The notes under the pieces: generated by a model
Databases searched by the model: none
Seen by the model: only the letters and a program-made list of their open reading frames with translations
Told to the model about the DNA's origin: nothing
Source of the DNA: a virus
UHGV virus genome: UHGV-1991486
DNA length: 40,667 nucleotides
Strand: one strand, 5' to 3'
In this document: piece by piece, positions 1 through 40,667 of the stretch
Numbering within the stretch: the first letter of the stretch is position 1
Layout of the letters: each line of letters starts with the position of its first letter
Made by a program: the position numbers and the translations under genes

Positions 1-839
1 CAGAGCTATATGAAGCAGATGTCGATATTCTCGATGACCGACTCAGAGGTGACTTGTCATTCAATCCATTTTTATATTACCAGATCACATTCAGTTTCAA
101 CCCAGTGTCAGCAACGCACTGGCTGAAGGCAAAGTATTTTGACATTAAGAGTGATGATGTATACACACACCAGTCTACATACCTGCAGAACCGGTTCATA
201 GACGAAGCGTATCACCGGCGCATGATGATGCGTAAAGAACGGGATCCTGACGGATATCGGATTTATGGGCTCGGTGAATGGGGAGAAACTGGCGGTCTTA
301 TCCTTACAAATTATGTGGTTGAGGAATTCGATACATCCCCAGAAAGATTCGATTACATGGTAAATTCACAGGATTTTGGATTCAACCATGCGAATTGTAT
401 CGGGGAGGTTGGATTCAAGGATGGAGATGTCTACTTATGCCGGGAATTGTATGTATTTGAAAAAGATACATCAGAGATCATACAGCTGGCCGAGGGAAAA
501 TTCCAGAAGCGAATTACCATGTATTGCGATTCTGCTGAGCCAGACAGGATTAAGATGTGGCAGAAAGCAGGATACAGAGCATGTCCGGTTAAGAAAGAGC
601 CAAACAGTGTAAAAGCGCAGATTGATTACTTAAAGCAGCATACAATCCATATACATCCGTCTTGCGTAAATACGATTAAGGAGATCCAGCAATGGAAATG
701 GCGAAAAGATGAGAAGACGAACACCTTCACAGATGAGCCAGTGAATTTCTTTGATGATGCAATGGCAATGCTCAGATATTCTATTGAGCAGGAGAGAAAA
801 GGCAAAGTGAAGTTAAAGACCTTTAGAGGAGGAATATAA
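1..839 (+). CDS. terL: Terminase large subunit, C-terminal (nuclease) part. The frame is open from base 3 and continues the ORF that starts at 40244, so the gene wraps around the window ends.
   Basis: No stop between base 3 and 839 in frame 3. 'YGLGEWGETGG' and other PBSX/XtmB-like terminase motifs are present. The frame is continuous with the window end through an ACA junction codon. Confidence 0.85.
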   Translation, partial: ELYEADVDILDDRLRGDLSFNPFLYYQITFSFNPVSATHWLKAKYFDIKSDDVYTHQSTYLQNRFIDEAYHRRMMMRKERDPDGYRIYGLGEWGETGGLILTNYVVEEFDTSPERFDYMVNSQDFGFNHANCIGEVGFKDGDVYLCRELYVFEKDTSEIIQLAEGKFQKRITMYCDSAEPDRIKMWQKAGYRACPVKKEPNSVKAQIDYLKQHTIHIHPSCVNTIKEIQQWKWRKDEKTNTFTDEPVNFFDDAMAMLRYSIEQERKGKVKLKTFRGGI

Positions 840-840
840 A

Positions 841-2199
841 ATGAATGGGAAAAGACCATACAAACTGCCGGAACCGCTTTTATGTTCCGCTGATAAAGAA
901 ATCAATATGACATTGATAGACGAATACATCAGAAAGCATGAAGAGCGAATGCCAAGGTACAGATACCTTGAGAATCTATACAAAGGATTTCACGATGTAT
1001 TCCGTCTCCCGGAAAAGGAGTCATGGAAGCCGGATAATCGACTGGCAGTGAATTTCCCAAGGTATATCACAGAGACCTTTTTGGGATATGCTTATGGGAT
1101 TCCGGTTAAAAAATCACATCCGGACGAAAAAATAAAAGATGCGATCCTTGAATTTGACCGAGATAATGATATCTCCGACCAGGAATATGAGCTGGCGAAG
1201 AAGTGCTGCATTTATGGACATGCATTCGAATATTTTTACCAGGACGAAGAAGCAAAGACAAAGACGGTAGTCTGCAATCCAAAAGAACTGTTTGTTGTCT
1301 ACGATGATACCGTAAAGAGCCGCGCTCTATTTGCTGTGAGATATGGAAAAAAGGACGATAATGTTACAAGGTATGGTGAGATACTCACAAGGACAGAAAT
1401 AATCCCATTTGATGGAGAAAAGATGCAGGAGAGTATACCGAATCCTTACGGGCGTATTAACTGCGTGGAATACGTGTTGAACGATGAGAGAATCGGTCTG
1501 TATGAAGAAGTTGCCGGCATGGTAGAAACATACAACCGAGTGATCGGAGAAAAAGCGAACGATGTAGATTCTTTCGCAGAAGCGTATCTTGCAGTGCTGG
1601 GTGCAGAATTGGATGATGACGGTATTTATAAAATCAGGGACAATCGAATTATAAATCTTTACGGTACGGAAAACGCAAAGGATATTATCGTGCAGTTTCT
1701 TGGCAAACCTACGGCAGACGGAACGCAGGAAAATCTCTTGAATCGGCTTGAGGATTTGATTTATCAGACAAGTATGGTAGCGAACATCAGTGATGAATCT
1801 TTTGGAAATGCTTCTGGAACTTCCCTTGCGTATAAACTGCAGTCTATGAGCAATCTTGCGTTGACATTCGACCGCAAAGCTGAAAAGTCCATGAGGAAAC
1901 GGTATAAACTGTTTTGCTCTCTTGCAACGAATGTGTCAGATCGGGACGCATGGAAAGATATTGATTTTACAATGAGTAGGAATATCCCGAAGAATCTCTT
2001 GGAGGAAGCGCAGACAGCACAGGCGCTTGAAAGTATCGTGTCCAAGGAAACGCAGCTGCAGGTCCTCTCGATCGTTAAGGACGTTACTGAGGAAATAGAT
2101 CGAATGGAGAAAGAGGAAGAAAAGAAGCAGGAAACAATCGTAGAGAAGCGGATGTTCGGAGGTGCGGCAGATGAGCAGCAGGACGTACTGGAAGAATAG
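841..2199 (+). CDS. Portal protein (SPP1 Gp6-like).
   Basis: 452 aa immediately after TerL. The N-terminal region is typical of SPP1-family portals. Position and size fit. Confidence 0.8.
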   Translation: MNGKRPYKLPEPLLCSADKEINMTLIDEYIRKHEERMPRYRYLENLYKGFHDVFRLPEKESWKPDNRLAVNFPRYITETFLGYAYGIPVKKSHPDEKIKDAILEFDRDNDISDQEYELAKKCCIYGHAFEYFYQDEEAKTKTVVCNPKELFVVYDDTVKSRALFAVRYGKKDDNVTRYGEILTRTEIIPFDGEKMQESIPNPYGRINCVEYVLNDERIGLYEEVAGMVETYNRVIGEKANDVDSFAEAYLAVLGAELDDDGIYKIRDNRIINLYGTENAKDIIVQFLGKPTADGTQENLLNRLEDLIYQTSMVANISDESFGNASGTSLAYKLQSMSNLALTFDRKAEKSMRKRYKLFCSLATNVSDRDAWKDIDFTMSRNIPKNLLEEAQTAQALESIVSKETQLQVLSIVKDVTEEIDRMEKEEEKKQETIVEKRMFGGAADEQQDVLEE

Positions 2200-3451
2200 G
2201 GAAGAAGAGCAGCGAAAGAAGAATATCAAGGATGAAGCTGAATACGCGAAAGAGATTGAGAAGATCTATGCGAACATGATGGATGAAATCCAGAAAGAGA
2301 TCAATGGATTTTACACGCGATATGCAAAAGCAGAGGGAATCACAATTGCAGAAGCGAAGAAGCGAGTATCCAAAATGGATATTGATGCATACAGTCGGAA
2401 AGCAGCGCAGTATGTTAAGGACAAGAATTTCTCAAAAGAAGCCAATGAGGAAATGAGACTTTACAATGCAGCTATGAAGATTAACAGGCTTGAAATGCTA
2501 AAAGCAAATATCGGAATGCATCTTGTTGGTGGATTTGATGAGCTTCAGAAGTATTTTGACCAGATCCTGACAGAGAAAACACTGGAAGAATTTGAAAGGC
2601 AGGCTGGAATTCTTGGCAAATCCATTCAAAACAATGCGAAGATGGCACATTCGATCGTGAATGCTTCTTTCCACAATGCGAAATACTCAGACCGTATTTG
2701 GATGTACCAGGACATGATGAAAGCCGAATTGTCGAAGCTATTACAGACTGGTTTGATACAGGGTAAGAATCCGAGAATACTGGCAAGGCACCTTACCAAA
2801 CTGTTTGGAGTAAGCCGGGAAAATGCAGAGCGACTGATGATAACGGAGCTGTCGAGAGTGCAGGCAGAAGCGCAGAAACAGTCTTATATCTGCAATGGAT
2901 TTGATGAGTATGAGTTTATCGCAGAACCTACCGCCTGTCCGATCTGTAGATCGTTGGACGGAAAACATTTTAAAGTATCAAAAATGATGCCTGGAGAGAA
3001 TGCGCATCCAATGCATCCGCGTTGCCGGTGCAGTACAGCAGCATATATGGATGATAAGGCGTATAATGAATGGCTGGACGGGTATTCCGAACACGGGATG
3101 AACTTTGAAACTTGGAAGAAGAGGGTTGAAAAGAAATCTACGTTTGATATAATAAAGGCAGATAAAACTGTCAGCGGACATTCCGGCACTCCTAAGATGG
3201 CAGAGGCAGGAATGGTAATAGATCACATTGGAAAAGATGGGAAAGTAGATGTAAGAGCTTTTTACGGAGAGTCAAAATTAAAATCTAAAGATATCCACAC
3301 AACCGATCATGGGAATCCAAAGCAGCACCCTTATGGAGAACATGGGGAACACGTACATGACTATACATGGGGAGATGATGGTAGACTGAAGAATAAGACA
3401 ACTCGCGAATTAAGCGAAGAGGAAAGAAAGGAGAATGGTGATATATTATGA
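2171..3451 (+). CDS. Head morphogenesis protein, SPP1 gp7 / Mu F-like, with an extra C-terminal domain of about 100 aa.
   Basis: MuF-type motif 'ACPICRSLDGKHF...HPMHPRCRCST'. RBS GGAGGTG 8 nt upstream of ATG 2171 (the ORF track starts at GTG 2162). The C-terminal tail 'HGNPKQHPYGEHGEHVHDY' lies beyond the MuF core. Confidence 0.8.
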   Translation: MSSRTYWKNREEEQRKKNIKDEAEYAKEIEKIYANMMDEIQKEINGFYTRYAKAEGITIAEAKKRVSKMDIDAYSRKAAQYVKDKNFSKEANEEMRLYNAAMKINRLEMLKANIGMHLVGGFDELQKYFDQILTEKTLEEFERQAGILGKSIQNNAKMAHSIVNASFHNAKYSDRIWMYQDMMKAELSKLLQTGLIQGKNPRILARHLTKLFGVSRENAERLMITELSRVQAEAQKQSYICNGFDEYEFIAEPTACPICRSLDGKHFKVSKMMPGENAHPMHPRCRCSTAAYMDDKAYNEWLDGYSEHGMNFETWKKRVEKKSTFDIIKADKTVSGHSGTPKMAEAGMVIDHIGKDGKVDVRAFYGESKLKSKDIHTTDHGNPKQHPYGEHGEHVHDYTWGDDGRLKNKTTRELSEEERKENGDIL

Positions 3452-3687
3452 AAAAAGATGAATTAAGACAAATTTTATCTGAGTGTTGCAATGATATTTC
3501 TTTCTCTTATAGAGGATTGGCATCGGGAGTGACAGTCGAAGTCAGGGATTACATCCCAACGTATCAAGCGTGGCATGGTGATGATACGAAAGAGTATGAT
3601 AATGTAGATGAGGTTATGAATGATAAATTTTATAGCGGAAAATCATTAAACGATCTAGTAAAAGAAGTAGAAATTGATGCAATGTAA
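3448..3687 (+). CDS. Small acidic hypothetical protein (79 aa), translationally coupled to the MuF gene. Candidate immunity or partner protein.
   Basis: ATGA stop/start overlap with the MuF stop. D/E-rich. Followed by a hairpin and T-run. Confidence 0.4.
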   Translation: MKKDELRQILSECCNDISFSYRGLASGVTVEVRDYIPTYQAWHGDDTKEYDNVDEVMNDKFYSGKSLNDLVKEVEIDAM

Positions 3688-3720
3688 TACCATCGGTCGA
3701 GCGGGCTGGTGGTATTTTTG
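3687..3720 (+). terminator. Rho-independent terminator candidate.
   Basis: atacca(3687-92)...tggtat(3710-15), extendable with G·U pairs, followed by ttttt (3716-19). Confidence 0.5.
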
Positions 3721-3744
3721 TACTCATTTTGGAGGTGATGCGAT

Positions 3745-4032
3745 TTGATTGAGGTGAGAATTCGACCAGAGCGAATTGAAATCTTTGGACACGCAGGGTA
3801 TGCAGAACCCGGAAAAGATATTGTGTGTGCAGCTGTGACAGCACTTACGCAGACGCTGATCCAGTCGATTGATGACTTAACGGATGATGAAATAGAATAC
3901 AGAATATCTCCCGGAAAGGCTGAGATAGAATACAGGAATCTGTCAGAGAAATCAAAAACCCTGGTGGATTCCTTTTTCGTTGGCATCTGTTTGATTGCGG
4001 AAGAATTTCCGGAATATGTGAAAGTGAGGTGA
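3745..4032 (+). CDS. prp: Prp-type cysteine protease (ribosomal-processing protease / DUF464 family).
   Basis: 95 aa with the hallmark 'GHAGYAEPGKDIVCAAVTAL' (catalytic His...Cys). Sits between the MuF gene and the scaffold gene, as in phages that use Prp to trim scaffold and capsid proteins. Confidence 0.75.
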   Translation: MIEVRIRPERIEIFGHAGYAEPGKDIVCAAVTALTQTLIQSIDDLTDDEIEYRISPGKAEIEYRNLSEKSKTLVDSFFVGICLIAEEFPEYVKVR

Positions 4033-4036
4033 GAAT

Positions 4037-4330
4037 ATGAGTAAAACAGAGAGTTTTATCAGAGCAGCAACAACAAGTGAGCAGGCACTGGTTTTGGAAT
4101 TTGCGCATGAGGGAAGAGCATATCTTGTGAAAAATTTTACGGATGGTGATGTATATGTTGGTCTCAAGGATGGTGCGACAAAAGAGGAGAGTATGTTAAT
4201 TCCCGCTAATACAGCGCAGTGTGTGATTCTAAGGGATAAAATGTACTTTGATAAGGATGGAAACATCGTCCAAATCATCCCCACAGCAACAAGCGAAAAA
4301 GGAGTAGAAGTACAATGCTTAAAATGGTAG
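4037..4330 (+). CDS. Hypothetical protein (97 aa).
   Basis: ORF in the head module. No recognisable motifs. Confidence 0.4.
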   Translation: MSKTESFIRAATTSEQALVLEFAHEGRAYLVKNFTDGDVYVGLKDGATKEESMLIPANTAQCVILRDKMYFDKDGNIVQIIPTATSEKGVEVQCLKW

Positions 4331-5871
4331 ACGGAACAGGAATCATAGGAGTGGATATGATCTGTCCTCTAGGAGTCTCCACTCCACAGCCACCGAATTA
4401 TGACAGGGTAGAGCTAGAGGGGGCAGGGATGTTGGTACTTCCGAACAGCTTGGATGCACCGCTTGAGAGGTTGGAGCTTGGTGGGAAGACGAAACAGGTG
4501 AGTACAAGAGGAGTTAACCTATTTGACGAAAAGTTACTTTTAGATTTTGACAGCGAAAATTATGATAAAACACAATCAGGAAGCGGATTTTATTATTATA
4601 AATTTCCAGTAAGCGGTACGGTTACAGTATCTACTAAAAATGCAAACAAAAATGGCGAATATCTGACAGTAGGTATAAAACCGGACGGTAGTGACAAAAC
4701 ATGGTTATCACACGCGTCTGCAGCTATTTCCAAGTATAAAACATTGACTCCGGAAGATGGAAACATTTATTTAGGAGTCAATAACAATCTCGAAAGAGTT
4801 AAGAGCATGATACAAAACACTGGTGGAATCATCATAAACGAAGGTTCTGCAGCTCAGCCTTACGAACCATATACGGGTAACAAACCATCCCCAAGTCCAG
4901 AATATCAACAGGAAATTAAAAACTCTGGGAAATGGAATGAGGGAACGCAGAAATATGAAGTGGATGTGAAAGTTACGGGGAAGAATCTGTTTGATAGCGA
5001 AAAGGCAAAAGATGTTTCGAAATGGACGCCATGCGCTTTTAATGCAAACTTTGTAGAAATTGCAGTTTATGTCGGTACGGGAAGCACTGTAACAGTATCT
5101 AATAATACAAAAATCAATAATCCAGTATATTATTACGGAGTGGCTTTGAAGAGTTCTGAGGATATTAAATATTTTATATGCTATCCCGGTTATCCAAGCT
5201 CCAAAGATACACACACATTTACTGCAACAGAGGATTATATCTATGTTAGATGTAACAAAACATCGCTTAATGATGTTATTGGAGTTTGCGGTGGACTGCA
5301 AATAGAAATCGGGGCAAGTCGAACGGATTTTGAATCCTACAAAGAGCAAACCCTCACTCTCACATCCGACAGACCAATCACAAAATGGGACAGACTGGTA
5401 GAACAGGGCGGACAGATTGGGTGGTTGTATCGGAGTGAAATAATAACATTGACTGGTGATGAACATTATGTTGCGTATTCAGATTTTAATTCATTCTATA
5501 CGAGCATACCTGCTCTGAATAGAAACGGAAACACGCCTTTTTGCAACAAGTATGTTCATAAATCTATCGTTAGTAGCAATTTAGACAAAGTATTTTCGGT
5601 TGGAGATGGTAGTTATGACAAAGTGTGGTTTAGAGACATGAGATTTAATTTATCTATATCGGATTTTAAGTCGTATCTACAAGATGAATATTCGAAAGGA
5701 ACACCGGTAGAAGTAGTGTGTACGACGAAAGAAACAGAATTCGTCCCACTCCCACAATCCGAGCAGAACGCTATCCGAGCATTAAAAACCTACTACCCTA
5801 CCACAGTCATCACAGCAGATGGAGGGGAACTTGATCCAGATATTAAAGTAACATACCGAAAGGAGATTTAA
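4315..5871 (+). CDS. Large hypothetical protein (518 aa), beta-rich. Possible structural, decoration or carbohydrate-binding protein inserted in the head module.
   Basis: Long uninterrupted ORF with Thr/Ser/Gly/Asn-rich composition and no catalytic motifs recognised. Unusual position between prp and scaffold. Confidence 0.5.
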   Translation: MLKMVDGTGIIGVDMICPLGVSTPQPPNYDRVELEGAGMLVLPNSLDAPLERLELGGKTKQVSTRGVNLFDEKLLLDFDSENYDKTQSGSGFYYYKFPVSGTVTVSTKNANKNGEYLTVGIKPDGSDKTWLSHASAAISKYKTLTPEDGNIYLGVNNNLERVKSMIQNTGGIIINEGSAAQPYEPYTGNKPSPSPEYQQEIKNSGKWNEGTQKYEVDVKVTGKNLFDSEKAKDVSKWTPCAFNANFVEIAVYVGTGSTVTVSNNTKINNPVYYYGVALKSSEDIKYFICYPGYPSSKDTHTFTATEDYIYVRCNKTSLNDVIGVCGGLQIEIGASRTDFESYKEQTLTLTSDRPITKWDRLVEQGGQIGWLYRSEIITLTGDEHYVAYSDFNSFYTSIPALNRNGNTPFCNKYVHKSIVSSNLDKVFSVGDGSYDKVWFRDMRFNLSISDFKSYLQDEYSKGTPVEVVCTTKETEFVPLPQSEQNAIRALKTYYPTTVITADGGELDPDIKVTYRKEI

Positions 5872-5872
5872 A

Positions 5873-6160
5873 ATGAACTATGCAAAAATTATGGAAAACG
5901 GAACTGTGAGAATCAGCTCCATCAAGAAAGAGGGCTACAAACCACTCAAGGAAGAGAAACCAGAGGGATTTAGTAATCTGGTCTTTGTCGGATATACGGA
6001 GACAGAGGAGAATGTAATAAAAGAGTATGAAGCAGTGGATGACGGTATGAGCGCCTACGGTAAATTGCAGAAAGACTTGAAAGCAACACAGGCGGCACAG
6101 GAAGTCACAGATCAGGCAGTGCAGGAATTAATTCTTGCGACTATGAAAATGGGGGTGTAA
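5873..6160 (+). CDS. Hypothetical protein (95 aa).
   Basis: ORF begins 2 nt after the stop of the preceding 518-aa ORF. Confidence 0.45.
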   Translation: MNYAKIMENGTVRISSIKKEGYKPLKEEKPEGFSNLVFVGYTETEENVIKEYEAVDDGMSAYGKLQKDLKATQAAQEVTDQAVQELILATMKMGV

Positions 6161-6163
6161 GTT

Positions 6164-6259
6164 ATGGCACAGTTTTTGGCAAACAGAATCAAAGGTGGAC
6201 ACTTGACGATTGATGAAGTACCGGAGAGTTTAAAAGAACAGGTACAGGCGTTACTTTAG
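6164..6259 (+). CDS. Very small ORF (31 aa), 'MAQFLANRIKGGHLTIDEVPESLKEQVQALL'. Possibly an XkdX-like mini-protein.
   Basis: ATG at 6164, TAG at 6257-59. Vague resemblance to the XkdX family ('...T.eqVpe...qV...'). Confidence 0.25.
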   Translation: MAQFLANRIKGGHLTIDEVPESLKEQVQALL

Positions 6260-6382
6260 GAGATTAGCACATAGAGATATGTATTATTTTTATGCCTTTT
6301 TCCGGCAGGCGGTAAAGAACCGGCAATCTATTTTAAAGCAACGGTCTGGACAGTGGATGGACTGGGGCAGAAAGGAAAAGAT

Positions 6383-6997
6383 ATGAAATTTAGAGAATTT
6401 ATGGCATTACAGTTATTTGCCGAAGACGAAGGAACTGGGGCAGAAAGCAATGGATCCGGCGTAAATGGCGAAGAAACACAGGGCAATGAGGGAGATCAGG
6501 GAACTTCCGGTAATACGTTTGAGGACTTTTTAAAGGATGGAAAGAACCAAGCAGAATTTGACCGGAGAGTCAACAAAGCAATCGAAACAGCACTCGGAAA
6601 TGCGAAAGTGAAATGGCAGGAAGATGCTGACCAGAAAGCGGAAGAAGCAGCTAAAGTTGCAAAAATGAATGCAGAGCAGAAACAGCAGTACGATATGGAC
6701 AAGTTAAAGGAAGAAAATGAGAGACTGAAAGCAGAGTCTGTTAAGAATCAGCTCAGCAGAAATGCATCCGTAGTCCTTGCAGAAAAAGGCATTGAGGCAA
6801 CACAAGAGGTGCTTGATTTTATTGTGGGCGCCGATGAAACAGATACCAATGCAAGAATTGACACTCTGATGAAAATCGTGGAATCCCAGCTTAAGAAAGC
6901 CGAGATCGCCAGAGCAACCGGATCTACACCAAAAACCATGACGAACTCAGGAAGTCCAATGTCTGAATTCGAAAAGAGACTTGCAAAGTATAAATAA
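6383..6997 (+). CDS. Capsid scaffolding protein.
   Basis: RBS AAAGGAAAAG before ATG 6383. N-terminus 'MKFREFMALQLFAEDEG', a charged, coiled-coil-like middle, position directly before the major capsid gene. Confidence 0.7.
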   Translation: MKFREFMALQLFAEDEGTGAESNGSGVNGEETQGNEGDQGTSGNTFEDFLKDGKNQAEFDRRVNKAIETALGNAKVKWQEDADQKAEEAAKVAKMNAEQKQQYDMDKLKEENERLKAESVKNQLSRNASVVLAEKGIEATQEVLDFIVGADETDTNARIDTLMKIVESQLKKAEIARATGSTPKTMTNSGSPMSEFEKRLAKYK

Positions 6998-7011
6998 AGG
7001 AGAATGTGAAG

Positions 7012-7932
7012 ATGAAGAATAAAGAATTTATGATGTTACAGTTATTTGCGGCAGGAGACAACAATGATATGCCGGTAAGAAGCTACCAGCTTGAGTTTAA
7101 AAGCCTTTTGAAGGTAGTATTTAAAAAGATGTCTTATTTCGCGGATTTTTTCGTCGGCGAACTTGAGGTACTGGACGGAGTCAGAGAAAATGAAACAGCC
7201 TTTTATGTAAAAACATCAGACATTCCGGTTGTGGTTGGAACTGGGTACGATAAAACAGCTACGAAAGCGTTTGGAACGGGAACAGGGAACTCTAGCCGTT
7301 TCGGGGAGAGAAAAGAGATTATCTACGCGAACACGCCGGTTAATTACTCTTGGGGATGGAATTACCACGAGGGAATTGACCGACACACGGTAAACAATGA
7401 TTTTGACGTTGCGGTAGCAGATCGCTTGGAACTGCAGGCGAGGGCTAAGACAAAGCAGTTTAACAAGCAGCACGGAAAATTTATTTCCACATCTTCCGGA
7501 AAAACTTTAAGCGTTACTGATTATACGGCAGACAATGTATTAAAGCTGTTTAATGAGCTGTCGAAGTATTTCAATAATATTGAAGCAGTTGGAACGAAGA
7601 AGATTAAGGTTTGTTCCGATCTGTACAATGCCGTTTCGGATCATCCTTTGAATACAACTGCTAAAAACTCTACTGTAAACATTGATGGCAATGAAGTTGT
7701 GAAGTTCAAGGGATTCCTTGTAGAGGAGATTCCGGATGAGCTCTTCCAGTCCAAAGAATGTGCCTATGCATATATTGCCGGAGTTGCAAAAGCATTTACC
7801 GGAATTAACACAGCGAGAACAATCGAATCCGAGGATTTCGACGGTGTAGCTTTGCAGGGAGCTGGTAAGGCTGGAGAATTTATTCCGAATGACAACAAAA
7901 AGGCGGTAGTAAAAGTAACCATCACGGGGTAA
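7012..7932 (+). CDS. Major capsid protein.
   Basis: RBS AAGGAG 8 nt upstream of ATG 7012 (the ORF track starts at GTG 7006). N-terminus 'MKNKEFMMLQLFAAGDN' has the same motif as the scaffold. About 300 aa, after the scaffold. Confidence 0.75.
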   Translation: MKNKEFMMLQLFAAGDNNDMPVRSYQLEFKSLLKVVFKKMSYFADFFVGELEVLDGVRENETAFYVKTSDIPVVVGTGYDKTATKAFGTGTGNSSRFGERKEIIYANTPVNYSWGWNYHEGIDRHTVNNDFDVAVADRLELQARAKTKQFNKQHGKFISTSSGKTLSVTDYTADNVLKLFNELSKYFNNIEAVGTKKIKVCSDLYNAVSDHPLNTTAKNSTVNIDGNEVVKFKGFLVEEIPDELFQSKECAYAYIAGVAKAFTGINTARTIESEDFDGVALQGAGKAGEFIPNDNKKAVVKVTITG

Positions 7933-7937
7933 AGAGT

Positions 7938-8276
7938 ATGCGCAGGATGAAAAGTGTACTGGATGATTTAAAAAAGCTTCTGGGGATCGAGGATGATTCT
8001 CTTGATTCGAAACTGGAGTTGATTCTTAAATCCGTGCAGGGGCGGTTAAAACTCCTGCTCGGAGGAATCGAAGTGCCGCCGGAAATGAATCATATTGTTT
8101 TGGAAGTGGCAGTGATCCGGTTTAATCGGTTGGGTTCCGAGGGTATGTCATCACACAATGTTGAGGGAGAGAATATGTCCTACAACGATAATGATTTTGA
8201 TGGATTCATGAATGAAATACAGGCTTTTCTTGACTCACAAAAAGAATCAAAACGAGGAAGGGTGAGATTTATTTGA
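7938..8276 (+). CDS. Head-tail connector (gp6-like, QLRG family).
   Basis: 112 aa. N-terminus 'VLDDLKKLLGIEDDSLDSKLELILKSVQGRL' is typical of gp6-like connectors. Follows the capsid gene. Confidence 0.65.
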   Translation: MRRMKSVLDDLKKLLGIEDDSLDSKLELILKSVQGRLKLLLGGIEVPPEMNHIVLEVAVIRFNRLGSEGMSSHNVEGENMSYNDNDFDGFMNEIQAFLDSQKESKRGRVRFI

Positions 8277-8575
8277 GGTGTGATACAGAAGTTTTCTTTC
8301 AGTCGATCGTACCTGGGGAGTATGACGAAGCTACTGGGGATTATGGAGATGATATAGTCTCAGAAGAGAAAATATACGCCAGTGTGACAGATACCGGCAC
8401 AGAGACAATGAACCTTGTATACGGATCCATAAAGCAGGGAAGCAAGACGGTGCGGATACAGACGCATTACAAAAAACCGTTTGATCGTATTCGGATAGGA
8501 AACGCCTTATACAGAGTGGATTTTGAGCGGAAACTTCGAACAAAGCATGTGTTTGTGGTGTCGGAGGTGCAGTGA
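8273..8575 (+). CDS. Head closure / head-tail adaptor (SPP1 gp16-like).
   Basis: 100 aa, overlapping start with the upstream gene. Position and size fit. Confidence 0.6.
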   Translation: MRCDTEVFFQSIVPGEYDEATGDYGDDIVSEEKIYASVTDTGTETMNLVYGSIKQGSKTVRIQTHYKKPFDRIRIGNALYRVDFERKLRTKHVFVVSEVQ

Positions 8576-8910
8576 TGGCAGGTATTAAATTTAAAGGAAT
8601 CGCAAAGCTGGATAAAGGTTTGAAGAAAAGAATGGATCTGAATGCAGTTAAGACAGTTGTCCGAAAAAACGGAGCTGATATGCAAGCAAAATCACAGAGA
8701 AATGCGCCGGTTGATACCGGGACTTTGAAGCGGAGTATAGGTCTTGATTTGTCAGATAATGGGATGACTGCGACTGTGGAACCTACTGCGGAGTATGCTC
8801 CATATGTGGAACTCGGAACACGATTCATGGAAGCGCAGCCGTATTTAAAACCCGCATTTGAGGAGCAGAAGAAACAGTTTGAAAAAGATTTGCAAAAGCT
8901 TGTGAGGTGA
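8572..8910 (+). CDS. HK97 gp10-family tail component.
   Basis: 'NAPVDTGTLKRSI...YAPYVELGTRFM' motif of the HK97 gp10 family. Confidence 0.75.
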   Translation: MMAGIKFKGIAKLDKGLKKRMDLNAVKTVVRKNGADMQAKSQRNAPVDTGTLKRSIGLDLSDNGMTATVEPTAEYAPYVELGTRFMEAQPYLKPAFEEQKKQFEKDLQKLVR

Positions 8911-8913
8911 GAC

Positions 8914-9297
8914 ATGGATCCACAGCAAGAATTATTTACAGAATTACTTACAGAGATTAAAAAAATAGGATATGACGTATATGACGGCTTCTTACCGCCG
9001 GATGGTACGCCGTATCCTTTTGTTTATCTCGCAGACAACCACCAGATAGATGATGCCAATAAAACCGCTGTCTTTGGAAGTGTCCATCAGACAATCCATA
9101 TATGGCACAACAACCCAAGACAGAGAGGAACGGTATCAAAAATGCTGTTGGCGATCAAAACTACATGCAGAAAACTGGATCATACAGAAAATTTTGCATG
9201 GAATGTCCGGAATGTAAACCAAAGAATTTTACCGGACACAACAACAAAGCAGCCTCTTTTACACGGGTTGCTGGAAATAGAATTTAGTTTTAGTTAG
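8914..9297 (+). CDS. Tail terminator / tail completion protein (putative).
   Basis: 127 aa between the gp10-like gene and the major tail gene. Confidence 0.5.
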   Translation: MDPQQELFTELLTEIKKIGYDVYDGFLPPDGTPYPFVYLADNHQIDDANKTAVFGSVHQTIHIWHNNPRQRGTVSKMLLAIKTTCRKLDHTENFAWNVRNVNQRILPDTTTKQPLLHGLLEIEFSFS

Positions 9298-9313
9298 AGA
9301 GAGGAGAAAAAGC

Positions 9314-9838
9314 ATGTTTAAGACAGGTTTACAGTTATTTGCAGAGGCGGTATCTGGCAAGAAAATTGTCTATTTGTACCGACTTGCAGGAAAAGCAAAA
9401 GAAGAGGCTGCGAAAAATCTTGCGTTTACGACAGAAAATGGAAGAACAAAAAGCAAGGATGCAGACTCTACAGCAACGAAGGATGGAACGATTCGCACAC
9501 CTGGGGCTGCGGAAACAGAAATCACAGCTACTGCTATCCTTGCGAAGAAAGATAAGTTAATCTCTGAGTTAGAGGACGCAATGGATTCGGATGAGTTGCT
9601 TGAAATCTGGGAAGCAAACCTTGAGGATCCGGCAGAACCTGGTCCGAATAAGTTCAAGGGCATGTATTTCCAGGGATATCTCACGGAATTTGAGATCACA
9701 TCCTCGGCAGATGAAAATGTAGAGGTGTCTCTTACTTTTGGTGTTAACGGCTCCGGAAAACGAGGGGATGTTACTGTGACTGCACAGCAGCAGGAAGTAG
9801 CAGCTTATGTATTTAAGGATACGACACAGGAAATGTAA
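9314..9838 (+). CDS. Major tail protein (phi13/TP901-1-like).
   Basis: 174 aa. N-terminus 'MFKTGLQLFAEAVSGKKIVYLYR' typical of phi13-family major tail proteins, and again containing LQLFA. Position before the tail assembly chaperone. Confidence 0.75.
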   Translation: MFKTGLQLFAEAVSGKKIVYLYRLAGKAKEEAAKNLAFTTENGRTKSKDADSTATKDGTIRTPGAAETEITATAILAKKDKLISELEDAMDSDELLEIWEANLEDPAEPGPNKFKGMYFQGYLTEFEITSSADENVEVSLTFGVNGSGKRGDVTVTAQQQEVAAYVFKDTTQEM

Positions 9839-9914
9839 ACCCCTCTGGTGATACTGCCTTGATTAGTAGAGGGAGAATTTGTAAGGCGAAAAACGACGAT
9901 TGCGTACATAGGGG

Positions 9915-9937
9915 GCGGTAAGACCGCTCTCTTTTAA
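9915..9937 (+). terminator. Weak terminator or attenuator candidate after the major tail gene.
   Basis: gcggt-aag-accgc followed by tctcttttaa. Short stem. Confidence 0.3.
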
Positions 9938-9951
9938 TGGAGGTAAAAAAT

Positions 9952-10362
9952 ATGATGGAATTAACAATTAACGGACAGGTGTACCAGTTTAAATTTGGAA
10001 TGGGATTTTTGAGAGAAATCAACAAGCAGACAAATATGCCTGTGGATGGATTGCCGGGAGTAAAAAAAGACGTAGGATTCCGGTATGCGCTTATGAATTT
10101 AATAAATGGTGATCCGGATGCATTGGTAAACATTCTTGATGTTGCGAATAAAGGGCAGAATCCGAGAGTGACAAGAGATTTGCTCGATGGTTATATCGAT
10201 GACGAGAATACAGATATCGATGAGCTTACAGATACAGTAATGGGTTTCTTAAAGAGTGCGAATGCTACGAAGAGGACAACGAAAGAACTTCTGGATGCTG
10301 TGGAGAAAGAGAAACAGAGAGTAGAAGAGGAAGAAGCGCGGAAAAGAGAGCTGATGATGTAG
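9952..10362 (+). CDS. Tail assembly chaperone (G product).
   Basis: RBS GGAGG 8 nt upstream of ATG 9952. About 135 aa with an acidic C-terminus. Lies immediately upstream of the tape measure gene. Confidence 0.7.
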   Translation: MMELTINGQVYQFKFGMGFLREINKQTNMPVDGLPGVKKDVGFRYALMNLINGDPDALVNILDVANKGQNPRVTRDLLDGYIDDENTDIDELTDTVMGFLKSANATKRTTKELLDAVEKEKQRVEEEEARKRELMM

Positions 10363-10700
10363 ATTTTGAAGAATACTACAAAGAAGCAGCTTTGAATTGT
10401 TTTCGGTATCTTGGATTTAAGAGTTTCGGAGAAGTGGACAGGCTGACAATTCCGGAATACACCTTACTCATGGAAGCTGTACAGTTGAGAGAGGTAGATA
10501 AGGACTATCGAAATCATCTGCAGGCATTCTTAAATTTTGCTGTAAAAGCAGAGAAAAAGGTTGGAAAGAATAGGTCGAAACCAGTGTATCAGAGATTCAG
10601 AAAATTCTTTGATTACGAAAAAGAAGTAGATCGTGTGAGGAACCGAAAGCAAAAAAATGAAAGATTGGACATAATCGGCAGAATGATGAAAGGAGAGTGA
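10224..10700 (+). CDS. Frameshift extension of the tail assembly chaperone (T part of a G/GT fusion), reached by a -1 slip from the 9952 frame. Alternatively an independent ORF (TTG start at 10392 in the ORF track).
   Basis: The -1 frame is open from 10224 and overlaps the G frame. Slippery heptamer G_GGT_TTC at 10242-48 in the G frame. Canonical arrangement just before the tape measure gene. Confidence 0.5.
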   Translation, partial: AYRYSNGFLKECECYEEDNERTSGCCGERETESRRGRSAEKRADDVDFEEYYKEAALNCFRYLGFKSFGEVDRLTIPEYTLLMEAVQLREVDKDYRNHLQAFLNFAVKAEKKVGKNRSKPVYQRFRKFFDYEKEVDRVRNRKQKNERLDIIGRMMKGE

Positions 10701-10704
10701 TGGC

Positions 10705-13700
10705 ATGGCGGAAACTTTTTCGGTTAAGGCGATATTATCTGCGCAGGATAAGGGGTTCAAATCTGTTTTCGGAGCAGCCACAAAGTCAGCCAAAGAGTTA
10801 AAAAGTACACTTATAGGTGGAATTGGCTTTGGAGCAATGATGGCAATTGGACAAAAAGCTGTATCTGTCGTGTCCGGAAGCCTTTCTGGGTTAACCAAAG
10901 AAACGATCAACACATCGGATGCAATGCAGAAACTCCAACAGGCTATGAGGTTTAGCGGATACGCTGAGGATGAAATACAGAGAATCGCAGGTGCAACGGG
11001 AACGTTAAAGACCTATGCTGATAAAACAGTCTTTTCTTTGCAGGATGTAATGTCAACCTTTGGATCTCTGTCTGCAAATGGGGTCAAAGACGCAGAGAAA
11101 TTAACGGAATCCGTCGGAAATGCAGTTGCTGTATTCGGTGGCGGCGCACAGGAGTTTAGTAGTGTTGCACTTGCATTTTCACAGGCGATGGCATCTGGCG
11201 CTTTGCATGCGCAGGATTGGAATCAGATCGTCAATGCGAGTCCACAGCTTGCCGGTGGATTAAGAAAAGAATTGATTAAATTGAATCCGGTTTTGGGAGA
11301 GGATTTTAAACAGGCAATGGAAGATGGAGCTATCACAGCCGATCTTCTGGGGCAGGCGATGAACAACATTGGGATGACAGACATGGCAAGAGAAGCCGCG
11401 CAATCAGTTACGACATTCGAAGGAGCAATGGGAAACCTTGAAGCAACGGTGACAAGCGGAATGCAGTCCATTTACGATTCTTTTGTTAAAGGTAAGGCTG
11501 TGGATGCGATCAATCAATTTAACGGAAAAGTAGAAAGCGTGTTTTCCAGATTGCAGACTTGGATTCCAGCAACAATGATTCGCTTGGAGTCCTATTGGAA
11601 AATCTTGAAAAAAGAGGCTTCTCAAGTTTCTGGGGCTTTTGGGGATGCATTTGGAGCAATCCGAAAAGAACTCGGAAAACTTATTCCAGCATTTGGCTCC
11701 ACAGAGAGCGTGAACGGATTCCGTGATGCGATTCAAGGAGCTGGGGATGCGCTCCAAGCATTTGCAGGATTCCTGGAAGAACACGCAGATATCATTGCGA
11801 GAGTGATCGCTGAACTTCCGAAACTGATTGCTGGATACAAAGGCTTTAAAATCGTAAAACCTTTTATACCCATTGTAGCAGGATTTACGGGGGCAATCTT
11901 AAAACTTGCCGGAGCTGGAGTAAGTAAAATTGCTGGAAAATTATTCAGAATTTCCAAAGGACAGGATGCGGTTGGTAAAAGCAGTGCTTCAAGCTCCAAG
12001 AAAATGCTTGCGTCCGCTAAAGCATTCATGATGTTGGGTGCCGGAGTTGCTTTGATTAGCGGTGGATTTTTCTTGTTGGCGCAGGGTGCAAAAGTAGTGG
12101 CGGATTCCGGGCCATTGGCCGTTGCTGTTTTAGTCGGAATGGTAGGCGCTTTAATTGGGCTGAGTATGGGAATGATGAAAATGCTTTCCACAATGTCTGG
12201 CGGCACAAAGAAACTTACTGCTATGTCTACTGCAATGTTAGCGCTTGGAGGAAGTATTTTGCTGATAAGTGCTGCATTTTGGGTGCTGTCAGATGCGGCA
12301 ATTAGAGTTTCAGAAGCAGGTCCTTTAGCAATAGGCGTTTTAGTTGGAATGGTAGCTGCAATCGCAGGTCTTTTGATCGTGGCAAAAATGGTAGCTCCGA
12401 CTTTAACAGCCGGTGCAGTCGGTTTTGTAGCGTTTGGAGCAGCTATTGTTTTGGCAGCGGCTGGAATTGCGGTATTGACTGTATCTGCGATTTCTCTCGC
12501 AAATGCGGGGCCACTTGCTATTGGAGTCATGTTTGGCCTGATCGTAGCAATTGGTGGATTAATGGTCGTAGCGGCAGCAGTAGCACCCGTTTTAACCGCA
12601 GGAGCTGTTGGGCTGATCGCATTTGGAGCGGCAGCAGTCCTTGTAGGAGCAGCTGTTCTGCTTGCGAGCGCAGGATTGGCTTTGGTTGCAAGTGTTCTGC
12701 CAATTGTCGCTGAGTATGGACTGCAGGCATCTGTGGCAATCAGAGCATTAGGTGCTGCAATGACTGTGTTTGGAGCTGGTACGATTGTGGCAGGAGTAGG
12801 ATGCGCTGCTCTTGCAGTGGGATTACTGGCAGTAGGAGCGGCGGTGCTTGGTGTTACGGTTGGAGTGGCTGCGTTCGGAGTTGCAATCGCAGCAGCGTGT
12901 GTTGGAGTGCTTGCAATGGCAGCAGCGTTATTGGCGGTAAATTCCAGCATGAAGTCAATTGCAAAGAATGCGAAAACAGCGCAGAAATCTATCGAGAGTA
13001 TGAAAGATTCTGTAAGCATTGTGAATGATGGGCTGGATGCTCTTGGAAATAAAGCGAAAAGTGCGGTGAAGTCCATTGTCAGCGCATTTGATTCCGGCGC
13101 AGGAAAAGCAAGAAGCTCCGGACAGAAGCTCGGAGATAGCGCAAAAGAGGGTGTTCAGAGTGGATTGCAGCCAACGCAGGCGATTGCAATCAGAACGGTA
13201 TCTGCAGTATTATCATCCTTGGCTTCCGGGGCAAGTGGCGCATACAGTAGCGGATACAACATAGGGTTAGGCTTCGCAAATGGTATGTCGTCAACCTTGG
13301 GATATATCAGATCAGTTGCGGCACAAATGGCTGCGGCTGCAGATGCGGCAGTCAGGGCAAAAGCGAAAATCCACAGTCCGTCAAGAGTATTTGCCGGGCT
13401 GGGTGTCTATGTAGGAGAGGGATTTGCGCTTGGAATTGAGTCGATGTCCAGAAAGGTTGCAGAAGCTACGCAGAACATTGTGGAGATTCCAACATTATCC
13501 ACAGACATGAGAATGCGAGCTTCAGGTGCTTTGGATTCTGAACTTTCCGGTGATTATTCCTATAACCGGAATACTACATACACAATCGTTGTACCGGTTG
13601 AATATAACGGCAGAGAAGCAGCGCGTGTTACGGCGGAATTTACGCAGAAAGATCTGGAAAGACGTGAGAGTATGAAGATGAGACTGAAAGGAGAAAGAAG

Positions 13701-13710
13701 CCATGTATGA
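10705..13710 (+). CDS. Tail tape measure protein.
   Basis: 1001 aa. TP901-type N-terminal region, long Ala/Gly-rich hydrophobic central repeats. Follows the tail assembly chaperone. Confidence 0.9.
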   Translation: MAETFSVKAILSAQDKGFKSVFGAATKSAKELKSTLIGGIGFGAMMAIGQKAVSVVSGSLSGLTKETINTSDAMQKLQQAMRFSGYAEDEIQRIAGATGTLKTYADKTVFSLQDVMSTFGSLSANGVKDAEKLTESVGNAVAVFGGGAQEFSSVALAFSQAMASGALHAQDWNQIVNASPQLAGGLRKELIKLNPVLGEDFKQAMEDGAITADLLGQAMNNIGMTDMAREAAQSVTTFEGAMGNLEATVTSGMQSIYDSFVKGKAVDAINQFNGKVESVFSRLQTWIPATMIRLESYWKILKKEASQVSGAFGDAFGAIRKELGKLIPAFGSTESVNGFRDAIQGAGDALQAFAGFLEEHADIIARVIAELPKLIAGYKGFKIVKPFIPIVAGFTGAILKLAGAGVSKIAGKLFRISKGQDAVGKSSASSSKKMLASAKAFMMLGAGVALISGGFFLLAQGAKVVADSGPLAVAVLVGMVGALIGLSMGMMKMLSTMSGGTKKLTAMSTAMLALGGSILLISAAFWVLSDAAIRVSEAGPLAIGVLVGMVAAIAGLLIVAKMVAPTLTAGAVGFVAFGAAIVLAAAGIAVLTVSAISLANAGPLAIGVMFGLIVAIGGLMVVAAAVAPVLTAGAVGLIAFGAAAVLVGAAVLLASAGLALVASVLPIVAEYGLQASVAIRALGAAMTVFGAGTIVAGVGCAALAVGLLAVGAAVLGVTVGVAAFGVAIAAACVGVLAMAAALLAVNSSMKSIAKNAKTAQKSIESMKDSVSIVNDGLDALGNKAKSAVKSIVSAFDSGAGKARSSGQKLGDSAKEGVQSGLQPTQAIAIRTVSAVLSSLASGASGAYSSGYNIGLGFANGMSSTLGYIRSVAAQMAAAADAAVRAKAKIHSPSRVFAGLGVYVGEGFALGIESMSRKVAEATQNIVEIPTLSTDMRMRASGALDSELSGDYSYNRNTTYTIVVPVEYNGREAARVTAEFTQKDLERRESMKMRLKGERSHV
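12109..12720 (+). repeat. Degenerate tandem repeats of about 190-210 nt within the tape measure gene, encoding 'GPLA(V/I)GV..G...A..GL' hydrophobic units.
   Basis: Units begin at 12109 (gggccattggcc), 12319 (ggtcctttagca) and 12508 (gggccacttgct). Protein repeats of 60-70 aa, at least three units. Confidence 0.6.
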
Positions 13711-15235
13711 GTTTGTGGATACAAATCAGGCGGGGAGTAAAAGCTCCCTGCCAAGTGAGGCTCTGCAGATTGATGGGACATATATTGAAAATTTGATTGA
13801 TGGATACAGAACTCTGTACGTGACCGGTCGCGAGCTTTTGGGATCAGAAATTTCGGAGAGAGAAATTGATCTTGTGGATGGATCCGAGTATACGGGAAAG
13901 CGAGATACAACCAGAAGCATTACAGTTGGGTACCAGTTGCTTTGTACATCTCCGAGAGAGTTCCAGGAAAAATTCAACAAACTCTCTGGAATCTTAAATA
14001 AGGAACAGGCAAAGCTGATTTTTGCAGATGAACCGGATAAATATTTTATCGGAACGAAATCAAGTGTCGGAGATGTGGAGCCAGGCAGATTGAACGTAAA
14101 AGGCGAATTTACTTTTTATTGTTGTGATCCACGGAAATATTCTGCAGCGGAAAAATCGTTTACTGCCCATCAGGAAAGCGGATATCAGACGCTTACTATT
14201 GTAAATGGGGGCACAGAATCCGTTCCGGTAAGTTACGATATCACTCACAACCACGAAAATGGATTTATCGGGATTGCCAGTAAATACGGTGCAATACAAC
14301 TCGGCAAGATCGAAGAAGCAGACGGCGAAGACTATAAGGCGTCAGAGATACTGTCAGAGGGGTATAACCTGTTTCAAGACGATCACGGTACTTCTTATCA
14401 AAATCCGGAGAATACCACACAAGGAACGCTGGAAGTGCGGGACGTTGCCGGATACAGCGTAATGGCTTTAAAGGGTGGGCAGGCTACGAACGGACACTGG
14501 AATGGAGGTATGAAAACCATGGTCATTCCTGCGGACAGCGAGGGTAGACGGGGGGCGAAGAACTTTTACTGCTATACCCAGCACTGGTTCGAGACTGGAT
14601 TGATGGGACAGACGGGAGCACAGACTATTGCGTTTCTTACAGGGGAAAATGAAGTGATCTGCTCTATGTCTATTAACAAGAGTGATACGGTTGGTAATAC
14701 GGCGCATGTGGACTGGTTCGCGCCACAAAACAAGAAGATCAAGACACTGGATTTCCATCCGACAGCTTATGAGGGAAACCCATTTAATTTAAAGATGGGT
14801 GGCGGTCATAATGATTTTTTAAAAGAGGGTGACAGGCTACGGATCTTTTGGTACGGTCAGTATTATTACTTTACTATCCCGGAGATTAAAGACATGGCGT
14901 GTGAGAAGATACAGGTCTGGATCGGGCAGTGGGGAAGTAGAGATCTTGGAAATCAGCTGGTTACGCACAATTATTTAAAAAGTATCTGGTTCCGCAAGGA
15001 TAACGTGGAAAAATACAGAGATGTGCCGAACCGGTATAAGTCCGGAGATGTGGTCTATATTGATGGAAATGATACAGCGGTTTATGTAAACGGGATGAAG
15101 CGGATGGAAGATGAAATCCGAGGAAGTAAGCATTTTCTGGTACCGCCGGGAGAGACGGAGATCCAGTTCTCCTGCTCGGCATTTAGCAGTCCGCCGCCAA
15201 CGATTAAAGCCAAAATAAGGGAGGCGTATTTGTAA
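13703..15235 (+). CDS. Distal tail protein (Dit), extended ('evolved') form.
   Basis: 510 aa immediately after the tape measure gene with an overlapping start. Dit-like N-terminal half plus additional C-terminal domains. Confidence 0.6.
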   Translation: MYEFVDTNQAGSKSSLPSEALQIDGTYIENLIDGYRTLYVTGRELLGSEISEREIDLVDGSEYTGKRDTTRSITVGYQLLCTSPREFQEKFNKLSGILNKEQAKLIFADEPDKYFIGTKSSVGDVEPGRLNVKGEFTFYCCDPRKYSAAEKSFTAHQESGYQTLTIVNGGTESVPVSYDITHNHENGFIGIASKYGAIQLGKIEEADGEDYKASEILSEGYNLFQDDHGTSYQNPENTTQGTLEVRDVAGYSVMALKGGQATNGHWNGGMKTMVIPADSEGRRGAKNFYCYTQHWFETGLMGQTGAQTIAFLTGENEVICSMSINKSDTVGNTAHVDWFAPQNKKIKTLDFHPTAYEGNPFNLKMGGGHNDFLKEGDRLRIFWYGQYYYFTIPEIKDMACEKIQVWIGQWGSRDLGNQLVTHNYLKSIWFRKDNVEKYRDVPNRYKSGDVVYIDGNDTAVYVNGMKRMEDEIRGSKHFLVPPGETEIQFSCSAFSSPPPTIKAKIREAYL

Positions 15236-17226
15236 TGAATGAAATCAGAATTGCCGTACTGAATCCACATGACAGGGTGCTTGCATTTTTGGATAACACC
15301 CATCGAAACTCTATGCATTATTGGAACGATGAGCTCCATGAATATCTGCAGGGGACAGCGAATACTTACACATTTACGGTAAGTTCCAAACACGAGGATG
15401 CGGCGTATATCGTAGAAGGGAATAAAGTAGCCTTTGTATATAACGGAAAAGACTACTATCTGAATATCGTACATGTGGAAAAGGATGAATTTACAGTTAC
15501 TGCGACAGCATGGTCTTTAAGCTTCGAATTGATCAACGAGAATGTTGGGGCATACAAATCTGAAAGCGCAATGAGCTTTGAGGAATATGTAACTGCCTTT
15601 GATCCGGAACGTACCGTGCGGATCGGGATCAATGAAGTGTCAGATAAGCGGATTTCAAACGAATGGACAGGTGAGGCAACGGTACTGTCCCGTTTATTTT
15701 CCGTGGCGAATGTATTCGATGCGGAGATTGAGTTCCAGACTGTGTTAAATGATGATTATTCGCTGAAAGAAATTGTAATGAACGTGTATCGGGAACACTC
15801 AGACAATAACACGGGAGTTGGGGAGTTCCGGGGAGATATCAAACTGCGGTACGGGAAAAATGTTACCGGCATCCGGAAGGAATCCAGTATCGAAAATCTG
15901 TACACCGGTATCCGTCCAACAGGAAAGGATGGACTGACTATACAGGGAATTGAGAAAGAAGAGCTGGATGAGAACGGCGTAGTAGAGTTTTATACACAAG
16001 GTCCAGATATCCGGGCGCCGCAGGCAAGGGACAGATTTCCATCAAACCTGATAAACAAGGAAGATGGATACATCTTTATGCCAAAATCCTACGATACGGA
16101 TAACAAAGACAAACTGTACAGTATGGCGCTATCGGACTTGAGAACAGCATCTGAACCGGTCGTGACTTATGATGTGACGGGATACTTTGATACCGCTATC
16201 GGAGATACCGTGGAGATCGAAGATGAGGAGTACGTTCCTACCTTATACTTGAGTGCAAGAGTATCGGAGCAGGTTCGCAGTTTCACGAATCCGCAAGCAA
16301 ACAAGACAGCCTTTACCAATTTTAAAGAGCTGCAGTCGGAAATCTCTGAAGATTTGCTGCAGAAAGTAGAGGATCTGATTAACAAAACAAAGATTTACAC
16401 CAGCAGTATCTCTACGGATAACGGAATTGTATTTAAAAATAATGAAGGCTTTACCAACTTGACTGCCAATGTAATAGATAATGGGGTAGATCGAACAGAC
16501 AATTTCACAATTCGATGGTTTAAGGATGGAAATCATATTTATGCCGGTCGGACCATAAAAGTTCGAGCTTTGGATGTGGAGAGCAAGGCGGTCTACAAAT
16601 TTGAAGCAAGGGATACGGAGGGAATCCTTCGAGGATTCGAAGAGGTTACGGTTATGGATGTATCCGATGGAACAGACGGAGAGGATGCAGCAATCAAGTC
16701 GGATACCCCGCCGGACGATAAGACCAAGCTCTGGTACGATACAGTCAATAACGTGTTTAAGTACTGGGATGGCGAAAAATGGGTGGAAGCATACACGGAA
16801 GACATCGAGGATGCGAAAGATGCTGCGGGAAATGCTCAGGAATCCGCAAATACAGCAATCTCTAGCGTAACGAATATCAACACCAGCTTCGAAAAATACA
16901 AAAATGAAGTCCGAGCCGAATTTAAAAATACAGTAGAGTATGTGAATGGTAAGACCGAGGTGGTTGATACATGGGTGCGGCAGGGGTCGGATGGCGTAAC
17001 ACCGTTTCTGGAACTTGGCGGAACAGGAAACGACCTAAAAGCCAGATTAACAAACTCCAGATTGGGATTTTACGAGGGCGATAATGGATTGGCATATTTT
17101 GGGAACGAGAAAGCGTATATGCCGGTTGCAGAAATTGACAATCTAAGTGCAAAGAGAGTTGGTGTAGGCAACTATGCTATGCTGGACAATGGGGATGGAC
17201 ACCTATCTATAATCTATATCGAGTAA
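15235..17226 (+). CDS. Tail-associated lysin / prophage tail endopeptidase family (Tal).
   Basis: 663 aa. N-terminus 'MNEIRIAVLNPHDRVLAFLDN...' characteristic of the siphovirus Tal N-terminal family. Position after Dit. Confidence 0.7.
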   Translation: MNEIRIAVLNPHDRVLAFLDNTHRNSMHYWNDELHEYLQGTANTYTFTVSSKHEDAAYIVEGNKVAFVYNGKDYYLNIVHVEKDEFTVTATAWSLSFELINENVGAYKSESAMSFEEYVTAFDPERTVRIGINEVSDKRISNEWTGEATVLSRLFSVANVFDAEIEFQTVLNDDYSLKEIVMNVYREHSDNNTGVGEFRGDIKLRYGKNVTGIRKESSIENLYTGIRPTGKDGLTIQGIEKEELDENGVVEFYTQGPDIRAPQARDRFPSNLINKEDGYIFMPKSYDTDNKDKLYSMALSDLRTASEPVVTYDVTGYFDTAIGDTVEIEDEEYVPTLYLSARVSEQVRSFTNPQANKTAFTNFKELQSEISEDLLQKVEDLINKTKIYTSSISTDNGIVFKNNEGFTNLTANVIDNGVDRTDNFTIRWFKDGNHIYAGRTIKVRALDVESKAVYKFEARDTEGILRGFEEVTVMDVSDGTDGEDAAIKSDTPPDDKTKLWYDTVNNVFKYWDGEKWVEAYTEDIEDAKDAAGNAQESANTAISSVTNINTSFEKYKNEVRAEFKNTVEYVNGKTEVVDTWVRQGSDGVTPFLELGGTGNDLKARLTNSRLGFYEGDNGLAYFGNEKAYMPVAEIDNLSAKRVGVGNYAMLDNGDGHLSIIYIE

Positions 17227-17236
17227 GGAGAGAAAA

Positions 17237-18643
17237 ATGGCAGGAACAGGAAGAATCTATGTCACGGCAGTACGTGGAGTAGGAGATGTTAATCTCACGC
17301 ATAAATATGATGTAGATATCAGATTTGATATCGCATTTGACTTTGGTGGATACAATTACGGCGGCGCACCGTACAGCATGAGTTGTGATGGACAGAACAC
17401 CTCCGGTAGTGCGGCATTTGCAGTCGGCAGTGGCGGCGGACAATGGATCTGGACGAATATCGGCGGAACGAAGACGTTCCGGATTACGATGCCAACGAGC
17501 GGACAATCAAAGAAGATCGGCTTTTCCGCGACGGTCAATACAGGAGTTAATCCAGCCACGATCTCAGCGAGTGGGGAATACACCTTGTCGGCTATTACGT
17601 GGGAGCATACAGTATCTTATAATGCAAATGGCGGGACCGGTGCTCCAGACACCCAGAAAAAGATATACGGATCCGTATTAACACTATCTTCTGTGCGTCC
17701 CACAAGAGATGGCTATGTATTTATGGGCTGGGCAACATCGTCCGCTGGAGACGTAGCATACATGCCGGGAGCAACATACGGTGCCGATGCAGATGTGACT
17801 CTTTATGCAGTTTGGCAGATCGCGTACATTAAGCCGACAATTACCAGGTTGACTGCATTGCGATGCGACTCTAAGGGATCACCAAAGAGTGATGGCACGT
17901 ACATTAAAGTCACTGGGAGCTGGCAAGTAGACCAGACCTTAAATAACTCTAACAAGGCAACCAGTGTCAGGATAGATTATCAGGAGACTGCTTCTGGGAG
18001 TCCGGTGAAAGCAAGTGAAACATACCCAAACACGACAAGCGGAAAGATTTCCCAAGTAATCGGGAATGGGAAAATATCCACGGGGAGTGTGTACTTTGTT
18101 ATCGTTACAATCACAGACTTAAACGGCAGCAAACAAGAAGAGGTGATTGTTCCGGCACAGTTCCGAGCGTTGGATGTTGCAAATAAAGGAAGAAGTATTG
18201 CTTTCGGCGGAACAGCAAGCGATAGCGAAGTGGGTTATGATTTCTATCAAGATGCGAGGTTTCATGGCAAGTTATTACTGGGCGATCAAGAATTGATGGG
18301 AATCAAGGAATATGATTCCGGACAGGTGAGAGGACCGTACTTCAATGTAAACAGCAGTAATCGCATGCAGGTGTGGTTGTATAAAATCGGCAAGATCGTA
18401 CACTGTAAAATCGAGATGTTGGCACAGTTTCCGAACAGCGGGTCTTTCAATGATTTTGACGAGGCGGCCATCCCGGAAGAGTTCCGCCCGAAGTACCATG
18501 TATTCTGTGCGTGCCCGGAAGTAGTGGCTGGCACGATCGTTGGAAATGGGAGGTACCGTATCGGCCCGAAAATATCGCTGGATGTAGAAAATGCGACCTA
18601 TGCAGAGAGAACAATCTGTACATCTTGGATATCCGCAATTTAA
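17237..18643 (+). CDS. Receptor-binding / tail fibre protein containing a Listeria-Bacteroides repeat (Flg_new) domain.
   Basis: 'YNANGGTGAPDTQKKIYGSVLTLSSVRPTRDGYVFMGWATSSAG...VTLYAVW' matches the Listeria-Bacteroides repeat consensus. It is the last tail gene before the lysis cassette. Confidence 0.6.
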   Translation: MAGTGRIYVTAVRGVGDVNLTHKYDVDIRFDIAFDFGGYNYGGAPYSMSCDGQNTSGSAAFAVGSGGGQWIWTNIGGTKTFRITMPTSGQSKKIGFSATVNTGVNPATISASGEYTLSAITWEHTVSYNANGGTGAPDTQKKIYGSVLTLSSVRPTRDGYVFMGWATSSAGDVAYMPGATYGADADVTLYAVWQIAYIKPTITRLTALRCDSKGSPKSDGTYIKVTGSWQVDQTLNNSNKATSVRIDYQETASGSPVKASETYPNTTSGKISQVIGNGKISTGSVYFVIVTITDLNGSKQEEVIVPAQFRALDVANKGRSIAFGGTASDSEVGYDFYQDARFHGKLLLGDQELMGIKEYDSGQVRGPYFNVNSSNRMQVWLYKIGKIVHCKIEMLAQFPNSGSFNDFDEAAIPEEFRPKYHVFCACPEVVAGTIVGNGRYRIGPKISLDVENATYAERTICTSWISAI

Positions 18644-18666
18644 GGAGTGAATATGGAGATTAGAGC

Positions 18667-18691
18667 AAGACCGTAATGGTCTTATTTTTAT
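18667..18691 (+). terminator. Rho-independent terminator candidate after the tail module.
   Basis: aagacc-gtaat-ggtctt followed by atttttat. Confidence 0.45.
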
Positions 18692-18714
18692 ACTTTAAAA
18701 ACCGGAGGGAAAAC

Positions 18715-18996
18715 ATGACAGAAAATGAAGTAGAAGTGAAACTTGCAGAGCACGGAAAAGAAATCGGCTCATTAAAGCATCGAATGAAAGAAGCAGAGAA
18801 CGTTGTGAGCGTGGTACATCAACTGGCACAAGAAATGGTAGGGCTAACCAAAGAGGTCGGCTTCATGAACCAGACGTTGGTACAACTCACCGCAAAGGTG
18901 ACGCATCTTGAGCAGACACCAGCTAAGAGATGGGATGGGGTTGTTACCGCTCTCATTGGAGCTATTATCGGTGCAGTAGCAGCAATGCTTTTTTAA
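18715..18996 (+). CDS. XhlA-like protein (haemolysin XhlA family lysis-associated membrane protein).
   Basis: RBS GGAGGG before ATG 18715. N-terminal coiled-coil region ('LAEHGKEIGSLKHRMKEAEN') and a C-terminal transmembrane segment ('VVTALIGAIIGAVAAMLF'). Precedes the holin. Confidence 0.6.
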   Translation: MTENEVEVKLAEHGKEIGSLKHRMKEAENVVSVVHQLAQEMVGLTKEVGFMNQTLVQLTAKVTHLEQTPAKRWDGVVTALIGAIIGAVAAMLF

Positions 18997-19009
18997 AGGA
19001 GGTAGAACC

Positions 19010-19258
19010 ATGAAAAAAATCAATTGGATTGTAAGAATCAAAAACAAGGCATTCTGGGTGGCGCTGATCCCGGCAATCTTACTGTTGATACAGGCAATTG
19101 CGGCAGTGTTTGGTCTTACCATCGACCTTGGAGACCTTGGAGATAAGTTATTGACTGTAATCAATGCACTCTTTGCAGTGCTGGCAATCCTTGGTGTAGT
19201 GGTAGACCCAACGACACCGGGCACAGGAGATTCAGATCGGGCGCTTACATATAAATAG
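19010..19258 (+). CDS. Holin (phi LC3 / Phage_holin_1 family).
   Basis: 'MKKINWIVRIKNKAFWVALIPAILLL...' N-terminus typical of this holin family. 82 aa with two transmembrane segments. Confidence 0.8.
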   Translation: MKKINWIVRIKNKAFWVALIPAILLLIQAIAAVFGLTIDLGDLGDKLLTVINALFAVLAILGVVVDPTTPGTGDSDRALTYK

Positions 19259-19263
19259 ATTCT

Positions 19264-19293
19264 GGAGAGCTTGGAAACAGGCTCTCTTTTATT
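19264..19293 (+). terminator. Hairpin plus T-run between the holin and endolysin genes (possible attenuator).
   Basis: ggagagc-N10-gctctc followed by ttttatt. Confidence 0.4.
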
Positions 19294-19321
19294 GTGCGAC
19301 ATCGCACGGAAAGGAGAAAAT

Positions 19322-20302
19322 ATGAGTATTTGTCGTGGAGTAGCAGGAAACAGAGGGAGAAATCCGGTAGGTATCTTTTTTCACAATGACGCTGGAAGCA
19401 AGAACGCCAATGCAGCATTTTACAGAAATTGGTTACAGACACATCCGCTTGAAAATGGATTTGCGCACTATTATGTAGCACAGGATGGCATCTTACAGGC
19501 AGAGGATGATATGAATTGTGCATGGCATTGCGGGGACACAAATGGAAACTTAAACTATCTCGGCATCGAAACATGCCAGAGTATGGGTGATCTGGATGTA
19601 TTTAAAGCAAACGAGGAAAAAGCATTGCAGTTGGCGGCGCAGAAGTGCAAGGAGTATGGAATCACACCAAGCACAAGCACAATCAGACTCCATCAGGAAG
19701 TGTATGCTACATCATGTCCTCACAGATCTGTAGAGATTCACGGTGGAAGAGAAGCTACGAAATCCTATTTTATAAAGCGAATCAAGGAGTACATGGGTGG
19801 CAATGTCACGCCACCAACTTATGTGTCTGGTGGACAAAGTTCTGGACAGTCATCAACCCAACAGAAGCAACCAGAAGTAGTATTTACTTACGCCGTCAAA
19901 CTGGAGGACGGACGCATCTTGCCGTTTGTTCGCAATCTCACAGATTTTGCCGGGATCCAGGGCAAGCGCATCACGGATGTAGCTATTAAGGCAGACAAGG
20001 GATCCGTAAAATACAGAGTCCACGTAATTGGCAGAGGATGGCTGCCTTATGTGACCGGATGTAACTGGAATGACCACAACAACGGCTATGCAGGTACAGG
20101 ACAGCCAATCGATGCAATCGAGGTGTACTACAATACTCCAGCGGATTATGCGGCAAAATATGGCTACCAGAAAGCGCAGTACCGTGTCAGTCCGGTAAAT
20201 GGAACATACTGGGATTGGCAGTATGATAATGAGACCGGAAACGGGCAGGACGGATATGCAGGAGCGTTCGGACAGGCAATCGATCGGTTCCAGTTGTTCT
20301 AA
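19322..20302 (+). CDS. Endolysin: N-acetylmuramoyl-L-alanine amidase (Amidase_2/PGRP fold) with a C-terminal cell-wall-binding region.
   Basis: RBS GGAAAGGAG before ATG 19322. Amidase_2 hallmarks ('AHYYV', 'AWHCGD', 'NYLGIE', 'HQEVYATSCP'). C-terminal 150 aa with a Gly/Ser/Gln linker. Confidence 0.85.
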   Translation: MSICRGVAGNRGRNPVGIFFHNDAGSKNANAAFYRNWLQTHPLENGFAHYYVAQDGILQAEDDMNCAWHCGDTNGNLNYLGIETCQSMGDLDVFKANEEKALQLAAQKCKEYGITPSTSTIRLHQEVYATSCPHRSVEIHGGREATKSYFIKRIKEYMGGNVTPPTYVSGGQSSGQSSTQQKQPEVVFTYAVKLEDGRILPFVRNLTDFAGIQGKRITDVAIKADKGSVKYRVHVIGRGWLPYVTGCNWNDHNNGYAGTGQPIDAIEVYYNTPADYAAKYGYQKAQYRVSPVNGTYWDWQYDNETGNGQDGYAGAFGQAIDRFQLF

Positions 20303-20309
20303 TAAAAAT

Positions 20310-20350
20310 CCCCTCGGAGATCGTTCTCTGAGGGGAATAATATTATTTTC
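20310..20350 (+). terminator. Strong rho-independent terminator after the endolysin gene.
   Basis: cccctcggaga-tcgt-tctctgagggg followed by an A/T-rich tail ('aataatattatttt'). Confidence 0.8.
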
Positions 20351-20373
20351 CATCAAAATGTATTTTTAATAAA

Positions 20374-20401
20374 TTCAATTCAAACCCCTCTGTGCTATAA
20401 T
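20374..20401 (+). promoter_or_regulatory. Sigma70-like promoter with extended -10 (TGcTATAAT) driving a small moron ORF.
   Basis: ttcaat (20374-79), 16 nt spacer, tgctataat (20393-401). Confidence 0.35.
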
Positions 20402-20432
20402 ATATGTAGTCAATACAAGAGGGGGAGCAAGT

Positions 20433-20612
20433 ATGGAATATCAAATCTACGAATCTTACGATACGTTTTTACTATACCAAGAATTTATGGAGATACCGGG
20501 AAATTCTTTCAAATTCCGGTTGCCAGAAGGGATGATCCTGACAACCGAAATGATGCACACCTTTTTACGGGCGGCGTATATGAGTGTTGGACGGATGGAG
20601 TTGCCGTCCTGA
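20433..20612 (+). CDS. Small hypothetical protein (59 aa). A moron between the lysis cassette and the integrase.
   Basis: RBS GGGGGAG 7 nt upstream. ATG 20433, TGA 20610-12. Has its own promoter and lies between terminators. Confidence 0.35.
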   Translation: MEYQIYESYDTFLLYQEFMEIPGNSFKFRLPEGMILTTEMMHTFLRAAYMSVGRMELPS

Positions 20613-20667
20613 ATATTGTATCAATCTTATTTTTGTCAAAAAAGTTACTACTTATTTAATGTGGATT

Positions 20668-20715
20668 AGTTGCATCTTGGATGTGCGAAAGAATATGCTC
20701 GTAAAAGATGCAGCT
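20668..20715. other. Imperfect inverted repeat (11-bp arms, 26-bp spacer) next to the 3' end of the integrase gene. Candidate attP core or regulatory site.
   Basis: agttgcatctt (20668-78) and aagatgcagct (20705-15) match as reverse complements at 10 of 11 positions. Confidence 0.25.
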
Positions 20716-20739
20716 AATGAATATACTCCGAAAGCACCG

Positions 20740-22272
20740 TTATTTCGGCACTTTCGGGTACACATCGATTGTAAATTCAGAGTTTTTCTGGTTTTTCTTG
20801 TTCCGTTTCGTCTTAGTCAGAACAATCCTGTCAATCAGCTGTCTCAAGGCGCTGTTCTTTTCCGAGACAGTCAGAGAGTCCCACTCACTCAATAAATTCT
20901 TGCACTTCGGCACAAAATTCTTCCGGTTTGCCTGTCTTGCGATTGTGGTATGCAAATCTTCACGGGCAGCAGTGATGTTATTCATGCAGTCTCTGATCCG
21001 CTGCTCAAGCGCATTCGAACGCTCAATAAAAATTTCTTTTGTGTAAATTCCCTGCTCTAAAAAATCAAATAAGGATTCTCTCTGTTTCAAAAGCGTCTGA
21101 TGTTCAGTCTCAAAATTTGTGACGATCAATTCTTTTGCGGCAATCGCGGCAGTATCTTCCTCGTGAGTGTCAGCAAATTCATATTTGGCTATGTAGTCTT
21201 TCAGCCACCCCAGAAGAGCTTCTTCCAGTTCATCGATCCGGATCCCGACTGTGGAGCACTCCGCATACTGGCATATCAGCATATCATAGGGTGTTTTTGT
21301 TTGTGCTTTCTTACGGACCATAAGCCGGCCGCATTGTGAGCATCTGACCAGACCTGCAAACAGATTCTGTATCGGTCTGTCGCTTCTAACTGGAGCAGAA
21401 AAACATCCTTTTGGTTGGTTCGCGCGTTTAAATAAGTCTGCACTGATCCGTGGTGCCCATGCCGCATCTGAGAGGATGTAATCTGTGGCTTTTGGGCGGG
21501 ACTTTACCACACGACCATCTTTTACAGCTCTAACAGTCTTACGATGCCCCCAGCGGACTTTGCCGATGTTTGCCGGATTCGATATGATCCCTTTTAAAGT
21601 GGAGGGTGTAAAAGGCTTTCCGCTCCTTGCAAGGATTCCCATATTGGTCATATAGGTGCAGGCTTTTTGGTATCCGTACTGCTTATTTCCGCACAGATCA
21701 TACATTAGATCAAGGACGGGTGCTTCTGTCTGATGTGGGGCGAGAGAGTAGTGTTTTCCATCCGGCGCAATGACGCGCTCCCATCCATAAGGGGCAACAT
21801 TGCCAACGTAATAACCATCAGAACTGGAACGTTCCCTGCCACGCTGCATCCGGCGCTTGATTGTGGCGTATTCCCGGCGGCTCATAAATAAACTGAACTC
21901 AAAGTACTCATTATCATACTCATTTGCAGGATCGTAGGTTTTATTCGGTGTTACAATCCGGGTGTTGGAATAAAAAAATGCACGCTGCACACGTCCCTGA
22001 TCGATCGTATCACCTCTGGCCAGACGATCCACGTCCATTACGAGGGCACCATCCCACATACAGGCTTCTACCTCGGATAGGACTTGCGTCATGACTGGAC
22101 GGGCATCAATACTGTCTCCAGACACAACTTCTCTGTAAATTGCACCGATCGGAAGAGAGAGCGTCTTTGCCAACTCTAACAGGGTAGTAATGTGTCGTTC
22201 CAGAACATCAATCCCCAGTGCTTCCAGTTCGGCGTCTTTTCTGGATTTTCTAGCATAGATAAAATAAGACAT
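20740..22272 (-). CDS. int: Large serine recombinase (integrase).
   Basis: N-terminal resolvase catalytic domain ('YARKSRKD', 'SGDSIDARP', 'LVMDVDRLARG'), recombinase domain, and a zinc-ribbon ('CSQCGRLM...CQYAEC'). 510 aa. Confidence 0.9.
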   Translation of the reverse strand: MSYFIYARKSRKDAELEALGIDVLERHITTLLELAKTLSLPIGAIYREVVSGDSIDARPVMTQVLSEVEACMWDGALVMDVDRLARGDTIDQGRVQRAFFYSNTRIVTPNKTYDPANEYDNEYFEFSLFMSRREYATIKRRMQRGRERSSSDGYYVGNVAPYGWERVIAPDGKHYSLAPHQTEAPVLDLMYDLCGNKQYGYQKACTYMTNMGILARSGKPFTPSTLKGIISNPANIGKVRWGHRKTVRAVKDGRVVKSRPKATDYILSDAAWAPRISADLFKRANQPKGCFSAPVRSDRPIQNLFAGLVRCSQCGRLMVRKKAQTKTPYDMLICQYAECSTVGIRIDELEEALLGWLKDYIAKYEFADTHEEDTAAIAAKELIVTNFETEHQTLLKQRESLFDFLEQGIYTKEIFIERSNALEQRIRDCMNNITAAREDLHTTIARQANRKNFVPKCKNLLSEWDSLTVSEKNSALRQLIDRIVLTKTKRNKKNQKNSEFTIDVYPKVPK

Positions 22273-22413
22273 TGTATCACACTCCTATGTAATTGTATTT
22301 AAATTTGAGTATAAAAATAACAGCCAGCGCAAAACATATGTTCCGCTTGCAAGCTGTTTCCGAAGATGATACAATATTCGTGGATTTCAATAGCATATCT
22401 TCGGATATGTATA

Positions 22414-22448
22414 CCGTCTCTGTTGGCGCAGGGGCGGTTTTTTATTTT
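22414..22448. terminator. Hairpin plus T-run overlapping the lipoprotein stop codon. Reads as a + strand terminator; the same dyad is weaker on the - strand.
   Basis: ccgtctctg-ttggcg-caggggcgg (with G·U pairs) followed by ttttttatttt. Confidence 0.35.
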
Positions 22449-22938
22449 ATTGTCCTAAAGAATCGAGAGAGTTCATTAAGTCTTCCGTACTCATACCGGC
22501 AGCGGAAGAAGTGTATGCGTCAGCGATCTGCTTTGCGTATTGGGTGTATACGTCAGTTAATTTCAATGACCATTCTTCATAAACACTGTACTCGTCCCCA
22601 TTCTTCTGCATTAGCGTAGCCATTTCGGAAACGCCCTGATTAGAAATCTCGGCCAGTTTTTCAACCTTGCTATTTGATAATTCAGCAAGCGCATTTAAGT
22701 CTCCGGCAATCGGAGCTGCTTCGTTATTATATTCTTCCACAAGTCCCGGAGTCGCATCAGCAATCTTTTTTGTATAATCATCGAGAATACTTTGATACGT
22801 CACTTCGACTTCCGGTTCTTTTTCCGTAGCTTCTGTTTTCGCAGTATTCTCTTTTTCTGGCTCTTTATCTCCGCCACACGCTGTCATGGACAACGCCATA
22901 GTTCCAATCAACAACATGGTTACAATTTTCTTTTTCAT
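22447..22938 (-). CDS. Prophage lipoprotein (Ltp/Sie-like candidate).
   Basis: Signal peptide plus lipobox 'LSMTAC'. 163 aa. Sits between the integrase and repressor genes. Confidence 0.7.
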   Translation of the reverse strand: MKKKIVTMLLIGTMALSMTACGGDKEPEKENTAKTEATEKEPEVEVTYQSILDDYTKKIADATPGLVEEYNNEAAPIAGDLNALAELSNSKVEKLAEISNQGVSEMATLMQKNGDEYSVYEEWSLKLTDVYTQYAKQIADAYTSSAAGMSTEDLMNSLDSLGQ

Positions 22939-22987
22939 AAATTCCTATTTTCTCCTGTATTTCTTGTTATTTTATAGTGCAGTCATA

Positions 22988-24043
22988 TTACTCCATATAT
23001 CGCTTTGCAACTGCAATCAGCTGATCGCGATACTTATATAGATCATTGAGTGTTTCGATGTAAAATCGTTCCATCTTTTTATTTTCGTCCGGAATGAATA
23101 ATTGTTTGTTTTTCTTATCGAGGTTTATCCTACAAATAGGCTTTCTGTTATTATCTTTGTATAAAATACCGAAATAACTTTCTGTATCTCTGTGAACAAT
23201 ATCATTAACATCTACTGATCCGGCAAGCATTCCCCTTATAATATAAAATGCTTCAATCTCTTCTTCTGTAGTTACAATTTTTGACACTGGTTCTTCTGGC
23301 AGTTCTTCAGTCTCGTTTTTTACATCATCGCTGTCTTTTGTAAGAGCTGAAGATATTTTGTTATTGACAATCTCATTGACAAATGAAGAGAACGCTCTTT
23401 TTACAACAGGAGTAAATTTTTCGATTACCCTCTGATTTTTTTGTCCGTCATATATGTTTGTAAGCACAAGTCTTACAAATTCCTCCGATGGTGCTTCAAA
23501 TTCAGCAGATAAAACTCCTTTTATTAAAGAGCTATACTTCAATTCTTCGGCTGTGCTGAATATTTTTTCTTTGTCAAAATTCTCTTTGCAGAATTTTCTC
23601 AGCTCATTAATAGAAGAATCTTTTAAGTTGATCATATTGATTTCAAGAAATGGCACTAAATCCATCTTGTTTGCTTCTTCTAGGTCGGTGTAAAATCTAT
23701 ATACCAGTCCATTTGTTAAAATTCCGAATTTAGCTGGAGATGTACCAAAATATCTGAAAAGTTGAGAAGAATGTTTGTCTAACTGTTCAGAACAACTTTT
23801 GCATTCAATTAAAATACTTGGTTCTCCGTTATCCAAAATTGCATAGTCGACCTTTTCCCCTTTTTTAATTCCAACATCTGCGATATATTCCGGACAAAAT
23901 TCTAACGGATTGAATACATCATACCCAAGTATTTGAAACAGCGGTACGATTAAAGACATTTTTGTCGCTTCTTCAGTGGATACAGTATCTTTCATCATAG
24001 ATACACGTTCCGAAAATTGTTTAATAGATTCGTTAAACTCCAT
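22988..24043 (-). CDS. HsdR-N-terminal-like (type I restriction enzyme R N-terminal, PD-(D/E)xK) nuclease-domain protein with an uncharacterised C-terminal half.
   Basis: 'EEATKMSLIVPLFQILGYDV...VDYAILDNGEPSILIECKS...QLFRYF...GILTNGLVYRFY' fits the HSDR_N pattern. AT-rich gene. Confidence 0.65.
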   Translation of the reverse strand: MEFNESIKQFSERVSMMKDTVSTEEATKMSLIVPLFQILGYDVFNPLEFCPEYIADVGIKKGEKVDYAILDNGEPSILIECKSCSEQLDKHSSQLFRYFGTSPAKFGILTNGLVYRFYTDLEEANKMDLVPFLEINMINLKDSSINELRKFCKENFDKEKIFSTAEELKYSSLIKGVLSAEFEAPSEEFVRLVLTNIYDGQKNQRVIEKFTPVVKRAFSSFVNEIVNNKISSALTKDSDDVKNETEELPEEPVSKIVTTEEEIEAFYIIRGMLAGSVDVNDIVHRDTESYFGILYKDNNRKPICRINLDKKNKQLFIPDENKKMERFYIETLNDLYKYRDQLIAVAKRYME

Positions 24044-24098
24044 ATTCTCCTCCTTCTGTACTTTAACACCACTTTACTCTATATAAACGCATTTGCGC

Positions 24099-24560
24099 TC
24101 ATATCATTTCCATAACTGCCAAATTAGGAATAAAATAAATAACATAATTATCTACAGTAGTACATTTACCATATTTTCCAGTATAGCAGTCAATAGCTTC
24201 TTGCAGATATTCTTCTGTGACATGCAGATGTTCTGCAACTTCATATCTATTCTGGCATCCAGCATTAAAAGCTGATATGATACCTCGCAATCCGATCATC
24301 CGATTGTATCCGTGCAATCTTCCTTTTTGTTCTTGCTTCATATTTTCAATATTTTGCGTATTAAATATATCGCCAACAGCAGTATGATGATGTCCGATTT
24401 CTTCAGCTAAAACACAAGCCTTTTCTGCGGACGTTTTCAACCTGTTTGATATTGCAATTCTATTTTTATAGATCAATCCGTCACTACCGGAAAGAGTCTT
24501 TTCGCGGACAATCAGTCCGCTATTATTCGCCTCTTCCAAAAGTTCTTCATAAATCGTCAT
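24099..24560 (-). CDS. ImmA/IrrE-like protease-family protein (partner of the XRE repressor), with an atypical metal-binding motif.
   Basis: Immediately downstream of the repressor on the same strand. N-terminus 'MTIYEELLEEANNSGLIVRE' resembles ImmA. The motif region reads 'LAEEIGHHH' rather than the canonical HExxH. An in-frame alternative start exists at 24584. Confidence 0.55.
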   Translation of the reverse strand: MTIYEELLEEANNSGLIVREKTLSGSDGLIYKNRIAISNRLKTSAEKACVLAEEIGHHHTAVGDIFNTQNIENMKQEQKGRLHGYNRMIGLRGIISAFNAGCQNRYEVAEHLHVTEEYLQEAIDCYTGKYGKCTTVDNYVIYFIPNLAVMEMI

Positions 24561-24564
24561 TGTA

Positions 24565-25134
24565 TCACTCCCATTCAGAGTCATCCATCATGATGTCTTT
24601 ATCGTGTTTTCTCATTTCATTTGTTACTTTAATGTCGGTTCGTTCATGAGCTGCTAATACTTCTAAATGATTGTTGGATTCTATAAAATTCGGATTTCCA
24701 AGTAATATTTCAGAATAATTCAAAAGACTTTTCTTTCCATTATTATTTAGCTTTCTCATGTTCTCTAAAAGCTTATATTCTAATCTGTTTTTTCTGAACA
24801 TACTTTGATCGTAAGCTTTCTTGAATTCCTCAACATTATTAAACGAAAGGTTATCAGGGCCAATCGCATCTTTAAATTCGTAGTCGTTACGTCCCATCGG
24901 TACGTCAAATCCCATCAACCATGACTCGCTTACGTTTAATGCTTTTCCTAAAACGAACAGTTTTTCTTGATTAGGTTCATTTTTTCCAGAACAGTATTGA
25001 CTTATATCTGATTTGTTCATTTTTATCCCATATTGTTCACAGTATGGTGCAGTTAATTTCAGAACGTCTACTTGTCTAAGATCCTTTGTCTCCATAATCT
25101 TTTTTAGCCTAGTAGCAGTGCTTTCTTTCTTCAT
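24565..25134 (-). CDS. XRE-family HTH repressor (CI-like).
   Basis: N-terminal Cro/C1-type HTH ('TRLKKIMETKDLRQVDVLKLTAPYCEQYGI...'). Transcribed divergently from the cro-like gene. Confidence 0.8.
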   Translation of the reverse strand: MKKESTATRLKKIMETKDLRQVDVLKLTAPYCEQYGIKMNKSDISQYCSGKNEPNQEKLFVLGKALNVSESWLMGFDVPMGRNDYEFKDAIGPDNLSFNNVEEFKKAYDQSMFRKNRLEYKLLENMRKLNNNGKKSLLNYSEILLGNPNFIESNNHLEVLAAHERTDIKVTNEMRKHDKDIMMDDSEWE

Positions 25135-25299
25135 ATAAATGTACCGCCTTTCTGATTATAAATATATCACACACTTAACAAAAGTTCAATATGAAAAACA
25201 AAAAAGTTCAAAAAAATTAACTTTTGTATTGACAAGGGTACAAGTGGGTGTTAAGATACAAGTGGTTCAAACGTTTGAACAGAGCGAAAGGAGGATAAT
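25135..25299. promoter_or_regulatory. Genetic-switch intergenic region with divergent promoters and operator-like repeats.
   Basis: TTGACA (25229-34), 17 nt, TAAGAT (25252-57) on the + strand. A 16-bp perfect palindrome GTTCAAACGTTTGAAC (25265-80) sits just after the -10. TACAAGTGG occurs twice (25239, 25257). AGTTCAA repeats at 25183 and 25205. TATAAT on the - strand at 25160-55. Confidence 0.6.
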
Positions 25300-25530
25300 A
25301 TGGCATTCAATTATGACAAATTAAAAGGTCGGATAATTGAGAAGTTTGGAACTCAGTATAGGTTTGCGGAAGCTATGAAATGGTCGGAAAGAACGCTTTG
25401 CTTGAAATTGAGTAGTGAGAGACCGTGGAAGCAGACGGATATCTGTAAAGCAGTAGAACTTCTAGATTTGGCACAGGAAGACATACCTAAATATTTTTTT
25501 AGAGAAAAAGTTCAAAATATTGAACTTTAA
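25300..25530 (+). CDS. Cro-like small regulator (DUF739-like).
   Basis: 76 aa, first gene of the rightward early operon. 'MAFNYDKLKGRIIEKFGTQYRFAEAMKWSERTL' and a C-terminal 'YFFREKV'. Confidence 0.55.
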   Translation: MAFNYDKLKGRIIEKFGTQYRFAEAMKWSERTLCLKLSSERPWKQTDICKAVELLDLAQEDIPKYFFREKVQNIEL

Positions 25531-25543
25531 AAAGGAGAACAAA

Positions 25544-26305
25544 ATGAACAATTTAACAGTAATTGAGAACGAACTTGTCCCAGTATATGAGACGAGCACA
25601 GGAGAAAAAGTAGTATACGGTTCAGAACTGCATGAGGTTCTGGGAGTTAAAAGTAGATATAGAGAGTGGATTGATAGGAGATTGTTAGATATTGATGCAG
25701 TAGAAAACGAAGATTTCCAAGCCGCCGAATTTTCGGCACCTTCCGGTCAGACTAAAAAAGACCATATCATCAAACTAGATGCTGCCAAAGAAATGGCAAT
25801 GCTTGAACGGAATGAAAAAGGAAAACAAGTACGCAGATATTTCATTCGGGTAGAAAAGAAATACAAAGCGGCGTCTCTTGCCACACAGGAACTCTCACCG
25901 CAGTTGCAGGTCATGATTAACTTGGAAATTGAGCAGAAGCGTCAGGCAGAGAAGCTTGAGCACGTGGAAGAACGGATTGAAAGCATCCGTGAGGTTGTTG
26001 CAATCGATACAACATCATGGAGAGATGATACCGGAAGAATCTTGAGAAAAATCGGTATGGAGTGCGGAGACAGTAAGTCCTATCAAGATGTAAGAGCGGA
26101 ATCTTATCAGCTGTTGGAAAAACGCATGGGAGTGAATGTGAAGCAGAGGCTCACAAACAAACGTAGAAGAATGGCAGATGAGGGTGTTTGCAAATCCAGA
26201 AGAGACAAATTGAATTATCTTGATGTGATTGCCGATGATAAGAAGCTGATTGAGGGATATACGGCTATTGTAAAAGAGTTGGCTATTAAATACGGAGTGG
26301 CGTAG
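25544..26305 (+). CDS. Antirepressor / Rha-family regulatory protein (ORF6N-type N-terminal domain).
   Basis: RBS AAGGAG before ATG 25544. 'LTVIENELVPVYETSTGEKVVYGSELHEVLGV...YREWI' is typical of phage antirepressor N-terminal domains. Confidence 0.65.
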   Translation: MNNLTVIENELVPVYETSTGEKVVYGSELHEVLGVKSRYREWIDRRLLDIDAVENEDFQAAEFSAPSGQTKKDHIIKLDAAKEMAMLERNEKGKQVRRYFIRVEKKYKAASLATQELSPQLQVMINLEIEQKRQAEKLEHVEERIESIREVVAIDTTSWRDDTGRILRKIGMECGDSKSYQDVRAESYQLLEKRMGVNVKQRLTNKRRRMADEGVCKSRRDKLNYLDVIADDKKLIEGYTAIVKELAIKYGVA

Positions 26306-26319
26306 CAGGGAGGATTGAC

Positions 26320-26505
26320 ATGGAAATTGTAATAGCAAGCATCATCTGCTCGATCATAACAACAATCGTTACAAGTCTTGTGGTGACACGGGAGTCTATG
26401 AGCATTATCCAAAAAGCTGTTGATCATTTACTTGATGTCAACATGGACTTTGTCACCTCGATGACAAACATGATAATTGATAGATTTGGAACGAATCACA
26501 AATAA
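26320..26505 (+). CDS. Small membrane protein (61 aa).
   Basis: Hydrophobic N-terminus 'IVIASIICSIITTIVTSLVV'. Confidence 0.4.
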   Translation: MEIVIASIICSIITTIVTSLVVTRESMSIIQKAVDHLLDVNMDFVTSMTNMIIDRFGTNHK

Positions 26506-26561
26506 GAGTGGATGGACAACATGCCTCGGACAATCCATCTGGCATACATAGTAGAGAGGTG

Positions 26562-26720
26562 ATGATTTTGATCGTAGAAACAGTAAAAGTAAAAAATGCA
26601 ACAATCCGAGTACATGATGATTGTTATGTGGATCGCACAGAAGAGGAAGTCAAAAAACTTATAGATGGATGTTGCCGGATTATTCAGGGAGCATTGATAC
26701 GAAAAGAGAAAACCGCTTAG
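26562..26720 (+). CDS. Small hypothetical protein.
   Basis: Internal ATG 26562 within the track ORF 26508..26720. Confidence 0.3.
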   Translation: MILIVETVKVKNATIRVHDDCYVDRTEEEVKKLIDGCCRIIQGALIRKEKTA

Positions 26721-26741
26721 GCGGTAGAAGGGAGGACAAGC

Positions 26742-26933
26742 ATGGAGATTAAAGGAACTTATCACTGCCAGACCACCCAGCAGCCGAACGCATTAAACGG
26801 TTGGGATATCCGCTCCGTATCGGTAGATCTGCCGGATGCAAAGCAGGGCAAACCGTACTGGATCAGAGCTGGTGCGATGATGATAGGGTTTATCTTGGTG
26901 ATGCTGGCGTGGTATCTGGTGTTTGGGTATTAA
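26742..26933 (+). CDS. Small membrane protein (63 aa).
   Basis: C-terminal transmembrane segment 'MMIGFILVMLAWYLVFGY'. RBS GGGAGG upstream. Confidence 0.4.
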   Translation: MEIKGTYHCQTTQQPNALNGWDIRSVSVDLPDAKQGKPYWIRAGAMMIGFILVMLAWYLVFGY

Positions 26934-27020
26934 AAATGAGCACCTACAAAAAGGCTGGGGAGCCGTAGGTACTCTGACAAAAAATCAAGAATATAGTAAC
27001 AGATTTTAGGAGGATAAGCA

Positions 27021-27236
27021 ATGGAAAACAATAAAATTTATGTAAGCGAACAGGAATATTCCCGTCTTTGCAGATTAGATGGGAGGACGGATGCATTGAT
27101 CGGGTATATCGCAATGGCTGAAAAGGAGTATGAATCAAGAAGAAACACTGAGTTTACCACATATAACACAGATGACGATAAGTATTTTTTAGATGCAAAT
27201 GTTGTAAAAGCAATTATCGGCATGGAGGACGAATGA
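27021..27236 (+). CDS. Hypothetical protein (71 aa).
   Basis: RBS AGGAGG upstream of ATG 27021. Confidence 0.4.
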   Translation: MENNKIYVSEQEYSRLCRLDGRTDALIGYIAMAEKEYESRRNTEFTTYNTDDDKYFLDANVVKAIIGMEDE

Positions 27237-27421
27237 TGTATGTAGGTATCGGACCGGAGAAAGACACGGTAGTAACAGAAGATCGGGCGTTTGAATATGC
27301 GCTGGAAAGATGCTTACACGGGACACCGGATGAACGGGAAGAGTTTAAAGAGATGCTGGTGGAATGGTTTTACTCCGGTAATTGGGTACATGAAGAAAGT
27401 GAGGAATCTTGCAATGCTTAA
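27233..27421 (+). CDS. Hypothetical protein (62 aa).
   Basis: ATGA overlap with the upstream ORF. Confidence 0.35.
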   Translation: MMYVGIGPEKDTVVTEDRAFEYALERCLHGTPDEREEFKEMLVEWFYSGNWVHEESEESCNA

Positions 27422-28034
27422 AAGCTATGGAGAAATGAGAAAAGTAGATGTGAAACCATATCTTGAAAAAAGAGATGGCATGGATTACTTAAACTGGGCG
27501 ATGTGCATTGATTTATTGCACAAAAACGGCGCTGAAAATGTTTATTTTACACCGATTCCAGATCCAGAAACAGGAAGTAGCTTAAGAATGACAAAGGCAG
27601 TGTTTAAAGACAAAAACGGAAACGAAAACAGGTGTTATGAAACCAGAATCCGTGTTGTTATAGACGATGAAGTATATGAGATGCAAACACCTGTGATGAA
27701 TGGGGCAAACCCTGTAAAAGACAACTCTATGAGTCAGCAAAGAGTCTGGAACAGCATGTGCAGGGCGTTTGTGAAGTGCGTAGCAATACATACCGGCTTA
27801 GGGTTCGATTTGTGGCTTAAAGAGGAATACAACAAGATGTATGCTCAAATACCGGAAACGGGGGAAAACAGAGCGTCTGAAGCGAAAATCAAGACTCTCA
27901 AGAATCTATGCGTATCTCACGGCATCAATCTTGAACGATGGTTGAGAGAAAACAATAGGACTGAGCAGACACTTACCGAGACAGAAGCTGCAACAATGTT
28001 AAGCACAATAAAAAGGACTTACGGTGATGATTGA
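27414..28034 (+). CDS. Sak/RAD52-like single-strand annealing protein (DUF1071-like).
   Basis: 'DYLNWAMCIDLL...' and 'QQRVWNSMCRAFVKCVAIHTGLGFDLW' resemble Sak/RAD52-type motifs. Start taken at ATG 27414, in frame within the track ORF 27291..28034. Confidence 0.55.
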   Translation: MLKSYGEMRKVDVKPYLEKRDGMDYLNWAMCIDLLHKNGAENVYFTPIPDPETGSSLRMTKAVFKDKNGNENRCYETRIRVVIDDEVYEMQTPVMNGANPVKDNSMSQQRVWNSMCRAFVKCVAIHTGLGFDLWLKEEYNKMYAQIPETGENRASEAKIKTLKNLCVSHGINLERWLRENNRTEQTLTETEAATMLSTIKRTYGDD

Positions 28035-28573
28035 TGAAATTCACAGGAAAATTAAAAGGCCGTTTGATAGATTGCCACACCATCCTATTCGAATCCGAAG
28101 AGGACTTCCGACAAGCCTATGATGAGTTGAAAGATTATGAGAAATTAACGCTTGAAATAAAGCCATACAGAGCAAAAAGAAGCCTTGATGCAAACTCTTA
28201 TTTGTGGGTGTTGCTGGATAAATTAGCAGACAAGCTGGATATTACCAGATGGCAAGCGTACCTAAATGAATTAAAATCCCACGGTGCTTTTGAGTACATA
28301 CCGCTCAGGGAAAAAGACATCTATCTGGCACAGTCAGTGTTCCGGATTGTGATAGATCGTGGAGCGCAGGAAGTAAAAGACCTAAAAGGGAGAGCTGAAA
28401 CATTACACACTCTGCAATGCTACAAAGGGTCAAGCAAGTATAACACCAAAGAAACGAGCAGACTCATCAAAGGCGTGTTGGAAGATTGCAGAGAGGTTGG
28501 AATACCAGATGCAGACCTTTTGACCCCAGATGAAAAAGAAGAGCTTAGACAAAAATGGGGGATTGAACTGTGA
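28031..28573 (+). CDS. NinB/Orf-family recombination mediator.
   Basis: 'KRSLDANSYLWVLLDKLA' parallels lambda NinB 'RSLDQNRKLWACLGDVS'. Confidence 0.65.
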   Translation: MMKFTGKLKGRLIDCHTILFESEEDFRQAYDELKDYEKLTLEIKPYRAKRSLDANSYLWVLLDKLADKLDITRWQAYLNELKSHGAFEYIPLREKDIYLAQSVFRIVIDRGAQEVKDLKGRAETLHTLQCYKGSSKYNTKETSRLIKGVLEDCREVGIPDADLLTPDEKEELRQKWGIEL

Positions 28574-28950
28574 GTATTGATTACAGCGACATGGCATTCT
28601 CGAAACCTAAGCGAAAGAAAAAGAAAAAAGGTCATCAAAGAGCTTTCGGCAGACCAAAGAAGCTGTGGAGCATATTTACAGAGGACATGGATCACTGCAT
28701 GTATACCGGAGCTTATGGGGTGGAAAGGCATCACATTTTCAGTCACACATCGAGAGAAATTGAACTTTCGGAGGATTACGGATTCATAGCTCCATTGAGA
28801 CCGGACCTGCATCCATACGGAACAAGTGCAGGGAAGAATGCAGCGAAAGTTGACAGAGACTTAAGAAAACGCTGCAAGGAATATTATTTGCAGCACTACG
28901 GAACAGAAGAACAGTTCCGGCAAGAATTTTATTATGTTAGTAAGGGTTAA
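28570..28950 (+). CDS. Hypothetical protein with an HNH-like 'C.YTG....ERHHIF' motif.
   Basis: 126 aa, basic N-terminus. Motif only. Family not identified. Confidence 0.35.
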   Translation: MSIDYSDMAFSKPKRKKKKKGHQRAFGRPKKLWSIFTEDMDHCMYTGAYGVERHHIFSHTSREIELSEDYGFIAPLRPDLHPYGTSAGKNAAKVDRDLRKRCKEYYLQHYGTEEQFRQEFYYVSKG

Positions 28951-29063
28951 ACCTTTGCTATAAATTGTAACCCGTTCATGGCTGCTGCACAGTACGTCAC
29001 AAATACCTTAAGTAAGCCAGATTCATTGTCTCCCGGTAACTCCGGGAGCAGAAAGGAGAACGA

Positions 29064-29474
29064 ATGATAATTACAATTCCGGGAAAACCCGTCGGAAAAG
29101 CAAGACCGAGATTCCACAGAGCCGGATTTAAGGTCATTACATACACGCCACCAGAAACCAAGAAGTACGAAAAAGAAGTTGCGAGGATTTATAAACAAAG
29201 CGCAGGTGTTCTTTATGCAGAGATACCTCTGAGAGTTCGTATTTTAGCGAAATTTCCGATTCCAGAGAGCTGGTCTAAGAAGAATAAGGAGAAAGCTTTA
29301 AAAGGCGAAATAAAGCCGAATAAAAAGCCAGACTTAGACAACATTGCAAAAATCATTCTGGATGGACTGAACGGAGTCGCATACATCGATGATAAGCAGG
29401 TGACCAGTCTGGAGATTGAAAAAGTGTACTCGGATACACCTTGCGTGGTGGTCTATATTGCGGAGGATGAGTAA
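29064..29474 (+). CDS. rusA: RusA Holliday-junction resolvase.
   Basis: 'PGKPVGKARPRF' and 'KPDLDNIAKIILDGLNGVAYIDDKQV' are classic RusA motifs. Confidence 0.9.
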   Translation: MIITIPGKPVGKARPRFHRAGFKVITYTPPETKKYEKEVARIYKQSAGVLYAEIPLRVRILAKFPIPESWSKKNKEKALKGEIKPNKKPDLDNIAKIILDGLNGVAYIDDKQVTSLEIEKVYSDTPCVVVYIAEDE

Positions 29475-30343
29475 TGGCAGAGGTGAAGTGGATCAAGATA
29501 GCAACGGATATCTTTGATGATGAAAAGATATTGCTGATAGAGAGTTTACCGGATGCTTATGCAATTATAACAGTCTGGTTCAAGTTGCTATGTCTTGCCG
29601 GGAAAAAGAATAACGGTGGTGTATTCCTGATGAATGACAAGATTCCCTACACAGACAAGATGCTGGCTACAATCTTTAGAATGAATGAATCCACTGTAAA
29701 GTTGGCTCTGAACGCGTTTGAGCAATTTAAAATGATTGAGATAGTGGAGGGAATAATCACGATCCCGAACTGGAATAAGCACCAGACATTGGATGCTTAT
29801 GAACGGAAAAAAGAGCGTGACAGGCTGTACCAAGAGGAAAGAAGAGCCAAACAAAGAGCTTTAATTGAAAAATCGTCTGACAAGTCGTCTGAAAGAACGT
29901 CTGACGTCGCTGTTTCAGATATAGATAAAGAAGAAGATAAAGAAAAAGATAATAATATATATGTCCCGTACAAAGAGATCATAACTTACCTGAATGAAAA
30001 GACAGGCAAGAAACTAAGGTGGGATGTTAAGAGTAACCAGAAGGAAATAAAAGCCAGATTCAATGAAGGATACACTCTGGATGACTTTAAGACGGTGATT
30101 GATAAAAAATACCATGAGTGGGGCAGAAAGCCGACAAAAGAGGAATTACAGCGCGGCATTAAGGATATGAGGATATATCTAAGACCAAAAACCCTGTTCG
30201 GCGGTAATTTTGATGATTATCTTAACCAAGAGCAGACGGAAAAAGCGCCAGCAAAACCGCCAGTAAGTAGAAACTTAAATAACTTTGAGCGCAGAGAATA
30301 CGACATGGACTCTCTGGAAGAGCAGCTGTTGAATTCGAATTAA
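29474..30343 (+). CDS. Phage replisome organizer (N-terminal rep_org_N domain plus the conserved phage C-terminal domain). DnaD-like.
   Basis: 'VKWIKIATDIFDDEKILLIESLPDAYAIITVWFKLLCLAGKKNNGGVF' and C-terminal 'IITYLNEKTGKKLRWDVKSNQKEIKARFNEGYTLDDFKTVID'. Confidence 0.85.
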   Translation: MAEVKWIKIATDIFDDEKILLIESLPDAYAIITVWFKLLCLAGKKNNGGVFLMNDKIPYTDKMLATIFRMNESTVKLALNAFEQFKMIEIVEGIITIPNWNKHQTLDAYERKKERDRLYQEERRAKQRALIEKSSDKSSERTSDVAVSDIDKEEDKEKDNNIYVPYKEIITYLNEKTGKKLRWDVKSNQKEIKARFNEGYTLDDFKTVIDKKYHEWGRKPTKEELQRGIKDMRIYLRPKTLFGGNFDDYLNQEQTEKAPAKPPVSRNLNNFERREYDMDSLEEQLLNSN

Positions 30344-30354
30344 GGAGGAACAAA

Positions 30355-31086
30355 ATGAAAGAAGAATTATTAAAAATGGCACAGGAGTGTCTCTCCGAGG
30401 AAGAAGTAAAGGAAATACTCAAAAAGAAATTTAAGGAATCGATAGAATCGGCAATAGGATCAGCGTTTAGATGGGGAGATGCGGAAAAGGCACTGAAGAA
30501 AAAGATAAACGATGTCATGGTGCCGTACATAGAGAAGTATGATTTTTCGGAATACCTTCCAAAGTTGGATACGGTGCTTACAGAAATCGTAAATTCCGAT
30601 GCTTGCATTGAGAATAAAAAGATTCTAGAAAATTTTAAGGAATTATCAATCAAGCAGGAAGAAAAAGAAATGGAAGTCACGGATCTGTTTGATGCATGGA
30701 TTGCAATGTGCGAAAAGAAGATCAGTACAACTGGTCTGGAAGTGGAGTTTGACGATGGACCACACTACGAATCGGTCAGTTGCGAGATGCTAATAGAAGA
30801 GTGTGAAAGATCTACTTGGAGCTCCCTGCATAGGGCGGTAATCATTTTCGAAAACGAACACGATGAAGAGTTGAATATGGAAATTCCGATATCGAAATGG
30901 GATTTTGAGAAAGAGTATACACTTGACAGTTTGGGATGTGTAGACATTAAGTCGTTGAGATACCTTGGGGAATTTGACATGCTGTTGCTGAGATTACAAA
31001 GAGCGGGAACGAAAATCATCATAAACGAAATGGAAGCAGGTGGAGAAATATGTCCAGAGGAAGAGCCGGAAGTAAGTTTCAGTTAG
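30355..31086 (+). CDS. Hypothetical acidic protein (243 aa).
   Basis: RBS AGGAGG upstream. Confidence 0.5.
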   Translation: MKEELLKMAQECLSEEEVKEILKKKFKESIESAIGSAFRWGDAEKALKKKINDVMVPYIEKYDFSEYLPKLDTVLTEIVNSDACIENKKILENFKELSIKQEEKEMEVTDLFDAWIAMCEKKISTTGLEVEFDDGPHYESVSCEMLIEECERSTWSSLHRAVIIFENEHDEELNMEIPISKWDFEKEYTLDSLGCVDIKSLRYLGEFDMLLLRLQRAGTKIIINEMEAGGEICPEEEPEVSFS

Positions 31087-31095
31087 GAGGCAAAC

Positions 31096-31224
31096 ATGAA
31101 CAGAAAAAGATACGGTTTTAGAGTCTATAGGAAACAGTCTACCGGATTGAGACACGGAAATATGGATGCGTTTACGCGCGGCAGCACAAAGCGGAAGAGA
31201 AAGAATAGGGTGAGAGGGAAATGA
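31096..31224 (+). CDS. Very basic mini-protein (42 aa), 'MNRKRYGFRVYRKQSTGLRHGN...KRKRKNRVRGK'.
   Basis: RBS AGGAGG 5 nt upstream. ATGA overlap with the next gene. Confidence 0.3.
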   Translation: MNRKRYGFRVYRKQSTGLRHGNMDAFTRGSTKRKRKNRVRGK

Positions 31225-31703
31225 GTAGACCAGGACACTTTCTGGATCCCTACAAGTTCCAGATCGAAGAGATGGTAAAACTCGGATGCACGGATGAGCA
31301 TATCTGCAGAGTACTTGAGGATATTACTGGAAAAGAAGTGAAAAAGAGGGTAATAGCAAACAAGAGGATGTGGTTAAGAAAAATGGAAAATAAAAGAAAA
31401 CAATACGAACCGTACAAGGGAGAAATTAAGTGCATGATCGAATACGGACTTACGATCCAGAACATCTATGCAGCAATAAGCGAAGAGAGCGGAATCGATG
31501 CAAGTATTGAAACGTTCAAAAACTTTTTAAAAGACAATGATATGCTGCCTGAGTCGAAGAAGCAGGAAACTTCGGTCAAGGATATCTTTGGCAACATTGC
31601 AAATTACATGGAGTTTCACGAGGGTTGGGTGAGGACCAGTTGCCGGCTCAACAGGGCGATGTCGAATCCAAACCGGATATTAATGCGGAGGTATTTGCAG
31701 TAG
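31221..31703 (+). CDS. Hypothetical DNA-binding protein with two tandem HTH-like segments.
   Basis: 'IEEMVKLGCTDEHICRVLEDITG' and 'IKCMIEYGLTIQNIYAAISEESG' look like HTH motifs. Confidence 0.4.
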   Translation: MSRPGHFLDPYKFQIEEMVKLGCTDEHICRVLEDITGKEVKKRVIANKRMWLRKMENKRKQYEPYKGEIKCMIEYGLTIQNIYAAISEESGIDASIETFKNFLKDNDMLPESKKQETSVKDIFGNIANYMEFHEGWVRTSCRLNRAMSNPNRILMRRYLQ

Positions 31704-31777
31704 GTTATAAAAAATAAGCGAAAATAGAAAGGAGCCAGCCTCCGGCCGGGGCAAGGGTATACCGGGCTTCTGAGAAA

Positions 31778-32662
31778 ATGGATAAAGAGAAAAAAGCAAT
31801 CGAAAGAATTAAAATGGCAAGTGAAATGAGTCTACATCACTATGGTAGACCGCTTGTTTGTACGTATAGCGGCGGCAAGGATAGTGATGTGATGTTAGAG
31901 ATTTTTAAGCGATCCGGAATCCCGTTTGAAGTGCATAACAGCCATACAACGGCAGACGCACCACAGACCGTATACCATATCAAAGAAGTATTAAAAAAAA
32001 CGGAATTACAAGGAATTAAATGCGAAATCGAAATGCCAACATACAAAGGAAAACCAACAAGTATGTGGAAATTGATACCACAAAAGTTAATGCCACCGAC
32101 TAGACGGGTAAGATACTGTTGCTCTGTCTTGAAAGAGACGGGATGCCAAAATAGATACATCGCAACAGGAGTAAGGTGGGATGAATCGAATAAAAGAGCG
32201 GAAAGAGGAGAATTTGAAAAGCTTGGGAAAAACTACAATGAGAATGAGACTTTTTCTACTATTATGCTTATGAGCGATAACGGATCAAAGAGACGAATGG
32301 GTGAGCTTTGTATGCAACAGAATAAAATGGTTGTAAATCCAATTATCGACTGGACGCATTCAGATATTTGGCAGTACATAGAATCAGAACATATAGAAGT
32401 ATGCGATTTGTACAAACGTGGATATGATCGTGCTGGCTGTATCGGATGTCCTATGGCAGGCAAGAAGCGTTACAAAGAGTTTGCGGATTTTCCAAAGTAT
32501 AAGCAATTGTATATAAATGCTTTCGACAGGATGTTGAAAGAACGTAAACGAAGAGGAAAAGAATGTAAGTGGACGACAGGGGAAGAGGTATTTTTTTGGT
32601 GGATGGAGGATGAAAACATACCAGGGCAGATGAGTATAGAAGACTTTATTACGGAGGAATGA
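31778..32662 (+). CDS. PAPS-reductase-family (PP-loop ATP pyrophosphatase) protein, IbrA/DndC-like.
   Basis: PP-loop 'TYSGGKDSDVM'. C-terminal Cys cluster 'CIGCPMAGKKRYKEF'. 294 aa. Confidence 0.8.
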   Translation: MDKEKKAIERIKMASEMSLHHYGRPLVCTYSGGKDSDVMLEIFKRSGIPFEVHNSHTTADAPQTVYHIKEVLKKTELQGIKCEIEMPTYKGKPTSMWKLIPQKLMPPTRRVRYCCSVLKETGCQNRYIATGVRWDESNKRAERGEFEKLGKNYNENETFSTIMLMSDNGSKRRMGELCMQQNKMVVNPIIDWTHSDIWQYIESEHIEVCDLYKRGYDRAGCIGCPMAGKKRYKEFADFPKYKQLYINAFDRMLKERKRRGKECKWTTGEEVFFWWMEDENIPGQMSIEDFITEE

Positions 32663-32665
32663 CTA

Positions 32666-33067
32666 ATGGCGAAAACAGAAGAAACATGGATGGACGGGAT
32701 CACAACAGAAATGATGGAGCATATATGCGACAACCTGTGCAGGTATCCAGATCAGCTAAGTGAAATGGAACTGGAAGATAAACGCGCAGAGTGCAAGATG
32801 GGACGGTTTGTGTGCGATATTTTGAACCAGTATAACAAGGTGAATGATTTTGTGGACAGCCAGTGTGCGAAGTTGATGAATCAGATGCATGAGTTGAAAG
32901 AGCGTGATACGGCGAAAAAGCCAGAAGAAGTAGACTATGAATTAGGTTATTTCGTTTGCCCAAGTTGCAGAGAGTCAATATGTTTTATTGATGGACATGC
33001 AGAAGAGCACGAATGCTGTCTGAAGTGCGGCCAGAGATTAGATTTCGGAGGTTTAAATGAAATTTGA
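32666..33067 (+). CDS. Cys-rich hypothetical protein with a C-terminal zinc-ribbon.
   Basis: 'CPSCRES...CCLKCGQRL'. Confidence 0.45.
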   Translation: MAKTEETWMDGITTEMMEHICDNLCRYPDQLSEMELEDKRAECKMGRFVCDILNQYNKVNDFVDSQCAKLMNQMHELKERDTAKKPEEVDYELGYFVCPSCRESICFIDGHAEEHECCLKCGQRLDFGGLNEI

Positions 33068-33530
33068 AAACGCATGTAACTGCATAGTAGATTATTCAAT
33101 TTTAGAAAAAGCAATAGAAGAAGAATGCAGTAGAAGAAATATTACACCTAAAGAGGAATATAAAATTTATCTTTATCGTGGGTATGCTGGAATTTCGATA
33201 AAGCATGACAAAGTGTCGGTACACAGGATAATTGGTAAACATATTGTTGGATTCAATTTTGGTTCAGAAATTCATGTTCACCATATTGATGGAGATAAAT
33301 TAAATAATAATATTTCTAATCTTCAAGTAATTAAAAAATCATTACACACGAAAGAACATAATTTAGTTCAATATGTTTCAGAAGAATATAAAAGAAGTTT
33401 TGGAGATAGGATGAAGCATATTGTTTCAAGAAGTGATGTTGCAAAAGAAGATGTGATTTTTCTTAGAAATAAGGGATTAACAATCAATCAAATCGCTGAA
33501 AAACTAGTGTACTGTATTGTTGACATTTAA
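33057..33530 (+). CDS. HNH endonuclease. Its native 3' end is replaced by IS630 inverted-repeat sequence.
   Basis: 'VHHIDGDKLNNNISNLQVI...HTKEH' HNH motif. AT-rich. The last 8 codons (VYCIVDI*) are encoded by the IS left inverted repeat. Confidence 0.75.
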   Translation: MKFENACNCIVDYSILEKAIEEECSRRNITPKEEYKIYLYRGYAGISIKHDKVSVHRIIGKHIVGFNFGSEIHVHHIDGDKLNNNISNLQVIKKSLHTKEHNLVQYVSEEYKRSFGDRMKHIVSRSDVAKEDVIFLRNKGLTINQIAEKLVYCIVDI

Positions 33531-33584
33531 CTAAATATTTATAGCTATTATAGCCGCTTCATGTTAAAATAAAAGAAAACGGCG

Positions 33585-34103
33585 GTGATTTATATGGCAA
33601 GACCAAGAAAATATGTCATTAAACTTACAGATGATGAATTGAAGACATTAAAATCTATAATTCGCAAAAGTAATACATCTAAAACTATTCGAAGCAGATG
33701 CCAGATTATTATTGATTTGGATGAGGCTCATGGGAAAGTATTAACCCATGAGCAATCCGCAAGATCAAATGGTGTTTGCCTGACAACTGTAACGAATACA
33801 GTGACCAAATATTTTTCCGGTGGCATTGAAGCGGTTACCGAGTTCAAAAGAAATATCAATTCCGACAATGCAAGGCGTATCCTTGATGGACGTGCAGAAG
33901 CACGTATTATTGAACTTGCCTGCGGTCCTGTTCCAGAAGGTCATTCCAGATGGACTTTGCGTCTGCTGGAAAAAGAAGCCAAAGTAGTGCTTGATACACC
34001 GGTTAGCAAAGATGCTATCCGTAGAGCCTTAAAAAAAACAAACTTCGACCTCACAAAAATGAATACTGGTGCATTCCCTCAAGAGAGGACGCAGAATTTA
34101 TAG
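33585..34103 (+). CDS. IS630-family transposase OrfA (HTH DNA-binding part).
   Basis: HTH-rich 172 aa. Ends after the A8 run. Confidence 0.8.
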   Translation: MIYMARPRKYVIKLTDDELKTLKSIIRKSNTSKTIRSRCQIIIDLDEAHGKVLTHEQSARSNGVCLTTVTNTVTKYFSGGIEAVTEFKRNINSDNARRILDGRAEARIIELACGPVPEGHSRWTLRLLEKEAKVVLDTPVSKDAIRRALKKTNFDLTKMNTGAFPQERTQNL

Positions 34104-34108
34104 CTTGT

Positions 34109-34744
34109 ATGGAGGATGTTCTCGATGTATACGAACTTCCATATAACCCACAACGCCCCGTTGTTTGTATGGATGAAAAACCATATCAGTTACTTGGCGA
34201 GGCAAGATCCCCACTTCCTATGCGCCCCGGCAATGACCAGAAAGTAGATTCTGAGTATGTCAGAAATGGTACATGCAGCATCTTTGCATTCGTAGAACCG
34301 CTTGGTGGAGCTCATCATGTAAGTGTTCGGGAACATCGGACTGCAATTGACTGGGCAGAAGAAATCAAATATCTTGCCGATGTCATGTATCCAGATGTAG
34401 AAAAAATAATTCTTGTAATGGATAATCTTAATACACATAAACCAGCATCATTGTACAAACGTTACCCTGCTGATGAAGCCAGAAGAATCATGAAACGGTT
34501 GGAGATTCACTACACACCAAAACATGGCAGCTGGCTTGATATTGCAGAAATCGAACTTAACGTCATGACCAGACAATGTTTGAACAGAAGGATTGATAAT
34601 ATTTCAAATCTTCGTAAGGAATTATCAGCATGGGAAGTTGAACGAAATACCGTAGCCGCAAAGGTAAACTGGCAATTTCGAACGGAGGATGCAAGAATTA
34701 AATTGAATTCCTTGTATCCGACATTTACTACTGCATCTGAATAA
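34109..34744 (+). CDS. IS630-family transposase OrfB (DDE catalytic domain). The -1 frame is open from 34025.
   Basis: 'VMDNLNTHK...HYTPKHGSWLDIAEIELNVM' DDE_3 signature. Confidence 0.85.
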   Translation: MEDVLDVYELPYNPQRPVVCMDEKPYQLLGEARSPLPMRPGNDQKVDSEYVRNGTCSIFAFVEPLGGAHHVSVREHRTAIDWAEEIKYLADVMYPDVEKIILVMDNLNTHKPASLYKRYPADEARRIMKRLEIHYTPKHGSWLDIAEIELNVMTRQCLNRRIDNISNLRKELSAWEVERNTVAAKVNWQFRTEDARIKLNSLYPTFTTASE

Positions 34745-34848
34745 GATGCAGTAGTAATGTTAAATATCAACGATACAGCACACTAGACTGTGGGTATAAC
34801 ACTGTTTGTAGAAGATTAGGAATGCGTAATTAGATTGGAGTGAGTAAC

Positions 34849-35028
34849 ATGGGAGAATTAAAGAAATGTCCGTTTTGTGGTGGAGAAGCGACAATGAAAA
34901 TCCATTATGGATTTGACGAAAAAGTTATATCAGCTTTCGTGTACTGCGAAGAATGCGGAGTCGCAACGCGAAGATGTGCTTTAGAAACAACTGCTATAGG
35001 GAAATGGAACAGGAGGGTGGAAGAATGA
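34849..35028 (+). CDS. Lar-family restriction-alleviation protein (zinc-ribbon).
   Basis: 'CPFCGGEATMKIHYGFDEKVISAFVYCEECGVATRRCALETTAIGKWNRR' matches the Lar family (CPFCGG...C..CG...A...WN.R). Confidence 0.75.
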   Translation: MGELKKCPFCGGEATMKIHYGFDEKVISAFVYCEECGVATRRCALETTAIGKWNRRVEE

Positions 35029-35180
35029 TTAAAGTAAAAGCGGAGGCAAATTATGGTTTTGCTGGAACAAATATGACATTTGAAGAAGAGTTTGGTGATG
35101 ATGTAACTGATGAGGAAATCGAAGAAGCTATGAGAGATATGGTTATGGAACAGGTTAATTGGTCATGGGAGAAAGAGTAA
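35025..35180 (+). CDS. Small acidic hypothetical protein (51 aa).
   Basis: RBS AGGAGGGTGG. ATGA overlap with the Lar gene. Confidence 0.3.
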   Translation: MIKVKAEANYGFAGTNMTFEEEFGDDVTDEEIEEAMRDMVMEQVNWSWEKE

Positions 35181-35182
35181 TT

Positions 35183-35629
35183 ATGAACAGAGAAATACTT
35201 TTTAAAGCAAAGAGAAAAGATAATGGAGAATGGGTGGAAGGGTATGTTGTTGCATATCCTTCTGGAAAAGTGGAAATACACAAAATTAGCAAAGAATTAC
35301 CAGATATATTACTAAAATGCGAGATTGCTCCAAGTACTTTATGCCAGTACACCGGACTTACCGACAAAAACGATAAGAAGATCTGGGAGAATGATATTCT
35401 CAGATATAGTTATGACTATGATGGAAGTCCGTTTTTAAAAGATGGCGAAGAGATAAAATATCGTGTAGGTGCTGTGTTTTGGAGCGAATGGAGGGGATCA
35501 TGGGCAGTATGTGGACGAGGAAATAAAAAATGCACCAATAACGATGTTTTTAAATATAATCGGAATCCAAATAGAACGGAAGTTATCGGAAACATTTTTG
35601 ACAATCCAGAGCTGTTGGAGGTGGAGTGA
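35183..35629 (+). CDS. YopX-family protein.
   Basis: 'MNREILFKAKRKDNGEWVEGYVV' is the typical YopX N-terminus. Confidence 0.8.
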   Translation: MNREILFKAKRKDNGEWVEGYVVAYPSGKVEIHKISKELPDILLKCEIAPSTLCQYTGLTDKNDKKIWENDILRYSYDYDGSPFLKDGEEIKYRVGAVFWSEWRGSWAVCGRGNKKCTNNDVFKYNRNPNRTEVIGNIFDNPELLEVE

Positions 35630-35802
35630 TGATTTTATTTTGCCCTGATTTAACGGGAAAAGAAGAGGTAAAAGCAATGTTTATTGGGAATGGAGATTTT
35701 GTCAGACCAGTGTTACATCCGTGCATTAAAGAGAAATGCATAGCGTACAAGGATGGAAAGTGCATGAAATACGATAATGAAGTGGAGGTAAAAGATGAAT
35801 AG
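35629..35802 (+). CDS. Cys-rich mini-protein (57 aa).
   Basis: ATG overlaps the YopX TGA. 'CPDL...HPCIKEKCIAYKDGKC'. Confidence 0.4.
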   Translation: MILFCPDLTGKEEVKAMFIGNGDFVRPVLHPCIKEKCIAYKDGKCMKYDNEVEVKDE

Positions 35803-35857
35803 AGAAATCCTTTTTAAAGCAAAGAGAATAGATAATGGTGATTTGGAGGTGGAGTGA
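35795..35857 (+). pseudogene. Duplicated 5' fragment of the yopX gene (20 codons) fused to the junction repeat.
   Basis: About 44 nt nearly identical to the YopX start at 35183 (about three mismatches), then the junction repeat and stop. Confidence 0.45.
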
Positions 35858-36009
35858 TGAAAAAATATGATATTTTAATTGCAAAATTGTATGCGTGCTG
35901 TGGAAATCAGGAAGAGTTTCCATGTGAGCCGATTACCATTGATACTAATAAAATGAGCGAGTTATTGGAAGGTGTATTTATAGAAGCGGGATTGTTGGAG
36001 GTAGAGTGA
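35857..36009 (+). CDS. Cys-containing mini-protein (50 aa) ending in LLEVE.
   Basis: TGATGA junction. 'LYACCGNQEEFPCEP'. Confidence 0.4.
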   Translation: MKKYDILIAKLYACCGNQEEFPCEPITIDTNKMSELLEGVFIEAGLLEVE

Positions 36010-36167
36010 TGAAAACAATAATTTACACAGTAGATGACGAAGAACCAGATTGCAATAGATGCGATCATTGTTGCGGCGAAGATTATTATTGTATCAAACA
36101 ATGTGGAGCAGAACATGGATGGAATGGATACGAAAGGTTAGAGAGAATTGAAAGTGATGAGGAGTAA
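36009..36167 (+). CDS. Cys-rich mini-protein (52 aa).
   Basis: 'PDCNRCDHCCGEDYYCIKQCG'. Confidence 0.4.
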   Translation: MKTIIYTVDDEEPDCNRCDHCCGEDYYCIKQCGAEHGWNGYERLERIESDEE

Positions 36168-36262
36168 CCATGTGGAAAATATCAACGATATCCAAAAAAG
36201 AATTATCCTGAGATGGATTTAATGGATAAAATCGAGGAACTAGAGTTGTTGGAGGCGTAGTA

Positions 36263-36379
36263 ATGAAAAAAGAGTGCATTAAATGCAAATATTATAAAAA
36301 CTACTATAAATCAACAGAATGTTATTGCGAAAAAGGTTATTGTGTTATGGATAAGAAAAATAGGAGACGAAATAAATGA
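36263..36379 (+). CDS. Cys-rich mini-protein (38 aa).
   Basis: 'CIKCKYYKNYYKSTECYCEKGYC'. ATGA overlap with the next gene. Confidence 0.35.
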   Translation: MKKECIKCKYYKNYYKSTECYCEKGYCVMDKKNRRRNK

Positions 36380-36765
36380 ACGTACTAGAGAAGATCTTGG
36401 AAGAGATTGAAGATCATGCGATAGAGTTTGAATCATTCGGAATGTGTGATGATTATGTGAGTATTAGATGGATAAAAGAAATCATTCGTTCCCACATGGA
36501 CGAAGTCCAGAAGTGCGGAGAATGCAGCCGAAGAAAATGGTATCAGAAAGGATATGAAGACAGCAAGAAAGACAATGACTGGATTCCTTACTCAGTACAA
36601 AATATGCCTAAGAAAGAAGATGTATATCTTGTAACGTGTGACGATGAAGAATATCCGGTAAAGAGAATGAGATTTAAAGAGGATTTATGGTACTGGACTT
36701 ACGGGATATATGACGGAAGAATTTTGGCGTATCAGTCGTTACCAGAACCATACAAGGAGGAATAA
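36376..36765 (+). CDS. DUF551-like phage protein.
   Basis: 'WIPYSVQNMP...YLVTCDDEEYPVKRMRF...AYQSLPEPYK' fits the DUF551 C-terminal pattern. Confidence 0.55.
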   Translation: MNVLEKILEEIEDHAIEFESFGMCDDYVSIRWIKEIIRSHMDEVQKCGECSRRKWYQKGYEDSKKDNDWIPYSVQNMPKKEDVYLVTCDDEEYPVKRMRFKEDLWYWTYGIYDGRILAYQSLPEPYKEE

Positions 36766-36766
36766 C

Positions 36767-36958
36767 ATGGACATTTTAATCACAATCGCATTCCTAGCCC
36801 TGTATTACATCCTGGGGCTTGGAACAGTGATTGCCCTAAAGACAGGATTGGAAGAGGATGTAAAACTAGAAGGTGCGGATTACCTGATGGCTGCGGGATT
36901 CCCGATACTGTTATTTGTGGTGTTTTTGGATTGGATCGTGCGAAAGATAGTGAGGTAG
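36767..36958 (+). CDS. Small two-transmembrane membrane protein.
   Basis: RBS AGGAGG upstream. Hydrophobic segments. Confidence 0.5.
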   Translation: MDILITIAFLALYYILGLGTVIALKTGLEEDVKLEGADYLMAAGFPILLFVVFLDWIVRKIVR

Positions 36959-36963
36959 AAAAT

Positions 36964-37572
36964 ATGAGAAAATTTAACTGGGACGAATTTAAGGATGCAG
37001 ATAATAAGATTGCAGTGCACTGCAAGACCGAGGAAGAGGCGAAAGACTTTTGCAAAAGAATGCATGAGCACGGGATGAAGTGGAGGGATGGAGAGAGTTA
37101 TTTAGAATGTACAGAATATGGAAAACATCTCAGTGAAACATGCTATACAGGATATGGTGAGTTCGCAAGTTACGATTTTTACAAAGAACGCGAATACAAA
37201 ATTTTAGAATGGAGCGATTACATGGACAAAGAATTTACCAAGGCAGATTTGGAAGATGGGATGGTAGTTGAACAAAAAAATGGAAACATGTATCTTGTAT
37301 TGGCTGGGAAGGCAGTAAGAAAAGGCAGATGCAATCGTATAGACGGTTACACTGATGACTTGAAATGGGAAGGTCGTACAGGTTATACAGGAGGAGACAT
37401 CGTTAAAGTCTATAGAATTACTCCGGAATCACTCGGATGCATAGAAGATGTGTTTATTAAAAGCAACCTTGAACTCATCTGGGAACGCACCGAATCGAAG
37501 AAAATGACTGTGGAAGAAATGAAACAGAAGCTGGAAGAACTGACAGGAGAGGAAATTGAGGTGACGGCATGA
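36964..37572 (+). CDS. Hypothetical protein (203 aa).
   Basis: Clean ORF, ATG 36964. Confidence 0.5.
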   Translation: MRKFNWDEFKDADNKIAVHCKTEEEAKDFCKRMHEHGMKWRDGESYLECTEYGKHLSETCYTGYGEFASYDFYKEREYKILEWSDYMDKEFTKADLEDGMVVEQKNGNMYLVLAGKAVRKGRCNRIDGYTDDLKWEGRTGYTGGDIVKVYRITPESLGCIEDVFIKSNLELIWERTESKKMTVEEMKQKLEELTGEEIEVTA

Positions 37573-37609
37573 CCAGAGAGACTATGAAACGCAGAAGGGA
37601 GAAGAAAAA

Positions 37610-38053
37610 ATGCTAATTGAAGATAAAGTACAGATAGAAGCAGTGAAAACAAGATCGTATATGATGGGTGAGATAGATGGAAAAGTGATGATTACGCAAG
37701 GTAGATATATTGTATTTGTGAAGAAAGAAGATTTCTTGCTCGACATAGATAAGCAGAAGAAATTGCCAGAAGATGGGGTGAAACATTTTTCCACAGAAAA
37801 TATTCAGAGCCAAATGAGGGCGGCCAAGTTGTCAAACAGAATGCTTACAACTGGCAAAAGCATTCTGAGAGCAATAAGAGACGAGACAACAGGGGGATAC
37901 GCTTGGTTTGATAATGAATATTTGAAAATGTTCGACGGATGCACGCCAAATCTTATTAAACACCCAGGAAACTCTGAATACTACAATGCCGTGTTTACAC
38001 GCTACGGAGAAATAATAGGCATCATACTTCCTGTGAGGGTGAGTGAATGGTGA
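37610..38053 (+). CDS. Hypothetical protein (147 aa).
   Basis: RBS GGGAGAAG upstream. Confidence 0.5.
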   Translation: MLIEDKVQIEAVKTRSYMMGEIDGKVMITQGRYIVFVKKEDFLLDIDKQKKLPEDGVKHFSTENIQSQMRAAKLSNRMLTTGKSILRAIRDETTGGYAWFDNEYLKMFDGCTPNLIKHPGNSEYYNAVFTRYGEIIGIILPVRVSEW

Positions 38054-38089
38054 TAATAAGCTAGATGCAGAAAGGAGACAGCGGACATC

Positions 38090-38269
38090 ATGAAGAAAAT
38101 AGAAGCATACACTATGGCAACGAAAAAGCCCTGTAAGACGGCTTTAAAGCAAAAGGGGCATAAAGCCTTTGCCTGCGACTTTAAAGGCGGCGAGAGGGCG
38201 AATAAGGACGCTGTGGAGTACATAGCAGAGAAATACAACATAAAAGAGCGGATCCCGGGAGGTGATTGA
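38090..38269 (+). CDS. Small basic hypothetical protein (59 aa).
   Basis: RBS AAAGGAG upstream. Confidence 0.35.
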   Translation: MKKIEAYTMATKKPCKTALKQKGHKAFACDFKGGERANKDAVEYIAEKYNIKERIPGGD

Positions 38270-38678
38270 GTTGGACAAGAACGTAATCTATGAGTACATG
38301 GATGCGAAAGCATTGGTAAAAGAGACAGAAGAAGATATCAGACGGCACAGAAGAAAGACGATCGTACAGGACAAGGTGACAGGCAGCAATCCGGAGTTTC
38401 CATACCAGCCGCAGAGTTTTAATATCTATGGATGTGTAGAGAACACGGTGAATATAGACGAAGAGGAACGGTTGTTGGAGGAACGAAAGTTGAACGCAAA
38501 GCAGATTAAAGTAAAAGCAGAGCGAGTAATCAATAAAGCTTCGGTAAGGATGCAGAGGATTATCCGGTTCAAGGTGATGCAGGGGCTGACGTGGGACTCT
38601 GTAGCAATAAAAATGGGCGGAAGATGCACGAAAGACAGTGTAAGAATGGAATTTCAGAATTGGATGAAAGAAAAATAA
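38262..38678 (+). CDS. Putative late-gene transcriptional regulator (ArpU/RinA/sigma region-4-like).
   Basis: C-terminal 'RMQRIIRFKVMQGLTWDSVAIKMGGRCTKDSVRMEFQNWMKE' resembles a sigma region-4 HTH. Position just upstream of the packaging genes. Start uncertain (GTG 38262 or ATG 38298). Confidence 0.45.
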   Translation: MIELDKNVIYEYMDAKALVKETEEDIRRHRRKTIVQDKVTGSNPEFPYQPQSFNIYGCVENTVNIDEEERLLEERKLNAKQIKVKAERVINKASVRMQRIIRFKVMQGLTWDSVAIKMGGRCTKDSVRMEFQNWMKEK

Positions 38679-38772
38679 AGTTATTTCGTTTTTTTCACAT
38701 TTTTCGCTTTTAGGAGTTTATAGTATATCATGGAGTTAAAAGATAAGCTCCAAAATCTTTCCAAACATTCGG

Positions 38773-38816
38773 AACACCGCCGGACTTCTCCCCTTTCTTG
38801 TCTGGCGGTGTTTTTA
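38773..38816 (+). terminator. Strong rho-independent terminator.
   Basis: aacaccgccgga-N16-tctggcggtgtt (12-bp stem) followed by ttt. Confidence 0.8.
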
Positions 38817-38818
38817 TG

Positions 38819-38864
38819 CCGTGGTCAGTTGGGACAAGCAGGTTCGATCCCTGCACACGGTTTT
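38819..38864 (+). other. tRNA-like minihelix (acceptor-like stem plus a perfect T-arm, no anticodon arm) followed by TTTT. Either a degraded tRNA or a second terminator.
   Basis: ccgtg...cacgg stem enclosing GCAGG-TTCGATC-CCTGC. Confidence 0.3.
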
Positions 38865-39057
38865 GCGATGTAAGGTTTGCGGCTTACCAGCTGGGGGTTG
38901 CTGTAGGGAGTGCACACCGGCTTTACATCGCAAATGGTACCAAAACGCAGATATCCGCAGATCTGCCAGAACAACAAACAAAAAATAGATTCAGCAATCT
39001 ATATTTAGTGTCAGTACCCAGTGCGGATAGGGTAAAGGATGTCAGACGGCATCCTAC

Positions 39058-39130
39058 GGGTGTATAGCTCAGTTGGTAGAGCGGTGGTCTCCAAAACCAT
39101 ATGTCATCGGTTCGATTCCGGTTGCACCTG
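39058..39130 (+). tRNA. tRNA-Trp (anticodon CCA).
   Basis: 73 nt. The cloverleaf folds with D-loop AGTTGGTA, anticodon arm GGTCTCCAAAACC as in bacterial tRNA-Trp, and T-loop TTCGATT. The acceptor stem has G·U pairs at positions 1-72 and 6-67. Confidence 0.75.
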
Positions 39131-39271
39131 TTGTGGACTACTGCAGCCTCCTTTCTTTTGGTTTTGCGTTATTTGGTTTTGATTATTATATTATGCAGTA
39201 GTCCTATAAACGTATTGAAGATCTATGGCTTTTAGAGTAGAATAGAAGAAAAGCGAAAGGAGAGAAGTGTT

Positions 39272-39589
39272 ATGGAAAAAATACTTTTAGGGGAATTCAA
39301 GAGAGGAGAGAAGGTATTCCCATTTAATGAAATCGAAATGTCTGATGATTCGTTCGAAAATATAAAAGATGTAATTTGTTCGTCGCTGAATGAACATAAT
39401 CAAGATATTGAAATTACACTTAGAGAAAGAGATGTAGATATTAAAGATACAGTATACTCGTTAAAAGGACAATTATACGATAGCAGAGAATTATATATTC
39501 AGAAACTTAAAATTTTAACAATACATGATTTTGGTAGTTATAGGATATTAGAATGTTTTATCCCGGAAGGAGAAGTAAGCATTCGCTAA
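39272..39589 (+). CDS. Hypothetical protein (105 aa), AT-rich moron.
   Basis: RBS AAAGGAGAG upstream. Low GC. Followed by its own terminator. Confidence 0.5.
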   Translation: MEKILLGEFKRGEKVFPFNEIEMSDDSFENIKDVICSSLNEHNQDIEITLRERDVDIKDTVYSLKGQLYDSRELYIQKLKILTIHDFGSYRILECFIPEGEVSIR

Positions 39590-39630
39590 AGACATATCCA
39601 ATAAACTGGAAACAAGCATTGCGTAACGAC

Positions 39631-39655
39631 AGAGACACTTCGGTGTCTCTTTTTC
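39631..39655 (+). terminator. Rho-independent terminator.
   Basis: agagacac-ttcg-gtgtctct followed by ttttt. Confidence 0.85.
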
Positions 39656-39693
39656 TATGTGTTAAATTAACAGATTGAAAGGTGGTGAGTCCT

Positions 39694-40263
39694 ATGACAG
39701 AAAAACAGAAAATATTTGCAGATGAGTACTTGATTGATCTAAATGCCACACGGGCTTACCGCGCGGCGTATCCGAATTGCAAAAAAGATAGTTCGGCAGA
39801 TGCAGCAGCAAGAAAATTACTCGGAAATACTCGGATTCAAACATATATCACAGAACGAATGGAAGAACGGCAGAAACGAACGGAAATTACCCAGGACATG
39901 GTGCTACAGGAATTGGCTGCCATTGCTTTTTCTAAGGCTTCTGACTACGCGAAAGTAGTTGAGAAACAGGCTACAGCAGAAGTAGATGGAAATATTATTC
40001 CACTTGTAGGAGAAGACGGAGAACCGATTCTGTATCGGACCGTAGAATTGGAGCTTACAGATAACCTTACGGAAGAACAGCAGAGAGCCCTCGGAACGAT
40101 TAAAAAGGGGCGCGATGGATTGGAGCAGAAGCCCTGCGACAAGGTAAAGGCGCTCGAGCTTCTCGGCAGGCATTTAGGTATGTGGAATGACAAGCTGGAT
40201 GTAGCAGGAGATATGGACATGAAGATTGTGGTAGACTATGGTGATGAGGATGAAAGAAGTTAA
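39694..40263 (+). CDS. terS: Terminase small subunit (P27 / Terminase_2 family).
   Basis: 'MTEKQKIFADEYLIDLNATRAYRAAYPNC...ARKLLGNTRIQTYI' motif. RBS AAAGGTGGTGA. Confidence 0.8.
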   Translation: MTEKQKIFADEYLIDLNATRAYRAAYPNCKKDSSADAAARKLLGNTRIQTYITERMEERQKRTEITQDMVLQELAAIAFSKASDYAKVVEKQATAEVDGNIIPLVGEDGEPILYRTVELELTDNLTEEQQRALGTIKKGRDGLEQKPCDKVKALELLGRHLGMWNDKLDVAGDMDMKIVVDYGDEDERS

Positions 40264-40667
40264 TGTTGGATTTAACAGAAATTTCAAAGAGTTCAATGAG
40301 TGCAAGAAACGATACCGACTGGCAAAAGGTTCTGCCGGATCCGGGAAGTCAGTGAACATTGCACAGAATTTTATCATCAAACTTGGTGATCCAAAGTATA
40401 AAGGTGCAAATCTCTTGTGTGTCCGGAAAGTAGATACAACAAACAAGGATAGTACCTATGCGGAGTTGAAGAGTGCAATATATAAAATATACGGGGATAA
40501 AGCGGGATTATTCTGGCAGATCAGAAGCAATCCAATGGAGCTGATCTCTAAAGTAACTGGAAATAAAGTGATTTTCCGAGGGATGAAAGACGATGGACAG
40601 AGAGAGAAAGTAAAGTCTATCACATTCGATGTTGGAAAATTAACATGGATATGGATTGAAGAAGCAA
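40244..40667 (+). CDS. terL: Terminase large subunit, N-terminal (ATPase) part. Continues at window coordinate 1.
   Basis: Walker A 'LAKGSAGSGKS', Walker B 'LTWIWIEEA'. ORF runs open to the last base. ATG at 40244 or 40250. Confidence 0.85.
   Translation, partial: MRMKEVNVGFNRNFKEFNECKKRYRLAKGSAGSGKSVNIAQNFIIKLGDPKYKGANLLCVRKVDTTNKDSTYAELKSAIYKIYGDKAGLFWQIRSNPMELISKVTGNKVIFRGMKDDGQREKVKSITFDVGKLTWIWIEEA

Follow-up and report, generated by a model that had tools for sequence, protein, structure and literature searches.

An IS630-family insertion sequence interrupts an HNH endonuclease gene in a temperate Lachnospiraceae phage

The window, by which we mean the whole 40,667-bp stretch of DNA analysed, is the closed circular genome of a temperate phage related to phages of Mediterraneibacter gnavus, the species that its relatives infect. 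It carries genes for a serine integrase, a repressor and an anti-repressor, and its Terminase_3 open reading frame (ORF) runs over the window end into the start. The genome is found at 100% identity in two assemblies, which may derive from the same sample. Their overlaps differ (119 and 55 nt) and both close into one and the same circle of 40,667 bp; one contig (L108, 100% identical) spans the junction of the window's end and start and the other (L109) is linearised elsewhere. Positions 33507–34783 are occupied by an IS630-family insertion sequence (IS) of 1277 bp with a TA on each flank, which lengthens the genome by 3.2% and divides an HNH endonuclease gene, giving the following arrangement.

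33057–33506, plus strand: 5' part of the HNH endonuclease gene (codons 1–150), matching Pfam HNH_3 and PHROG HNH families, GC 28%
33505–33506, no strand: left copy of the target TA, within C-TA-G; empty sites read …AAAAACTAGACTG…
33507–33531, plus strand: left terminal inverted repeat (IRL), 25 nt, GTGTACTGTATTGTTGACATTTAAC, with the same ends in 14 other copies
33594–34103, plus strand: orfA, 169 aa, N-terminal DNA-binding part of the transposase, HTH_29 and HTH_32
34031–34038, plus strand: A8 run, TT[A AAA AAA] A in the orfA frame, an X_XXY_YYZ –1 slippery heptamer
34109–34744, plus strand: orfB, 211 aa from the first ATG, DDE_3 catalytic domain
34729–34757, plus strand: perfect 11-bp hairpin just inside the IRR, arms ACTACTGCATC and GATGCAGTAGT
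34759–34783, minus strand: right terminal inverted repeat (IRR), 25 nt, reverse complement GTGTGCTGTATCGTTGATATTTAAC
34784–34785, no strand: right copy of the target TA, read directly from the sequence
34786–34833, plus strand: orphaned 3' end of the HNH gene, DCGYNTVCRRLGMRN*, encoding the end of the helix–turn–helix (HTH) turn and recognition helix 3

Direct reading bears out the termini that a first-pass annotation of this DNA had described, with 25-bp inverted repeats that agree at 22 of 25 positions (IRL against the reverse-complemented IRR) and a TA at both 33505–33506 and 34784–34785. The element that they bound lies, at 1277 bp, within the 1.0–1.4 kb expected of the family. Taken alone, an inverted repeat of 22/25 is weak evidence, because 45 further inverted pairs (20 nt or longer, within 3 kb) occur in the window and a repeat finder with an 8-nt seed left the terminal repeats unlisted, their longest exact run being shorter than the seed. 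The case for an insertion therefore rests on the IS630 transposase between the repeats, on empty sites in 12 of 12 contigs and on 14 further copies with the same ends. The same annotation had called both the HNH gene and the IS AT-rich, which is true of the gene (28% GC against 41.8% for the genome); the IS, at 39.5%, is not notably so.

The interrupted gene encodes a predicted nuclease with the HNH beta-beta-alpha-metal motif. Its match to the Pfam model HNH_3 scores 36.9 bits (cutoff 24.8; 2.9e-9), ten PHROG HNH endonuclease families are matched (best 2e-14) and H56, H75, H76, N88, H97 and H101 are invariant in 59 homologues. An AlphaFold model (mean pLDDT 89) places three C-terminal helices at residues 130–138, 143–149 and 154–160 (pLDDT 90–94); HTH_23 reaches 21.4 bits in the restored protein, below its cutoff of 24.6, and is lost from the truncated one, PHROG 3855, an HTH family, matches the restored protein at 8e-5 and many homologues have precomputed matches to PF13384 or PF02796. 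The sub-threshold HMM matches and the predicted structure together point to a C-terminal HTH. A PDB sequence search with the protein returned nothing useful, and the top PDB match of the model in Foldseek is I-HmuI (1u3e), a weak one (E = 0.03, TM 0.34).

The break falls between L150 and D151, in the turn that links helix 2 of this HTH to its recognition helix. The first-pass annotation had likewise placed it at a TA within the C-terminal HTH of the HNH gene. As had also been read at first pass, the interrupted ORF (33057–33530) stops inside the IRL, ending …KLVYCIVDI*, and removal of the element with one TA (33507–34785) restores the ORF, which is then 165 aa long and ends …NQIAEKLDCGYNTVCRRLGMRN*. 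The insertion thereby removes the C-terminal 15 residues, those of the recognition helix, and adds 7 encoded by the IS, leaving a truncated protein of 157 aa; DNA targeting by the enzyme has therefore most likely been disabled. The intact form of 165–166 aa is the norm across 95 protein clusters, with homologues down to 55% identity. Distribution of the gene among related genomes is sporadic: it is present in 12 other contigs and missing at the corresponding position in the named relatives phiRgPS_6 and RG-TP1. Because named relatives do without it, the gene is dispensable, which is presumably why the insertion was tolerated. The named M. gnavus phages were unusable as empty-site controls, since they lack the gene and the 32.9–35.6 kb stretch is mosaic; no homing target of the HNH protein was inferred in this mosaic neighbourhood.

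Usable controls came from 12 independent viral and metagenome contigs, in all of which (12/12) the gene is uninterrupted and contains exactly the predicted empty site (…GAAAAACTAGACTGTGG…), reading C-TA-G where the filled site reads C-TA-[IS]-TA-G. Three are from IMG/VR, and the empty site was found in nine of the nine metagenome contigs retrieved with a probe designed to match filled and empty sites alike. In the best of these relatives, L096, one flank is 99.3% identical over 855 bp and the other 99.86% identical over 1401 bp. Comparison with relatives lacking the IS, the check proposed at first pass, thus shows one TA and no IS at the site, and the refutation proposed there fails. The target is CTAG, more specific than TA alone. 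Since the IS begins with G and ends with C, each junction again reads CTAG, and the TA insertion with TA duplication that we describe would look identical in sequence to a 4-bp CTAG duplication; the 2-bp length is the probable one by analogy with the mechanism of the family (PMC2170065). IS630 itself also targets CTAG, according to Tenzen & Ohtsubo (1991) as cited in PMC2170065.

The junctions bear equally on whether the assembler had mistakenly placed a multi-copy host IS in the phage contig, a concern raised by the high repetition of the IS in gut genomes and by the break of contig L109 inside it. Both junctions carry the exact duplication of a target that 12 relatives have in single copy, and a precise TA or CTAG duplication is not expected from a chimeric join; moreover, the two assemblies arrive at the same circle at 100% identity, one of them reading straight through the IS, which leaves an assembly artefact scarcely credible. 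Since movement of IS630 and Tc1 elements involves excision (PMC2170065), the order of events might be reversed, with the IS-bearing state ancestral and the uninterrupted genes produced by precise excision. Against this, the 165–166-aa form is common to homologues down to 55% identity, and the IS is two silent substitutions from the consensus of its 15 copies whereas the flanking phage DNA has diverged by 1–6% among relatives. Excision in the IS630/Tc1 family normally leaves footprints, yet all 12 of 12 empty sites have one CTAG, free of any footprint, and the ORF there is unbroken. We regard an ancestral IS as highly implausible, and the earlier view of a recent, precisely delimited insertion stands.

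The transposase is encoded in two frames. The same 169-aa orfA gene is called in all genomic IS copies; its 0-frame stop falls 21 codons past the slippery run, and the orfB (–1) frame is open from 34025. The transposase is divided at the A_AAA_AAA_A run, where slipping by –1, or an additional A in the mRNA, fuses the two parts into an OrfAB of 383 aa. This –1 fusion matches the curated IS630 transposase model NF033545 well above its cutoff (198.8 bits against 100, E = 1.3e-58), in one stretch that crosses the frameshift and covers model positions 14–297 of 299, so the earlier family assignment is upheld. The Pfam match to DDE_3 scores 83.9 bits (cutoff 28.6; 1.3e-23), and the protein combines an N-terminal HTH with a C-terminal DDE triad in which D194, D277 and E319/E321 are invariant across 64 aligned transposase sequences, the catalytic glutamate being E319 or E321. 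A PDB sequence search with the fused protein gave no significant match to any solved transposase.

A two-frame transposase could mark a dead relic, in which A8 is an inactivating A9-to-A8 frameshift mutation and the insertion would be old, or else mobilised in trans. We surveyed the run in 80 relatives among the matches listed (50–90% amino acid identity) and, through an exact-protein look-up, in the near-identical copies. Among the relatives listed, L009 has A9 and a single ORF and a few have A7, as a relic might suggest; nor was a stimulatory RNA structure found downstream of A8 (MFE –17.8 kcal/mol, z = –1.0 against shuffles) or, by eye in the relatives' junction sequences, a conserved purine-rich SD-like stimulator upstream. 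A8 is nevertheless kept in 63 of the 80 relatives listed, always in the same phase (63/63); in 61 of these 63 neither ORF is damaged, and a –1 shift gives an unbroken fusion of 378–383 aa. All 15 near-identical copies, at different loci and in different genomes, carry A8, which is therefore the spreading form, and we consider a dead relic very unlikely.

Because the phase of A8 and the intact fusion are conserved among relatives, the two-frame transposase appears to reflect programmed recoding, not damage, and a trans-frame protein is predicted. A slippery heptamer lies in the ORF overlap and the two-ORF layout is kept among non-identical homologues, such conservation being the comparative criterion for recoding set out in PMC1088944; frameshifting is also on record for the IS630 family (PMC5009743). 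The orfA protein, an HTH DNA-binding domain, would be the standard product, with full OrfAB made only when a ribosome slips by –1 on A_AAA_AAA or RNA polymerase adds an A on A8, and recoding by whichever of these routes operates would keep transposase levels low. Annotators are likely to label A8 copies as frameshifted pseudogenes.

The transposase stop codon (34742–34744) sits in the loop of the hairpin beside the IRR, whose extended stem has a free energy of –24.3 kcal/mol. Scored by per-sequence folding, a hairpin of at least 9 bp occurs at the same place in 55 of 61 unique relatives listed, and its arms take 32 different sequences. A MAFFT alignment of this 3' region was out of structural register, and RNAalifold returned no pairs from it. 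A search for an intrinsic terminator found none.

Beyond the phage, 14 other full-length copies of the IS lie at unrelated loci and are 99.4–100% identical to their consensus. They come from five assemblies, with chromosomes of 2.8, 3.3–3.5 and 6.5 Mb, and from another viral contig, with 0–6 differences each from the 15-copy consensus; all full-length copies end at the same bases, flanked by CTA on one side and TAG on the other. One host is Mediterraneibacter butyricigenes (GCA_003584665.1), three further viral contigs carry the IS, and an index of the collection lists the exact orfB protein in 40,859 blocks. Fifteen near-identical copies at different loci and in different genomes argue for mobility, and on sequence grounds this IS630 clade is evidently very widespread and active in Lachnospiraceae. 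The IS had no match among PLSDB plasmids (megablast) or GenBank phages (sensitive blastn), and tblastn with orfB found a single match, a 4-kb metagenomic fragment at 57% identity; across 50,697 deposited phage records the clade is essentially absent. A survey found 92% of phages without any IS, with about one copy per 346 kb (PMC3429520).

Taken together, we think it very probable that cut-and-paste transposition brought an active 1277-bp IS630-family IS to the TA of a CTAG in this temperate phage of Lachnospiraceae. The element, of Tc1/mariner DDE type, would have entered an HNH gene of I-HmuI-like layout, most likely jumping while the phage was a prophage in a host with copies of the element; the cut-and-paste chemistry is that expected by analogy with the family. 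Rather doubtful is a further proposal, that the IS-bearing phage is fully viable and serves as a vehicle for the element with an intact, expression-competent copy. The closed circle is an assembly result, which is no proof of packaging or infectivity of the IS-bearing genome, and the vehicle reading runs counter to the prevailing view of phages as poor shuttles for insertion sequences (PMC3429520). If true, phage carriage could help explain the copies of at least 99.4% identity in Lachnospiraceae chromosomes of 2.8 to 6.5 Mb.

The insertion event is real, cleanly delimited, uncommon for a phage and mechanistically ordinary. It provides a precisely dated, fully delimited example of a phage IS with filled and empty alleles, and illustrates where such an insertion is tolerated, namely inside another selfish, dispensable gene; the current understanding of transposition is unchanged by it.

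ISY100 is a biochemically studied bacterial member of the IS630 family and Tc1-mariner superfamily. With ISY100 and with IS630 of Shigella sonnei, the phage element shares a size of about 1.1–1.3 kb, terminal inverted repeats of about 25 bp and a transposase with an N-terminal HTH and a C-terminal DDE domain. Like them it is inserted at a TA with TA duplication (PMC2170065), and the preference for a TA inside 5'-CTAG-3' is that described for IS630 in PMC2170065 and the Tenzen references cited there. Both known elements have one ORF, whereas here two frames are joined at A8, and the conserved hairpin around the stop codon beside the IRR and the Lachnospiraceae hosts are further differences. The HNH protein differs from I-HmuI (1u3e) in that identity is only 20% across 90 aligned columns, that the Foldseek E-value is weak and that its nuclease activity is predicted, with no homing site or intron association identified; it resembles I-HmuI in its N-terminal HNH (HNH_3) nuclease followed by a C-terminal HTH, and the I-HmuI-type phage HNH homing endonucleases in being small, AT-rich, free-standing and sporadic among related phages. 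Recoding in elements of IS1/IS3 type, by –1 frameshifting or transcriptional slippage (PMC5009743, PMC1088944), offers the closest counterpart to the two-frame transposase. Here neither a stem-loop nor a pseudoknot was found downstream, nor an SD-like stimulator upstream, and the run is A8 where Baranov et al. examined A9. Shared with those elements are a DNA-binding upstream ORF, a catalytic downstream ORF in the –1 frame, an A-rich slippery heptamer in the overlap and a layout conserved among non-identical homologues.

The window carries a 1,277-bp insertion sequence (IS) at 33507–34783, within an HNH endonuclease gene that starts at 33057, and on re-reading the coordinates and sequences of the first-pass annotation proved accurate throughout. 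Its terminal inverted repeats (33507–33531 versus the reverse complement of 34759–34783) are identical at 22 of 25 positions, with TA directly beyond each (33505–06 and 34784–85). The HNH open reading frame (ORF) now spans 33057–33530 and terminates within the left repeat as …KLVYCIVDI and a stop codon, and removal of 33507–34785 restores a 165-amino-acid ORF with the end …NQIAEKLDCGYNTVCRRLGMRN and a stop codon, the ending that had been proposed. Because the window contains 45 further inverted pairs, each at least 20 nt long and lying within 3 kb of one another, an imperfect 25-nt repeat is by itself little proof, and the case for the IS was therefore built on its transposase, empty sites and other copies.

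Comparison with related phages lacking the IS, suggested alongside the original annotation, recovered exact single-TA empty sites. Three IMG/VR contigs contain an exact match to the junction expected of an empty site (ATCGCTGAAAAACTAGACTGTGGGTATAA). A second probe, which ended at the left junction and was thus able to match filled and empty sites alike, found nine metagenome contigs, all of them empty. Alignments of every empty-site contig to the window break at 33507 and restart at 34782, with the nearest flanks, those of contig L096, at 99.3% (left, 855 bp) and 99.86% (right, 1,401 bp). The intact 165–166-amino-acid HNH protein is the usual form among 95 homologue clusters, one of which, 98% identical, has 218 members. 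Given the empty sites and the prevalence of the intact protein, the uninterrupted gene is the ancestral state and the insertion derived. Directly upstream lies a PAPS-reductase-like gene (31778–32662; PHROG 424, 3.5e-45) also present in the Mediterraneibacter gnavus phage phiRgPS_6; in most HNH-bearing relatives it is replaced by only approximately 128 bp, making this stretch a mosaic of presence and absence.

The interrupted gene is AT-rich, as annotated (28% GC versus 41.8% for the genome). Its restored product matches Pfam HNH_3 (2.9e-9) and many PHROG HNH-endonuclease families; matches to a C-terminal helix-turn-helix (HTH) are weak (HTH_23, 21.4 bits, below cutoff; PHROG 3855, 8e-5), and that to HTH_23 is gone from the truncated protein. 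An AlphaFold model of a 98% identical homologue (P0002), built with 59 homologues (mean pLDDT 89), shows an HTH formed by helices 130–138, 143–149 and 154–160, and the break at L150/D151 falls in its turn, in keeping with the C-terminal HTH location first proposed. On this model the interrupted protein would lack the recognition helix. In a fold comparison with the PDB, the HNH homing endonuclease I-HmuI ranks first (1u3e; E = 0.03, probability 0.99) and HTH domains of the resolvase type come next. The gene does not occur at the corresponding region of phiRgPS_6 or a second M. gnavus phage, RG-TP1. Deletion-fusion remnants on other contigs (P0095, P0083 and P0084, homologues of 33057–33506) retain the first 27 or about 80 codons, which on 11 and 30 contigs are joined to a protein of DUF551 type; they are independent decay routes of one selfish gene. 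These properties are those expected of a selfish endonuclease of the homing type that the phage can dispense with, which presumably explains why an insertion is tolerated here.

Two ORFs lie between the terminal repeats, the first of which contains a run of eight adenines (A8).

Transposase features in the window
33594–34103: orfA, 169 amino acids, the HTH part
34031–34038: A8 run, read TTA AAA AAA A in the orfA frame
34109–34744: orfB, 211 amino acids, the DDE_3 part

A −1 shift at the A8 run joins them into a 383-amino-acid protein that matches the NCBIfam IS630-family model in one unbroken alignment (198.8 bits, cutoff 100; model positions 14–297 of 299), upholding the original family assignment. 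It contains the Pfam domains DDE_3, HTH_29 and HTH_32, and D194, D277 and E319/E321 are unvarying across 64 aligned sequences. A scan of species-representative genomes yielded at least 80 related loci, mostly Lachnospiraceae, at 50–90% amino acid identity. Among the matches listed, 63 of 80 have the A8 run with orfB in the −1 frame; the phase A_AAA_AAA_A is identical in all 63, and in 61 of these the two frames become an unbroken protein of 378–383 amino acids once the heptamer is shifted by −1, on which grounds we rejected a simply broken gene. The bordering codons vary freely, the run is present in all 15 near-identical copies of the IS, and more distant relatives, such as Desulfovibrio and Succinivibrio MAGs at 52–55% identity, have a single ORF without it. 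Judged by the comparative approach of Baranov et al. (PMC1088944), such a layout counts as functional use of slippage. No stimulatory RNA structure was found downstream of the run (z = −1.0). We interpret the two-frame transposase, from sequence comparison, as programmed recoding by ribosome or RNA polymerase slippage. Whichever machinery slips, orfA, with the HTH only, would be the chief product and the fusion the scarce one; a scarce fusion transposase is a common means of restraining transposition in such elements. A few relatives (L009, L028, L070 and others) carry A9, giving one continuous ORF, or A7, so the homopolymer varies in nature and changes in its length could act as a mutational on/off switch.

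Next to the inner edge of the right repeat, a perfect 11-bp hairpin (34729–34757) surrounds the stop codon of the transposase, with no U-tract after it. Of 61 unique relatives, 55 have a hairpin of at least 9 bp at the equivalent place (median z = −5.8), and its arms come in 32 different sequences, indicating that structure is conserved and sequence is not.

In the index of the assembly collection, 40,859 blocks contain the exact orfB protein. Ten of its loci were examined; they lie on chromosomes of 2.8, 3.3–3.5 and 6.5 Mb, one being Mediterraneibacter butyricigenes (PMC12876203). Fifteen full-length copies each differ from their consensus at 0–6 of 1,277 positions and lie at unrelated sites, all flanked by CTA and TAG bar one TGG junction, which identifies the target as TA within CTAG. 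Since the terminal bases of the IS (G…C) re-form CTAG at both ends, 2-bp and 4-bp duplications look the same in sequence; the duplication is assigned as TA by the known chemistry of the family. The window's copy departs from the consensus only at 34174 and 34282, both silently, which fits the recent insertion first proposed. The window has 19 CTAG sites against 38.5 expected under a Markov model (observed/expected 0.49), CTAG and GGCC (0.32) being its most depleted palindromic tetranucleotides, so the phage had only about 18 targets before insertion. Elsewhere, an inverted IS pair (L098, 5399–6675 and 8798–10071; L099; L104; OZ186719.1, OZ186712.1) encloses, in the manner of a composite transposon, two small ORFs and a gene of the bile-salt-hydrolase type (CBAH, PF02275); the TGG junction belongs to this pair, and its outer flanks are exchanged between the two genomes, pointing to inversion by IS–IS recombination.

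Joining the window's end to its start gives a 424-codon ORF matching the Terminase_3 model at full length. Two ENA contigs are 100% identical to the window: L108 (40,786 bp, 40,667 + 119) is continuous over the end-to-start junction and L109 (40,722 bp, 40,667 + 55) is linearised within the IS. The window is thus a circularly closed genome of 40,667 bp present in two assemblies, which may not come from independent samples. Six contigs of 20–50 kb, L108 and L109 among them, encode the truncated HNH protein, a marker specific to the filled site. The phage, whose kin are Mediterraneibacter (Ruminococcus) gnavus phages, encodes a serine integrase, repressor, ImmA-like protease, anti-repressor, replication module and endolysin. 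The IS adds 3.2% to its length and is oriented as its neighbouring genes; with no intrinsic terminator predicted in 32500–35500, read-through may plausibly reach the genes that follow, a Lar-like one among them.

No IS element occurs in 92% of phages (PMC3429520). Among 50,697 GenBank phage records, blastn with the IS gave no match and tblastn with orfB only a distant one. In IMG/VR, by contrast, this IS was also present on three other viral contigs, each time at a different CTAG site.

Further viral contigs with the IS
L006, 3370–4646: full-length, 99.7% identical to the window's copy, interrupting an 86-codon ORF towards its 3′ end
L007, 13158–13271: cut by the contig end
L008, 8695–8752: cut by the contig end

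It is possible that this phage carries the IS from host to host. The original observation and interpretation are both confirmed as a further case of a known type, to which the conserved A8 recoding site and stop-codon hairpin add minor value; the event is uncommon, yet fully accounted for by known family, target and recoding style. A preference for CTAG is described for IS630 itself in the part of PMC2170065 citing Tenzen and Ohtsubo (1991), the same TA-within-CTAG target as here, and frameshifting is stated to be in use in the IS630 family (PMC5009743), in agreement with the two-frame A8 transposase of this phage-borne copy.

Follow-up and report, generated by a model that had tools for sequence, protein, structure and literature searches.

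The small-gene array and its repeated joint

The window analysed here, that is, the whole 40,667-nt stretch of the virus genome UHGV-1991486, belongs to a temperate Ruminococcus (Mediterraneibacter) gnavus-type phage, a Lachnospiraceae siphophage. An accessory region of small genes is placed between its replication module and its late genes. Upstream of the array stand a Lar-family restriction-alleviation gene (34840..35028, +; Pfam PF14354, 1.3e-14) and a small DUF7167-like gene assigned by Pfam and PHROGs matches (35025..35180, +; phrog_1997). They are followed by yopX (35183..35629, +), a gene for 148 amino acids that matches Pfam PF09643 (8e-18; 65.1 bits, cutoff 22.4), residues 7-146 aligning with positions 2-128 of the 128 in the model. 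Four mini-ORFs come next, namely orf57 (35629..35802, +), orf50 (35857..36009, +), orf52 (36009..36167, +) and orf38 (36263..36379, +), the last joined by an ordinary ATGA overlap to orf129 (36376..36765, +; phrog_15198), which has DUF551-like relatives. Elsewhere in the phage lie genes for a Sak-type (Rad52-like) single-strand annealing protein (27291..28034, +; Pfam PF06378, 26.3 bits, cutoff 22.3), a RusA Holliday-junction resolvase (29064..29474, +; Pfam PF05866, 7e-36) and, in the lysogeny module, a large serine recombinase (20740-22272, -), the sole site-specific recombinase in the window.

The motif TTGGAGGYRKAGTRATGA occurs four times in the window, at 35615, 35843, 35995 and 36249, always on the + strand and within 35615-36266, with spacings of 228, 152 and 254 nt. 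Shuffled sequences average 0.01 matches and none of 100 shuffles reached four copies, so that the four junctions of the original prediction are real. Its description of their content is likewise borne out by the sequence and the ORF list: each copy, here called a joint, consists of the codons L-E-V-E (or L-E-A) and the stop of one gene, a GGAGG placed 7 nt ahead of the next ATG, and that ATG, which overlaps the stop by one base. J1 (35615..35632, extended 35608-35632; +) is made by the final ELLEVE codons and TGA stop of yopX, contains GGAGGTG and supplies the overlapping ATG of orf57. J2 (35843..35860, +), at the start of orf50, has the same sequence as J1, TTGGAGGTGGAGTGATGA, and J3 (35995..36012, +), at the start of orf52, differs by one mismatch, the synonymous change of GTG to GTA. 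J4 (36249..36266, +) is diverged, with 3 mismatches, and combines LEA, a TAG stop, GGAGGCG and the ATG of orf38. Similarity among the copies reaches about 25 nt, beyond the 18-nt core.

By the 18-mer alone, J4 is no better than the lookalike at 8561 in the head-tail module, which likewise has 3 mismatches and lies between unrelated structural genes. J4 is counted as a joint on the evidence of its extended 5' flank and of homologues with the canonical motif: its upstream gene has a canonical joint in one other locus (L114), and orf38 stands behind a canonical joint in three (L036, L043 and L073).

About 12-13 of the 18 positions of the joint are accountable by translation alone, through the 7-nt extended Shine-Dalgarno sequence GGAGGTG, its fixed spacing and the stop/start overlap TGATG. 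Among the 27 starts with a strong Shine-Dalgarno sequence in the window, J1-J3 differ pairwise by 0-1 base, the typical distance being about 10 of 18. RNA folding of the four joints gave z-scores of -0.3 to -0.8, no better than shuffles, and an mRNA structure masking the Shine-Dalgarno sequence was rejected on this ground. The repeat search found no inverted repeat or dyad symmetry at the joints. A scan of 34700-37700 returned 6 promoter sites against 10.2 expected, none of them at a joint, and no terminator-like site on the + strand; a search of 34500-37500 with Rfam at E<=1 gave nothing beyond one meaningless miRNA match.

The four mini-ORFs are real genes under purifying selection, with pN/pS of 0.07-0.19. 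The product of orf57 (57 aa, 4 Cys; pN/pS 0.13) is without a family match, and the gene stands behind the joint after five different types of upstream flank. A joint lies at both ends of the orf50 cassette (pN/pS 0.14); in the 40 protein-anchored loci of its relatives the joint is upstream in 31 and downstream in 32, with varied neighbours on each side. Relatives of the small Cys-rich gene orf52 (pN/pS 0.07) fall into 15 protein clusters that keep four Cys in an invariant CxxC...CxxxC pattern, and the joint lies ahead in 36 of 40. Five Cys (CxxC...CxC....C) are encoded by orf38 (pN/pS 0.08). The Cys-rich character proposed for most of the small ORFs applies to orf52, orf38 and orf57 but not to orf50, in which many relatives have Arg in place of one of the three Cys. 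An AlphaFold2 model of orf52 from a 12-sequence alignment had a mean pLDDT of 52 and a pTM of 0.26, too poor for a fold search, so the suggestion of a zinc ribbon comes from the four invariant Cys. The neighbouring orf129 belongs to the MNVLEKILEEI... group, which is often found behind the joint in other contigs.

Pfam scans of neighbouring genes returned Lar, YopX, DUFs, an IS630 transposase, HNH, Sak and RusA, with no Cas domains. The cassettes mostly have no match in Pfam or PHROGs, the exceptions being weak DUF7565 and DUF551 matches and one GIY-YIG family, and PADLOC run on them returned no defence-system matches. A CRISPR reading, already set aside in the original prediction, is rejected: the core is 18 nt against regular repeats of about 23-50 nt, and the stretches between the copies are coding sequence subject to purifying selection.

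The ORFs of 15-57 aa first noticed here are all present at those sizes (orf57, a 20-aa ORF, orf50, orf52, a 15-aa ORF and orf38), and two of them, the 20-aa and 15-aa ORFs, are to be read from their intact homologues as deletion scars rather than independent genes. The 20-codon 'mini-yopX' (35795..35857, +) keeps a start, 16 yopX codons and then LEVE with the joint, and is 87% identical to the 5' end of the adjacent yopX. Its likeness to a yopX 5' end was recognised correctly at the outset, but it is what an in-frame internal deletion of about 390 bp has left of a second yopX paralogue, and not a duplicate of the neighbour; locus L044 has an intact orf57-yopX-joint-orf50, with 95% and 92% identity on either side of the deletion. 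The 15-aa ORF, MDLMDKIEELELLEA, lies within the remnant of a 71-aa gene (36170..36260, +) that suffered a 125-bp frameshifting internal deletion with about 11 nt of microhomology at its ends and is intact in L119, L047, L072 and L134. Illegitimate deletions in this way separately erode the cassettes, leaving scars that retain the joint and hence the translation start of the next gene. For annotation this advises caution, as some 'mini-ORFs' between joints are deletion scars.

Spread of the joint and position of homology breakpoints

A search for the motif in other phages, proposed as a check on the original prediction, found the exact 18-mer in at least 118 viral contigs. The motif is widespread rather than confined to this genome, and the small ORFs are under purifying selection rather than unconserved. 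In 149 unique contexts, 59 upstream and 57 downstream flank clusters occur in 96 combinations, and in 95 unique contexts 46 and 45 clusters occur in 70. The joint precedes 47 protein families in other contigs, mostly unannotated, and follows at least three unrelated gene families. Copies of the window's yopX that are at least 96.7% identical are joined to five different downstream families. The DUF7167-like gene is elsewhere a cassette behind the joint (MIKVKAKANYGF after the joint in L192 and L199), and the 3' end of the Lar gene is fused straight onto orf50 in some contigs (L178, L191 and L201). The number of joints per genome is low and variable, from 0 to 4, and the phages of R. gnavus ATCC 29149 have 0, 1 or 2.

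The exact 18-mer was found only 49 times across 596 Gb of genomes from bacteria and archaea. Seven of these matches are YopX/cassette joints in Clostridia; the other 42 have unrelated surroundings, distant bacteria included, and many of them fall on stop/start overlaps. The possibility that the joint is the ordinary ending of YopX genes was rejected, since of 64 YopX genes sampled by protein only about 7 (about 11%) carry it, the commoner tails being QEESDE, ESEE and QEEHK. The Pfam alignment of YopX extends to ...ELLE, and NPELL is family-wide. In the R. gnavus phage literature searched, the limited coverage of which is no proof of novelty, YopX, mosaicism and this repeat are unmentioned.

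Pairs of loci that have only the upstream flank in common diverge at motif position +18/+19 (median 19, n=135), and pairs with only the downstream flank in common converge at -2 (median, n=150). Median identity in the shared flanks is 93-94%, with many flanks at 97% or more. Along the joint, variation follows the upstream cluster up to position 2 and the downstream cluster from position 19; positions 7-14 follow neither.

When the window was compared with all fetched loci, J1 (32), J3 (28) and J2 (22) were the top boundaries in the breakpoint map, with 2 at J4; this map is biased, its loci having mostly been retrieved by the motif or by cassette genes, and a set of loci anchored on the Lar gene and chosen without reference to the motif was therefore relied on. 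In this set 27 of 38 loci carry 1-3 joints, and 88% of the joint boundaries are homology breakpoints, compared with 54% of tight non-joint junctions. For unique contexts the values are 82% and 49% (p=0.002; counts and p-values are nominal throughout, because the motif or cassette genes served to retrieve most loci, and there are many close relatives among the contigs). As about half of the ordinary junctions are also breakpoints, the joint is a preferred seam and not the sole one.

Matches to cultured isolates, which were not chosen by the motif either, start exactly at J1 (RG-TP1) and at J2 (phiRgPS_6). Two loci have the form of predicted exchange products. Locus L072 corresponds to the window minus exactly the J1-J3 interval, being 100% identical over 804 nt up to J1 and resuming from J3, and in L049 the order is permuted to joint-orf57-yopX-joint-orf52.

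Proposed exchange at the joint and alternative readings

These comparative patterns support the recombination-driven shuffling that the original prediction had put forward, no dedicated 'system' or enzyme being in evidence. The joint is probably both a translational coupling signal and a patch of identity for recombination that shuffles small genes. Strong translational coupling would follow from the L-E-V-E-TGA codons, which spell GGAGGTG, complementary to the 3' end of 16S rRNA. Because unrelated genes end in the same 18-25 nt, the joint offers a patch of identity at which co-resident phages and prophages might recombine. Exchange at a single joint would swap everything downstream; exchange at two joints would swap, insert or remove one cassette, and exchange between two joints of one genome would delete or permute the intervening genes. 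Likely candidates for these roles are two proteins of the phage itself, the Rad52-like annealase Sak and RusA; related isolates encode Sak4 or Rad52-family, NinB and NinG proteins. We infer the crossovers inside the joint, the enzymes acting and the coupling from the sequences compared. Most likely, the joint arose as one particular yopX 3' tail and spread to other genes by such exchanges.

Lambda Red recombineering is efficient with roughly 30-50 nt of homology. The 18-25 nt of the joint are at the low end of the homology known for annealases. Rad52-like phage recombinases prefer short, diverged homologies (PMC3945230, PMC2327257), and RecET events at 5-13 bp, at about 1e-8, are among the work cited in PMC2327257.

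The joint might instead be an optimal host coupling signal that selection keeps or re-creates, illegitimate recombination striking anywhere before selection acts and the joint itself being no exchange site; this we hold to be unlikely. The 12-13 translation-constrained positions, the lookalike at 8561 between unrelated structural genes and the presence of the 18-mer in distant bacteria mean that selection could keep the motif without its being the site of crossover, and the 42 of 49 bacterial and archaeal matches in unrelated contexts, many at stop/start overlaps, agree with such an origin. Other YopX tail types likewise embed a Shine-Dalgarno sequence in their last codons, 49-54% of the non-joint junctions in the region are also breakpoints, and the two scars document illegitimate deletions there. 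Against it stand the identity at translation-free positions (TT, GAG, the choice of L-E-V-E codons and the upstream LL codons), the shared LLEVE ending of unrelated proteins, and orphan remnants of just 4-13 codons that retain the joint. Homology ends within a few bases of both joint edges, polymorphisms inside the joint are unlinked to either flank, joints are more often breakpoints than other tight junctions, and L072 is an exact J1xJ3 product, all of which speak for exchange at the joint.

Conservation of the non-Shine-Dalgarno positions across gene families could also mean that a phage or host factor, protein or RNA, binds them as a translational operator and co-regulates the small genes, recombination being a by-product. 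The anatomy of the joint parallels that of the SAS repeats discussed below (PMC3203893), and such a factor has been proposed for the Cluster K SAS and is known for T4 RegA. We consider this improbable, as no candidate factor was found, the joints have no RNA structure (z -0.3 to -0.8), 0-4 variable copies per genome fit a regulon poorly and the combinatorial flanks need recombination anyway; it is compatible with exchange at the joint and does not exclude it. The copies might be mere leftovers of tandem yopX 3' ends in one lineage, with no role in exchange between phages, since J1 comes from an intact yopX and J2 from one that suffered a deletion, and the family ends in ...NPELLE. With J3 and J4 following non-YopX genes, the variety of families on both sides of the joint elsewhere and the rarity of the joint among sampled YopX genes, this seems quite improbable. 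A site-specific system like an integron, with a dedicated recombinase capturing and excising cassettes at the joint, would suit the cassette-like layout, the short repeat at each cassette end and the large serine recombinase in the window. It is very improbable, and was rejected for want of an attC-type hairpin and an adjacent IntI-type tyrosine recombinase: the joint has neither dyad symmetry nor hairpin, no recombinase gene adjoins the array, and the serine recombinase is 13 kb off, in the lysogeny module where the phage integrase is expected. The joint is present, moreover, in relatives with a tyrosine integrase, phiRgPS_6 among them; a similar tyrosine integrase is found in all six isolates (PMC10072058).

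A more far-reaching version of exchange at the joint, speculative and rather unlikely, would make the joint a selected 'universal adaptor', by which an annealase (Sak, Sak4 or Rad52-type), possibly aided by breaks that neighbouring HNH or GIY-YIG nucleases would make, captures and reshuffles small accessory genes at the 18-25-nt seam, which also guarantees their translation; it might also act as a common translational operator. This would amount to a recombinase-light, integron-like exchange in phages of gut Clostridia, the cargo of which would likely be host-takeover and anti-defence genes.

Since Botstein's modular theory it has been debated whether phage mosaics come from homologous exchange at short conserved linkers or from illegitimate recombination with selection afterwards, and clear examples of linkers are few. 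Under the preferred reading of homologous exchange at the joint, the array offers a sharply defined seam of 18-25 nt with many recent, nearly identical exchange products, and both processes would be seen side by side, as joint exchange and as illegitimate deletion scars. Because the host-phage system is culturable, with R. gnavus ATCC 29149 phages of 0, 1 and 2 copies, the question is directly testable. The joint can also be used as bait to catalogue the small accessory genes of gut Lachnospiraceae phages, with 47 families already in hand; anti-defence and host-takeover functions usually turn up in genes of this class.

Comparison with known systems

Integron cassettes resemble the array in being small promoterless genes, each with a recurring site at its borders, that are expressed together in an array and are gained, lost and shuffled as units. 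Integron attC sites, however, are imperfect inverted repeats that fold and are used by a dedicated tyrosine recombinase, whereas the joint has no symmetry, no fold and no dedicated recombinase nearby.

A closer likeness is found in the boundary 'linker' sequences at the module borders of lambdoid phages, described by Clark et al. (2001) for HK620 and taken here from the summary in PMC2327257. As portrayed there, they too are short sequences common to dissimilar neighbours in temperate phages, and have been proposed to guide the homologous exchange of modules; the joint is likewise a short border sequence shared by related phages with unrelated flanks. The array region also has the position of the lambda nin region, where small, tightly packed genes lie between the replication and late genes. 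The lambdoid linkers are intergenic and flank large functional modules, whereas the joint is an overlapping gene end and start that doubles as Shine-Dalgarno and coupling signal, occurs up to four times per genome and flanks single small genes. The host group of the joint, gut Clostridia, is another difference.

In T4-type phages the mobile PeSL (promoter-early stem-loop) regulatory cassettes (Arbiol et al., 2010, PMC2839356; PMC4122927) are repeated expression signals between small, mostly ORFan genes in hyperplastic regions, and recombination between copies explains insertions, deletions and replacements among close relatives, as is proposed for the joint. The joint has the same kind of location, a hypervariable region of small ORFans with copies at the borders of indels and replacements, and a PeSL likewise covers the upstream stop through the Shine-Dalgarno sequence and the next start. 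A PeSL is transcriptional and intergenic, with a sigma-70 promoter and a terminator stem-loop, whereas the joint has no promoter, terminator or stem-loop, is much shorter and lies inside coding sequence. Mini-circles have been shown for PeSLs, while the joint is known here from comparison of sequences.

Pope et al. (2011, PMC3203893) described the SAS (Start-Associated Sequences) of Cluster K mycobacteriophages, a 13-bp asymmetric repeat with a Shine-Dalgarno core that lies 3-7 bp before the ATG and sometimes includes the upstream stop. Its copies all face the same way, stand before various gene families and are confined to the non-structural half of the genomes of these temperate siphophages. 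The joint has this type of anatomy, being asymmetric, containing a Shine-Dalgarno sequence and standing in one orientation at non-structural genes, with 47 downstream families. The consensus 5'-GGGATAGGAGCCC of the SAS and the joint TTGGAGGTGGAGTGATGA have only the GGAG core in common, and the SAS number 12-19 per genome against 0-4 joints. Some SAS have an extended inverted repeat that is absent from the joint, and they have been read as translation signals rather than shown as mosaic breakpoints. The joint is of a known sort, to be placed with the linkers of Botstein and Clark, the T4 PeSL cassettes and the mycobacteriophage SAS.

Anatomy and setting of the joint

The motif TTGGAGGYRKAGTRATGA occurs four times on the plus strand of the window, starting at 35615 (J1), 35843 (J2), 35995 (J3) and 36249 (J4), where dinucleotide-preserving shuffles give 0.01 matches on average. 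All four copies of this 18-nt joint combine the terminal codons and stop of one ORF with GGAGG and, 7 bases on, an ATG that overlaps the stop (TGATG), a layout that had been noted and that the sequence and the ORF list bear out. The ORF end encoded is L-E-V-E, or L-E-A at J4, and similarity reaches about 25 nt, GAG-(C/T)TG-TTGGAGGTGGAGTGATGA. The 3' end of 16S rRNA (CACCUCC) is complementary to GGAGGTG in Firmicutes generally. No promoter, terminator, RNA structure or known RNA family was found at the four joints, and the array is therefore read as a single polycistronic unit.

Any two of J1-J3 are 0-1 base apart, against about 10 of 18 for a typical pair among the 27 GGAGG-bearing starts of the window. 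J4 has 3 mismatches, the same number as an unrelated junction in the head-tail module, so its membership is set only by its extended 5' flank and its homologues. At that near-copy (8561-8578; TCGGAGGTGCAGTGATGG, 3 mismatches) the stop of one head-tail gene overlaps the start of another. The sequence is probably a convergent coupling signal made of a Shine-Dalgarno (SD) and TGATG, and so helps to gauge what share of the motif can be produced by translation alone.

The array is preceded by Lar (34840-35028), a DUF7167-like gene (35025-35180) and yopX (35183-35629; Pfam 8e-18). After yopX come J1, orf57, a 20-codon ORF, J2, orf50, J3 and orf52, followed by a 90-nt stretch with a 15-codon ORF, J4, orf38 and orf129, the small genes being named by their length in amino acids. 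The region gives patchy matches, at 87-95% identity, to temperate Ruminococcus (Mediterraneibacter) gnavus siphophages, and the window encodes terminase, structural and lysis genes, a large serine recombinase, an antirepressor, a replisome organiser, a Sak-type annealase (27291-28034) and RusA (29064-29474). Replication genes lie on one side of the array and late genes on the other, so that, judged from gene order including a RinA activator in the isolates, it would hold the position of the lambda nin region.

Several other features were noted nearby. The replication/accessory region encodes a PAPS-reductase-domain protein (31778-32662; PF01507, 8.7e-24). An IS630-family insertion (33585-34744) inside the phage accessory region carries two ORFs, of which the first has HTH_32/HTH_29 domains (33585-34103) and the second DDE_3 (34109-34744; 9e-24). 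Matches of related phages to the window all begin at about 34829, just beyond this element, so the relatives seem to be without it. Directly upstream of it, about 2 kb from the array, is an HNH_3 endonuclease gene (33057-33530). Other contigs (L040, L189, L191) have a GIY-YIG-domain protein among the cassettes that follow the joint. Nucleases of these types could be a source of breaks that stimulate local exchange.

Partners of the joint and the small genes it links

The original prediction called for the motif and its linked genes to be looked for in other phages, and both were found. At least 118 IMG/VR contigs carry an exact copy of the 18-mer, nearly always at "...LLEVE-stop / ATG...". Upstream of it are many distinct YopX proteins, with identity to that of the window as low as 27-49%, an unrelated family ending in ...WLEITKE.LE.YFELLEVE, orf50, and orphan remnants of only 4-24 codons. 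Downstream of it, 47 protein families were distinguished, with a median length of 72 aa; 14 of them have at least four Cys and most have no family match. Among cultured R. gnavus phages (≤4 mismatches), phiRgPS_6 (L252) has two joints, RG-TP1 (L253) one and phiRgIBDN1 (L254) none, and this difference in copy number makes them natural partners for recombination work.

In bacterial and archaeal genomes (596 Gb), only 49 exact copies of the 18-mer were found. Seven are YopX/cassette joints (Lachnospiraceae, Faecalimonas and other Clostridia). The remaining 42 come from unrelated contexts, many of them different stop/start overlaps, so the 18-mer can arise independently as a coupling signal. Several chance matches in Proteobacteria and Myxococcota (L217, L229, L232, L218) share one overlap type, in which a thiolase-like gene ending in ...GGLGAA.VLEVE precedes the next large gene; identical coupling sequence is reached convergently by unrelated operons. 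What is unusual is the repeated use of the 18-mer between unrelated genes within one phage group.

The predicted conservation of the small ORFs held for orf57, orf50, orf52 and orf38, with pN/pS of 0.13, 0.14, 0.07 and 0.08 by a coarse star-like count against the window, and annotators of related isolates call genes of similar size at this position. In a set of 5.8 billion proteins, orf52 gave 15 protein clusters with four invariant Cys (CxxC...CxxxC); its AlphaFold model is unusable (pLDDT 52), so metal binding stays hypothetical. The 20-codon unit, first taken for a duplicate of the 5' end of the adjacent yopX, proved to be a different yopX that has lost about 390 bp internally and in frame: contig L044 retains an intact orf57-yopX-joint-orf50, and of that yopX the window still has the start, 16 codons and the joint. 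Likewise, a 71-aa gene that is intact in four contigs (L119, L047, L072, L134) survives before J4 as a remnant, having lost 125 bp in a frameshifting deletion whose ends share about 11 nt of microhomology. Both scars keep the joint, and hence the ribosome site of the next gene. These deletions indicate that illegitimate deletion acts beside joint-mediated exchange.

Homology breakpoints at the joint

Flanking sequences were found in many combinations. Among 95 unique contexts, 46 upstream and 45 downstream flank clusters occur in 70 combinations, with up to seven partners for a single cluster; a larger locus set of 149 contexts gave 59 by 57 clusters in 96 combinations. Copies of yopX that are at least 96.7% identical to that of the window over the last 150 nt are followed by five different gene families. 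In pairs sharing only the upstream flank, similarity ends at +18/+19 from the motif start (median 19, n=135), and in pairs sharing only the downstream flank it begins at -2 (median, n=150). Median identity of the shared flanks is 93-94%, and it is at least 97% in 52 upstream and 38 downstream pairs, so many exchanges are recent; since close relatives abound among the contigs, and the motif or the cassette genes served to retrieve most of them, these pair numbers are not counts of events. Variable positions up to 2 track the upstream cluster, those from 19 on track the downstream cluster, and positions 7-14 track neither. Such a linkage switch is the pattern expected of crossovers inside the joint.

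Loci were also fetched independently of the motif, by the orf52 protein, the orf50 protein or the neighbouring Lar gene. The joint lies upstream in 36 of 40 orf52 loci. Of 40 orf50 loci, 31 have it on the upstream side and 32 on the downstream side, and the neighbours on both sides are diverse, so that orf50 behaves as a joint-flanked cassette. Lar-fetched loci have 0-3 joints each, and at least one in 27 of 38. In this set a homology breakpoint falls at 88% of joint-type boundaries compared to 54% of other tight gene junctions (82% and 49% in unique contexts; nominal p=0.002). In a search of cultured phages, matches of RG-TP1 and phiRgPS_6 start at window 35617 (J1) and 35845 (J2), respectively. 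Arrangements that exchange at joints would predict were also present. Over the 804 nt leading to J1, contig L072 matches the window at 100% identity, and it resumes from J3, with alignments overlapping by the joint; it equals the window minus exactly the J1-J3 interval. In L049 the order is permuted to joint-orf57-yopX-joint-orf52.

Two further patterns were observed. The Lar/DUF7167 junction (35008-35028) is of a second type, CAGGAGGGTGGAAGAATGA, with a loose likeness to the joint; in three contigs (L178, L191, L201) orf50 takes the place of the DUF7167 gene and is joined straight to the Lar 3' end, which makes this boundary a mosaic seam too (13 breakpoints). Many otherwise unlike proteins behind the joint (window 36376-36765; L052, L058, L060, L080, L099, L186) share their first 11 residues, MN(V/A)LEKI(L/V)EEI, then diverge and re-converge at IIRSHM... 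and a DUF551-like C-terminus, with numerous breakpoints inside the gene (36400-36750). This looks like a hypervariable N-terminal domain with a conserved 5' patch that extends the joint homology.

Interpretation and comparison with known systems

From this anatomy and these comparative patterns, we infer a mechanism in which the strong SD would help a ribosome stopping at TGA to re-initiate at the overlapping ATG. Genomes that replicate in a co-infected cell, or in a lysogen that has been infected, would recombine at the 18-25 nt of identity, a likely route being a phage annealase and a resolvase, here Sak and RusA. Relatives encode Sak4 or Rad52-family, NinB and NinG proteins, and Rad52-like phage recombinases have been shown to drive mosaic formation on short, diverged homologies (PMC3945230; PMC2327257). 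The proposal that the repeat is a site of homologous exchange is supported in substance, its mechanism being inferred from comparative patterns.

The chief rival is selection for translation combined with illegitimate recombination. Translation alone could hold about 12-13 of the 18 positions (extended SD, spacing, TGATG overlap), and the 8561 lookalike shows that such constrained sequence does converge. The joint is one seam among others, if a preferred one: about half of ordinary junctions are breakpoints as well, and J4 hardly ever coincides with one. Given the linkage switch and the excess of breakpoints at joints in the Lar set, we consider this rival rather unlikely, and that the joint serves as a shared gene-to-gene seam for small-gene exchange appears the probable main explanation. 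As to origin, alignment to the Pfam model of YopX extends through ...ELLE, and in a protein-based sample NPELL is family-wide while later tails vary (QEESDE, ESEE, QEEHK, EVE and others), several likewise spelling an SD. The joint is present in only about 7 of 64 sampled YopX genes. The simplest reading is that it began as one YopX tail type and then reached other genes via exchanges within the joint.

In the literature covered by keyword searches no description of the joint was found, and the R. gnavus phage papers found do not mention it. The joint lacks the defining features of a CRISPR array, as originally stated, and also those of an integron attC site and of the promoter-early stem-loop (PeSL) cassettes of T4-type phages. 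Three known concepts come nearest to it. In lambdoid phages, short conserved flanking sequences have been invoked for module exchange (Clark 2001, as cited in PMC2327257), and the joint has its logic in common with these and with PeSL. The Start-Associated Sequences of Cluster K mycobacteriophages contain an SD (PMC3203893) and share its anatomy. Unlike all three, the joint is a coding-overlapping, purely translational stop-SD-start seam, derived from the 3' tail of a gene, in phages of gut Clostridia.
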